Source of the DNA: Octopus vulgaris
Taxonomy: Eukaryota
Direction: 5' to 3'
Length of the DNA stretch: 64,000 nucleotides
NCBI GenBank assembly: GCA_951406725.2
Contig: OX597815.1
Coordinates: forward strand, 142,600,001 to 142,664,000
In this document: in pieces, positions 1 through 64,000 of the stretch
Layout of the letters: every line of letters starts with the position of its first letter
Position numbering within the stretch: position 1 is the stretch's first letter
Position numbers and translations under genes: made by a program
The notes under the pieces: model-generated
What the model was told of the DNA's origin: nothing
Seen by the model: only the letters and a program-made list of their open reading frames with translations
Databases searched by the model: none

Positions 1-149
1 AAAATAAGTGACCATTTAAAAATATGGGTTACTTTAAGTGTGGTGAAATAGGCCATAAAAGATCGCGCTGTAGGACAGAGCCTAAATAACGTCTCAACAG
101 AAAGAATCACGTAAACATGTTAACACTGATAAAAACATAAGAACGTACT

Positions 150-1430
150 TCGAAGGAAATTTGTGTACGTAAGAATTAATAACACAAGCGTAAAGTTACA
201 GTTGGATACAGGCAGGCAGTGATATCTCAATAATTAACGCAAGGTGGAAAAAATCGGGAGACCTAAATTAAATGAATATTAAAAAATTGCCCATAGTGTT
301 CCAAAAAAATAACCTATTTTAAGTTGATATTTTAAGATGATATATAACATTACATTTCGTGAAGAAAAAACTTTAAGAGCTAAAGATTTTGTGTTAGATG
401 ATACTACAAAGTAATTCGGTACAAACTGGATGAAATTATTTAACCTATAGAACTTTCCCTTGGATCTTTTCTGTAAAAATGTGAATGTTTTTTTTTTTCT
501 CCAGTACAAATAAGTGGTCAGACGAACTGGAAAAGAATTAAACAATATTTATTCTGATGTTCTGTCTGATAAATTAGGTCTGTGCACCAAAACGAAGGCA
601 CAAATAAAAGAAAACTCCACACCGGCATTTAAACAAAAAGGAACTGTGCCGTTCGCAGTGTTAGAACAAATAAACTAAGAGTTTGGGAGAGACCAGGCAA
701 ATTGGAGTTACCTAAAAAGTTGAATATAGTCAATGGTCATCACCAAGTGTGTACGTTAAGCAAAAGAATAATAAAATCAGAATGTACGCTGATTTTCCCA
801 CTGGTTTAAACGAATTTCTGTAAACGTGTCACTATTAGCTACCTACTATGGAGCATGCTTTGCGAAATTAAAAGGTGGCAAGATACTTTCAAATTGGATC
901 TCTCTGACGCGTACCTACAAATTACAGTAGACGATAAATGTTTTAAATACCTAACAATTAACATACATAAAGGACAGTATAAATACGAAAGTTTGCCATT
1001 CGGTTTAAAAGTCGCTCCAGCAGAAAACGATAAATTCAATAGAAAGATATAAGAAATGCTGAAGGTTAAAAGAGATAAAAGTATGCGCAAACAAATGCGA
1101 ACCGTTTCTCAATTTGTGACAATGTATTGATGCATGCAGAAAGAGTCTTAGTTCCAGCCGCACTATAGAAGCAATTATTAAAGGAATTTCATATTGGTCT
1201 CTCAGGGATTTCGAGAATAAAATCGTTAACGACATGTTATGTATACTGGCCAACAATGGACAGTGAAGAATCGGTGAAAGCATGCCTTAGCTGCAACAGC
1301 GCCTGCCGCTAAATGGCAACCGTGGCTAAAAATAGATGATGCAAGGTCCACAATGCATGTTCATTAAGCAGGTCCACTTAAGGGTACATATTACCTTGTT
1401 GTGGTGGACAATTTTTATTGTTACTTTCTA
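150..1430 (+). mobile_element. Decayed Ty3/Gypsy (K02A2.6-like) pol remnant: protease, partial RT, integrase N-terminus
   Basis: VKLQLDTG(fs)SDISIIN aspartic-protease motif near 190-240; RT segment FKLDLSDAYLQI..LTINIHKGQYKYESLPFGLKVAPA (ORF 855-1052); integrase-like WQPW...MHVH*AGPLKGTYYLVVVD near 1310-1410; many stops, frameshifts and internal deletions. Confidence 0.85.
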
Positions 1431-1527
1431 CCCTTAGCGATACCAGTGGTTCATTACATTTTCAAAGCTTCAAAAACAAACTTATGTTTGTTTACTTATG
1501 AGCTAATATATCTGTATCTATCTATCT

Positions 1528-1528
1528 A

Positions 1529-1572
<44 letters not shown>

Positions 1573-2529
1573 TCAACTTGTGTGTCTGTGTGTGTATCTG
1601 TGTGTTTAACTTCCCGGCACATTTCCTCCTAGCCAACAAATCGTAAAACCACCAAAAATGGGTCACTTAAAGTTTAGGCGAATGAAAATTGAACTGCGCT
1701 ATTTTTGTTCCGAAATTCACCACGCGTGCAAGCATGCGTAAATTGCATAAAATATAAAAAATCAATATATAAAAACGAATCGCCGTAAACATTGTAGAAA
1801 TTCGGCAAAGAAATGAATTTTCGGGATGTAGCATGGAGGGTTTTTTCGTATTAATCGTTTGGACTTTGTGAACACATACCAATTGTTTTCATAACATTTT
1901 TAACGCTTTAAATTAAATGTGACCATTTTGCGTTGAGTCTGCAGTTTGAATCACTTTAACCAAATTTTAGCAGCCCGGATTTTTGATCATCACGATACAT
2001 CGCCAGCGACTCCCTGAAACTCTCCCTTGAAGTCCCCGTTGAGAAATCTATATATATAAAACTGAACCTGTGTGTCTGTGTGTGTGTTTAACTTTTGGAT
2101 CTCTCAAGTTTCATTATTAAGGATGGAAAGTAGTGTGTAGGAAATCTATATAAAGCTGAAGTTGTCTGTGTGTGGCAGGTTTGGTAGCCTTCAACTAACA
2201 CTATCTCCTTCGAGACCCTGCAGCGCAAGTTACCAAAATTGAGAGTATGATAGAAGAAGGCTTGCTCTTCATTCTGTAGAAGATAACATTCAAATCGGAC
2301 CATGTTAACACCAAAAATTATTTACATCAAAAGGGTGCTTTTTTTCTATAAAAATCCCTATTTTCTACGATTTTTGACTGCTGTGTCACCATTTTTCGGT
2401 GTATTTCAACTGGAAAAAAGGTTCACTTGAAGAGAATAACAAGTTGCATAATGCAAAATCTTTACTTTTCAAAAATTTAAATTCTTAAGGGTCGAAACAA
2501 ATGCAAGCAACACCGGGTGATACTGCTAG
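1528..2529 (+). mobile_element. Composite non-autonomous Helitron-like element (three 5' ends, one 3' end)
   Basis: TCTATAT..AAA(a/g)ct(c/g)aa(c/g)..tgtgtg 5' motifs at ~1528-1600, 2047 and 2145; 3' end gcaacaccgggtgatactgCTAG^T at 2507-2530; A before TC at 2046/2144. The subterminal hairpin is degraded. Confidence 0.65.
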
Positions 2530-5391
2530 TATATATATATATATATATATATAGTACTAGATACAAAGCAGTGCGAATATTTTTTCATTTAATGTTATGT
2601 TGATCTTGGGTTTCAGCATCTACCGCTGATTATCAGATACACGTATTCTCAAAAACATACATATTGTTCCCTATATAGATCTTAATATAAAGAGAAATTT
2701 TCCAATCCTTGGCTGTTATTCTTGTCGTTATAACCATTGTCGCCGTTGTTGATTTTGTTGATGCTAGCGTTATTCTTCCTGTTGCGGTTGTTGTTTACAC
2801 CTATCTCGTACATGGCAGGTGAGAATTGTAATGAAATTTATATTATTCTAGCAATGATGAACATATATGTTATTACATTCATGGTAACCACAATCAGATG
2901 ATCCAAGCTGCACTTTTTTAATGCAGTCAGTCAATAATTACTTCAGAAAGATGTGCCTCCTATATTTTTCTGGCCAAAGGACGAGTAAAGGCTTCCACAT
3001 CAACTTGTTGTCTACCGCTCTTTTATGCCATCTAATACTTTCAGAAACATCATGAACACCACAACACTCCTACTCATGTTCCACTATATTTGAATGTTTC
3101 TGTGACTTTTTTCAAGAGAGCAATATTATTTGTTAAATATGTTTATCCTTTCTTACTTGTATTCTGTTACTTTCGGACATAAAACTTTTAGCGTTACGTG
3201 TTCTAGTATATAATACATTGATGTAGTTGCATCGTTATTATTATTATGTAAAAGTTAGCTATACTGTCGTTGCAACGCTGTATTAATGCCTTAGAGGAGT
3301 TCACATGTGATCAATGATATTTCATGCATGACTATCCCATCACATAGAGTTAAGAACTATCTTCTACAACATTCACTTGATAGAATATGTGAACGCCAAA
3401 TATACAGTTATGTAGTACTGTGTTACCTTATCAGAAGAACGTTGAAGGCCTGAATCAAAGCAGTCTCGGAGCCAGTAATACCCTTAGGTACCATAAATAT
3501 TCCAGCTTAAATTAATAAATAAATACCATAAAGTATAATAATACTTTATGAACATTATTATAAAACACAAAACATGTTATACATGAAACCAACCAATTTC
3601 GATTATATATAATTTTTAAGTGGATTCAACAGTTTCCGTCTAATATTTATTACAAATTTTTTTCAGTACATGAGAAAATTGAAAATAAGTGAAAATGATC
3701 ACAAATATATCTATAGGATTATTAAAAATCAAGTTATGTATTTTCAATTTATGTTATTCTGCATCTTATCACATATTTTTTCCATTCCTCTACTTCATGA
3801 AAAATCGATAAACATTTCTGTTTGCTCATCAAATAAAAGTCTATGGCTTCCAAAGAGCTTCTAAAATTTCCTTATGTCAACAAACACAGTTTGGCATATT
3901 GTGCACTGGTACAGCTACAATGTTTGCTCTAACGAGTTTATGTTTATATAAAATAACATATACTTTCAAAACATATAAATATCAAAACATATAAATATCA
4001 AAACATCATATATTCTTACTTTTCCTTCTTACACTCTGCATTTGTTTATCTATGTAAGTATATGCATAACAGTGTGAGTGAGTAAGTATATATGTATATT
4101 ACTACTTCTTTCCATAAATGAATTCTTAATTCAGAAATATTTCTTATTTCAAAATTGTAGAGAGCTGAAACTTCGTTTGAGCTCAGTTGTTTCTTTATCC
4201 GCAATGCTCAAGAAGTCGAGTAATATATATTAACATAGTGTGTTAATATATTAACATAGTGTGTTCGTGCGCGCAGGCGTTTAATATTAATCATAGCATA
4301 TAGTCATAGATGCGTTTACAGTCAATTTCACACATCGGTTTTGCACTGCATATTACATAACCCGACATTAGAGAAGAGAGGTGCCAATATACATGATCCT
4401 CCGATTTAACGAATGATCTTTATTACTAGAGGTGAAAAATTGTCCTATCCCTTTTGTAAGTGCTGTGAAAAATGACGAAACATCGTTGCAGGAGACATTT
4501 ACGCTAGGGATTTATCAAGCGTGCTGCCCCTTCATTCCGAAATACCAGAGTTACCTTTTAAACAGAAAAAGTCTGTTGGGTTAACATATACGTAGCAGGG
4601 TTTGAAGGAATGGTATCTGTTTATGGTTGATATGCATATAGGGTTATTCTTTTCTTCCTTTGAGGACTAAATCTTTAAACTCATGTTTGAGTACAAGTGC
4701 GAATGTATGTTCATGTGTGTTTAGTGTGCTAAAAGATTTTACTTTGTTCTCTAGAGCATATAATAGTGGTGCTACCCGTAGGTAAGAATTAAGATGCTCT
4801 GAATCGAAATTCGAAACCACTGGTGATCTGGCTATGTCCGCTAGAGAACATAACTACATTGTCAGTCAAGATTTAGCATTTGTGACTATTGAGTTGTTTT
4901 GATTATTATTTCTAGTAACGCCTGCACCACTTTGTATTCGCTGTCACTTTTGAGACGTCTACATATATAATGAAGAGGGAAAAAGAGGTAATTCAGTACT
5001 CCTGCATATACCATTAGTGTACCAAATTGAAAAAACAATTTACTTAGCATTTATACTGCTGTAAGCTTTTAAATATCAGACTATCACTAATAACGCCCGC
5101 ATTCCCTAGACATCAATTCGAGTTATGATGTATTGTTTCGAGGACATCAGATAGCTTTCAGCCTTGTCTAGCATGGAGACAACTATCGAAATATCCTGCT
5201 TGTGGGCTTCACGCGTCCGCCATCTATTTTTAGTTTCATACACGCACCAGTATACACTACTCTACACTCACATACACTCAAACACACACACGCATTAACA
5301 CACACACGCATTAACACACACACACATACGCACACACAAACATACACACACACATATATGATGTATGTTACATATTATATTTTATTTTATT

Positions 5392-5778
5392 TTACTTGTT
5401 TCAGTCATTTGAGTGTAGCCATACTGGAGCACCGCCTTTAGTCGAGCAAATCGACCCCAGGACTTATTCTTTGTAAGCCTAGTACTTATTCTGTTGGTCG
5501 CTTTTGCCGAACCGCTAAGTTACGGTGACGTAAACACACCAGCATCGGTTGTCAAGTGACGGTGGGGGTGGGACAAATACAAACATACACACACACACAT
5601 ATATATACATATATACGACGGGTTTCTTTCAGTTTCCGTCAAACAAATCCACTCACAAGGATTTGGTCGACCCGAGGCAATAGTAGAAGACACTTGCCCA
5701 AGGTGCCACACAGTGGGACTGAACCAGGTACGATGTGGTTCGTAAACAAGCTACTTACCACACAGCCACTCTTACGCC
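5392..5778 (-). mobile_element. tRNA-derived SINE, near full length
   Basis: Minus-strand head ggcgtaagagTGGCTGTGTGGtaag...GGTTCAGTCCcact (A/B-box-like) followed by cttgggcaagtg CORE-like body and AT-rich tail; a related copy is split at 46310-47230. Confidence 0.8.
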
Positions 5779-5782
5779 TATT

Positions 5783-5824
5783 AAAAAAATATGGAACGCT
5801 TCACGAATGTGCGTGTCATCCTTG
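5783..5824 (-). pseudogene. U6: U6 snRNA 3' fragment (retro-pseudogene piece)
   Basis: Minus strand reads CAAGGATGACACGCACATTCGTGAAGCGTTCCATATTTTTTT, matching the conserved U6 3' end (CAAGGATGACACGCAAATTCGTGAAGCGTTCCATATTTT) with one mismatch. Confidence 0.93.
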
Positions 5825-6136
5825 ATGTATGTATGTATATATATGTATATATACTTTATATATGATCGTCGATGATGCTTATAATCTGTGCAATGGTAAT
5901 TATTCAGTAACATTTATAGTTGATTGGACAAAAGATCATTATGTTTCAAAACAGCTGAAATACGCCGGATGCAAATTATTGAATGTTGACAGATATGTGA
6001 CGCCCTGTAATAACTATAAACTACTTTTCTGGGCATAGCTAATTTCAACTTATTTTGGAAATTTATTGGAAATTTATTGCAGAATATTTGTTTTATTTCC
6101 CGTTCATAGACACGCATATAAATGTAACAATATATA

Positions 6137-6214
<78 letters not shown>

Positions 6215-6495
6215 TACATATATATATATATGTGAGTTATTTTTCTGAGTATGCATTGTCTGGAGACTTTTATTTGCAGTTGAAGAAATAGCCAAATTTT
6301 TGGCTGCTATTTCTGAAAAGTTCGGTGTGTGGTAAAGTGAATTCTTTTACTTTACCATATTTTTATAAATTAATACTTCAAATATACCGTAAATGGTCTT
6401 TACATACCGAATATGCTTGGTCGAATTTATTAATAATTAATTAATTCGACCCCTTTTTTCATAACAATATGTATATATATATGTATATATATATA

Positions 6496-6567
<72 letters not shown>

Positions 6568-7565
6568 TTAAAGCAGCGCTACAAGGAGATTTATGCTGTA
6601 GAAATACAATAATTTGACGGATTTATATAACATACCATGTACTTTTAGGCAATGGTTCAGGATCAGTGCCTGCTGTTACACTTAGTTGAAAATTTGAAAA
6701 CCCGGACGATGCTCTTTCAGAAAATATGAAAAGAAATGGGAGGAAAAAGCACGAAGAAGGCTAGAGCAAAGTGTGGAACGAGAAGAAAGAAAACAAACGG
6801 AAGAAAACAAAGATTATGGTCCCGTTTGTCTGTAGATATCATAATTAATTCAGCTGGAGTAGGATAATATGACAGAGAGGGCGTCAAACTCTCAGATAGC
6901 CACCCACTACAGAGAGGATTCTTTCTTCCAGTTCAGCAAAAGAAATTTTATATTTATATAAGGCATAGATTTCTCAAAAACATTCCAATTAATTGCATGC
7001 AGCGTGCACTTGTTCTTCAGTATCATACATAGCTGGCCGACTTGGCTGATTTATCTTTATCAATGTGTCGGAAAGGTATAATACTTATATCACGCGTATG
7101 TATATATATATATATTTATGCACCCTTTTCAAGCCTAGCCAGAAACAATGTGAAAGAGAGTGAGGAGAAAGGCACAAAGGAGGCATGCAAGTGTGAGAAG
7201 ATAGAGTAAAAGTGGAGAAAAACATAGAGTAATAGTAGAGGTAGAAAGAAAGAGAACAGAAAGAAAGGTCGACAGAGAAAGAAAGGAGAGGTACAGGGAT
7301 GCAAGTAAGGGCGAAAAGAGAGAAAGCGATAGATTAAGTGCAAAGAGTGTAGAAAGCGATAGATTAAGTGTAAAGAGTGTTAAGGAACTGTTGATACAAT
7401 AAAGTAAACAAATAGGTTACGCGTTGCGCTATAGGGACGTATCAAGGGTTGAACAGACAGATCACAACAAGGAAAAATTGTTAGACGAAAGCAGAGCAAA
7501 CGGGAAACTACACGAAGACTTAACATTCGGGAAATATAGACAAAGACAAGATACATGGAATATAC

Positions 7566-8161
7566 GCAGATGGTGATGACTTGTCCGTCAGCTAATTCAT
7601 AACTCTTTTCCAAAGATGAAAAGGAAGCTGCACTCTGCATTTCCAGTTCAAAGTCTAGAGCAACATAACAGAGCTTCTCTTTGATGTCACGGACAAATTC
7701 CCTCTAGCAGTAGTGGTGAAAGAGTAGCCACGTTCGGTTAAGGTTTTATCAGGTAATCTGTCAAGTCACGACCAGCAAGATCAGGACGCATGATAGCATG
7801 AGGCATGGCGTAACGTTCATAGGTGGTGACACCATCACCTGAATCAAGAACAATACCTGTGGTTCGACCGGGAGCATATAGGGACAATACTGCTTGAATA
7901 GTCACTTACATGGCGGGAGTGCTGAAGGTTTCTAGCATAATTTGGGTCATCATTTCTCTGTTGCTTTTGGGATTATGAGGAGCCTCAGTCAACAAGACAG
8001 GGTACTCTTCGGGTGCAACTCTCAACACGTTCTAGAATTTATGATGCCAGATCTTTTCCATATCATCCTAGTTGGTAAAAATACCGTGTTCAATGGGGTA
8101 CCTCAAGGTAAGAATACCTCTCTTGCTTTGAGCATCATCTCCGATGTAGCTGTCTTTTTGT

Positions 8162-8163
<2 letters not shown>
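7566..8163 (-). pseudogene. Actin pseudogene fragment (approx. residues G48-I250)
   Basis: Minus strand: [124 protein letters not shown]; in-frame stops, frameshifts, short deletion; no intron in the fragment. Confidence 0.95.
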
Positions 8164-8238
<75 letters not shown>

Positions 8239-8703
8239 GGATATGTAGGTTGACAGATTCATAAACAAGTAGAGAGACATATATATATATATATACATAA
8301 AGAATTGACAAATTTTCCTCGTATGATTTCTCAGTTTCTAAACAAACTGAACATTACAAACTATATAAATGTATCTATATGTGTGCATATTACATTTCAT
8401 ATATCCGGCATTAGTTGTGGCTTTAGAGCCACACATCACACATCACACATGTGTATGTGTGCGTGTTGCGTGTGTGTGTGTGTGTGTGTGTTTGTGTATG
8501 TATATGTATAGTGTCATACAAATATATGTTGTACATTTGTAGGAAATCATGTATGTATAATACAGGTATATATGTGTCTGTGTGTGCGTATGTGTGTGTG
8601 CATACATATGTATATATGTGTGTGTATACATGTAAGTATGCATTTAGAAATAGTATCTGTGTAATTGGGTAAAAATTCATGCATATGTATATATGTGTAT
8701 ATA

Positions 8704-8764
<61 letters not shown>

Positions 8765-11700
8765 CTTTGATACTTTGATACTTTGATAGGTTTCGGCCAT
8801 TATTGGCCCAGGCCATGTCTAACTTAATAGCACCACCTGGTGAAGTCTTTCAAGTCAGAATTTGGGCACTATGGCCCACTCAAGTAGAGAGTTATTGTTT
8901 ACAGAGGCATATCCGGGTGTAGGGGGTTTATCCGGGATTTCTTGAAGGAATCTGTCCAAAGACTTCTTGAACCCTATAGGGTCAGTTTCTGTTTTAATGT
9001 GTTTTGGTGTAATGTTAAAGAGAGCGGGGCCAATTGAGGTGAAATAATTGTGCCGTATTGTTGTTATGAGATGAGAGTGCGATTTTTGTTTTGGGCGGAT
9101 GGCACGGGGCCCAAGCCTTGGATGTACCTTAAAGGTGATGCCAACATCATTTGGGCAATGCTGATGGAATATTTTCCACATCATGCAGATGATGTAGCGC
9201 TCACGACGACGTTGGAGAGAATAGAGTTTTAGCTTTTCTAGTCGACCCCAATAGTCGAGGCCTGTCATGCCATCTATCTTTTTTGTGATTGCCCTTTGAG
9301 GTGCTTCGACTTTTTTGATACCTTGTATTGTGTGGGGAGACCACAGTGGACAACAGTATTCAAGGTGGGGTCGGGCAAAAGTGGAGAAGAGAAGGATAAT
9401 GGTGTGGATATCTCTCGACTGGAAAGTTCTGAGAATCCAGGAACACATTCTGCGGGCCATGTCAACTTTGGTGTTTATATGAGTGGCCCAGCTTACGTTG
9501 TTGTCCACAATTACTCCCAAGTCTCTGATGTTGTTGGACGCCGCGAGAGTTTCACCTGAAGGAAGGGAGTATGGGAGTTTCAGGGCATCCTCTTTTCCAA
9601 AGTGGATTAGCTCAAATTTATCCTCGTTCAGCAGCATATTGTTTTTTTCTGCCCATTGGATAACAGCCAGTAGATCTGACTGAAGGCATGTCCGGTCACT
9701 CGCCTCATTTATGACCTTCTGTAGCTTGGAGTCATCTGCAAAGATTTTTATGTTGCTGTGCTTGATGATGTCATTAATGTCATTAATGTAAATGATGAAA
9801 AGAAGTGGGCCCAGCACAGTGCCTTGCGGAACGCCACTACTGACTTTGGCTGGGCTTGATTTTACCCCTTCAACTACAACATGTTGAGATCTGTCTGTCA
9901 GGAAACACTTAATCCATTTCAGTAACTTTCCAGAGACACCAATGTTGGATAGTTTTTTCAATAGGATCTTGTGATCGACCCTGTCGAAGGCCTTACTGAA
10001 ATCAAGGTAGATGACATCGGTGTTGGAGCCCTCTCCCAAAGCTCTCAAAATGTCCTCAAAGTGATGCAGGAGCTGCGTTAGGCAGTCCCTTCCATTACGG
10101 AACCCATGTTGGTTGGAGATCAGCCGTCTGTTGCTTTCCAGAAATTGGGTTATTTGAGATCTCACCACCCTCTCAAATACCTTGATGATATGAGAGGTGA
10201 GTGAGATCGGACGGTAATTCACTGCAAGGGACTTGTTTCCCTTTTTGAAAACTGGGACAACAGACTGGGACAGAAGGTTTTTTGGAATATAGCCAGCATC
10301 CAGTGAGTTTCTCCACAGATTAGCAAGGGGAGATGCAAGTTGGTGTCGACACACCTTCAGGACACAAGCAGGGAACCTATCGGGGCCTACTGCTGAATTG
10401 TGTTTTATTTCGTTTATCGCCGCTAAGACATCAGGGGCACTAAACGTTATGTCCGATATAGTGTGTTGGGGGTTGACATCACTGATACAGCCCAGATCGG
10501 CCATATCAGGATTGCTGAAAACAGAGCAGTATTGTTTCTGCAGTATCTCGGCCATGGATTTGGCATTATCTTGGAGAGTGCCAGTTTCGTCAATTAGAGG
10601 GCCTACAGTGGAGACAGTGACCCTGCGTTTCCTCGCAAATGAAAAGAACACTTTGGGGTTGAGTTTGATTTTTTCAATGGCCCACTTCTCCTCAGCTGAT
10701 CTTTGGTTATTGATGAGGGACTTCATGCATTGTTGGAGGTTATATTTTTTGGATTCAAGCAGTGCGATAGCCGTCGAATGTGTGTGTTGCTGTTGGCAGT
10801 ACTTTAGTTTGTTAATTTTTTTGTTTGTTCTTTTTATTTTTCTGATAATGGTTTTTCTGTTTTGGGGGATTCTGCACTTTTTGTTCACAGGTCTTGGTGG
10901 GGAGTGTTTTGCACATATGTCTGTGACGGTGTCTACAAAGATCTGCCAAGATGTTTTATGGTTGGTGGAGATGTGTGTATGTGTAAAGGACCAGTCAACA
11001 TTTGATAGCTCGTTCCTGATTGCATCCCAGTTGGCTTTATGGAGATCCATGTTGTCAAATGGGTGGGCTGGAGGAAGGTCACTAGGATTAGCTTTCGGCT
11101 GGTGGAATTTCATGTTACAGAGAACCATGTCATGGTCTGAAAGAAGGGTTTTTTCCACTGTAACGTTATGTATAGTGTTAGTGTGGTTACTAAACACTAG
11201 GTCCAAAATGTTCTGATGTCTTGTTGGTGCAAGGACAAGTTGGGACAAGAAAAACTCATTCGTAAAGTCGAAAAGTGACTCTGCTGCTTCTTTGTCAGCG
11301 GTTGAGGCGGGAGTGCTTGGTTTCAAACAGTTTGTAGTCCAGTCAACACAGGGTAGATTGAAGTCTCCCATCATGAGTATGTTGCTAGAATGGCACTGTT
11401 GAATAAAGCACTTAATGCTGTTGAGGCATTCTTTAAAGCACAGTATGGGTGTTTGGGGCGGCCTATAGAGCCCAATTACTGTCAGATCATTGGCTTTGTT
11501 GTGCACGGTGACTGATTCACAGTAGCCGTTGGAGAATATACTATTTCCATCTGCCGTAAATGAATCATGCAGGAAAATGGCAGTTCCACCCTTCCTCCTG
11601 CCGATACGATCCGCGCGGATGGTTGTGAAATTCTTCACTCTCACTTCGGCTTCCAAGTGGGAGTTGTCAAGGTGGGTCTCAGTGAGAATGAAGAAAGGGA

Positions 11701-11967
11701 TGTGGTGTGAATGGTTACCAACCCAGTCTTCAATGAATTGGACCTTCCATTTTTGTGCATTGATGGAAGGGCTGACACCTTGTGCATTGAGTAGGAATGT
11801 GGAGGTTAGTATAGTGGCTGGTTTTGACTGTTGCAGGGGGCTTGGATTTTTTGTGTGTGTTAGTGGCAGCAATGTGGGGAATTGGTGCACTGGGGTAATA
11901 GCATAGGATGGTGTTGAGTGATGGCTAGAATGTTTTTGTGTATCTCTTTTGCCATGTTCAACATGGC

Positions 11968-11970
<3 letters not shown>
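8765..11970 (-). mobile_element. LINE (CR1/L2 group), probably 5'-truncated, inserted in (TA)n, with (TATCAAAG)3 3' tail
   Basis: Sharp GC-content step versus flanks; (TA)n-type tracts on both sides; 8-nt tandem tail at 8765-8788; contains ORF2. Confidence 0.93.
8855..11968 (-). CDS. LINE ORF2: APE endonuclease + reverse transcriptase, uninterrupted (~1040 codons)
   Basis: APE motifs LLNAQG, LTETHL, GLYRPP, MGDFNLP, ILDLVF, SDHDMV; RT motifs [41 protein letters not shown]; C-terminal [11 protein letters not shown]. The track start (12046) lies in the flanking microsatellite and is probably not real. Confidence 0.95.
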
Positions 11971-12030
<60 letters not shown>

Positions 12031-12717
12031 CCATATGTATATACATATGTACACACGTATGTATACACGTATAAATATATGTAAGTATGTGTACATAAAT
12101 GTCGACATTATTGAAAGCGACATATATGTGTATCTGGCCTATTCGTGTTTTTGTTGTCTTTTTCTTATATACTCATCATAATTTTTTGATGTTGAGGAGG
12201 AAAAAGAAACAAAATGTTGCATTTGTTTCTATAGCAAAAAAGTTTAGGCTGAAGTTGTATGCATATCCATAAATATGTATGTAATTTCAATGTGTATACA
12301 TATATATACGTACGGACTTTCACACGCATACATATTTTATGTATACATGCACATGCATACAGGTATGCATACAAAGTGGTTGTAAGTATGTTTTATATAA
12401 CTTTTCAGAAGTCTTACAGGAAGATACATACAGACTGTTTGCGTCAAATTACTTATAAACTCTCTATACTGTATGCAACAATGTGAAATTGCTTGCTTGC
12501 ATTTATGCAACTATACGTGTGTTGTGTGAATGCGTGAGTGCGTGTGTGTGTATGTATATGTATGAATGCATGTATATATGTCTATATATAGATAGATAGA
12601 TAGATGGATACACTCATACATATACAAGTGTGTGCGCGTATGTATATATATATATATATATATACACATTCATACATATATATGGATATATATATACATA
12701 TATATGTACGAATATAT

Positions 12718-12761
<44 letters not shown>

Positions 12762-13312
12762 CTCTGTGTGTGTTTATACAAGTACATGATGCAGGCTTAT
12801 ATGATACGTGTACATGTTTAAGCACATATGATTATATGTACATATATGATTATATGAAAATCTAAAATATATATTTAAACATACGTGTGTTTGTGAACTT
12901 GTGTGTGTCTGTGTGTGTATGAGTCATATTTCTAAAACAACATCCGGACTGTATTAATATAAAACCACGACACGAACAATTGTGTTCATTAAAACATTAT
13001 GATATAAGGTCTTGATTAGCTAATTTAGCCGTATGTACATTTCTTTTTGTATATTTGTGCGTAGGTTTCCTGCGTAATTAATTGTGTTTCGTTTACTTAC
13101 ATACGAGTATGTGTTTACTATCGTTCTACATGTGTAGCACTGTACATGATTAAGAAATGTGTGTGTTTGAAATTAAGTGAAATTGTCTCTTTTATGCATT
13201 TAAATGAACTTATAAAAAAAAAAAAAAATGTTCAGCTGGCTTTCAGGCTGTTCAGTTAATTAATTTGCCTCCGAGACTGATACGTTGTTTTGTTTGTATG
13301 TATGTGTATATG

Positions 13313-13404
<92 letters not shown>

Positions 13405-13490
13405 TATATATGTATATATATATACATATATGTATATATGTATATATACATACATACATATATATATATATATACATATCTATCTATCTA

Positions 13491-13524
<34 letters not shown>

Positions 13525-14714
13525 AAACGAAATAAAAACAATACTTATGACGTTGATAATAATAATGTCAATAATAATGAAAATAGTAATTATGTTGATA
13601 ATAGATTAGAAAAATAACATTTAATTTTGTTAATAAGTTATTGTTGATGATAGCACATTTTATCTTCGACTTTTGTTTCACCTTTCTTTATTATAGTCTT
13701 CTTAATTTACTTTTTTATGTTTTATTGATTTTTTTAAAAAATATATTTTCCTCCTGCAGAAATGGAAATATTCTACTTTGATAAATATATTAACCTGAAT
13801 ACGTTTCTTTTTTTTTTATTACTTTATTAACATTTCTTTGCATTTATCGCTGATTTTATTTCATGACTTGTATTTGTTTAATTAGACTGAAAGTAACTGC
13901 ATTAAGAAAAATACATCACAATGCGACAGAAATGACCACAATTTACGATTCCATTGGGCGATTAAGTGAAAGAATGTTTCTAAAATTAGTTGATGCCATC
14001 CGTTTATGAGTAATTCTGTGTTCAACGCCAGAAGATAAGAAAGCTATTTTATAGCATTTTATATTTGAGAAGTTTTTATTCGTGCATACAATCTCTTTTG
14101 TTACAATATTTTTTTTTATTTTGTGTGTGTAAATTTCACTTTTTGCAATTGTGGTGGAGATGATGAAGGTAATGTTGATTGCAGCAATGGTTGTGGTGTT
14201 GGTTATGGTTGTGTTGGTATTATTCTTGGTGCTGTATATATCTGGTAGTGATATTTATTCTAAAGACGATGGAGAAATACATTTATAATTATTTCTTCAT
14301 TTCTTTTTTACCATCCAATCAGCCGTACTTTGTTATTGAAAACGACCTAATGAGTATTAGTGACAATGGTATTGTTTGTTTTTTGCTTTTTCGTTGTTGT
14401 TTGGTGGTTTGGCTTTTGGTGTTTGGATTATGATAGTATTAACAAAAGAGATAATTAGAAAGAATTATAAAGTTTCTTCAGATTGACATAATACATGTTT
14501 TCAAAGCAAAGTTATGATGTGTTGATTTGGCTCCCATGTCGTGCAGTATAGTTTTATCTCATGATTTCCTGAGATGACACCTACTTAAATATGATGTTGC
14601 TTGTACAAAAGATTGAGGAGAGAATATCAAAACAGAATCATCCAAGGAATGACTTAAGGGGTTGAGGAACTTTATACGGATCATCATACATATATGGAGA
14701 TTATTCGAAGATAT

Positions 14715-14918
14715 ATGCACAAGACCTGAAATTTTGGGGAAGGGTGCTAGTCGATCACATGGACCACAACGCTTGACTGGTACTTAATTTATCAACCACG
14801 AAATGATGAAATGTAAAGTCGACATCGACGGAATTTAAACTTAGAATGCAACGAGAAGATAAATTGCTGCTAAGCAATTTGTTATGGCGTGTTAACGATT
14901 CGTTCAACTAGCCGCCTT
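14715..14918 (-). mobile_element. Decayed tRNA-derived SINE
   Basis: Minus strand ggcggctagttgaacgaatcgttaacacgcc..tgcttagc..ttctaagtttaaattcc..gtcgacttt..tttcatc; same family as 34614 and 48158. Confidence 0.65.
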
Positions 14919-15039
14919 GACAACGACTAATATCATTATAAGCTTTGCAGTTGTTTAGGTTAAATATATAAATTTCATCGAAAATCTCAAAAAAGGAGAG
15001 CCTATGAAGTACGAAGACTACAACAACTGCTATTATTAT

Positions 15040-16680
15040 TATTGTTGTTATTATTATTGAGAGAGCAGTGCACGCCATCAAAGTAACACTGCATTAAAAT
15101 ATATGAAACCTTGTATACCCGACATGACTACCCGTCTGATAAGGTTACACCAGGAACATGCATCACAACTATATGTGCGCTACAATGTGATCTCATGTCA
15201 AAGTAAACAGCACAGGAACTTGCAGGTGGAGCCCAGTTAGAAATTTCTTCAGCTCGAATTTCTTGTATAGTGCTTTATCTTTGAAATCTTTCATCCTACA
15301 CAAGCCTGTCACCCTTACTTCTACTAATAGCGTTTCTGTGGCATTATTACATGCCATGCTATGTTGTTTTCTTCTGCTCTAATGCAGTGTTCGCATACAA
15401 TAAGCCATCTTCCCTCTCTTGTTCTTGACACATACAGTCTATCTGTGTCACTTTTTGGTGGAGTGACCCATATCTCATTAGTAACTTTCTTGTCTTTCTG
15501 TCTAAGTTGTTTAGTTCATCTACTATCCATGCGAGTACACCTCCTCCATATCAAAGAGTGAAACCGCTCAGGTGTTGATAGCTTCGATCTTATTCCGTCC
15601 ATTTAATTTCGACTTAAGTATCAGTTTCAGTCTGCGCAAATACTACACTTTAAATTTTTCTGTCATTTCTTTCTACATCAATTTTTCCATTTCCAAAATC
15701 CCCAAGTACTTATAGCCCGTCTCTTCTGTCTGCTTCATAACCTCCCCCGATGGTATCATTAGCTCGGCTATACATTTGATTTTGCCTCTCTTCCAGACTA
15801 ACACTCACACTTTCTCAGTCCCAACTCCATTCTGATATCATCAATGAAGGTATACACCATAACAACGAGGGAACTGATTTGGGCTTCATCTTTACCATAA
15901 AGTTTGAGGTCATCCATGAATAACAAATGGTTGACTTTTTGTTGGCGGCTTTTGAATACATACCCAGCATTTGCTTTTCTCACATCTGCGTTAGTGGTAT
16001 CAAGCACAGTACAAAGATCAGTGGGGACAGGCAGCCCCCTTGGAAGATGCCCCTCCTAATTTCTACTGTCCCTAACTTCTTCCGCATGCTGTCAGGTCCG
16101 TCATCCAAATCACCATACTTTTTCCAAGCAATCGCTCAACATTCGATGCAGTACCGAATAGGTTCATACACTCCATAATCTAAGAATGTGGGATCATATC
16201 CTACGCCTTACGATAGTTGATCCACGATATGGCTAAGTTACTTTTCCCCTTCTTGCGGTCTCTAAGTACAGTTTTGTCTATCAGGAGTTGATCCTTGGCC
16301 CTCTGCACTTACGCTTGCAACCCTTCTGCTCATGTGGCACGACTCCATTTTTTCCAGATGTTCGAACATTGATTCTCCGAGTATTCAAGTCAATAACATC
16401 CATATAAGTGGCAAGCAGGATTGCCTTTTTTGATGTTTTTCAGGCACGGCTCTATCCTGCCCAATGTCAACCACTCTGGTGTTATTTGGTCGGCGTTTAA
16501 CAAGGTGTTGTGTTGCACAGCTATTCGTACATGACATTCACCAAATCATTTGATCCAGTAGCCTTGCACTCCATATGGTCTCGGGGCCTTCTAAATACTC
16601 TTTTTTTTTTTTGCTGATTTCCTTCACTTCCCTAACTGAAATGACTAGCTCTGCCTGTTTTGGACACACTACTGTTTATT
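15040..16680 (-). mobile_element. Decayed R4/Dong-type non-LTR retrotransposon (RT fragment + 3' UTR), with ~15290-15540 possibly from another element
   Basis: RRGIFQG..LSPL and KVNHLLFMDDLKLYGKDE RT motifs, YKYLGILE; 3' UTR 15060-15255 shared with 30085-30440; ends in (AAT)n on the minus strand. Confidence 0.75.
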
Positions 16681-16771
16681 TCAATTCTTCTTCTCCTTCT
16701 TCTCTTTCTCCTCCTTCTCCTTCTTCTCCTTCTCCTTCTTCTTCTACTTCTTCTTCTTCTTCTTCTTCTTC

Positions 16772-16847
<76 letters not shown>

Positions 16848-16859
16848 AGTTATTATTAT

Positions 16860-18582
16860 TCAGTAGTTTTATTTTTATAGCATGCTTTCACTTCACTACC
16901 AAGCGCAGCTCTGTGTGCCTTGGGTATGTGCTGTGATTTGTTGTGATGCTCTGATGGTTATTGTATGGAAAGTGTTCTGCGTAGGATGTGTGCGGTGCCT
17001 AGTAGTGCAATTTTCTGTATGTTATATGTGCTTGTGAGTCCTGGTGTTTTTGTTATGTATTTGTCTGAATATTTTTTTATCATGCCTAATGCACCTACTA
17101 TGATAGGAATTGTTTCTGTTTTCAGATTCCACATTCTAGTTACCTCTATTTCCAGGTCTTTGTATTTTGAGAGTTTCTCCATTTCTTTTAGAGACACGTT
17201 GTCATCTGCCGGTATTGATACATCAATTAGAAAGCATTTTTTTCTTCATGATCTCTGACAACTATATCTGGTCTGTTGACCTTAATTTCTCTATCTGTGT
17301 GTATCGGCATATCCCAGAGTATGGTTGCTTTCTCGTTTTCTGTGATCTTTTCTGGTGTGTGCCTATACCATCTTTTTTCTGTTGTTATTCCATAATGTTG
17401 GCACAGCTTCCAGTGTATATAGGTTCCAACTCTGTCATGTCTGTGAATATATTCCTTCTTAGCCAGGACTGGGCAGCTAGAGATAATATGATTTATTGTT
17501 TCTTGTCCATCTCCTCATATTCTGCAGTTACTTGTAATATTTCTTTTCATTACATGTTTTTGGTAATTTCTGGTGGGGAGGCTTTGGTCTTGTGGTGCAT
17601 TTAAAAATCCCTCTGTTTCTGCTTTGAGTCCTGAGCTTCTCAACCATTGCTGGGATTTTCCTTTGTCTATTTCTTTTGCGTTTAGTTTAGTCCAGTATTT
17701 ACCATGAAGGGGCTTTTCTTGCCATCGTTTTATCATGGTTCGTTGCTCTTCTATTTTTAGTTTGGATTTCATTTGTTTTATAGCTTTTGTTGTTTCTTCA
17801 TCTTCTTCTTCTTCTTCTTTTTCATGTTTATTAGGTGGTATGATTTCTTGTTTGTATTTGTCAGCTTCCCTAAATACTGAGAACAGTTTTTTGCTTTGCT
17901 CGTGTTTTGCCGCAATCTGGATCAGTTTTCCTTCCTTCTGAAGTAGATATTTTTGCAGTCCTATGGTGGTTATTTTATAGTAGTTTTCCAGCTGTATAAG
18001 GCCTCTACCACCTTCTATACGTTGTATATATAGTCTTTCTATGTCAGATTTTGGGTGATGCATCCTAGATCCTGTCATTATTTTTCTTGTTTTTCTATCT
18101 ATTTTGGTCAGTTCATTTCGTGTCCAGTTAAGGATATTGTAGCTGTAACTTATAACTGGGACAGCTAAAGTGTTGATACCTATTATCTTGTTTTTAGCAT
18201 TGAGCTCTGTTTTTAGTATTGATCTAACTCGTCTATAATATTCTTTTTTATTTTCTCTTTCATTTGTGTGTGTTGTGTCTTATCTAGTTCATAGATTCCT
18301 ACGTATTTGTAAGTTTGGCTTTGGTCTAATTCTTTTATTTCATTGGTTTTATCTAGTGTGATGTTGCTACTCTTAACTAGTTTTCCTCTTTTCAGGGTTA
18401 CGTTGGCGCATTTTTCCAATCCAAATTTCATATCTATTTCTTTGGTAAATCCATGAACTGTCTTTAATAGTGTTTCCAGCTGTTTGTCATTTGCAGCGTA
18501 TAGTTTTAGGTCATATATATATAAAAGGTGGCTGATCGTTTTGCCGTAACATTTATATCCGCATCCAGTTCTATTTAGTATA
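16860..18582 (-). mobile_element. 5'-truncated R4/Dong-type non-LTR retrotransposon with CCHC + restriction-like endonuclease, between (TAA)n tracts
   Basis: ISHLLYIYDLKLY (RT), HPKSDIERLYIQRIEGGRGL, LKAETEGF..QDQSLPTRNY, CRI*GDGQETINHIISSC zinc knuckle, RPDIVV..FLIDVSIP..EKLSKYKDL..PIIVGALG REL domain; few disablements; (TTA)n at 16773-16860 and 18583-18733. Confidence 0.9.
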
Positions 18583-18676
<94 letters not shown>

Positions 18677-18678
18677 CA

Positions 18679-18736
<58 letters not shown>

Positions 18737-18761
18737 CATTGATATATATATATATATATAT

Positions 18762-19921
18762 ATCAAAATAAGAAACAGGATATCCAGAAGTGATGCAGTA
18801 CGACCGTTTCAAGTGGTTCCATTTAATTGAACACTCTTACAATCATTACATCAAAGTTAAATTCCAGGGCTATCCTCAGGAGCACAAATAAGTTAGTAGA
18901 ATGTTTTAATCACTCTGACACATTTGTATAATTTTACTTAAATCCTCTAAAATGGTAAGAAGACAAAGTCTCTACTGTTGACACTTCATTTTAGAAGTTT
19001 CTAAGACATCAGGAAAAATCTGTTTGGATCATGGCTTGTCAATGATTTTGGTTCAGTTTTAATATATTAGTCTTGTTTATCAAATCTTTGTATATCAAAT
19101 CTAAGACTGGAGAATAGTGTCTGTTAGGAAAGGGCATGAGGGTGTTGACAGAATCATAGTGGGTATAGTCATAAAACTTGTCAAGATTATTTTGAAGTAG
19201 TATGAAGTAACTGGCTATAATGAGGTTGGGTAGCGGAAGACCTCAAATCAAGATGTTAATTACTATTTAAATGGGAAAGATGCTAATAAAACCAATGATG
19301 ATAATACAGAGGAAATTTTATCATGGGGTTATTATATGAGATTGATTTAAACAATATTGTTATATTGTATGAAGAGAAAATTTAGTGTTATCAAGAAAAC
19401 ATATTATAACCGAAAAGATAAATTTTGAATAACTTTGAATATATACCAACATTTTCAACAATATAGAGAGAAAAATTACATAGAATTAGTTTAATATTCA
19501 TTCATATGCTTAATTATTTACTTATTTAGTGGCATATATAAAGTCTGATAACTGGCATTTACTCAAAGAATACTGGGGCGATAGAACATGCTAACTATAT
19601 ATTTATTATAAACTAAGAGGTATATTATAAGCTGTGAAGATACCGGTGCTATTATATAAAAGCTAATATAAATTTCTAAGGTACAAATTTGTCCGACTGA
19701 TTTTTAAAATTCTATTTATTTATATATGCATCTGAGGATAGCCCTGCATTTAAATCAATACAGTGATTGCAATGTTCAATTAAATGGAGCCGCTTGAAAC
19801 GGTCGTACTGCATCACCTCTGGATATCCTGTAGCTTAGTTTGATTCTTATTCACCTTATTTTGAAGTTGTACGGATAATACCGCACTAACTTAGTGCTTC
19901 AACTTAAGAAACTAATTCATC

Positions 19922-19925
<4 letters not shown>
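18762..19925 (+). mobile_element. Penelope-like insertion: inverted partial terminal repeat, decayed interior, terminal repeat plus tail
   Basis: 18762-18879 is an inverted copy of 19732-19845; the right copy carries CTGAGGA...GAAAC and continues ~80 nt to (TA)n; a solo reverse copy lies at 48920-49122. Confidence 0.65.
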
Positions 19926-19991
<66 letters not shown>

Positions 19992-21812
19992 TATATAGGG
20001 AATATCATTCCAAACTTACAGAGAAAAATTCAATTTAGCAATTCTAAATCAAATTTCACAATATATAATTATATAAATGTATATAATTAAGAGAAATAAC
20101 CTCTAGACATTATCCATATTATATAGAAAAAATTTTAATATACTATAATAAATATTATTCTAAAAATCACTGAATTAAATAAACATTAATTTATTAATTT
20201 AATTACTTAATAGACGTTATTTCTCTTAATTATAGACACACACACACACACACACCTATATATATATATATATATATACATACATACATACATACATACA
20301 TACATACATACGTACAAACATACAAATTGTGATCTCTATTAATTTTGCCTGTGTACATATATATGTATTTGTATATGTATGTATGTATATATGTAGGTAG
20401 GTAGGTACGTACGTACATACTTATAGTATGATATGTGGACTGCATGGAAGAAAGGATTTCATCAATTCTTGGCCCTTTAGTAAACATTGATTAAGAATTT
20501 TTTTCTGTAAATGCTTATATAACGTTAAACCTACTGCAAATATATTCAAAATTAATGTTTAGCTTGTTTTATTAAAAATCTTGAGTAAAAGAGAACTGTT
20601 AATAACACATTTTCCTTCAAATTGCCCACGCATTACCATGTATTCTTAACTATCAATCTTATTTCTACAAATCTTCATTAAAATCAATACTCGTTCGGTG
20701 TTTCAAAGTACACTGATATGCACTGAATTTCATCGATAGATTTTGATAGGTAACAACGCACCACACACGACATACACATACACATGCACTCATACTCGCA
20801 CGCACACACACACACTTCTGAAAGAAAAGTTTAGAAAAGTATGTTATCAGTGAGGCAATATTTATTTGATTAGATATACGAAATTTCCCTGCATCTTTAG
20901 ATAATGGCTACATACATTATTCTAATTGTATTAAAGCAGGTTTGTCTTAATCTATCTTGTCGGAGCGTATGCTGTATATCGTGATGCAATGTAGATTAAT
21001 ATTTCATTGTACCACCGTCTATATTATAAGAATTATAGATATTCATGTCAATGCATTTATCAGTGACGTAGGCCTATCCTTGTCTGGTTATATCAAGTGT
21101 CAGTTGTGTTTGTTTAGTCTCAGCCAGAATCATCTCAGTGTGAGGATAAAAATGGCATTGTGGTCGTTTATCAGAATTACGTCTAGTTATGCTCATCTTG
21201 ATGTGGTTTTTGCTTCTGTTATTGTCAGTGGTAGGTTAAACCCAAACACTGATTGAATAAACTTATGATCAATATTGTTCCAGCTGTGTTGTTAGCTACA
21301 TTGTTTGCAAGGTTACGTTATCCCTTTCTCCTTACTTGGGGCGAAGATCAGTGTCTCCTACCACTTTTTTGGGATCTAATTTCTAAGTTCTCGAGACGCC
21401 GGAGACCTTGTTCTCATACTTGCATACCGGATAGAAACTTCACAGTTTAGGTGGAATTTTTAAACTGGGTGACGATTAACTACCACCCGATAAAAGTCAG
21501 TGCTCCTCCTCCATTTGCTCAAACGCTCCAGTCTTTCCAGACATATCCCAATGTTCCTAGTCATTTTCTAGCTTTTCCTGAAAAACTCTGAAAATCCTTC
21601 AGATTTTCAAAAAACACTCTGCTTCGTTATATGCTCCATATTTTCCAGAAACACTTGTTTCTCCACATATTTTCCAGTTATGCCCAATAAAATCAGTTGT
21701 ATTTTCTATTAATCTACTGCCACTTCATGACAGCACCAATTTAGTGAACGAGACTTCTTTTAATGTTCATTGCCATATTGCTCAATTAAATACAAGAGTT
21801 ATATATATTTGC

Positions 21813-21845
<33 letters not shown>

Positions 21846-22140
21846 TGTATGTATGTATGTATGTATGTATGTATGAATGTATGTATGTATGTAAGTATGT
21901 ATGGTGTGTGTGTGTGTGTGTGTGTGTATGCGTGTGTTGTGTGTGTTTGCTCCATTGAGGTCACTGCAAGGTGAACGTTTGTTTTTATTCACACATAGTC
22001 CACAACATTTCCCCTAACCGAAAATTTACTATTCAAAAGCAAAATACACATTGACGACTGACTGAATTTTGATTAGAGTTCTGCCGAAGCAGCGTGAGTC
22101 GCGAAGCTGATGCGCACCAACACAAGCAACAACAACAAGC

Positions 22141-22330
22141 GTGGAGGCGCAATGGCCCAGTGGTTGGGGCAGCGGACTTGCGGTCATAAGAACGCGGTTC
22201 CGACTCCCAGACCGGGCATTGTGAGTGTTTATTGGGCAAAAGCACCTAAGCTCCACGAGGCTCCGGCGGAGTGGGGTGAACCCCGCTGTACTCTTTCGCC
22301 ACAATTTTATTTCACACTTTTTTTCCTACT
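22141..22330 (+). mobile_element. tRNA-derived SINE (5' part)
   Basis: ggaggcgcaaTGGCCCAGTGGtt..GGTTCCGACTCCcagaccgg A/B-box-like head. Confidence 0.7.
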
Positions 22331-22355
22331 TCTGCCACAAAGCAGAGGAACCATG

Positions 22356-22860
22356 GTGTAACCCACTATGGTGTGGTAAACTTTCAGACCCTAGTCTAGA
22401 TTGCGAATCCTCTGTACCCCAGGATGTTTCAGCTTTCCGCCTCTTGAAAGCCACCGTTTACGAAATGAGGATAACAACGTAGCTTTCGCGCCCGTACAAC
22501 CGCCAGTCTATCGCGTGTGGTGGGTGGATCTTCAAGTTGCAACACGCGTCCTTAGTAGCTTAGTAGATTAGGCTCGAATTAGAGATTATTGTTTGTGGCT
22601 AATGGCGTGAGTCCGGATTGGAAGAAGAAGAGGAAGAGAAGAAGAAGAAGAAGAAGAAGAAGAAGAAGAAGAAGAAGAAGAAGAAGAAGAAGGAGAAGAA
22701 GAGAAAGAAGAAGAGAAAGAAGAAGAAGAGAAAGAAGAAGAGAAAGAAGAGGAAGCAGTTTACGTTAAGGAGATATTTTTGTGAAGTTGTGTAACTAAAA
22801 TTATTGTGGTTCTCTCTAATATAATTATTTTGTTCAGTTACTAATCCTTACCTTAAAACA
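22356..22860. mobile_element. Possible solo LTR containing a (GAA)n tract
   Basis: Begins TGTAAC, ends AACA, CpG-rich relative to flanks, truncates the preceding SINE; no clear TSD. Confidence 0.3.
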
Positions 22861-24479
22861 GCATATCATTCTTTCGACTAATATATTAATGCGATTTATG
22901 CTATATTTGATATTTATTCGTATTCTCGGTACCATTCAAATGCATTAATAATATTACTGTCAGATTTTCACACTTTTTTCTCAAACTCGTATCCTAATTG
23001 GTAATTCATTCTTCGATATTGCATTTAACTCTTTCTTTTTATTTGTAGTTCTTTAGTTTCAATATATTACCGAATATATTATAATCCATCTCTTTCAAGC
23101 AAGCATCGCATCTGAAATTTTCAATAAGGTTTCCAGCTGCTTATAATCTTTCCTTGAATGTTTCAAGTTAATTACATACAAAAGATGATTTATTACTATG
23201 CCAGAATATTTGTATGTTCATCCAACCAGTTTAATATAGTAATCAGAGCTGCTTAGGCCTAGTAGAAAAGTAGCAGTAACAGTGTATTACCTTGATATAT
23301 GCCTCTAATAAGGCAAAAAAAATCATATTTTTGTATTTTACTAACAGTCTTCTGTTAGTAAACGTACTTAATAAAGTATGGTGCTACGTTCTTTTGCATA
23401 CACTTTTCGACCAGATTCTCTATATGAAATTTGATGGTCTATTTAGAGGACAGCAATGGATTCTTTGAAGTTGTTTTACTTACCAGAATTCGCAATCAAA
23501 ATCTCTTTAAATCTCATGCTTTCTTCAGTAGGGAAGATATAATAAATATATTAACCTTACATATCGTAAAAAGGGTAGGATAGTTCCGATTAGTATACTT
23601 CTGGATTTAGGTCTGCTCAAATAAGGGTGAATAAGATTTAAAAACAAAAAACAAGAACAGCATTCTTAGAATGTTCTTTCCTGTTCTACTTTCTTCATAC
23701 AACAGCCATACACTACAAGAGTAATGAAATACCACATCTTTAAGATATATTTCTCTTCTTGTCTACAAAAGCTAATTGATCTTATGAATTTCTATGTTGT
23801 TAAAAGACAGGTGATAGATCTGAGGATCTGTGGTACTTTTTAATTTTGTTAAAGCTCTTCTCTCTTTCGACAAATCAATTATTTACTGCCAACTGTCGAA
23901 AATACTTGTAAATACATAATATGCAGTTTCGAATATTTTCGCGAGAGGCTAGTGGGTTGTTGAGGCCAAGGTGTTAGTTAGTAATATAAAATACTTCTGC
24001 TGTTATTGTTATCGTAGCTGGGTTTTTTGGGGTTTTTTTTGCTGTTATTGTCAAACCTAGTTGAAGAGATTGTGGATCATAGGCATTCCACCTATGATTC
24101 TATCGCGTTTTGAAAGACAGTTTAGTTCCGACTTCACTATTCAATGGATTCTTCTATTTTGTTGCTTTTTGCTTGTTTTTAACGTTTGTTTGTCTGCTTG
24201 TTTTTATGAGTTTGGCTTTGATTTTATGGAGGTGTTCTCAAAATCATCACTGCGTGATTCTAGAGTGTTTCGTTTTTCGATTTCAATAAGCCGATTTATA
24301 TTGTAAACATATATCTGTATCTACCTGTGGTTTTGTTTCATTGGATTATTTTCACTGGTTTGGTGTGTAGGAAGATGCACTATACATGTCCTTCGCAGAT
24401 CATAATACGATGCCCTTAAATCAATACAGTTAATGATATCTGCAAAAAATGCAAATAGACATATGCAGAAAAAACATAC

Positions 24480-24780
24480 ACGACTAGCAAGCATCATAAG
24501 AATGACTGAACAGAGTGGTTAGAGAACTGTCTGGGAGGGGTTGCATTTTATAAGTGATGTAACTATGTGAGAAGAGTGGGCTGCTAGTGATTGAGTGGGG
24601 GATGATCTGAAAGAATCCACCCCCAAGAAACAAAGTCTAATGTAGTAGCCATGGAAAAGACAAAGGGTGAATACAGTACGCCTCTGGTCCACACTCAGGT
24701 GAATGAATATAGACGACTTTAGGGCAGTAAGTGACGGTCAGCATTCATCCGTGTCTCCATTACAGAAGCAATATATCATT
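24480..24780 (-). mobile_element. Highly decayed Jockey/CR1-type LINE 3' fragment
   Basis: Minus strand RRTVFTLCLFHGYY-like peptide resembling LINE ORF2 C-termini. Confidence 0.35.
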
Positions 24781-27700
24781 GTGGTTGTGATTTAGATTCG
24801 TAGAAAATTAGTTATTGAAAGGATGAAGTATTTTGTGTAAGCTTTTGCTACATTGTTTAATGCACTACGTATTTTCTTCACTTTGAAGCAGGAGTGATTG
24901 ATCGTAAGCATTTACCAATTTTGATCACATATATAATTGCTACATTTTCTTGTTTTATCTTTTATTACCTCTGTAAAATGTTTGTAATGTTATACATTTT
25001 GTAGAATCCGATTCTCTATGTCTAATTTCTTTGTTACTTATTCATGTATCATATCCTGTTATTTGAAACATTTATAGTCTTGTATTCAGTATATTTTTCT
25101 CACTAATATATATCACCGAATAATTGTGACTGTTCTAAAGAGAACATGTTTCATTTATTATGTATCAATCGATTATTTCTTTCTCTCACAGCATCAATTA
25201 GTTCTTTCTTCGTCAATATTATACTAAGATAGTTTTGCCATTACAGTTTTGTATGAATCCTCTGGAATAGATTTGTTTCGTCTAGAGGAAAGTTCTGTCA
25301 GATTATTGCAATATTCCTTCATTAAGATCAATAATACTTTCTTACATTACTCCAATGATTTGGCGGGGCTATGGAATATTTTCTCTCTTTAATCTCCATG
25401 TACATATTTGTGTATTTCGATATTGTATTTTGATAGATTTGTAATATATAGCTTTTCATTGTTTATTTTGCTAACAAAATGCATAATGTAGAACAGAAAA
25501 TATTACACAATCAGCAAGGAAAGGAAGCTTGTTGCAAATTATTCAACTAACAATTACCTATAAGACGCAGACAACAAACACATATTCATCCAACTAAACA
25601 ATATAAGGAAAGACTACCGTGCAAATAATGTAAATAATATGGACACTGTCAGTATTGTATGTATTATGTTTATCAGGAATCTTGAGATATTCATTCATTT
25701 TACTTTAACTCAACTTCATCAATTTTTCTAAGAACATCGGTTTCTTTGAGTAGAAATTTTTGGTTTCTAATCTTCTGTTTCTGGAATTTCTGGAAAATTC
25801 TCCACTGGATCTCTTTTTGATCTCATATTTTTGAGGTATTGAAAGAGACCTGCCTAAAGCACGAACCTCTCAATGTGTAAATATCTCAACAGTGTAAAGC
25901 TAAATGTTATGTACCCGCACGTAGAATTTTTGTCGTTTTGTTTTTTAAACCATATTATGTAGAGGGGAATTATGCCTCTACATATACATACGCATATGGT
26001 TAGTAACGCGGTTAAAAGCTCCATCGAGATGGCTAAACCTACTTCCTAACCGTTGCAAGTCGACTGCAAAAGAAATAACATAAAAGTCGAAGAACTGCAT
26101 GACGTAGAGCTGATTAAGCAGCTAGTGTGATCAAGGGCAAAAGGCACTATATTGCCTGATGTGCGAACAATAGACGAGCGAGTCGAAGATGTCTGACTGG
26201 TGACAGCTCAAGACAAGGAACAGAGGCTATGGTGTCAGCAGTATAAAATAAAGAAAATAAAGTGTACATTCATAGACAAGTAAATGGAATATGTTCATAA
26301 GCGACACTACAATGATAAGTTGATTAACCATTCTTTGGATACAATCTAAGATGCCTCTGTGTGCAGTGCCATCCCGTCCTTGATACAATGGCAATATGCT
26401 ATTGTACAAAGACTGATGTATTTTCTGGCCCAGAGAGGGAAAAGCAAATTTTCTCATTCAGTCTTCGTCGTGCGTTCAGGATCAGTGAGCTTCATGTTCG
26501 TCAAGCTATTCATAGGTTTCCGACAACTAACTCTAGTAATAGTCAATTTCGACAAAATATAATATATAATTCAGAGTTTAGTTACAAATTTATGTATATA
26601 TTGGGATTCTTTAAGTAAATTCCTGCTGGGAATTTTGTTTTATCTGCGTTCATTTACGCGGGACGTATATCTGCTTAGCCAAAAGATAAACCTATTCCTT
26701 TCTTTACATTTAGTAGAAATACATAAAATTCATAATAACAGGGATTTTCATTCTATATTTGATATACTAGTGAACTAAAAGGGTTACTTTCATTAGTTTA
26801 TATCAAAAGTTACTATGCTCACTGAAACGGAGATTTATAATTTAGGGAAATTGCTTTGATAAATAGTTCCAGATATTGCATTTAGCTAAACAGTGATACA
26901 TTATATAAGCTACATTAGTGTAACCTCCCGGTCAAGCGACGTGATATCTAAGGAAAGTTCATATTTCCTCTACTTCTTCTTTCTTCTATGAATATTAGAT
27001 TTCGTCTGCCAACCGTATTTCTATAATCGATGATAGGTCAATAGCTGAACGTGACCAGATCAGTTATTTGTACCTTGTAGACTAATTACACAAGTTTAAA
27101 AGTCATTGTCTCTAACCGACCGGTTCGTGACCTATTGACAAATTATCACATAGTCATGTTGATGCAATCCAAATTAAGAAGAAAAAGTAGACCATATCAC
27201 TGCAATGAAAGAGAATTTATATACGAAATATGAAGGGTGATCGCACGTTTTTAATAACATAATGTTGATAATAATTCAAATAATAAAGTCTGTATGGTGA
27301 AGGTATTCGGGAAGTATGGCACCGAGTAAATGAATCGGATTATAATTTTTCAAGTTTCACACATGGTGGTTCAGAGTTTAAATATTCAAATGACTGTTGA
27401 ATATTCGGATGTTACCAGAATTTCACTTCTACCATAATATAACTACGGTATAGTTAATTTATTGTATGTATTTACCGCCAAGTATTGATTGAACTGTTGT
27501 TGCCACTACTATTGTTGTCTCGAAAATTACATAAGTTACTGTAATCTGCAATGATTGCAAGTAAACAACATTTAGGTTAATGAAATCCTTTATTATAAAC
27601 ACGTTAAAGAATAGTTAAAGTATACCTCATATCACCTCTGCCGAAAATTGTCAAATGAAACAATCTCATATATTATACAAATTATGCGATGTATCAACCA

Positions 27701-28669
27701 ATAGATTTATCTAGCTAACTGCTAGCATGCACACACCACACTGTGATTTGTATCACCTGCATCAGTGCACCCGTGTTAGTAGCATGTTAACTAAATTCAC
27801 AAAACGTGGCAACGTGCATGCGGTTGTGTGTGTGCGTGTGCGCGTGTGCACGCGTGTGTGCATGTGTGTAGGGATAAATTATGAATAAATTTACATACCT
27901 AAAAAATGCATGAGCTCGCAGGAAAAAAACAAAAGAAACGCTTCACATCTTTCTCATATCAGTTTCCACAAAATAACGTTAACCTACTTACTCCCTTTGT
28001 AGAATTGAATGGAAGACCAAGCGATATGAAAAGAACTGTTCACAAATCCGTTCTGAGTAGAAAGACTGTTGTTCAACTGCATGTCTATTTACAGAGTAGA
28101 ATGGAAATGATGATTATTAAATGTAGAGATGTAGAGTTATATAGAGATACAAACATATATGAAAATATAGGTAAATGAATATAGTCATGTATGCATGTAT
28201 AAATATATAAGCTCATGTGTCTATATACATGCATGAAAATAAACAAACATGGCGGACAGCGCAATTTACATGTGCAGAGTATCGTTTAAAAAGTGTTTTT
28301 GAACATTCTTCCTTGCAACTATAGCGACCTGAAGAAGTATTAGAACAGTAAATGGTTTATTTGTTTCTTCTTTTACGAGTAAGAGGAGCAATTTTATACA
28401 CATCAGCTAAGCGTTATTCATGCCAAATATACGATACTTATTTTCACACACATGGAATTTGGCTTCTGCGATCAAGGTCAACATTGTAAAAACAATACGA
28501 CTAATATTGCCATCAACACCACTACTATACGTGTAAGATATCTTGGAAACTTGTGTATCCTTTTCATTTCATATTGTCTTTCTAGTTAAGCAAGGATGTT
28601 CTTCGACACCCTGAAAAATAAGCCCAAGAAGATCCCACTATCGCCTACAAAAAGTGGTTAAAAACACAC

Positions 28670-28820
28670 CTTTTCTATTTTCACTTCCTGTGAATTTCTG
28701 TGTTCCTTTCTGCCGAATAGCGTAGGCTCGAAACTTAAAAGAGTTCCTCACTTCCCGAGCGTTAAACTAATATATCTGTTTGTTGTTTACATACCCGTCT
28801 TCGTCTTTTGTTTATTTTGT
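28670..28820 (+). repeat. Decayed hammerhead-bearing Penelope-type terminal unit
   Basis: ctttCTGCCGAatagcgtaggctcGAAACttaaaag..ttcccgagcgttaaactaata; same layout as the 41363 family. Confidence 0.5.
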
Positions 28821-28835
28821 GGTGGAGATACTCAC

Positions 28836-28881
<46 letters not shown>

Positions 28882-28931
28882 CACACACATACACACACAT
28901 ACACACACATATATATATATATATATATATT

Positions 28932-29266
28932 CAGACCCCCTTCGGTCATGACTAACCGTGGGACTGCACCTAGAAATTTACCCTCCCAGGCACAAGTTCG
29001 GGCAAAGTTGTTTATGGAAGACCAACAGTCGCCCATGCATTCCGGCCTCCCTTCTCCCCACCACCAGTGTTATCCAAGGGAAAGGCAAAGGCCGATACAG
29101 CTTGGCACCGTTGACTCTCAACTCATTTCTACAGCTGAGTGAACTGCAGCAACGTGAAATAAGGTGTCTTGCTCGAGAAGACAACACACAACCCGGTCCG
29201 GAATTCGAACTCACAACCACACGATCGTAAGCTCGACACTCTAACCACTGAGGCATGCGCCTTCAC
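28932..29266 (-). mobile_element. tRNA-derived SINE, full length, probable RTE-type tail
   Basis: Head gaaggcgcaTGCCTCAGTGGttagag..GAGTTCGAATTCCgg; CORE-like gagcaagacacctta..cactcagctgtagaaatgagt; 3' gtcatgaccgaagggg next to (TA)n. Confidence 0.8.
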
Positions 29267-29320
29267 ACTCACACACACTCACACTCACACACACACACAC
29301 ACACACACACAACACACACA

Positions 29321-29560
29321 CGAGAGGGGGTACTGGCTTTGAATAAAGGAAAGTAGAGGAGGATCGATTAATTGTGATGTTATTCAAAATATTTCCCTCT
29401 CAGATTCACACACTTATTGCAGAAGTTCTTCATGTTTTTCTAAGCTCTGTAAAAGAACTCAGAATGCTGTGCCTCCAACTAAGCCTTCCCTGATACTCTT
29501 ATAGCCAGTAATTCTTCAGCACTCCTTCGTAGGCATCTAAAAACATTTGATAGTCACAAG
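29321..29560 (-). mobile_element. Tc1/mariner transposase 3' remnant
   Basis: Minus strand EFFYRA*KNMKNFCNKCVNLRGKYFE* resembles the mariner C-terminus (KCV..GEYVE); cgag.ggg TIR-like end at 29321. Confidence 0.65.
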
Positions 29561-30084
29561 TTCAAAACAATCTTGCCAGGTTTCTGTAATCTGCCTTTAA
29601 TCCGAATGAAATAAATAGATACAAATATATCAGTACAAGGAATATTGCTGGAACATTCCCACGAAAGCTTCTTTCAAATGCAGACATATCAGACTTACTA
29701 TTCATATTCGAGATAGAAAAGTTATAGAGATAAGAGATACATTTATAGAGATAATGTTTCTTGAACATCTCTTCCAAAATCAGCGAGGAGGACAAGGGCT
29801 TCGAAATCTGCAAATCCTCTACCCCAATTATAAATTTACATTCATATCAATAATTATTTGTATATATTGGTTACGTTTGTAAATGCCTAAGCTACAATCT
29901 TGAAAAACTAGGTTATCCTAGCAAAGAAATAATCTGTAAGTGGAGCAGTAAAAACATTCGTGATTTTCCTGATGTTCGATAAGTTAAAATTATCGTTGCT
30001 TTTATCCAAATTCCAATTACTGAACTTTTGTTTGGGCTACAGCTAATATTCTACTCGTTAGTTGTTTGACTTTATTAATTCAAA

Positions 30085-30440
30085 CATGCCCCTTGGGGAG
30101 CATGCATCATAGCCATATGTTGAGAGGAATTTTGGGATTTGAATAATTCACCTCTGAAGACATGGGTGTTCCTTTTAACACCCTTGAACAACGCTTACTC
30201 AGGGACCTTTTGTGCAGGAAACGGCTACTCGACCTGCATAAGATTCTAACTTGGACCCACTTACAGGGTCATAAGCTGTATATTTCAATATGATATCACT
30301 ATGTGGCGCACATATCTTTGATACATATGCCTAGCGTACCCTTAACAGACGGGAAGTCATGACGAGTATACTATGCTTCGTATATTTTACCCCAGTGTCA
30401 CTTCGATGGCATGCACTTCTCTCTCGCTCAATAATAAAGA
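30085..30440 (+). mobile_element. 3' UTR fragment of an R4/Dong-type family
   Basis: Reverse-complement similarity to 15060-15255 (cagacggg.agtcatg, cagtgt.act..gatggc.tgcact.ctctc); ends in aataataa. Confidence 0.65.
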
Positions 30441-30449
30441 TAATATAAT

Positions 30450-30830
30450 AACCAGTCAAAACAAACTGGAATAGGAGAAAGGTAAAATTATTTGTGACTT
30501 GCCTATTCAAACGGAGAGAAAGTTAGAAAAAATAGATCGGGCATAGCATAGATTAATTCAAGAGAATTGCTTACTAATCGACCCATCATGCCCTTTTGAT
30601 TCTAGGATACTAAAGAAAGTCTAAGAAAAGTAAAACAAAAATGTAATTCCTTAAAATTTGAAATAGGAATAATTTGCAGCATGAGAACAATACAGGTCAT
30701 GCCCATAATAACTGGCGCGGTGGAAACAGTAAGCAAAGTTATCGACAAATGGCTGAAGAAGATAGGGTTTTTCTAAGGATGTGGTCAGTACTTGTCAGCA
30801 TAATTTGTTGGATTTCTCTGAGATATGGTT
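30450..30830 (+). mobile_element. Decayed REL-endonuclease LINE C-terminal fragment
   Basis: KIICDLPIQTERKLE..LIDPSCPFDSRI..LKFEI..VMPIITGA, matching the PD..D/EXK REL region. Confidence 0.6.
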
Positions 30831-30849
30831 CCTTGCGATATTATCTAGA

Positions 30850-31560
30850 TGTTTCTGACAACCACAATAAGGGGAACAGTTCTCGCTTTAAGATGCCACA
30901 CTTTTTGTATTTCAATTTCCAGGTCCTTATATTTATTTAATTTGTCAAATTCCTTTACAGATATATTTTGTCAATGGGAACACTTACATCTATTAGTGTA
31001 CAAGTATTTTGTTCTGTCTTTAGTGGCAATGTCTGGTCGATTAGTCTGGATTGTTCTGTCGGTGTTGACTGGAAAATCCCAGAGGATAGTGAGATTTTTA
31101 CCTTTAACGATTGGCTCAGGATGATGTTTATACCGGTAAACAGGAGTGCTAATTTTGTAGTGTTTACATATTTTCTAATGTAAATACTGGTACATTTTTC
31201 AGCAGATTTAATTTTATAATGCCGACATATTAACAAGCGTAGATGTTGGCCAACTAAATCATGCCTTGATTTATACTCCATTGGTGAAAAACAGAGATTA
31301 GGTACATCACTGTTTCAATTTTATCGTTGTAGTATAGACACTTTGTGTCTACTCCATTTTTTATCCTATTGGCTTGATCGTTTCGGGTTAATAAGCTCTG
31401 ATCTTCAGCAGTTAATATAAAGACTGCACTCTCTCTCTTTATCCCTCAGCTCCATATATACTGATGAGTGTGCTTCCGGTCTACATCAGCTTGTTTGCTA
31501 CAGGCGATATACTTGCCATGCAGAGGCTTTTGTTCCCATCTATCAGCCAATTGTGAAAAC
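30850..31560 (-). mobile_element. Decayed R4/Dong-type LINE 3' fragment (convergent with the previous one)
   Basis: KPLHGKY, EYKSRHDLVGQHLRLLICRHYKI, LIDVSVPIDK(fs)ISVKEFDKLNKYKDLEIEIQKVWHLK. Confidence 0.75.
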
Positions 31561-31740
31561 GTTTTTTCCTTTGCCATTTTTATTATTATTGTTGTTGTAT
31601 TTGTTGTTGTTGGTTTTGCTGTTTATTGTTATTGTTGTTGTTATTATTATTAATATTATCATTATTATTATTATTATTGCAGTATGACTTGGCTCGATGG
31701 AGAGAGAGAGATAAAGAGCGAGAAAGAGATAGATAAATAA

Positions 31741-31883
<143 letters not shown>

Positions 31884-34613
31884 TGAATATATAGATATAG
31901 ATATATGTATATATGTACATAAGCATAAGCATAAGAGATCTGGTATGTTGAGGCTAGGTTGTAGTAGTGAATAAAGGAACTGAAAATTCGTTAAACATGA
32001 AACGAATTTATATTAAAGAACAATATATATGCACCTGTAATCTAAATGAATTAATTTTCAAATTAATACGTGGAATCGGATGACATGGGTCATAATGTCA
32101 AGGCAATTTAATTTCGTGATATAACTAATAGGTAATGTCCCGTCAATCAATCTCATATATTCAGTGTGCACAGAAAAGTATTTCTCTATCTAACCAGTCA
32201 TTCATCACAATAGAAATCATTTTATTTCAGTTGATAGTGAAATTAACAAAGAAAGAAATAAGCAAAACAGCATAATAAACTGAAAAAATATAAAAATCAA
32301 AGACATTTCTGTTGCGGAATATATCAGTGGCATAATATCAAACATCAAGTTGTGTATCATCATCTTAACTACCAACAGATATGGAAATCATTCCAATTTA
32401 TATGTATAACTCTTTCGGTGCTGAGTGAGCCGCCTCGAATACGCGTAATTATTTCTACTATACACGCGATATGCTTCATTGAGCAAAATGAACAACACAT
32501 TAATGAATATTGTTTCCAATTTCCGATATTCAGCATATTTTGCATTGGCATTAAATATTCCATTGATAAGATAATGGCAAATCGTGAAATGTAATTTATT
32601 CGTATCGTCAGCAAAAATAAATTGTCATGTTTAACAGCGTCTAAGCAATTTTCTGTAATCAATAGCGAAAGATGCGGCATCAGAAAGAAACGGAGAGGAT
32701 ATGTTCGCTACTAAATTGGCCCTGCGCTGGTGGGCGAGATAATAGAGTCACAAGTATTATTGGGAAACATGTTGCTATCGATCAGAATAAATAGAGGATT
32801 TAAGCAGAAATTGATAGTTAGAAATGACAAATGAAATCGTTCAATATCAAGGATATGAAGTGATTTAGAGAGCACGTAAGTTATGCATTTATACACAGGC
32901 ACACACTCGCTTACAACCATGTATACAAATATGCGTGCTAGTGTGTGTGTGTGTGTGCGCGCGCATACTATGGGTTACGCTGCTGATTATCTCATTCACT
33001 CAATTTGAAATATAACGTAAATAGATATATTTTATACCCCAAAATTCCGTTATACTTATATCTTTCGCCGTTCCGGCTCCTCTGACTTTCACAGTGTGTG
33101 TGATAAGCTGACATAGCGGTTAACGTAGTATGTTGTGTACGTTTTCTGTCTTTTAAGGAAATGTTCAAAAATTACGAATTTCTTATAAAAGTTATTCAGT
33201 GCACTATTTCATCGAGTAATGTAGTCAAATTAAGCTAGTGGCCTGTTTGAGCAACTTCATCCCTCCTCCTCTACTTTTTATTTATGCAAATTCTCCCGAA
33301 CTAAGATTGTTTTTAGCTCTTACTAAATATTTTAAAGGCCTTCATGTTTTTGAAACGTTTTAATGTGATCTGCCTCCGAAATCAATATCAGGTATTCCTT
33401 TCTCCGATCACATGAAATCATTCATAATTCTTTCAAATTTTCTTCCCTTTTCTCTGAGTGACTTGGTAAAAGCGACTGCTATGCTATGTCGGTGAATGTT
33501 AATTTTAAACATTTTAGGGATTATCTTGTATGGCTTACTTGAAACTCCTTATGAATTTTTAATTGAAATCCTTGTCACTAATCCCTTGTGTAATTTTCTC
33601 TTAACACCTTAACGTTTTAAAAGCTATTAGGTTGGGGTGTGACTAGAATATAAGTGTGTAAATGGAAAAAAAGAAACTTGATAATTAATGCCTGCTAACA
33701 CACACGCATACCTAAACGCACATATGTAGACACATGGAAAAGAACATTCTAAATTTTCTATAAAAATATCATTTTCTGAGCTTATCTCCACACATAACGT
33801 TCAATTACATTTTATTTTTTTAACTGGTATAAAAGTATAAAAGTTGCTAACAAATTCGCTGAATGATTGAGCTCGAATCAAAATTTGTTGAGGATTATTT
33901 GCTGCTATTTATAGATTTGAAATTGGTCTTTAATCGCTTAAAACGAAAGATATTATTTACCTTGAAAATATTTGAATGTTAGCTACTGATATATACGTAG
34001 GTGGGTATGTGTGAAAAATAATTAAAAGCGACAGAAGCAGTACGAATACACGAATCTTTATCTCCAACTTAACATGGATGTAAATAATGCGTTATTTACC
34101 TTAAGAGAATATATCATATCTATTCTTATTTATATCGTTGACGGAGGGAACCTGTCTGCTACGGCCGCCGGGAGTGTGTGTATATAAATATATGCATGTA
34201 AGGGGTAATAGTCAAACGGAATGCAGAATGATAAAACAACAGTAGAACAATTGGGTCTTTAACTGTAACAATAGCAATTCCCTTCAAGTTTTACGTTGCC
34301 ACTTTTCGCGACGTACAATGATTTATTGATGGTGATTTTTTTCCGTGCACGTATTAGGGAAGATGTTTGTACCCATAACTTCTGACAAGGTCTCGAAAGT
34401 TGTGACAGAGTATAAGGAAGATTTACTCAATCCGGAAGATTGACCTGGTTGCTTTCAAAAGATTGGGTTTCGTTGAAGTCACCCATCGTTTCAGGTTGTG
34501 GTGTTTAATCGACACAAATAGGCAAAGAAAAAAAATTGAAATTAGAATACAAAGACCAAAATATATTCAGATAGAATCTTTTCCGATTTATAGAACTGCC
34601 TTTAATATTATTA

Positions 34614-34830
34614 GGGTGGCGAGATGGAATAATCATTAACATGTCGAACAAAATGCTGAGCAGCATTTCGTCCGTTTACATTTTCTGAAATGAATTCCCT
34701 CCGTGGTCGACTTTGGCTTTCATCCTTTCGGGGTCCATAAAACAAGTACCACTTGAATGCTGGGGTCGAACTAGGGACGATTTTGTTTACTTAAACCCGA
34801 AATTACTGGCCTTGTGCCAAATTTGAAGCC
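34614..34830 (+). mobile_element. Decayed tRNA-derived SINE
   Basis: gggtggcgagatgg..aaatgctgagcagcatttcgtccg..ggtcgactttggctttcatcctttcggggtc..aagtacca. Confidence 0.65.
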
Positions 34831-35049
34831 AATAAGTGTGACAGGATGGTAAGAATCTTAGTGGCATTTCTTCCGGCTTCATATTTTGAATTGAAATTAC
34901 GCTGAAGTTGAATTTCCCTGTGGTCGAAAAAATAGGTACCAGTTGAACAGAGGTTGATGTAATACACAAGCAACGCTACATCAAAATATCATGGAAAGAG
35001 TGGTTATTTTTGTTCCTATATATTCTTTACTTTTCCATTCCCGAGCTAG

Positions 35050-35830
35050 CTATGTCACATCTTATTTCATTCCCGCAGTCTCAAGAGGCAACTATTTCCT
35101 ATGAAGTTTTATCGATGCCTTTCACTCCTATTACTGGTTCTTGGTATTTTTTTACTTCCTCGTTTCTGGTCGTTACAAAATTCTGATCTGAGGATATAGC
35201 TACTTCGGCGAAGATCCATTTTTTGGACACCTTCCCTAGGAGAGTGACATTTAGTCACTTATGTTAGTGTCTTATCTGTGTAGACGAGCAACTTGTTATC
35301 TGCTACTGGCACAGGTGTTGTTAATACCATTTGTTGGCACATTCTAGCCCGTACTTCCTGCACATTTGCTACTGTATTCGCACGGCTACTTTATCATGGA
35401 ATTTTTGCATTCCTTTTGGATCAGTTGTGAACATCCACTAATCGCATATCTAAGATTCTGAAATGGATTTTCGGATAATCTACATAAAGATGAGAATGCT
35501 GTCTCATCAACGCTACACTTGATTTAGTTGGTTTACAAAGTTTGATATTGAGTATCAAGGATCAGTTTCTTTGTCTCCTTCTTTAAAAATCTATGGATTC
35601 TTCATCAGCTTCATCCGATGTTTACTGGAAAAACTCTTCGTGTAGGATTTTCTCTTTCTACTTGATGATCTTTCCATTATTAGTCCTCATTTTGAACTAC
35701 TGGAGGGATTCACCATTGTCACTGATTACCTTCTCATTCAGTGCAGTCTGTAACATTCTCTCATCGCTATTTCTCAAATGGACGTGCAAGGACGTCATCT
35801 CCTTCATAACACAATCTTTTACCTAAACCA
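35050..35830 (-). mobile_element. Highly decayed R4/Dong-type LINE 3' fragment
   Basis: Minus strand KKWIFAEVAISSDQNFVTTRNEEVKKYQE resembles the REL motif (IDIAVP.DQN..EKVEKYQDL); upstream FKEGDKET resembles LKKETE. Confidence 0.5.
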
Positions 35831-36185
35831 TTCCTCCTTCACCTTCCTTCCTAGGTAAGTAAAGCGTATGCCCGAGTGTATAAGGCTACTGTAGACTCAC
35901 AATAACGAAGGAGATCAATATAGGCAAAACAGAACAACAAATTGTTCTTTGAATGTTATATTAGGTATGAGACAGAGAAATGAAATTATATAAAAAAGGG
36001 TATATATATATAACTAAGATTAAAAAGTGTATAGAAAAGATTGGAGAAGAGGAATTACAACGGCAGTGCAAAAGGAACAACAAAGGAGTATGTTTCTTTT
36101 GAACATAACAACGGGTATACCCGCTGAACAATGTTTCAGAAGAAATACCCGTTGAACAAGAGCATCTACAGTGCTTGGGCATGGA

Positions 36186-36292
36186 GAACTTTGCTTTTCA
36201 TTATTTCGGTGTCGGTAATATAAGTACTAGTTAAGCACTGGAGTCGATGTAAACAACTGACCACTTCCCCGAACTTTACTAGCCATGTGCCA
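36186..36292 (+). mobile_element. SINE 3' fragment followed by compound (TTA)/(TAG)/(CAT) microsatellite
   Basis: actttgcttttcat..ttcggtgtcg..taagtactagttaagcactggagtcgatgtaa, shared with 34614/48158. Confidence 0.55.
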
Positions 36293-36295
36293 TTA

Positions 36296-36415
<120 letters not shown>

Positions 36416-36439
36416 TTAATATTATTATTATCATCATTA

Positions 36440-36505
<66 letters not shown>

Positions 36506-36917
36506 CATTATCATCATCATCATCATCATCATCATTATCATCATCATCATCATTATACTCGAAACATATATTTCAGTCAAAGTGGCACAATAAAGAACTT
36601 AAATAACTCATAAACTTTTCGCAGTCTGCAATTCAGGATGTGAAATGTAATTAGCATGTGTAACTCTAACTTGTAAGGTAGGCAAATTTCGCTTCCTTAC
36701 ACGTTATCACCAAATTCTGTTTACTATTTATTACCGGAATTTGAATTTTTATAGCTACGCTTGTACATCATCAGTCACGGTAATGATGGATTTAGGAAAT
36801 TTACAGTTTTAAATAAGTAGCCAGGTATTCACAGGAAAATATGAAAAAATAACTCAAAAATATAATTTTTTAAAAAAAATAAAAATAAAAAAATAATAAT
36901 AATAATAATTATAATAG

Positions 36918-36988
<71 letters not shown>

Positions 36989-37708
36989 GTAATAACAACG
37001 ACAACAACAGCAACATCATCATAAGAAATGAGAAAAAATAATAAAATATTCAATAGATTTGACTTTCTTTAAAATTTACTTTTTTTCCAGGATATGTAAC
37101 AAAAATTGCGAAATGAGATGATTAGTTATTGCCATTGATGAGGTGAAACAAATTAAGAGCAAAATAATTAGGAGTAGGAAGTATTTGAAGCTGACAATGT
37201 GTGAACGTATGTATGCGTGTTTATAGTGAAGCGTATATATATATAAAGAGAGAAGGAGACAGACAGATAGACATAGACAGAGAGAGAGAGATATTAATTC
37301 ATTAGGCAAGCTTAACTGTCATAACTTGTTTTCAGTTATGAATTATATTGTTAGCAAGTGTACTATATATATATAACAGTATGCATATTTGGTGAATATA
37401 TTTTAGTCTGATATTGGGTTGTATTATTATCATTACTATTAAGAGTTTTCACAGACAACAAATTAAATTTCAAATGAAAGCAAGTATGCGAATATTATTT
37501 CCAGTTTATTTTAATATAATTTAAAACAGGATCAATCTTTCCTTTGATATGTGTGTATAGATAGATATACATATATATATATACACATATATAAACACAC
37601 ACGCGCGCGCGTAAATATACATATATATATATAGTGAAAATTTTCAAGAAAATTTCCACAAGAGGAAATTGCGGTGAAAAATATTTAAAGAAGGAAAATG
37701 CACAAATC

Positions 37709-37755
<47 letters not shown>

Positions 37756-38383
37756 TCAATATAAGGGTAGCAAAAAATTCAATAGAAATTTTTTTCGCCA
37801 CCAGCGGTCCAGTGAGAAAGAGAAAATAGTCACAGACTATATATATATATAATTTCAGCAATATTAAGGAATGGCCCTGATAGGCCATTCAACTCACAAA
37901 CTTTAGGGGAGGTAATCAGTGGTAATTTTTATTAGAGGCAGACGGGGTAATTAACCATTTTGGGGAATTGAATTGTTTAGATTAGAAATGTATATATTTA
38001 TGAACTATAATAGTTACATAGCCAAAAATTGCCTATATATTCATATTCAGGAGCAGTTGTTATTGTTCACTAAAGTCGCTATGCGTTGTTTTACAGAAGC
38101 TGGTTTCATTGCATTTGTATAGAGGGTAAATTTTGAAGTTTGGTTGGAGATTCCCCGCCCATGTCTCACATGGGTTTGCTTATTGTGATTTATCCTTATC
38201 TTGAGAAACATATTTGTTCATTATGTGTTGCTGTACTCCCTCTGGGAGACATTCTTGTTTGACCTATTGAGTTGTATATTCATTCTTAACAAGTTATGAC
38301 CTTAATTAAGTTTTCGGCTGCACGAGTAATCTGTCTCAATTTTGAATGTTTTTCTTTGCTTCGAGTGAAATTCAGAACCTTTC

Positions 38384-38422
<39 letters not shown>

Positions 38423-38462
38423 ATACACACATATACACACACACACGCACGTGTGCACGAGA

Positions 38463-38569
<107 letters not shown>

Positions 38570-38981
38570 GCTTTTCATAGCAACTGAAACTGTGAGTTTG
38601 TTTCGTGTCAAATGTTTCATGTCCTCCATTAACAGGCAAACGATATAACAACTTTCAATTGGTGTTATATTTATATCTATATTAAGTGCGGTTGGTTGCG
38701 TATGGTCCTGATTACTTTGTGGGTCATATGTTTTTTCGCTTCTTCATTGTTATTTTAAGTATTTGGTGTTGTAGTATTTGGATTTCTTGCACTTTTAGAT
38801 TGTGAACGTTTTTAATCATTTGTGTATTTGCCTGCATGTCAAGGTTTTCAATAAATAATATTGTGTTCATCGAGCTTTAGTATTCTTTCCTTTAAATTTG
38901 TGTTGTGCTACGGTTATGCGAGTAGTCATAGAAGAACTTCCTCTCCGAGTCATATAGAGCCGGTTTCCTGGTTTCTGAGGC

Positions 38982-39076
<95 letters not shown>

Positions 39077-39104
39077 GGTATAGATACACTCCCACTTGAT
39101 GAAT

Positions 39105-39240
39105 ACTCATTTTTGTCAACTGAGAGGACAGCAGCAATGTGAAATGAAGTGCTTTTCTCAAGAATGCAACCGTCCTAGAATTGAAGCCACAATCTTACGA
39201 TCATAAGGCCAACAGGCTAACCACTGAATCTCCATGTTGG
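39105..39240 (-). mobile_element. Decayed tRNA-derived SINE head
   Basis: Minus strand cagtggttagcctgttggccttatgatcgt..ttcttgagaaaagcacttcatttcacattgct, similar to the 28932-29266 family. Confidence 0.55.
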
Positions 39241-40247
39241 TCAAAGTAAATAAATAATAAATTGTCTCCGGGAGGCGCAATAAGTTTCTTAGCGAATGTT
39301 TATGAAGCAATGTTAACTACGAATTTATGGACATGTTTGTCAATAGACATATTTTCGTGAATAGAGTTTTTATAACCGAATGGTTTTGGTGTAGTGAGTT
39401 TTTGTGGTAATGAATAAACATCTGTTACTTATGTTTATATTCATGTGTGTCTTTGGTACTACTGCAAAGAGATTTTGTTTTAGGTAGGACGAAATATTTT
39501 TCCTGCTTTGATAAATTATCTGTGTTCGCTGAGCGTATAGTATATGCGATGCCTAGTGATGCATTGTTGTTTCTGTTGTTTGGGTTTGTATAACTGTGTG
39601 CATATGCCAACACATTTGCATATTCGTTGGTATATGTCTATGCTTCTTCTTTAAGAAGTTATGCCATGTGTTGCCTGTACGAATATTTCGTTTTGTATGT
39701 TTTGTATATGTGGATTTTTCCCTTTCATAAACACATATTTGTGTTCTATGACCATTGGAAATAGAAAGTAACATCTCATATTTGTATAACAGCATACCAC
39801 CGTCGGATGACCACCATCTACCATTCACACGTTCACCCAAACTTTTTTTTCCTCGAATAAATATCCGTACAAAAAACAAGATCCTAATTACCGCCCGTAC
39901 ACACAGACACACACACACACATACACACACATACACTCACATTATAACACACTCATACAATCATTAACTCAGCTTCCTTTTCCTAAGAAATGAGAAACCG
40001 AATTCCGAAAACAAAACAATCTTCATGGGTGAAAGTGCTATTTAATAGGGTTATACTAATCTCAGTAGATATTACATTATTTTCTTTAACAAATAATCCA
40101 TAATGATCACCCGAAGATACATCAAATTCATGAACAACCGATCTCATAAATGACATTTATTATTTATTTGAAAACTTAACACTCACACTCACACCACGAA
40201 AAAAAGCTCGATCACCGACTCACCAAGATAACCTAAATAAGTTAATA

Positions 40248-40762
<515 letters not shown>

Positions 40763-41020
40763 AGATAATACCACACACTTTCACCTAAATTTGGGAGTAA
40801 TTCAAACACCATGTTAGGTAAAATTACATAAAGAAACAAAGAAAAGGCCAGAAGAACATCCCATGAAAGAAACGAAATCCTACCCAATGAACAAACAAAA
40901 GTATCATCTCACAAACACCAACGAAAGAATATAAATACATCACCAATAAGAAGTTGTAGCAGTCCTCACCAGAAGATTGCAGTGTCGTCTAACTCAAGTT
41001 GCAGCAAACCGTATACATAC

Positions 41021-41055
<35 letters not shown>

Positions 41056-41291
41056 TATATATATTGTGAAGCATGACTGTCAACACTACTACATGAACCC
41101 GAAGATTGCAGAATTCAATGCATGAAAGTACTAGTTCAATCAGAATGAATATTTAACATTCTACTATTTCATTTTATTTTATTCAATTATAATATATTAT
41201 CTTATAATATATCATTATAAGATTGTAAATAAAACGTGAAAATCAGACAAGGTTGGAATTCTTTTTATTAATATATTCTTCTATACACAAT

Positions 41292-41362
<71 letters not shown>

Positions 41363-41367
<5 letters not shown>

Positions 41368-41572
41368 ATCTCTTGAGCACCACCAGCAAAAATATTTTTT
41401 TCCTCTGTCTTCCCTTCTCGGTATCTTTCCTTCTCCTTGTTTCCGACGAAGAGCTCTGCTCGAAACGTTAAACCCTCCTTCCCTTCTTTCCTGAGCGTCA
41501 AATAATACTTTAATTGTTCCACGTCCTCGCGTTGCTGTGTTTTTTTCTGTGTTTTCTTGTTTGGATTAACTA
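41363..41572 (+). mobile_element. ~210-bp hammerhead-like Penelope-type unit in (TA)n, copy 1
   Basis: gttt-CCGACGA-a-gagc tct gctc-GAAAC-GT-T-aaac at 41439-41473; near-identical to 43425 and 55042. Confidence 0.75.
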
Positions 41573-41586
41573 TATATATATATATA

Positions 41587-41709
41587 TAGTGACCTGCTCG
41601 CTTAGCCAGCGGGGTGGCGTCATTCGAAGGCTAAAACTATGCGAACGCATTGTGACCAGCGATGTGTAACTACATCTGATGGACTGGTCGGTCACGTGAT
41701 GGTGATGAT

Positions 41710-41712
<3 letters not shown>
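41587..41712 (+). repeat. Short GC-rich structured insert in (TA)n, probably a retroelement 3' end
   Basis: gtgacc...ggtcac and gatgt..acatc stems; gtgatg-type tail; (TA)n on both sides. Confidence 0.4.
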
Positions 41713-41776
<64 letters not shown>

Positions 41777-41783
<7 letters not shown>

Positions 41784-42281
41784 CAATAAGAGGCTTCCAA
41801 ATAGGAAAGGATTGTGCTAGAAAGAGCAGTAGAAATCTCAAAAACCACAACAGAAGGATAAATTCTCGAAAGGAATGAAAATTAAAAACGTTTACCATCT
41901 CAACTATTTCTCAGACCATGGTTTCTAACAATTTACAGCAAAAAAAATATTCGCTGAAGGCCAGTTTTCATCAGTGCGATAGCCTTTAGATTTCAGACAT
42001 ACAGACAGCCAGATCCACAGGTAGAACTAACGGTTTGTATATCCTAACTTTTCAAACCACTGCGCAGACGCAGATTATACCCGGCGACAGAGAGGATGCC
42101 GGTAAAAATTTCGAACAAATTTATCAAACAATATTTAAACATAATAACTAGGGTAATAATAAATTATTATTACCTGTGGCCTAGCACAAAAAACGAATTA
42201 GTCATTAGACTATATATCATTCATATAGAAATACAATAAGAGGCTTCCAAATAGGAAAGCGTTGTGCTAGAAAGAGCAGTA
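41777..42281 (-). mobile_element. Unit bounded by ~55-bp direct repeats
   Basis: agaaatacaataagaggcttccaaataggaaag..ttgtgctagaaagagcagta at 41777-41831 and 42227-42281. Confidence 0.6.
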
Positions 42282-43424
42282 TATATGTATATATATATAT
42301 TTATAAATATATATATGGGGGAGGGGTGTTATTATTTAGTCCAATTTCAAGAGCCGGTTTATAACCTAAATGCAAGGTTACTTCATTGGAATGTCAACAA
42401 CAGCAACAGAACATTTTTGCAAGTATGTATATGTGCAGCTTTGTATATTTTGTTTTATACATGTATTCTCATGGGTGTGGGTTTGAATGTGTGTGTGTAT
42501 GTGTGGGGTTATAAAAAGGAAATGCATTGCTTTTATATAACAATAAACACGGAGATATCGTTATGTATATACAGATAGAGACTGAAAGAGAAAAAGAGAG
42601 ACAGATGTCTCTTTAGTGTGTGTTGTGAATATGTATAAACATTACTATACTATGTATGCCTTGTGCAATATATGGAATATATGAATATAGACAAGTTGAA
42701 CATTGGTTAGATGAATTAAACATGGTGAATACCATAAAGCAATTTACATAAAATAATTGAAGTGAATCAAATAATTAGGTTGCTGACAGGAAGACTAAAC
42801 AGTATGAACCGTTAGTAATTTATTATGATTCGAACACACTTAATGCTGTACATTATTGGCTTTCCCACTTTTAAAAACTATATAAACACCCTGATGTCGA
42901 TTATACAACCTTCAGTCTTTCTAAACCTACTTCAAAAACGTTTGTATATATGCACACTTTCTCTAAGCCCATTTGATTTAATCTATGGAAAAGTGTTAGT
43001 TTAGCCCTTATATGGTGGGCCCCAGAGCATGGTGGAAGAAACTGAGAAAGTTATGCTCACATCAAAAAGCCGACCCAAATGCTTGCATCTGCCTGTGCTT
43101 CGTTAAAGGCACCAAAATGCCTAATGCTGATGCGAAGCTAGGAGACTTATTAAACTTACAAAGATAAAACTTCAATGCACTACGAGCTTCAGAATAGAAA
43201 TTCACACAACATTGTCTCCCATACACTAATATAAGAACTCCCACGTATATGTCATACAAACTCTTATGCAATCTATATTTGTCAGAAATATATATACACA
43301 TTGGTATGTATTCTGGTCGCTGTTTCTCTGAAAACCATAGACACAAAGACTTTTATACTTATGCGAAAAAGCAATCATCATGCACACACACACACACACA
43401 CATATATATCAACATGTGATCAAC

Positions 43425-43637
43425 ATGTGATCTCTTGAGCACCACCAGCAAAAATATTTTTTCCTCTGTCTTCCCTTCTTGGGATCTTTCCTTCTCCTTG
43501 TTTCCGACGAAGAGCTCCGCTCGAAACGTTAAACCCTCCTTCCCTTCTTTCCTGAGCGTCAATAATACTTTAATTGTTCAACGTCCTCGCGTTGCTGTGT
43601 TTTTTTTCTCTTTTTTTCTGTGTTTTCTTGTTTGGAT

Positions 43638-43642
<5 letters not shown>
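43425..43642 (+). mobile_element. ~210-bp hammerhead-like unit, copy 2
   Basis: Near-identical to 41363-41572; followed by (TA)n. Confidence 0.75.
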
Positions 43643-43669
<27 letters not shown>

Positions 43670-43671
43670 AC

Positions 43672-44423
43672 TTAGAAAGGTTTTGGCCAGTATTGGCCCA
43701 GGCCATGTTTAACTTAATAGCACCACCTGGCGAAGTCTTTCAATTCAGGATTTGGGCACAAAGGCCCATTCGAGCAGAGAGTTATTGTTTGCGGAGACAT
43801 ATCCGGGTGTGGGTGGTTTGTCCGGGATTGTTTGAAGGAATTTGACCAAAGACTTCCTGAATTTTGTGTGGTCAGTTTCTGTTTTGATGTGTCCTGGTGT
43901 AATGTTGAAGAGAGCGGGTCCAATTGAGGTGAAATAATTGTGCCGAATTGTTGTTATGAGATGCGATTTAGATTTTTGTCGTGGACAGATGGCACTGGTC
44001 CAAGCCTTGGATGTATTTTGAAGGTGATGCCAACATCATTCGGACAGTGCTGATGGAATATTTTCCACACCATACAGATAATGTAGCGTTCACGGCGTCG
44101 TTGGAGTAAATACAGTTTCAGCTTTTCTAGTCTACCCCAGTAGTCGAGGTCTGACATGCCATCTATCTTTTATGCGATTGACCTTTGGGGAGCTTCAATT
44201 CTCATAATATTTTGTTTCGTGTAGGGAGATTACAGTGGACAGCAGTATTCAAGGTGGAGTCGGGCAAAATTGGAGAAGAGAAGGATAATGGTGTGGGAAT
44301 CTCTCGACTGGAAGGTTCTGAGAATCCAGGAACACATTCTGCGGGCCATGTCAACTTTGCTGCTTATATGTGTTGCCCAGCTTATGTTGTTGTCCACTGT
44401 TACTCCCAAGTCTCTGATGTTGT
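43672..44423 (-). mobile_element. 5'-truncated, diverged copy of the 8765-11970 LINE
   Basis: Colinear with 8788-9535 (ttggcccaggccatg..aacttaatagcaccacctgg; [25 protein letters not shown]); frameshifts present; 3' end abuts (TA)n. Confidence 0.92.
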
Positions 44424-45690
44424 TATATGTATTTGTTATTTTATTGTTATTTTATTATCATTGTTTTGGCAATTTACTTAATCATTGACATTTTATTGTT
44501 ATTTTAATTTTAATATTTCTATTATATGTAATTTTCTAGATGGTGTAATTTAATTGTTCATTTTGAATTGATAAAAGGTGTTATCAACGCATTAGAAGCA
44601 ACTCAATGATGGATTATCCACGGTGTCGATCGACGTGCATGAAATAGCTGCAAGATATCACAGGAGCCACTTCTTACGGTCTTTAGGAGGGCATTTTTAA
44701 TAACGTATTTCTCCATACACTGAGCACTCCTACTAAATATAATACAGATCGTAGCTAAGACTGAAAAGTGTAAGGCCAATATGCAGGGACATTGTATATC
44801 TAATTCATTTCGTCCTTGACAATCTAACCAACATCTCTAAATCCTGTAGCATGTATGAGCTAAACTGTTTGTAACTTACCTTCTCCTCATAAAAGTTGCA
44901 GATAGAAATAAAACTATCAATTTAATTACATTTGCTGCTTCTCAGAACAAAAAAAAGTTAACCCGAATTATAGTGTCGATCTCTACAACACATCAATGAT
45001 TACCTTCTAGCTATGTAAGAGGTGCCTGACATGCGTTGCAGACGTTCACAAAATCAGAAACGAGGCTGTTGGTCGACATTTGCAAACATTCCAAGAGGAC
45101 AGCCACAGAAGAGCTTTGTTTTATAGTTATCAAATTGATAATAAAACCAACATACTACAAAATCTGACGTATGCATCCTCTCTTCCAACTCACTTCTTCC
45201 GTTATTACTCTTCATTGACTAAGTTACAAAGCCACATAACCGTCAACACGTAATTCTCTCTCTCGCTCTCTCTCTCACACACACATACACGCACATTATA
45301 TATATATATTCTGCTTCTTTTTCTCTTTCTGTCTCTCTCTCTCCTCTTTTTCTCTTCTCCTTCTCTCAGTTTCTCCTCACTCATTTACCGTAGTGAACAC
45401 TTCCTACAGTGCTTAATTCTAAAATAACATAAATCATGCACAGACAGATTTCCCATGCCGCCGATGACTAACATCATTAAAAACTGAACAGTACTGAAAT
45501 CTCCCGCGTTTTCAGAGACGATACTGTTATTATGTACAGCATCTCGCCATTTCCTTGGCTTCCAGCAAACTGTATTTACAAAAACAGACTATTTCCGATA
45601 GGCGTTGGAAGAATACTTTTACACAAAGAATCAAATACACACATAACATACCTGCACGCACACATACACACACACACACACACTTACACC

Positions 45691-45721
<31 letters not shown>

Positions 45722-46193
45722 GTGTGTGTGTGTGTGTATGTGTGTATGCGTGTGTCATTTTTCTCGCCTACCAAAATATTTTCTCTCTCTTCTTTTTGTC
45801 TTCTACTATTTTCTTCACTTCTATTTAATCTATATCCTTTCAAAGTTCTGCCCAGGTGTTACACATTACAATGTGGCATCGCCCAACGGCCTTTCATGTT
45901 TGTCTTTGTCAATTGTTTACACTGTATGCCCACATTGTCGTTGTTTGATCTTTCGAAGCTCTAACTCTCCACAGATTTCATATTTTTCCAAATTTCTGGA
46001 TGCTGATGTTTTAAGAAGGTCTCCTATCTTGACGTTGAAAGCTCAAAATAGGGAATAATTAACAGTCGACAACAGAGGAGTGGTTAAACTTCTTTTGGTA
46101 TTTTGTTCTGTACTTATCTCTCGTGTGTTTACGTATTTTTCACTCGTTGGTGATCTCCTGTACTTGATGTAATGTATTGTGTATATATATATG

Positions 46194-46227
<34 letters not shown>

Positions 46228-46249
46228 TGTATGTATGTATGTATGTATG

Positions 46250-46280
<31 letters not shown>

Positions 46281-46309
46281 TGATATGTATATATATAATT
46301 TTATCTTCT

Positions 46310-46610
46310 CTTGTACTTGTTTCAGTTATGAGATTGCGGCCATGGTGCGGCACCACCTTGAAGAAATTTTCGTCAAATGTATCGACCCCTAGTATATTTT
46401 TTTTAATACAGTTCTATGTTAAAGCGATGAGGAATTATGTACATTATTTACATTATTTACATTTGACGGATATTTGTCCTCATCTTGTTTGTTGTTAAGA
46501 CAACGTTTCGGGTAATATACACTCCAGCCTTCATCAGGTGTCTTGGGGAAATTTCGAACCTGGGTTCTCATTCCTAACATATTTTTCGATGTTATTATTA
46601 TCATTATTAA

Positions 46611-46675
<65 letters not shown>

Positions 46676-47227
46676 TGTTTGACTTTTGCTTTAAATTTGC
46701 ACAAGCTGCCTCCAAGTCTCACCCAGAGACCTCAAGAGACAACAAGTTGGAAGTTCATGTTGGTGTTATGCCTAGGGTATATTTGGTTTTGTACTTAGTG
46801 TTGTACTAGTGAATGTCTAAAAAAATGATACGAAAATTATGTTTGTTTTAAAACTTGTGATTACATAGAAAGATTTTGCGTGGGATTTGAGCAGTTCCCA
46901 TGAGCACTATCTTTTTAAATTTCTGCCATTTTGTGGTTTCCTGGAATCTGAGTTAGGAACAAATATCCGTAAAATGTAAATAATGTAAATAATATATATT
47001 TAAAGCCTGGTATTTATTCTATCGAGACCTTTCGTCGAAGCAGCAGGTTACCTAGCACGTAAACACACAAAGCCCGTTGTGAAGCAGTGGTGGTGGACAA
47101 ACAGTGGTATTTATATATATATATATTTACAATTATTTAGTAAACACAGAATATGAGTTACAATTAGGATCCACGTCGTGGGCCAAACTCGGAATCGTGT
47201 ATTTGAATAGCGAGCTTGTTACCACAC

Positions 47228-47230
<3 letters not shown>
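46310..47230 (-). mobile_element. SINE (5392 family) interrupted by a hammerhead unit carrying an R4/Dong 3' fragment
   Basis: SINE parts 46310-46400 and ~47000-47230; hammerhead unit 46407-46590; (AAT)n 46592-46674; LTQIPGNHKMAEI*KIVLMGTAQIPRK plus UTR 46675-46955; inverted stub 46959-46993. Confidence 0.7.
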
Positions 47231-47323
<93 letters not shown>

Positions 47324-48157
47324 GGATGGATGGATGGATGGATGGATGGATGGATGGATGGATGGATGGATGGATATACGTATATAAGCTCGTGTGACTA
47401 CAGTCGGATGTGTGACTGTTACTAATGAATTTAGAATTTCAGGCAGAGTATCATCCAGTCTACATGAAGGAAGCGGGTACGATTAGTACTGTTCTTAGAA
47501 ATAATACGAGTTATGACATACAGGGCAAATATAGAAGAAAAAGAAATAGATTAAGCCGAAAACATGGTTTATATCCCATTAAATTCTACGCATGTTCTTC
47601 CATTGTGGATAGTTGCATCTTCTGCAGTGGGCGTTAGTGTATTTGCATGCATATACGCAAAGGTTCTCCTGCAGAACACGGTATGTGTGCGTGTGTGCGT
47701 GTGTGTGTGCGTGTGTGCGTGTGTGTGTGCGCGTAGGTTTGGTGATGCAAACGTTTGATAACTGCTAATGCACGAAACACTCGAAACTTGAGTCACTCCC
47801 GTGTGTGCGTGCGTGACGGTATGTGATAATACTCACGTATGAGAGAAAGACCATGCGTGGATGTTTCCGTGTGCGTATTCACATTACCTATGTAATTGAT
47901 GTCTTATTAATATTCTACAAGCGTTGCAATACCTCAAAACCAGCAGGGTGTGAAACTCCAACAACTGATGCCCCTGACCTTTCTTCTACACCTTATTTTT
48001 CTTACCCCTCACGTTCTTCTCTTCATACTGACCACATGATTTTTTACATTATATAGTTTACTTTATTTATTTATTCACCTAAATTAATACTAGACTTCTC
48101 AGCCTACCTCCCATTGGAAATTAGTACTATCTTAGAACCAATATCTTCCTTCGAAGC

Positions 48158-48365
48158 CTGGCAGAATCGTTAGTGCACCAGGCCGAATGCTATTGGCATT
48201 CTGTCCGTCGTTACGTTCGGAGTTCAAATTCCGCGTAGATCAACTTTGCCTTTCATCCTTTCGGGGTCGATAAATTAGGTACCAGTGAAACACTGAGGCC
48301 AATCTAATCGACTTATGCTCTCTTCATAACATTTCAGGCCATGTGCCTACGGTAGAAAGGATTAT
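48158..48365 (+). mobile_element. tRNA-derived SINE
   Basis: ctggcagaatcgttagtgcacc..GAGTTCAAATTCCg..caactttgcctttcatcctttcggggtcgataaattaggtaccag. Confidence 0.7.
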
Positions 48366-48812
48366 TTAACCCCTGGTTATTTGTGATTTAGTTTACTGTA
48401 GTCACATACTGCTTCTTCTTCTGGATTTGTATTGTTCCATTACCATTACTCTCTTTAAGCAAATCATAAATGGCAACATGCTGGGTGCATCTATTATCTG
48501 TTAATATATATAGAGAGAGAACTAGCTCAATCCCTGTAGTAATGTTGCAGCATTCTGCTACAATATATCGTTTTGAGGTTTAGTTTATTGGTTCCAACAT
48601 TAGCACCATTCTATAATTGGGTACAAACAAACATATATATTTATCCATATATGTTTGTGTGTGTACACTTTATGATTTTATGTATTGATATTGATGTAAT
48701 AGCTTTTGTATAACAGACAAGAGAATGAAACTGCCTTCAACAGATGTAATAAACATTTACTCCCTCCCACACCTCCCTTCTCTTACGTGTTCTCTCTCTC
48801 ATTTGGTATATT

Positions 48813-48885
<73 letters not shown>

Positions 48886-48919
48886 ATGTATGTGTAGTAT
48901 ATGAGTTGAGCAAAAGTTT

Positions 48920-49122
48920 ATTTTCAGATGAATGCGGTACTTAAGTTGAGGCACCGGAATTTAATACGGTATTATCCATAAAATTTCAAAATGAGGTGAT
49001 TAGAATCAAACTAAACAACAAAGATATCCAGAGGCAATGCAGTACGATCGTTTCAAGCAACTCCATTTAATTGAACAATGCAACCATTATATCAGTTTAA
49101 ATGCAGAGCAATCCTCAGCTGT
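48920..49122 (-). mobile_element. Penelope-type terminal repeat plus tail (family of 19730-19925)
   Basis: Reverse complement aligns to 19730-19925 (gatatccagag..tgcagtacga..cgtttcaag..ccatttaattgaaca..atcctcag). Confidence 0.7.
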
Positions 49123-49238
49123 ATGTATGAATGTATGTATGTATGTATATATGTATGTATGCATGTATGCATGTGTGTATGTATGTACGTATGTATGTAT
49201 GTATGTATGTACGTATGTATGTATGTATGTATGTATGT

Positions 49239-49269
<31 letters not shown>

Positions 49270-49277
49270 TGCATACT

Positions 49278-49318
<41 letters not shown>

Positions 49319-49689
49319 GTGTGTGTGTGTTTGCGTATGTGTGCGATTGACTGCCGTACTGTTTTCGTTTCCAAAATTCCCTCACACGATCGACATTTGC
49401 ACAAGGGTCGGTGCAGTGGGTGTGAAACTGCAACAAAGTGATTACAGAGTAAACTTCTTTCTTTTTTTCCTCCCCAGTATCCATGCTCAGTTTCTCTATA
49501 TTTCAACTTAGATCAGGCTTCGTTCTGTAGAAATTAATTCAATACTGATCAACTTATTGGAAACACTGGCATGGAGTGAACGCTCCAGAGATTACATATA
49601 TTAATAGAACAGAAAAGCCGCTATACCATTGAGTACTTTTACGATTCAACCAGATTAAAGAAAATCGCCCTCTCTCTCAAACACACACC

Positions 49690-49731
<42 letters not shown>

Positions 49732-49897
49732 AATGTATAAACGCATAAATACGTATATGCATATAGGTACATGTTTGAACACATGTGCATGCATAGACAT
49801 GTATTTATGTATATGGATGTTAATATATACATGCCTGTTTTTGCATGTATATGTGTGTGTGTGTGTGTGTGCGTGTTTGTCTATGTGAGTGTGTATG

Positions 49898-49966
<69 letters not shown>

Positions 49967-50277
49967 GTGTTCACGCGTGTGTGTCTGCTTTGCTGAGAAA
50001 TGTAGATGGAGAGTGGAACAAGTTGGAGAAAAGTTGTAATAAAGAAAATCGTTAGATTCATGAAAAAGTATATTCAGAAAAGACATTACAGTAATTTTAT
50101 TTTATTTTATTTTATTTTATTTTATTTTATTCTATTCTATTTTTTTCTCGAACGTGAAATTTGTTAAATAAAAACTATGAGAAATCACATATTGCAGACA
50201 TTTGATATATATGTTTTCTTAATTTCTTCATTAATATTTTAATATTCAAACAATTTCCTGTATGCCTATCACATACA

Positions 50278-50383
<106 letters not shown>

Positions 50384-50509
50384 CACAAACACACAAATAC
50401 ACGCAAAAACACGCAGACAAACACACACACATGCATATACATAGCTTCATACGCATTCATAGACGTAGATACACAGATACAGAAATGTAAGCAGAAATAC
50501 GCAGGCGTA

Positions 50510-50568
<59 letters not shown>

Positions 50569-50846
50569 GTGTGTGTCTGTGCGTGTGTGCTTCTATGTAA
50601 GTCAGTATATACACATGTAGATAGAAATGCATGTACTTGTGCATGTATATATTTGCATATGTGTATATATATATACACATATATACATGTATATATAAAT
50701 ATATATCTTACAAAAGTATATTTTACATGCACACATATATGCTTATACATACTTTGTTTATATATACATATAAATATATATATATGTATATATATATGCA
50801 TGTATATATGCATACGTGTATGTACAAATGTATATAAGAATATTCG

Positions 50847-50882
<36 letters not shown>

Positions 50883-51579
50883 CATATATATATACACATA
50901 TATATATATACAAATACATACATATATCTACACATATATACATATATATACACATACATACATGTATATATGTATGTATATGCATCCTCACATTCGTACA
51001 CACATAGTTGTTTCAATAACAGTAATATATTTTATTTCACTTCTTTTTATTTTCTCTAATAACTTCATATGAATATTTTCCATCGAAATATCAATGTGAG
51101 TTGCATTGTAATAACAAACTTGTTAAATTATAATACCACGCTCCTCTGATATTATAAAGCACTACCAAGCACAGATAAATATCTTAATTAAAACATGACT
51201 ATGAATATTTAAATCCATATATATATCTTCAGGCGAATACTTTGTATCGTCATCTTGTAGAGCAACAGAGAAATCAGAAGGAGAATGAGGAAAATTGAGA
51301 GAAGCAGTAGAAAAGAGATAGTTTTCTTCTTTATTTTTATCCTTTTTTTTTCTTGAAAGAGAGTATGGAGAGACATTAAAATGCACTTCACACGCCGCGA
51401 GGAAAATATTGCTGTGAAAAGAAGGCAAATTACTATAAACTGTCTGATAATATCAGAAAGAAGAGTTAGGAAAACAACGTAGGGTAAACCATACAAAAAT
51501 CAATATGTATTCAACACTACAAAAGCTTTTAAGCTGCTATAAAAATCGACTGGAATATTTTTTTTAGAACATTTCATTG

Positions 51580-52225
51580 TGCATTTTGTGGCGGTGACGG
51601 CCGCTGTGTTGGCAGTAGGTGTTGAGTAGTGGTGATATATGCGACGATGCGGCGACGGGAGTGCAGCGGCAGGGATGTTTGCAGTGGGGGGGTGTTGTTT
51701 TTGTTGTTTTCGTTGTTGTTGTTGTCGGTTGTGGTGGTGGTAGTGGTGGTGGTTGTGGTGGTGGTGATGGTGGTTTTGGTGGTGGTGGTGGTGATGGTTT
51801 TGGTGAGAGTGCTGGTGCTGGTGCTGGTGGTTGTAGTGGCGGCGGTGTTGATAGTGGTCGTGGTTGTGATGGTGGTTGTACCATTAGTAGAGGTGGTAGT
51901 ATTGAAAGGGATGAAGCTTATTGACGGAATTTTAGCTTACAGCGGTAGGAGAGGCAGCCATAGGTGATCATCGCAGCATATTTACTATTTGTAACTCATA
52001 TCGATGATGATGATGGTGATGATGACGATGATGATGATGATGATGAGGATGATGATGATGATGATGATAGTGGTGGTGGTGGGGATGGGGGGCGGTGGTG
52101 GTGCTGTTGCAATGATGATGTAGCATTCAGCTCAACCAGAATCACGTGCACCACAAACATCATTATCATTATCGCTATCTTCATCAAATCTATCTCACAA
52201 CAAACAACAGAAATTTAATCAATAC

Positions 52226-52263
<38 letters not shown>

Positions 52264-52380
52264 CCATCATCATTATATTTTACTATCACAGCCACCTGTA
52301 TCATCAACTTGAGCATTAAATATCACCACCACCAACAACAACAACAACAGCACCAGCATTATCATCACCATAAACATAAC
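51580..52380. repeat. Degenerate trinucleotide low-complexity tract (GGT/GTT/GAT/CAT/CAA)
   Basis: Run of mixed triplet repeats; poly-G/V/P/D ORFs on both strands lack domain signal. Confidence 0.8.
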
Positions 52381-52507
52381 GATCAATATTATTTGATGAC
52401 AAACACCATCATAATTTTTGACGGTAGAGCTGTTGTGTTTATATAAATGCGCATGAGCAATACATACACACATGCGCGCGCACACACGCACATATATATT
52501 TATGTAT

Positions 52508-52540
<33 letters not shown>

Positions 52541-52545
<5 letters not shown>

Positions 52546-52725
52546 GCCAACCAAATGTGTTGTCCTATACAGGACAGTGCTTTAACCCCAGGAAGACATG
52601 TCGTTTTCCTGGGGCTATAAGAGTCAGTAGCACTGTCCTCTATAGGACTCCACGCTTGGTTGGCAATTATATGTTATGATTCCGTATTGATACGGTTTAC
52701 TTCTTGATCAAAGATTTACTATAGC
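52541..52725 (+). mobile_element. Fold-back element with 3' tail, in (TA)n
   Basis: Arms tagttgccaaccaa..aggacagtgct..ccccaggaa / ttcctgggg..agcactgtcct..ttggttggcaatta (52541-52669), then ~55-nt unpaired tail. Confidence 0.75.
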
Positions 52726-52729
52726 TATA

Positions 52730-52849
<120 letters not shown>

Positions 52850-53262
52850 CATATACGCACACAGATGGCGAAACAGTAAGAGAGTGAGAGAGAGAGGGGG
52901 GGACGAAAGAGAGAAATAGAGAGAGGAGAAAGAGAGAGAGAGAGTGACTTGCTACGTCACCCCGAAAGTCAAAATATTTTGAAAGCGAAAAGAACCAAAT
53001 GCGTGTTGATAGTGGTAGTAACGACAGTGTAAGAGGTAGCTATAACGTTATCAATCGGCAGAGTTTTCCCGTTGGCACTGATTTTTACTATCGGCTTTGA
53101 TGTAGGGTGACTTGTCACCCAGTTCGTGTTGTCGAATCAAACAACGCTGGCTTGCCGCGTAAACTCGCAAGTAATTAAGTACTGCACTCTACGTATCTAC
53201 TCAATAGTCATTTTAAACAAAAACAGATTCACACACACACACATGCATATATATATATATAT

Positions 53263-53490
53263 ATAGAATGGTTGTATACTGTCAATCTAACACGAACCTG
53301 ACAGTAGGAGGGTACACCACCACTGTATAGCCCTAGGAAGCATCGACGCCTCCTGGTGGCTTCCTAGGGCTATACAGCGGTGGTGTACCCCCCTACTGTC
53401 ACGTTCGTGTTAGATCGACAGTATACAACCATTCTATCGCCCCACCACCGTACATGTCTCTACGAGAGATTTAGAAATTTAGTATTTCTT
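53263..53490 (+). mobile_element. Fold-back element with 3' tail, in (TA)n
   Basis: ~79-bp near-perfect arms 53263-53341 / 53359-53437, then ~52-nt tail cgcccaccaccgtacatgtctctacgagag.. Confidence 0.85.
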
Positions 53491-53514
53491 ATATATATAT
53501 ATATATATATATAT

Positions 53515-54115
53515 TAACCCGTTACATGGGTTATCTACAACTTGACATATGGCAATCATCACTACAAAAATATGGTACTTCATTTCATTGCTATTCAAAG
53601 GAGAAATGGAAGAGTTACTTAGATGATTGCTTTATACTTTAGAACGATATCATGGACAAATTTCCCGATTTCAAAATAATGCTCAACAATACCAATAGCA
53701 ACATGCAATTCACCATGGAACACAGAAATATACAACTTCCTTTTCTTAACATCCTAATTAAAATAGTCAGTAACCTCATCGAAACGGACATCTTCTTTAA
53801 GCCCACAGACAGATTCAAAACAATACCTATTATTGAACTCATGCCACTCAAAACACATAGACGATTCTGTACCATAGTTTCGGATACCAATGCTCGTGAA
53901 CGATGACTCCTTGAACATAAATCAACACTAATCATGAGACATTATGCAACGTCATTAATAAATGATGGGATTAAACAAGCGAAGGAAATAGAGATACAAA
54001 CATTAAGGGAAGTTAACCGAAATACTACAGCAGCTCTAAAATTATTCCCATACATCTCTACACACAACCCTAGAAACAATGAGGCTTTCAACATCATCAT
54101 CAAAAATTGCTTACC
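53515..54115 (+). mobile_element. Decayed Penelope-like RT C-terminal/thumb region
   Basis: YMGYL, SYLDDCFIL, NMQFTMEH..LPFLNILI..IETDIFFKPTD, RRFCTIVSD, FPYISTHNP: motifs typical of PLE reverse transcriptases. Confidence 0.8.
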
Positions 54116-54427
54116 TCCCTTGCATGTAATCTTTTCATTCAGGTACCATTAGACACAACACCGTTTGGAAATCGGTGTTCATTCAAAGATAGTGAGCAGC
54201 TCTGACGCTACGGGTATGATTTTAAATCTCTATAATGATTCATAATAAATATTTATATACTTCATAATTCAGCCTCAAATAATCTAATTTTCATGTATAT
54301 ATCTTTGCTTTTCTTAAAAAAGAACTTTATTTTTTATATCTAATGTGCATTTTCTGCTTTCTTTTTACTTTTCCCCTATTTATACCACGTGTACTCTTTT
54401 TTCTTTGAAGCCTATCTCTATTTTATA

Positions 54428-54486
<59 letters not shown>

Positions 54487-54488
<2 letters not shown>

Positions 54489-54625
54489 CCTTAGGCCTGT
54501 TTTTTCCTTGTGCTTGTGCGTATATAGACGTGTTTAATACACACGTCTATATACGCACAAGCACAGGGAGAAACAGGCCTAGGGGTAAAAGTCCTCTATT
54601 TACATGATATCGAGATCTCTTTCAT
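54487..54625 (+). mobile_element. Fold-back element with short tail
   Basis: acccttaggcctgttt..tgtgcttgtgcgtatatagacgtgt / acacgtctatatacgcacaagcaca..aaacaggcctaggggt (54487-54586). Confidence 0.75.
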
Positions 54626-54655
54626 TCTTTTGTTGTCTTTCCATTTTTATCAATA

Positions 54656-54778
<123 letters not shown>

Positions 54779-55041
54779 GTGTGTCTGTGTATATATGTGT
54801 GTGAGAGATCGTGTATTGGGGTATGTCGTAGTTTTTCTGTACTGGGCAGTCAGATGCGTACCTCGCCTTGATTCTGTAATAATCTGTGTAGCCAAATGAT
54901 CAAAAGGAGCCACACCATCAGCTGCTGCACCTTTTACATTCGTCTACCATAGATGTTCAAAAGGGTAGTTGATGAACACTCCTTTAACAGTAAAGAACTG
55001 CATATCAGATTGTAGTTACTGAAACTATGTATATATACATA

Positions 55042-55255
55042 GAGTTAATCCAAGCAAGAAAACACAGAAAAAAAACACAGCAACGCGAGGACGTGCAACA
55101 ATTAAAGTATTATTTGACGCTCAGGAAAGAAGGGAAGGAGGGTTTAACGTTTCGAGCGGAGCTCTTCGTCGGAAACATAGGAGAAGGAAAGATCCCGAGA
55201 AGGGAAGACAGAGGAAAAAAATATTTTTGCTGGTGGTGCTCAAGAGATCACATGT
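55042..55255 (-). mobile_element. ~210-bp hammerhead-like unit, copy 3
   Basis: Reverse complement of 41363-41572. Confidence 0.75.
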
Positions 55256-55261
55256 TGCTAC

Positions 55262-55313
<52 letters not shown>

Positions 55314-55997
55314 CACCATGCTGTCCTCCTGACATGTAATCTTTCATGGATGACTAAAGCAACTTTTGAAAGTGTAATGCCCCTTGAGATACTGTACGAT
55401 TCAGAACTCCAGCAATCTATGGGCACTATATTTCAGTAACTGAAAGACAATAGGATTTCTTTCCTACTGCTGGGTATATGCAGACCGAAGTTCGAACCTG
55501 TATCGAACGCTGCTGCTGTTCGAAGATTTTAAGTTCAAAGAATTTTATTTCACATATTTTTCATATTTATTTTGCCATTTCTATAGGTGTGTTGTTATAT
55601 ATAGATTTGTGTGCATATGCGTGTGTGTGTGTGTGCTAATTATTAATAAAACTATATTAGATTATATTGCTAGCTATTTAGACTAAGTCCATGATCCCTA
55701 TTTTAACGCTTTTCTATATCTTGTCTTTGAAATCACCTTTTCATAGTCTTTTGAAAGTAAATGTTTGTTTCGCGTAAATTCTTCACAAAACGTTCCAGGG
55801 TCATTTAGCTGGCATATTTGGGAATTACAGCTGTAGATTATGTGTCATAAGAAAATTGCCATCCCTTGACTTACTCTCTGTGAGATCCTTACTGTAAACG
55901 GAGATTAAGAGCTACATTTATACGGGATGTTTAGTTTTTGATCATTTCATGATTACTTAATCCAGACACATATTAGGCGTAAAACAAATTATATACT

Positions 55998-57678
55998 ATA
56001 AGGGACTAAAGCCATCTGAAAATGGCTAGGGACAGGGCAGGGTGGTGGGGGTGTTACTGTTGCATTTAGCCCCAGGCGAACATCGACGTCACCAGAAAGG
56101 CTCGACACCGTCACGGTGTCCTTATCCTGCAAAGGGAGGTAATTCCCCGATGAAGCGGAAACCACACACGGACCATGGTTTCAAGGTGTATTGCCTATCG
56201 TCGGCGTGTGTCTATATCTCTTTTAGAGAATTATTATTGCTTTCGAACAGATTTTCGAAATCAGCAAATGTATTTTGCTTGAAAATCTATATATGAATAT
56301 CCTGCAGAGTGAGGATTCGTCGAGGAAGCGGAAGCCTACCCCACGCCGACGATAGGCAATACACCTTGAAACCATGGTCCGTGTGTGGTTTCCGCTTCAT
56401 CGGGGAATTACCTCCCTTTGCAGGATAAGGACACCGTGACGGTGTCGAGCCTTTCTGGTGACGTCGATGTTCGCCTGGGGCTAAATGCAACAGTAACACC
56501 CCCACCACCCTGCCCTGTCCCTAGCCATATTCAGATGGCTTTAGTCCCTTATGTTATCGAGCAGTTACTGTCTATATCTCTTTTAGAGAATTATTATTGC
56601 TTTCGAACAGATTTTCGAAATCAGCAAATGTATTTTGCTTGAAAATCTATATATGAATATCCTGCAGAGTGAGGATTCGTCGAGGAAGCGGAAGCCTACT
56701 CCACGCCGACGATAGGCAATACACCTTGAAACCATGGTCCGTGTGTGGTTTCCGCTTCATCGGGGAATTACCTCCCTTTGCAGGATAAGGACACCGTGAC
56801 GGTGTCGAGCTTTCTGGTGACGTCGATGTTCGCCTGGGGCTAAATGCAACAGTAACACCCCCACCACCCTGCCCTGTCCCTAGCCATATTCAGATGGCTT
56901 TAGTCCCTTATGTTATCGAGCAGTTACTGTCTATATCTCTTTTAGAGAATTATTATTGCTTTCGAACAGATTTTCGAAATCAGCAAATGTATTTTGCTTG
57001 AAAATCTATATATGAATATCCTGCAGAGTGAGGATTCGTCGAGGAAGCGGAAGCCTACCACACGCCGACGATAGGCAATACACCTTGAAACCATGGTCCG
57101 TGTGTGGTTTCCGCTTCATCGGGGAATTACCTCCCTTTGCAGGATAAGGACACCGTGACGGTGTCGAGCCTTTCTGGTGACGTCGATGTTCGCCTGGGGC
57201 TAAATGCAACAGTAACACCCCCACCACCCTGCCCTGTCCCTAGCCATATTCAGATGGCTTTAGTCCCTTATGTTATCGAGCAGTTACTGTCTATATCTCT
57301 TTTAGAGAATTATTATTGCTTTCGAACAGATTTTCGAAATCAGCAAATGTATTTTGCTTGAAAATCTATATATGAATATCCTGCAGAGTGAGGATTCGTC
57401 GAGGAAGCGGAAGCCTACCACACGCCGACGATAGGCAATACACCTTGAAACCATGGTCCGTGTGTGGTTTCCGCTTCATCGGGGAATTACCTCCCTTTGC
57501 AGGATAAGGACACCGTGACGGTGTCGAGCCTTTCTGGTAACGTCGATGTTCGCCTGGGGCTAAATGCAACAGTAACACCCCCACCACCCTGCCCTGTCCC
57601 TAGCCATATTCAGATGGCTTTAGTCCCTTATGTTATCGAGCAGTTACTGTCTATATCTCTTTTAGAGAATTATTATTG
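55998..57678 (+). mobile_element. Multimeric non-coding retro-insertion: 5' inverted segment + four 359-360-bp tandem units + ~30-bp partial unit, 13-bp TSD
   Basis: CAAATTATATACT at 55985-55997 and 57679-57691; units start at 56210, 56570, 56929, 57289, 57649; 55998-56210 is the reverse complement of part of the unit. Confidence 0.9.
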
Positions 57679-58344
57679 CAAATTATATACTCCGTTCAGT
57701 AAAAAGTCCTTAGTTTAATTAATAAACATTCCTGATGAAAATTCTTTCTTAAACGTACTATAACTATACATATATGGATTAACTTTGAACATACTTAAGC
57801 CTCATTTTTTCATTATCATATTCTTTCTAATCACATTCCCACTAAAAAAAAAGAATATGCCCAATACTACCCAGTATATTTCGTTCTAGAAAAAAAAGAC
57901 AGAAAATCCTCTTGTGTTTAAACGAACTGGGTCACGTTACACAACATACACACGGCTAGTTTTCGCTCGAGCCTGCTTTGTAAATCGTATCACAGGTATC
58001 GAATTGATAGGATCTTTAAAATACCTTAATTTGCAACTATCTAGCTTCAAATCAAGCAATATTCAGAATTATATGGATAATTTTGTCCCATCTTACATCC
58101 ATTTACGACGCCATTTTCGGCTGTTGATTTAGATTTATTGCTTATTTTATGTCAGGTCTTCAGCATCATTGCCAACTATAAATTGTTCTTTATATGAGTT
58201 TGATTATATATATATTGTGTGTGTGTGTGTGTGTGTGTGTCAGTGTGAGCTTGTGTGTGAGAGTGTATGTATAGCAGTATCTATCTATGTGCGCCAGTGG
58301 ACGTGTATGTGATTCTGTATGTATGCAACTATATGTTCCCCCTC

Positions 58345-58386
<42 letters not shown>

Positions 58387-58640
58387 ATATACATACGTAG
58401 GATATAACCCTTCTCCAGTTGCTTTACATTATATCAAGTAACATTTAAGATTCATTCCCCCTAGAATCCTTTTATTCAGTTTCAGCAAAATTTTCTGATA
58501 TTCAAATAATCATCTTCCTTATAACACTACTCTGTAACAATTTTCATTTGCATATTTCGTAATCTCTGGATGATCGGAAGCAATATACCACAAACATTCC
58601 CAACAATCTGGGGCCCAACAAAGTATCATTTATATATAAA

Positions 58641-58733
<93 letters not shown>

Positions 58734-58939
58734 GTATGTATACACATACATGTATACAGGGGTACAAGAAGGAAACCAGAATTTCGCAATATTACTTTAT
58801 TCATGTAGTTTTACATGTTTGCCTTCAAAGAATTCTCCATTCGAAGCAATGCATCAGTCCAGGAGCGTTTTCATTTATTCGACGTACTGTTGCAAACTCT
58901 TGCAAAGTGATGCATTTTAACTTCTTCTACATTCGGAAA

Positions 58940-60420
58940 TTCCGTAACACCACCTTTCGTCACTAGGTGCTATAGGACCTTTGCAACCGAGAGAAGCTTG
59001 AAGATACATCAAGGAAAGACTTGTATGAAGAGGACGGGACAGTGTTGATCATCTGATTGTAAAACACGTGGCAAATCATCTCCGGACTCAAACCTCAGCT
59101 ATTCGATAAATGCTACAGCAAAAACCTATTTTCGACATAAAACTAAAGGTTATGAGACTGGTACATCAAACAGTACTCCCACGAGGTTTTCTTTGGCCTG
59201 CTGCTAATGAGAAAGGAAGATAGGAATAGATTGAGAACAAGGTATGTCAAGATCTTTAGAAAATGACGGGATATACTGAGGAGAAACTGGGAAAGTTAAC
59301 AAGCTCAATATACTATACAGGAAAGAAATTATTTGGAATGAAATATGGGACCCGATTAACGAAATGTAAGTGTGGAACAAACATAAGGATCAGGAAAATG
59401 AAACAGTTGAGGAGGGAAAAGAACAGCCAAAGAAAGCAATGGAAACGTGTGGGGCATGACGAAAAACCTGGCCTCGGGCAACTGTACGAAGATTTAAAAA
59501 GGAAACGCCGTTATGGGCAACAGCATATCCGCCGATATGAGCGAAGTAAAGAAACAAAAAGGACTCGTGAACAGTTCCTGAAGACCCCGTACAGGGTTAC
59601 TAACAACCAGTTCACTAAACCGAAGAGCGGCAGTTTATCGTGCACAAAAGAATTGGATGCTCATATCAAAGGAACCTTCAGCGATCCAGACCATAACCAG
59701 CCACTGCCACTTATTATTTGAGCTAAAGCATCCCTTAGAGCTTCATATTGAATTTCAAATTGGGGACATCAGAGAGAAAAAGGTGAATGATTTTGTGAGA
59801 AAAGCTAGAGCAAAGGGTGCCCCAGGATGTGATGGCGTCTCGTATAAAGTATATAGATATTGCAATCGTTCCGCTCCGACAGTTGTGAAGCGAAGAGATT
59901 CTAGTAAAGGATTGGTGTAAGGCAGAAGGCATATACCGGCCGCAGGAGGCCAATGCAGACTATAAAACAGTTTCGGCCAATATCCTTATTGAATTTGGAA
60001 GGCAAGATCTTTATGGGAATTCTCTCAAGAACAGTGGTATATGTACATAATAATGGATATGTTGATGACTCTGTTCAAATGGCCGGAATCCCTGAAATCC
60101 CTGAATGCGTTGATCATTGTTTTTCGATTCAGAAAGCGATCCAGAATACCAAGCAGAACAAGACAAATCTGAACGTGGTATGGCTTAATCCAGCTAAAGC
60201 AGTGCCACACGAATTACAGATGGGAGCCACTTCCACTTTTCGGAGAAATGAGGTCTACAGCTAGAAATTTTACAACAGATTGGCAGCGATTGGAGACTGG
60301 CATTGCTGCTGGCTGCATAGTATCTGTCACGTGGTTTATTATAATCATGGAGATGCTTTTGAAAGCAGCGGACTTTTCACCCATGTACAATCACCTAAGA
60401 AGGCCTCCGTGGATGTCGCG
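58940..60420 (+). mobile_element. Decayed HERO-like (R2/NeSL group) non-LTR retrotransposon, RT region
   Basis: WPAANEK, REQFLKTPY, KARAKGAPGCDGVSYKVYRYC, QFRPISLLNLEGKIF, VQMAGIP..CVDH, VVWLNPAKA, TTDWQRLETGIAAGCIVS; multiple stops and frameshifts. Confidence 0.8.
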
Positions 60421-60424
60421 GCAC

Positions 60425-61000
60425 TTCTAGAACTGGAAACTACAGTAGCAACAACGATGATGGCACCGGAGGCAGCGACAGTGACAGAAACACCAGCTCT
60501 GACACCAACGAACCGAGTACCAACACCTTGGCCAGAAAGAACAACCAGTACGGTGCCAAGGACACCGAGTAGGTAACCAGTGACACCAGATCCAACACTA
60601 CGGCTAGAGAGGATGACCGGATCATTTTCAGTGACAAAGAGGAAGTAACAGGCAGCGGCACCCATAACACTGCCGGCAGAAACAGCGTTAATCCTACAGC
60701 CAGACAGGGCCAAAACACCGACAACAATCCGCGGTAATAACAGATATACCAGCACTTCCAGACCATTGCGCCATAATGATAGGAGCCCCAGAAACACCAA
60801 TAGCACCAAGAAATCCCCAGGTCCAGAGCCAAACAGAGATACACCAGGAATGAGAACATACCTAGTAGATACATCGGATCGACCAGCACACCTTTCAAGC
60901 GACGCTTCTCCAACAACTTGTCGTCCTTCAGGGTCCCAGAAAGACGTTTCGTTACATCCCCGAGTAACCATGTGTAACGCCTCAGAGATGAAGGGACCCC
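60425..61000 (+). mobile_element. Thr/Pro-rich GC-richer insert, possibly an LTR-element 3' region
   Basis: Abruptly replaces the HERO-like RT; T/P/A-rich reading frames and an RPAHL-like motif; no catalytic motif. Confidence 0.25.
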
Positions 61001-61440
61001 ATCTAATATCAGGTACAAGATTTTAGAACAACCAGGCCCATATACTAATGGGAACAAACGCTGAAAAATCTACGTCGCTGAGCGAGCCAAAATTCTTAAA
61101 AACTGCGTTATATGTACACAGAAATATGTACACAGTGTGTCCATTTCAAGCGCCACCTTCTACAAAATTAAATTGGGTATCTCCGTTTACTGATTAGGCT
61201 AGTAGGATACCTTACGAAATGGACCCAGACTCCCAATTAATCGATAGTCCAGGTGAGACAACCCGTCCTCGCTAACGGATTTTTAAAAATTTCATAACGT
61301 TTGACCAATTGATCATAGCATTTCTCCGCCTCTGCGAGATGATGGATTAAATTTGTCTTTATATAGAATGTGATGAGGTGTCCACAAGGCTGCAGAGGTT
61401 TCGCATCCACTGGTCACTATATACATATGTATATATATAA

Positions 61441-61479
<39 letters not shown>

Positions 61480-61849
61480 CGTGCGTGTGTATACACATAT
61501 GTGCATATACCGGTCGTCGTTGACTTACGACAGATTGGCTTCACGACGGTTGACCCCCGCTTCCCCAACTCCCGGCAGCAATAAAATAGTGCAGCTGAAA
61601 TCTAATGTGTTTACTTTCTTAGAAATGAGCCCTTCTACGGATGAAGTCAGCTAACAAACGCTTCCTCTACGTTTGGTTATCAATCACCACTCTACTGGAC
61701 AACTATACTGTCGTGGAGACATCGAAGCAATCTCGTATTTGTTCATAAGACGCCTGCTTGAGACTCCAAAATCTTTGACCAACGCCAGTATAATAGTATA
61801 ATACAGAATGATGTGTGAAACTTTCACCTGAGAATCTACCTTAATAATG

Positions 61850-61892
<43 letters not shown>

Positions 61893-62165
61893 ATATGTGT
61901 ATGTGTGTGTGTGTGTGTGCATATATGTACGTATGTATGTATATGTATGCATAAATTTATGCAGGGAGGTCTCAAAATCAAGAAGTACGTACAGTTCTAC
62001 AAACAGTCTGCATTTGGTAGTGTGCCTCATTCTCTGGAGAATGCCACTGTGAGACCGGGTAATCTATTTGGAGGGTATTTAACGATTTAAACACTGTAAT
62101 TGGGTGGTAGGACAAGTTAATAACATTAGTCTTCCTGTTGCGTCCCTGAGTGTATACATCAACAG

Positions 62166-62241
<76 letters not shown>

Positions 62242-64000
62242 CTTTGCCGCAATTTTATTCCACCGAATGACGGTGAAGCTTTAAAAACTAGCCGAAATAT
62301 TCCATACATTTGCCGATGAAAGTGGACATGAATATATTCTTCATGAAGTGTCTGTAAATTTCCTTTATTTTGAAATGTTGCTTTTTGTATTGTAATTATT
62401 CATTTGCTAACCAGAAAAAGATATTTAAATACTTCAAGGATTATTTTAAAATCTAATATTAATACTAAGCAGCGCTGGTATTTTATTCATTAAAAGCGAG
62501 GTTACTGTATAATATTTTTTTAGAGCCGTCATGACAGTTAAAAGGAAATTAATGAATCCAAGTTCCAAGTGAAGAATCACGCTAAGCTGTAACGTCAAAG
62601 GATAAAATGATAGCTATTCAACAAATGAAAGGTACTGACAGACTGATTAGAGTTTGTAGGGCTATAAATTGTCTCCGTCGGCTATAAAAACATTATGATT
62701 AATGCATAGTAAAAACAATGTAAGAAGATGCAAAAGTACGTGTGACACAATTCAGTTATTTTCGCTATAATCTAATGCCTAAAGAGATGTTATTGCCATT
62801 TTAGCTGGGAGAAATGATCAAAACGAATTAATTTGATTAAAACTATAGTTTATGATGAAGCAAAATCTGTTTTTTATATTATCTAAAGTTGAGAGAGGAG
62901 ATGAAATATTTGTAGGTTACAAGGACTTATTGACCTCTATAAGTCTTGTATTAAGTGTCATAGTATTAAGATAAATGACAATGCATCGAGATCAGATATC
63001 GAAGTAGTTAAAGAAGTCTTTGAAGATTGGTAGCTCATTGTTTAGAGGGTAGTTACTCTGAGAGGTATATTTTCAACATAGTTGAGACGGAGTTGTATTA
63101 GAAATGAATGTCTTCAGCCATCTTTATTACCTTTATAGAAAAATCCAACAGAGAATTACATAGAACTATTAAGGTCAGGTTACCTATAAGACGGCTTCCT
63201 TTCAAAAATTATTCGAGTGAGAAAGCCTTTCGTCCACCGCTAGGAAATATGTTGTGCATTAATATTAGAAAATATCTTACATGTATCTATCAATTTGAAT
63301 TTTCGCATTGGTGCACAAGGCATTTTTGCGTCGCTGTATAAAACAACTGGATAGAGAATGATTAGCTACGATTTATATTAAACACACTGAGCTAGACACA
63401 AGCATTGGTATGATTATAACTATTTACTGGTGGTCATTTATCATTTTAACTACAACTTCAATTTAATTTGGAATGGACTGAACGTAATTTTACGTTATTA
63501 TGAAGTATCATCTCGAAAGATTTTGGGCCGGCACAGGATAGTACATCAAGTATACAAAGGGTAGATGGAGAAGTTTAATTCATATTTTAAAGGATCCAAG
63601 CTCCTTAGACTTATTCGTTGTTAATAGTACTTGTGAGATATCACCAGACAATTGATGTTGTCTCGCCACTTTTGAACGAGATTCATGCAGTAGGTTCACT
63701 GTGATTTAGTAATGCATTTAACGTTTAATTAATTAAATAATTACATATTTATATTACTTATGAAAAGGTATGATATGTGGGTGTTTCGATATATGTATAT
63801 AAACGTATTTCGCTAACACGCATTTCCGTCATCAATAGGCATATATGACGCGCGTGCGCAAACACACTCAGATACACACTCACACGCACTCACACAAGTA
63901 TACACTATTCTGCACATACATTCACACACACACACACACACACACTTACACCTTCGCATACTCACACACACCCAAACACATACTCACACGCTCATAGAAT

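Follow-up and report, generated by a model that had tools for sequence, protein, structure and literature searches.

How does an array of four nearly identical, non-coding 360-bp units, headed by an inverted piece of the same unit and bracketed by a short duplication, come to stand in the octopus genome? The array occupies positions 55985-57691 of the window, by which we mean the whole 64,000-nt stretch of Octopus vulgaris DNA that was analysed. Judged from its DNA sequence, the array belongs to a young family of non-coding retroelements, non-LTR retrozymes with a predicted U4C hammerhead, and represents one of its insertions.

The anatomy given in the earlier note, with four units, a 213-bp inversion, a partial unit and a flanking duplication, was confirmed at the same coordinates by TRF and by alignment, the partial unit now measuring 32 nt. 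TRF reported a period of 360 at 56209-57679 with 4.1 copies (4.09 direct units) and 99% matches. Unit positions are numbered from u1 = 56209, and the parts of the array are as follows.

55985-55997, plus strand: left target-site duplication (TSD), CAAATTATATACT
55998-56210, minus strand: inverted arm, u132-u344, a 213-bp reverse complement of the unit with 1 mismatch
56209-57679, plus strand: direct arm, four units of 359-360 bp plus u1-u32, its outer end at the family site u32/u33
57016-57144, plus strand: predicted rod in unit 3, spanning about u89-u217, rich in G-U pairs, long, and tipped by the hammerhead
57637-57679, plus strand: Penelope-type tail, u350-u32/33, lying between both fixed ends and present on the direct arm only
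57679-57691, plus strand: right TSD, copy of CAAATTATATACT

The units run from 56209 to 56568, 56569 to 56927 (359 bp), 56928 to 57287 and 57288 to 57647, followed by the partial unit at 57648-57679; compared with unit 3, these differ at 1, 3, 0 and 1 positions. The two arms overlap by 2 nt at the inner junction, and the outer end of the inverted arm falls 5 nt short of u349, the fixed site described below. Because the first C of CAAATTATATACT doubles as unit base u32, the TSD is either 12 or 13 bp long. The unit is densely structured and has no recognisable ORF, as had been claimed: its folding gave z = -6.4 on the plus strand and -4.0 on the minus strand relative to shuffled sequences, and no ORF of at least 120 aa overlaps it. 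With GC at 0.47 over 56001-57000, both composition (below 50%) and unit size (within 150-450 bp) are those of non-LTR retrozymes. Elsewhere in the window, an older sister family of retrozymes has left a short insertion with two arms between (TA)n runs at 52527-52755 (profile matches with E = 2e-19 on the plus strand and 5e-7 on the minus strand), and an apparently intact LINE ORF, with 1105 unbroken codons and endonuclease and RVT_1 domains, is found on the minus strand at 8855-12172.

Searching the assembly (2.8 Gb, 227 contigs) with the unit returned 205 matches on many contigs, nearly all of them 95-100% identical, among the 40 of 903 candidates that were scored. We counted 779 instances of an exact 20-mer from the right end with TATAT directly after it, as opposed to 0 for the control, and this count is a lower bound on insertions. 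With at least 779 of them, the unit is dispersed and not confined to the window locus, a point on which the earlier note had made its reading depend. We mapped 64 loci: the window, 38 best-match loci and 25 taken sequentially along contig C1 by their hammerhead match. One fragmented locus (L046) was left out of the end table, two complex loci out of the pairing count and one locus (L126) out of the flank count. Runs of (TA)n flanked both sides at 47 of the 63 loci with both flanks, compared with 2% of random window positions, and the TSDs at the three non-TA sites measured 13, 13 and 12 bp. The copies are thus dispersed, carry TSDs longer than 4 bp and apparently have no LTR structure, as is the case for non-LTR retrozymes. 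Identical architecture at independent loci led us to reject an assembly artefact for the family, a conclusion that concerns the family and not the unit count of this particular array.

Every unit contains a type I hammerhead motif with the core CCGACGA…GAAA, in which U4C is the single core change. The order of elements is helix I CACACG, CCGACGA, U, helix II, U, GAAA, C-CAUG-G, UC, the predicted cut and CGUGUG, where helix II is AGG/CCU with a 7-nt loop.

56165-56210, minus strand: hammerhead in the inverted arm, core from 56204, predicted cut after 56171
56340-56385, plus strand: hammerhead of unit 1, core 56346-56352, GAAA at 56368, predicted cut after 56379, with A133C as a mismatch in helix I
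56700-56745, plus strand: hammerhead of unit 2, predicted cut after 56739, helix I with two changes
57059-57104, plus strand: hammerhead of unit 3 (the one entered in the covariation alignment), core 57065-57071, predicted cut after 57098
57419-57464, plus strand: hammerhead of unit 4, predicted cut after 57458

The statement in the earlier note that the unit lacks CTGANGA..GAAA is therefore literally correct, but it overlooked the hammerhead with core CCGACGA in each unit, and its corollary that processing would need a different motif no longer holds. We treated U4C as a variant rather than an exclusion because a natural U4C hammerhead has been published; in the available text of that source, U4C considerably reduces activity in vitro, and a viroid with the variant stayed infectious despite low in vitro activity (PMC3088659). 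A hammerhead with a single core change places the unit among the known non-LTR retrozymes, rather than in a new class. An Rfam search, suggested at the outset as a way to find a ribozyme, called no ribozyme family on the unit at E up to 5-10, and at E up to 1 the hammerhead was not called either at eight sister loci with a canonical core. Thus, the unit has neither the canonical CUGANGA core nor the Rfam call that mark non-LTR retrozymes.

The genome was also searched with the pattern CYGANGA-N10-24-GAAACCATGGTC, which gave 1332 matches, as against 2 for the reversed control. Only 39 of the 1332 have a CTGA core, and about 1293 have CCGANGA, that is, U4C. One of the 39 belongs to the array family; most of the others come from older sister families, which are collinear with the unit from the ribozyme through to the tail. 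We aligned 31 motifs (alignment A1), consisting of the window unit and 30 sister-family copies with canonical CUGANGA, and left out 9 of the 39 canonical-core matches. Helix I was 91.8% paired over the 31 motifs, with both sides changing in five of its six pairs, and none of 500 shuffles reached the covariation score. When the register was slid, pairing was 23-39%, compared with 80% in register. Helices I and II both covary in the 31 motifs, as expected of a type I fold. Relatedness is not taken into account by the shuffles, and the search pattern had already set the core and helix III columns; the weight of the evidence for the predicted hammerhead is carried by helix I and the slid controls. 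Helix III takes only self-complementary forms among the copies read (CCATGG, CCTAGG, CCTGGG), and such a helix is also described, in the available parts of PMC4209133 and PMC7229834, in hammerheads that cut as dimers.

Computed energies, into which tertiary contacts were not modelled, were -15.6 for the hammerhead fold versus -25.5 for the rod, a gap of about 10 kcal/mol. We also built a tree of 66 natural copies, whose root rests on distant sister families and several of whose ladder nodes are weak. Copies with a CC core formed one clade (100/100) nested within those with a TT core; the deepest core was TTGATAA (U3-A8), followed by TTGATGA. Throughout the lineage, the 3-8 core pair stayed paired or wobble-paired. 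Together with the covariation of helix I, this retention points to selection on the putative ribozyme.

Several other readings of the unit were set aside by eye. A hammerhead look-alike on the minus strand (CCGATGA..GAAAC) is without helix I and simply mirrors the rod as its complement. Readings as twister, HDV-like, hatchet or pistol motifs were dropped after the hammerhead was recognised. Related motifs occur elsewhere in the genome: L100, L101 and L132-L162 represent older sister families, at least three in number, in which the core is the canonical CTGANGA, helix III is again CCATGG and the tail is related, many copies of which terminate at the equivalents of both fixed sites. At L127-L130 the hammerhead motifs share this helix III but have a long helix II, one pair of them lying 434 bp apart, and no RT frame was found there within about 5 kb.

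The outer ends of the arms cluster at two positions, u33 (42 arms) and u349 (38 arms), which lie 44 nt apart on the circular unit. Two arms were present at 44 of the 64 loci, with both ends on site in 37 and one end off site in 7. All 37 on-site loci pair one u33 end with one u349 end (p = 1.5e-11 versus independent choice). A second set comprised 20 further loci selected solely by a u33 end, without a hammerhead match; here 14 of 14 resolvable two-arm insertions end at u346-349 opposite u33, five loci were scored as one-arm and one extended past the fetched stretch. These loci were short or older copies, and none was an autonomous element. Together, the two fixed ends mark a 44-nt Penelope-type tail.

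Penelope insertions are described, in the text available to us, as combining a truncated copy in inverse orientation with a tail of 30-40 bp on one side (PMC8557442, PMC3846280), and in vitro the tail corresponds to two adjacent internal RT starts, both target strands being nicked and extended (PMC11167929, available portion). The array family likewise has an inverted truncated arm and a one-end tail, here of 44 nt, and it shares the AT-rich or microsatellite targets of Penelope mobilisation. That one end usually bears the tail is already published; the array family adds a strict count, arms that are multimeric and junctions that are not palindromes. A 4-bp hairpin in the tail was conserved in 14 sequences, with 0 of 4 pairs covarying, which gives no support for a selected structure. 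The target-primed insertion with inversion proposed earlier stands insofar as the array is a retroelement; it is not L1-style twin priming from an arbitrary internal position, the outer end of the inverted arm being fixed. The relation to retrozymes and Penelope that was proposed with it is borne out by the type I hammerhead fold and the Penelope-type ends.

We put at roughly 70% the probability that a young retrozyme family was pasted in by a Penelope-like enzyme from one, probably circular, RNA with two fixed starts. On this model, read-through of a genomic array would yield a multimeric RNA, in which adjacent hammerheads would pair via their palindromic helix III (CCAUGG) and cut at u171/172. 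The 360-nt monomer would be ligated into a circle, where, by prediction, most of the ribozyme would be refolded and inactive. A Penelope-like RT/GIY-YIG dimer would then make one nick in each strand of an AT-rich target, the two nicks lying about 12-13 bp from each other, priming one target strand at u33 and the other at u349. Each RT would travel a variable distance round the template, and end joining would finally connect the two cDNAs head-to-head through 0-8 nt of microhomology or a short filler.

Sequence variants among the 64 loci, which carry 32 haplotypes, bear on the template. Full units differed at a mean of 0.95 sites within an arm, 0.84 across arms and 7.5 between loci; in the C1 set, the corresponding values were 0.34, 0.20 and 6.2. 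Opposite arms were concordant at 126 of 133 informative sites (32 loci), after 6 of 356 passes had been dropped as misaligned, and variants private to L043, L104, L118 and L121 were present in every pass. Private variants running through all passes and arms sharing a haplotype favour the claim of a one-event origin from a multimeric or circular template. Most simply, the agreement of arms and haplotypes would be explained by a circular monomer, and less simply by a homogeneous linear multimer; the template of the window array was probably one RNA, in the form of a circle. Five loci, namely the window, L035, L039, L065 and L110, are partly mosaic. In the window, A133C is common to units 1 and 2, which a single perfect circle does not account for. 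Older-subfamily variants lie inside a young haplotype in the inner portions of both arms of L039 and of one arm of L116, a pattern suggestive of a switch from one RNA template to another, or of nesting.

Arrays that are mosaic, like those at L035 and L065, would also be expected if the same two-site Penelope insertion copied a long uncut read-through multimer, the U4C hammerhead being weak or unused and a circle unnecessary. The reduced activity of U4C (PMC3088659, available text) and the difference between the active fold and the predicted ground state agree with this, and in the PAc system hammerhead cleavage is dispensable for insertion in vitro (PMC11167929, available portion). Moreover, ends do not pile up strongly at the cut site: about 6 arm ends fall at u172-173 genome-wide, among 19 pattern matches, compared with a roughly estimated expectation of about 2 per position, and we claim no hotspot. 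Such scarcity fits a circle, but also an uncut multimer. However, private variants in all passes of both arms, along with 32 haplotypes at 64 loci, would require repeated single-unit bottlenecks; arms as long as 14.7 units, the retained 3-8 pair and the covariation of helix I also speak against it. We regard the uncut template as unlikely, if still a serious contender.

If single or partial units had inserted and the arrays had expanded later in DNA, by slippage or unequal crossover, neighbouring units should share variants. They do so in a few arrays (12 partly shared site entries at 5 loci, the window included), and growth of this kind has been proposed for vertebrate retrozymes (bioRxiv 10.64898/2026.07.22.740005, available text). 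Against these 12 entries stand 113 singletons, mostly strand-symmetric C>T and G>A as later decay predicts. Oppositely oriented arms are often both multimeric within intact ends, which would demand separate expansions, and inner ends fall evenly along the full unit length (chi-square p = 0.15). Later expansion is therefore very improbable as the source of the arrays.

The inner junctions also bear on the proposal, discussed for Penelope elements in the available part of PMC3846280, that the inverted arm arises by fold-back self-priming of one cDNA and not from priming on the second target strand. Fold-back would account for the common haplotype of both arms, and one of 44 junctions is an exact palindrome, with a few more within 15 nt. 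Yet the junctions have 0-8 nt of overlap or a filler of at most 28 nt and are non-palindromic, and the circular distance between paired inner ends takes values anywhere from 0 to 180 nt. Multimers occur in both arms, with as many as 14.7 units, and either arm may be the longer; the second arm stops exactly at the other fixed site, sometimes several units longer than the first. We give fold-back very little credence, and return to two-strand priming by a Penelope-like enzyme.

The genome harbours a young Penelope-like family with many intact 781-aa RT + GIY-YIG ORFs, most copies of which are 95-99.6% identical, so that at the sequence level an active family of this kind is present alongside the arrays. 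Its linker, CxxxxCxxC, fits the Neptune/Nematis type as described in the available text of PMC8557442. Among 28 loci examined, the family has (TA)n targets and two ends 40 nt apart, with one of each end at 3 of 3 two-arm loci. As a separate observation, a U3-A8 hammerhead-like motif precedes the first end at L220:690-725 and L212-L225, and upstream there is another long frame, of up to 479 codons, that overlaps the RT frame.

In the partner search, 150 of 6136 GIY-YIG candidates were scored. The Penelope families sampled, at 50 GIY-YIG loci, had no sequence homology to the unit, and a profile of the sister families found no pLTR in those 50. Three profile matches near GIY-YIG loci proved to be separate insertions, in two cases on visual reading. 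At L226, where 46 nt next to a Penelope ORF matched the tail (E = 1.6e-5), the match was likewise rejected: it belongs to another insertion, of a sister family, that lies about 600 bp beyond the element. The terminal region of this second Penelope-like family (L226:5001-5044) contains, by eye, a motif resembling a hammerhead, its core reading CCGAAGA (U4C) and its helix II flanked by U-U, and a related copy at L166 has the core CTGAAGA. Since the sampled families share no sequence with the unit, we infer Penelope mobilisation from the insertion signature; the unit does not encode the RT and GIY-YIG of an autonomous Penelope-like element. That the unit is itself the pLTR of an unfound autonomous Penelope-like element, with the copies as 5'-truncated stumps, would explain why ends, tail, inversion and hammerhead all resemble a pLTR, and the fraction of candidates scored leaves it some room, but it is the least probable reading: at 64 + 20 loci no arm continues into coding sequence, arms repeatedly pass from u360 back to u1, and the unit stands at the terminus of 0 of 50 GIY-YIG loci.

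None of the records containing the unit is listed as RNA. In contigs from three of four runs, the unit forms a 390-nt closed cycle (360 + 30) with its flanks uncovered, which fits a circle or a tandem, in RNA or DNA. Locus-level variants over u77-u348 at the 64 loci include 13 A>G versus 3 T>C (p = 0.01), whereas singletons number 8 versus 6. Older copies confirm an ancestral A at just 8 of the 13 A>G sites, and a neighbour test of the 13 sites gave no ADAR-like pattern, with a 5' G in 6. The excess possibly reflects RNA editing, RT bias or selection on G-U pairs, and is at most a weak hint of editing.

A bolder version of the preferred reading would combine these elements: a Penelope dimer rolling one circular RNA from two starts 44 nt apart and fusing the products, a dominant lineage with a detuned hammerhead, and some A-to-G changes as RNA edits fixed in DNA. 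We hold this tentatively and would sooner bet against the whole of it. Detuning would have run through U3-A8, U3-G8 and C3-G8 plus U4C. If true, tail, inversion and tandem array would all be products of a single event, and the detuned hammerhead would stabilise the circle.

The mobiliser of animal retrozymes and the timing of array formation have hitherto been argued from co-occurrence and trees. Hundreds of near-identical copies with the full Penelope insertion signature offer an unusually clear record of retrozyme insertion, and the one-site-per-arm rule is genome-level support for the two internal starts observed in vitro and argues against fold-back priming. With a 360-nt template, defined starts and an intact candidate enzyme in one genome, the Penelope mechanism becomes directly testable. 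Searches by Rfam or with a required CUGANGA overlook whole retrozyme families.

Our literature search, limited to freely accessible main texts, found nothing on the unit family or on twin fixed ends in retrozymes; the supplements of PMC7229834 (invertebrate retrozymes), PMC4209133 and PMC8557442 may list the family or U4C cores. Animal non-LTR retrozymes, in the available text of PMC7229834 and bioRxiv 10.64898/2026.07.22.740005, are likewise tandem non-coding units of 150-450 bp with GC below 50%, one type I hammerhead per unit, a long TSD and a strong self-pairing fold. Like HHR_Amex2 of axolotl as described there, the unit has a basal U-U mismatch in helix II and a helix III of 2 bp capped by a tetraloop. 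The unit family differs in its CCGANGA (U4C) core, found in about 1293 of 1332 pattern matches, and in a predicted monomer fold that hides the ribozyme, as is reported for few animal retrozymes (PMC7229834, available text). For retrozymes, the available text mentions neither twin ends at fixed sites nor a tail, an inverted arm or targeting of (TA)n; for them cleavage and circles have been demonstrated, whereas the unit family is known from genome sequence.

These last traits bring the family close to endonuclease-bearing Penelope-like elements, which, in the available parts of PMC8557442, PMC3846280, PMC11167929 and PMC4209133, also have a head-to-head inverted copy, a one-end tail, targets that are AT-rich or (TA)n, TSDs close to 10 bp and a hammerhead with palindromic helix III. 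Older copies of the unit family share the U3-A8 core known from these elements, as described there. The unit family differs from Penelope-like elements in having no ORF, a tail of 44 nt and 360-bp multimers in both arms, either of which may be the long one, and it has no match to the pLTRs of the families sampled here. Small Penelope hammerhead variants were reportedly the subject of a 2017 paper.

MRC1-type Chlamys elements of Chlamydomonas are also non-autonomous Penelope parasites with multicopy head-to-tail insertions; in the available text of PMC8557442, they generally have 3' homology to an autonomous partner, of which we found none for the unit family, and their clade is without canonical hammerheads, whereas the unit family has a hammerhead motif. 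Hammerhead viroids and satellite RNAs resemble the unit in size (about 360 nt), structure and hammerhead (PMC3088659, available text). Unlike viroids, the unit has a complete hammerhead on the plus strand only, and its copies indicate genomic retro-insertion and not RNA-to-RNA replication.
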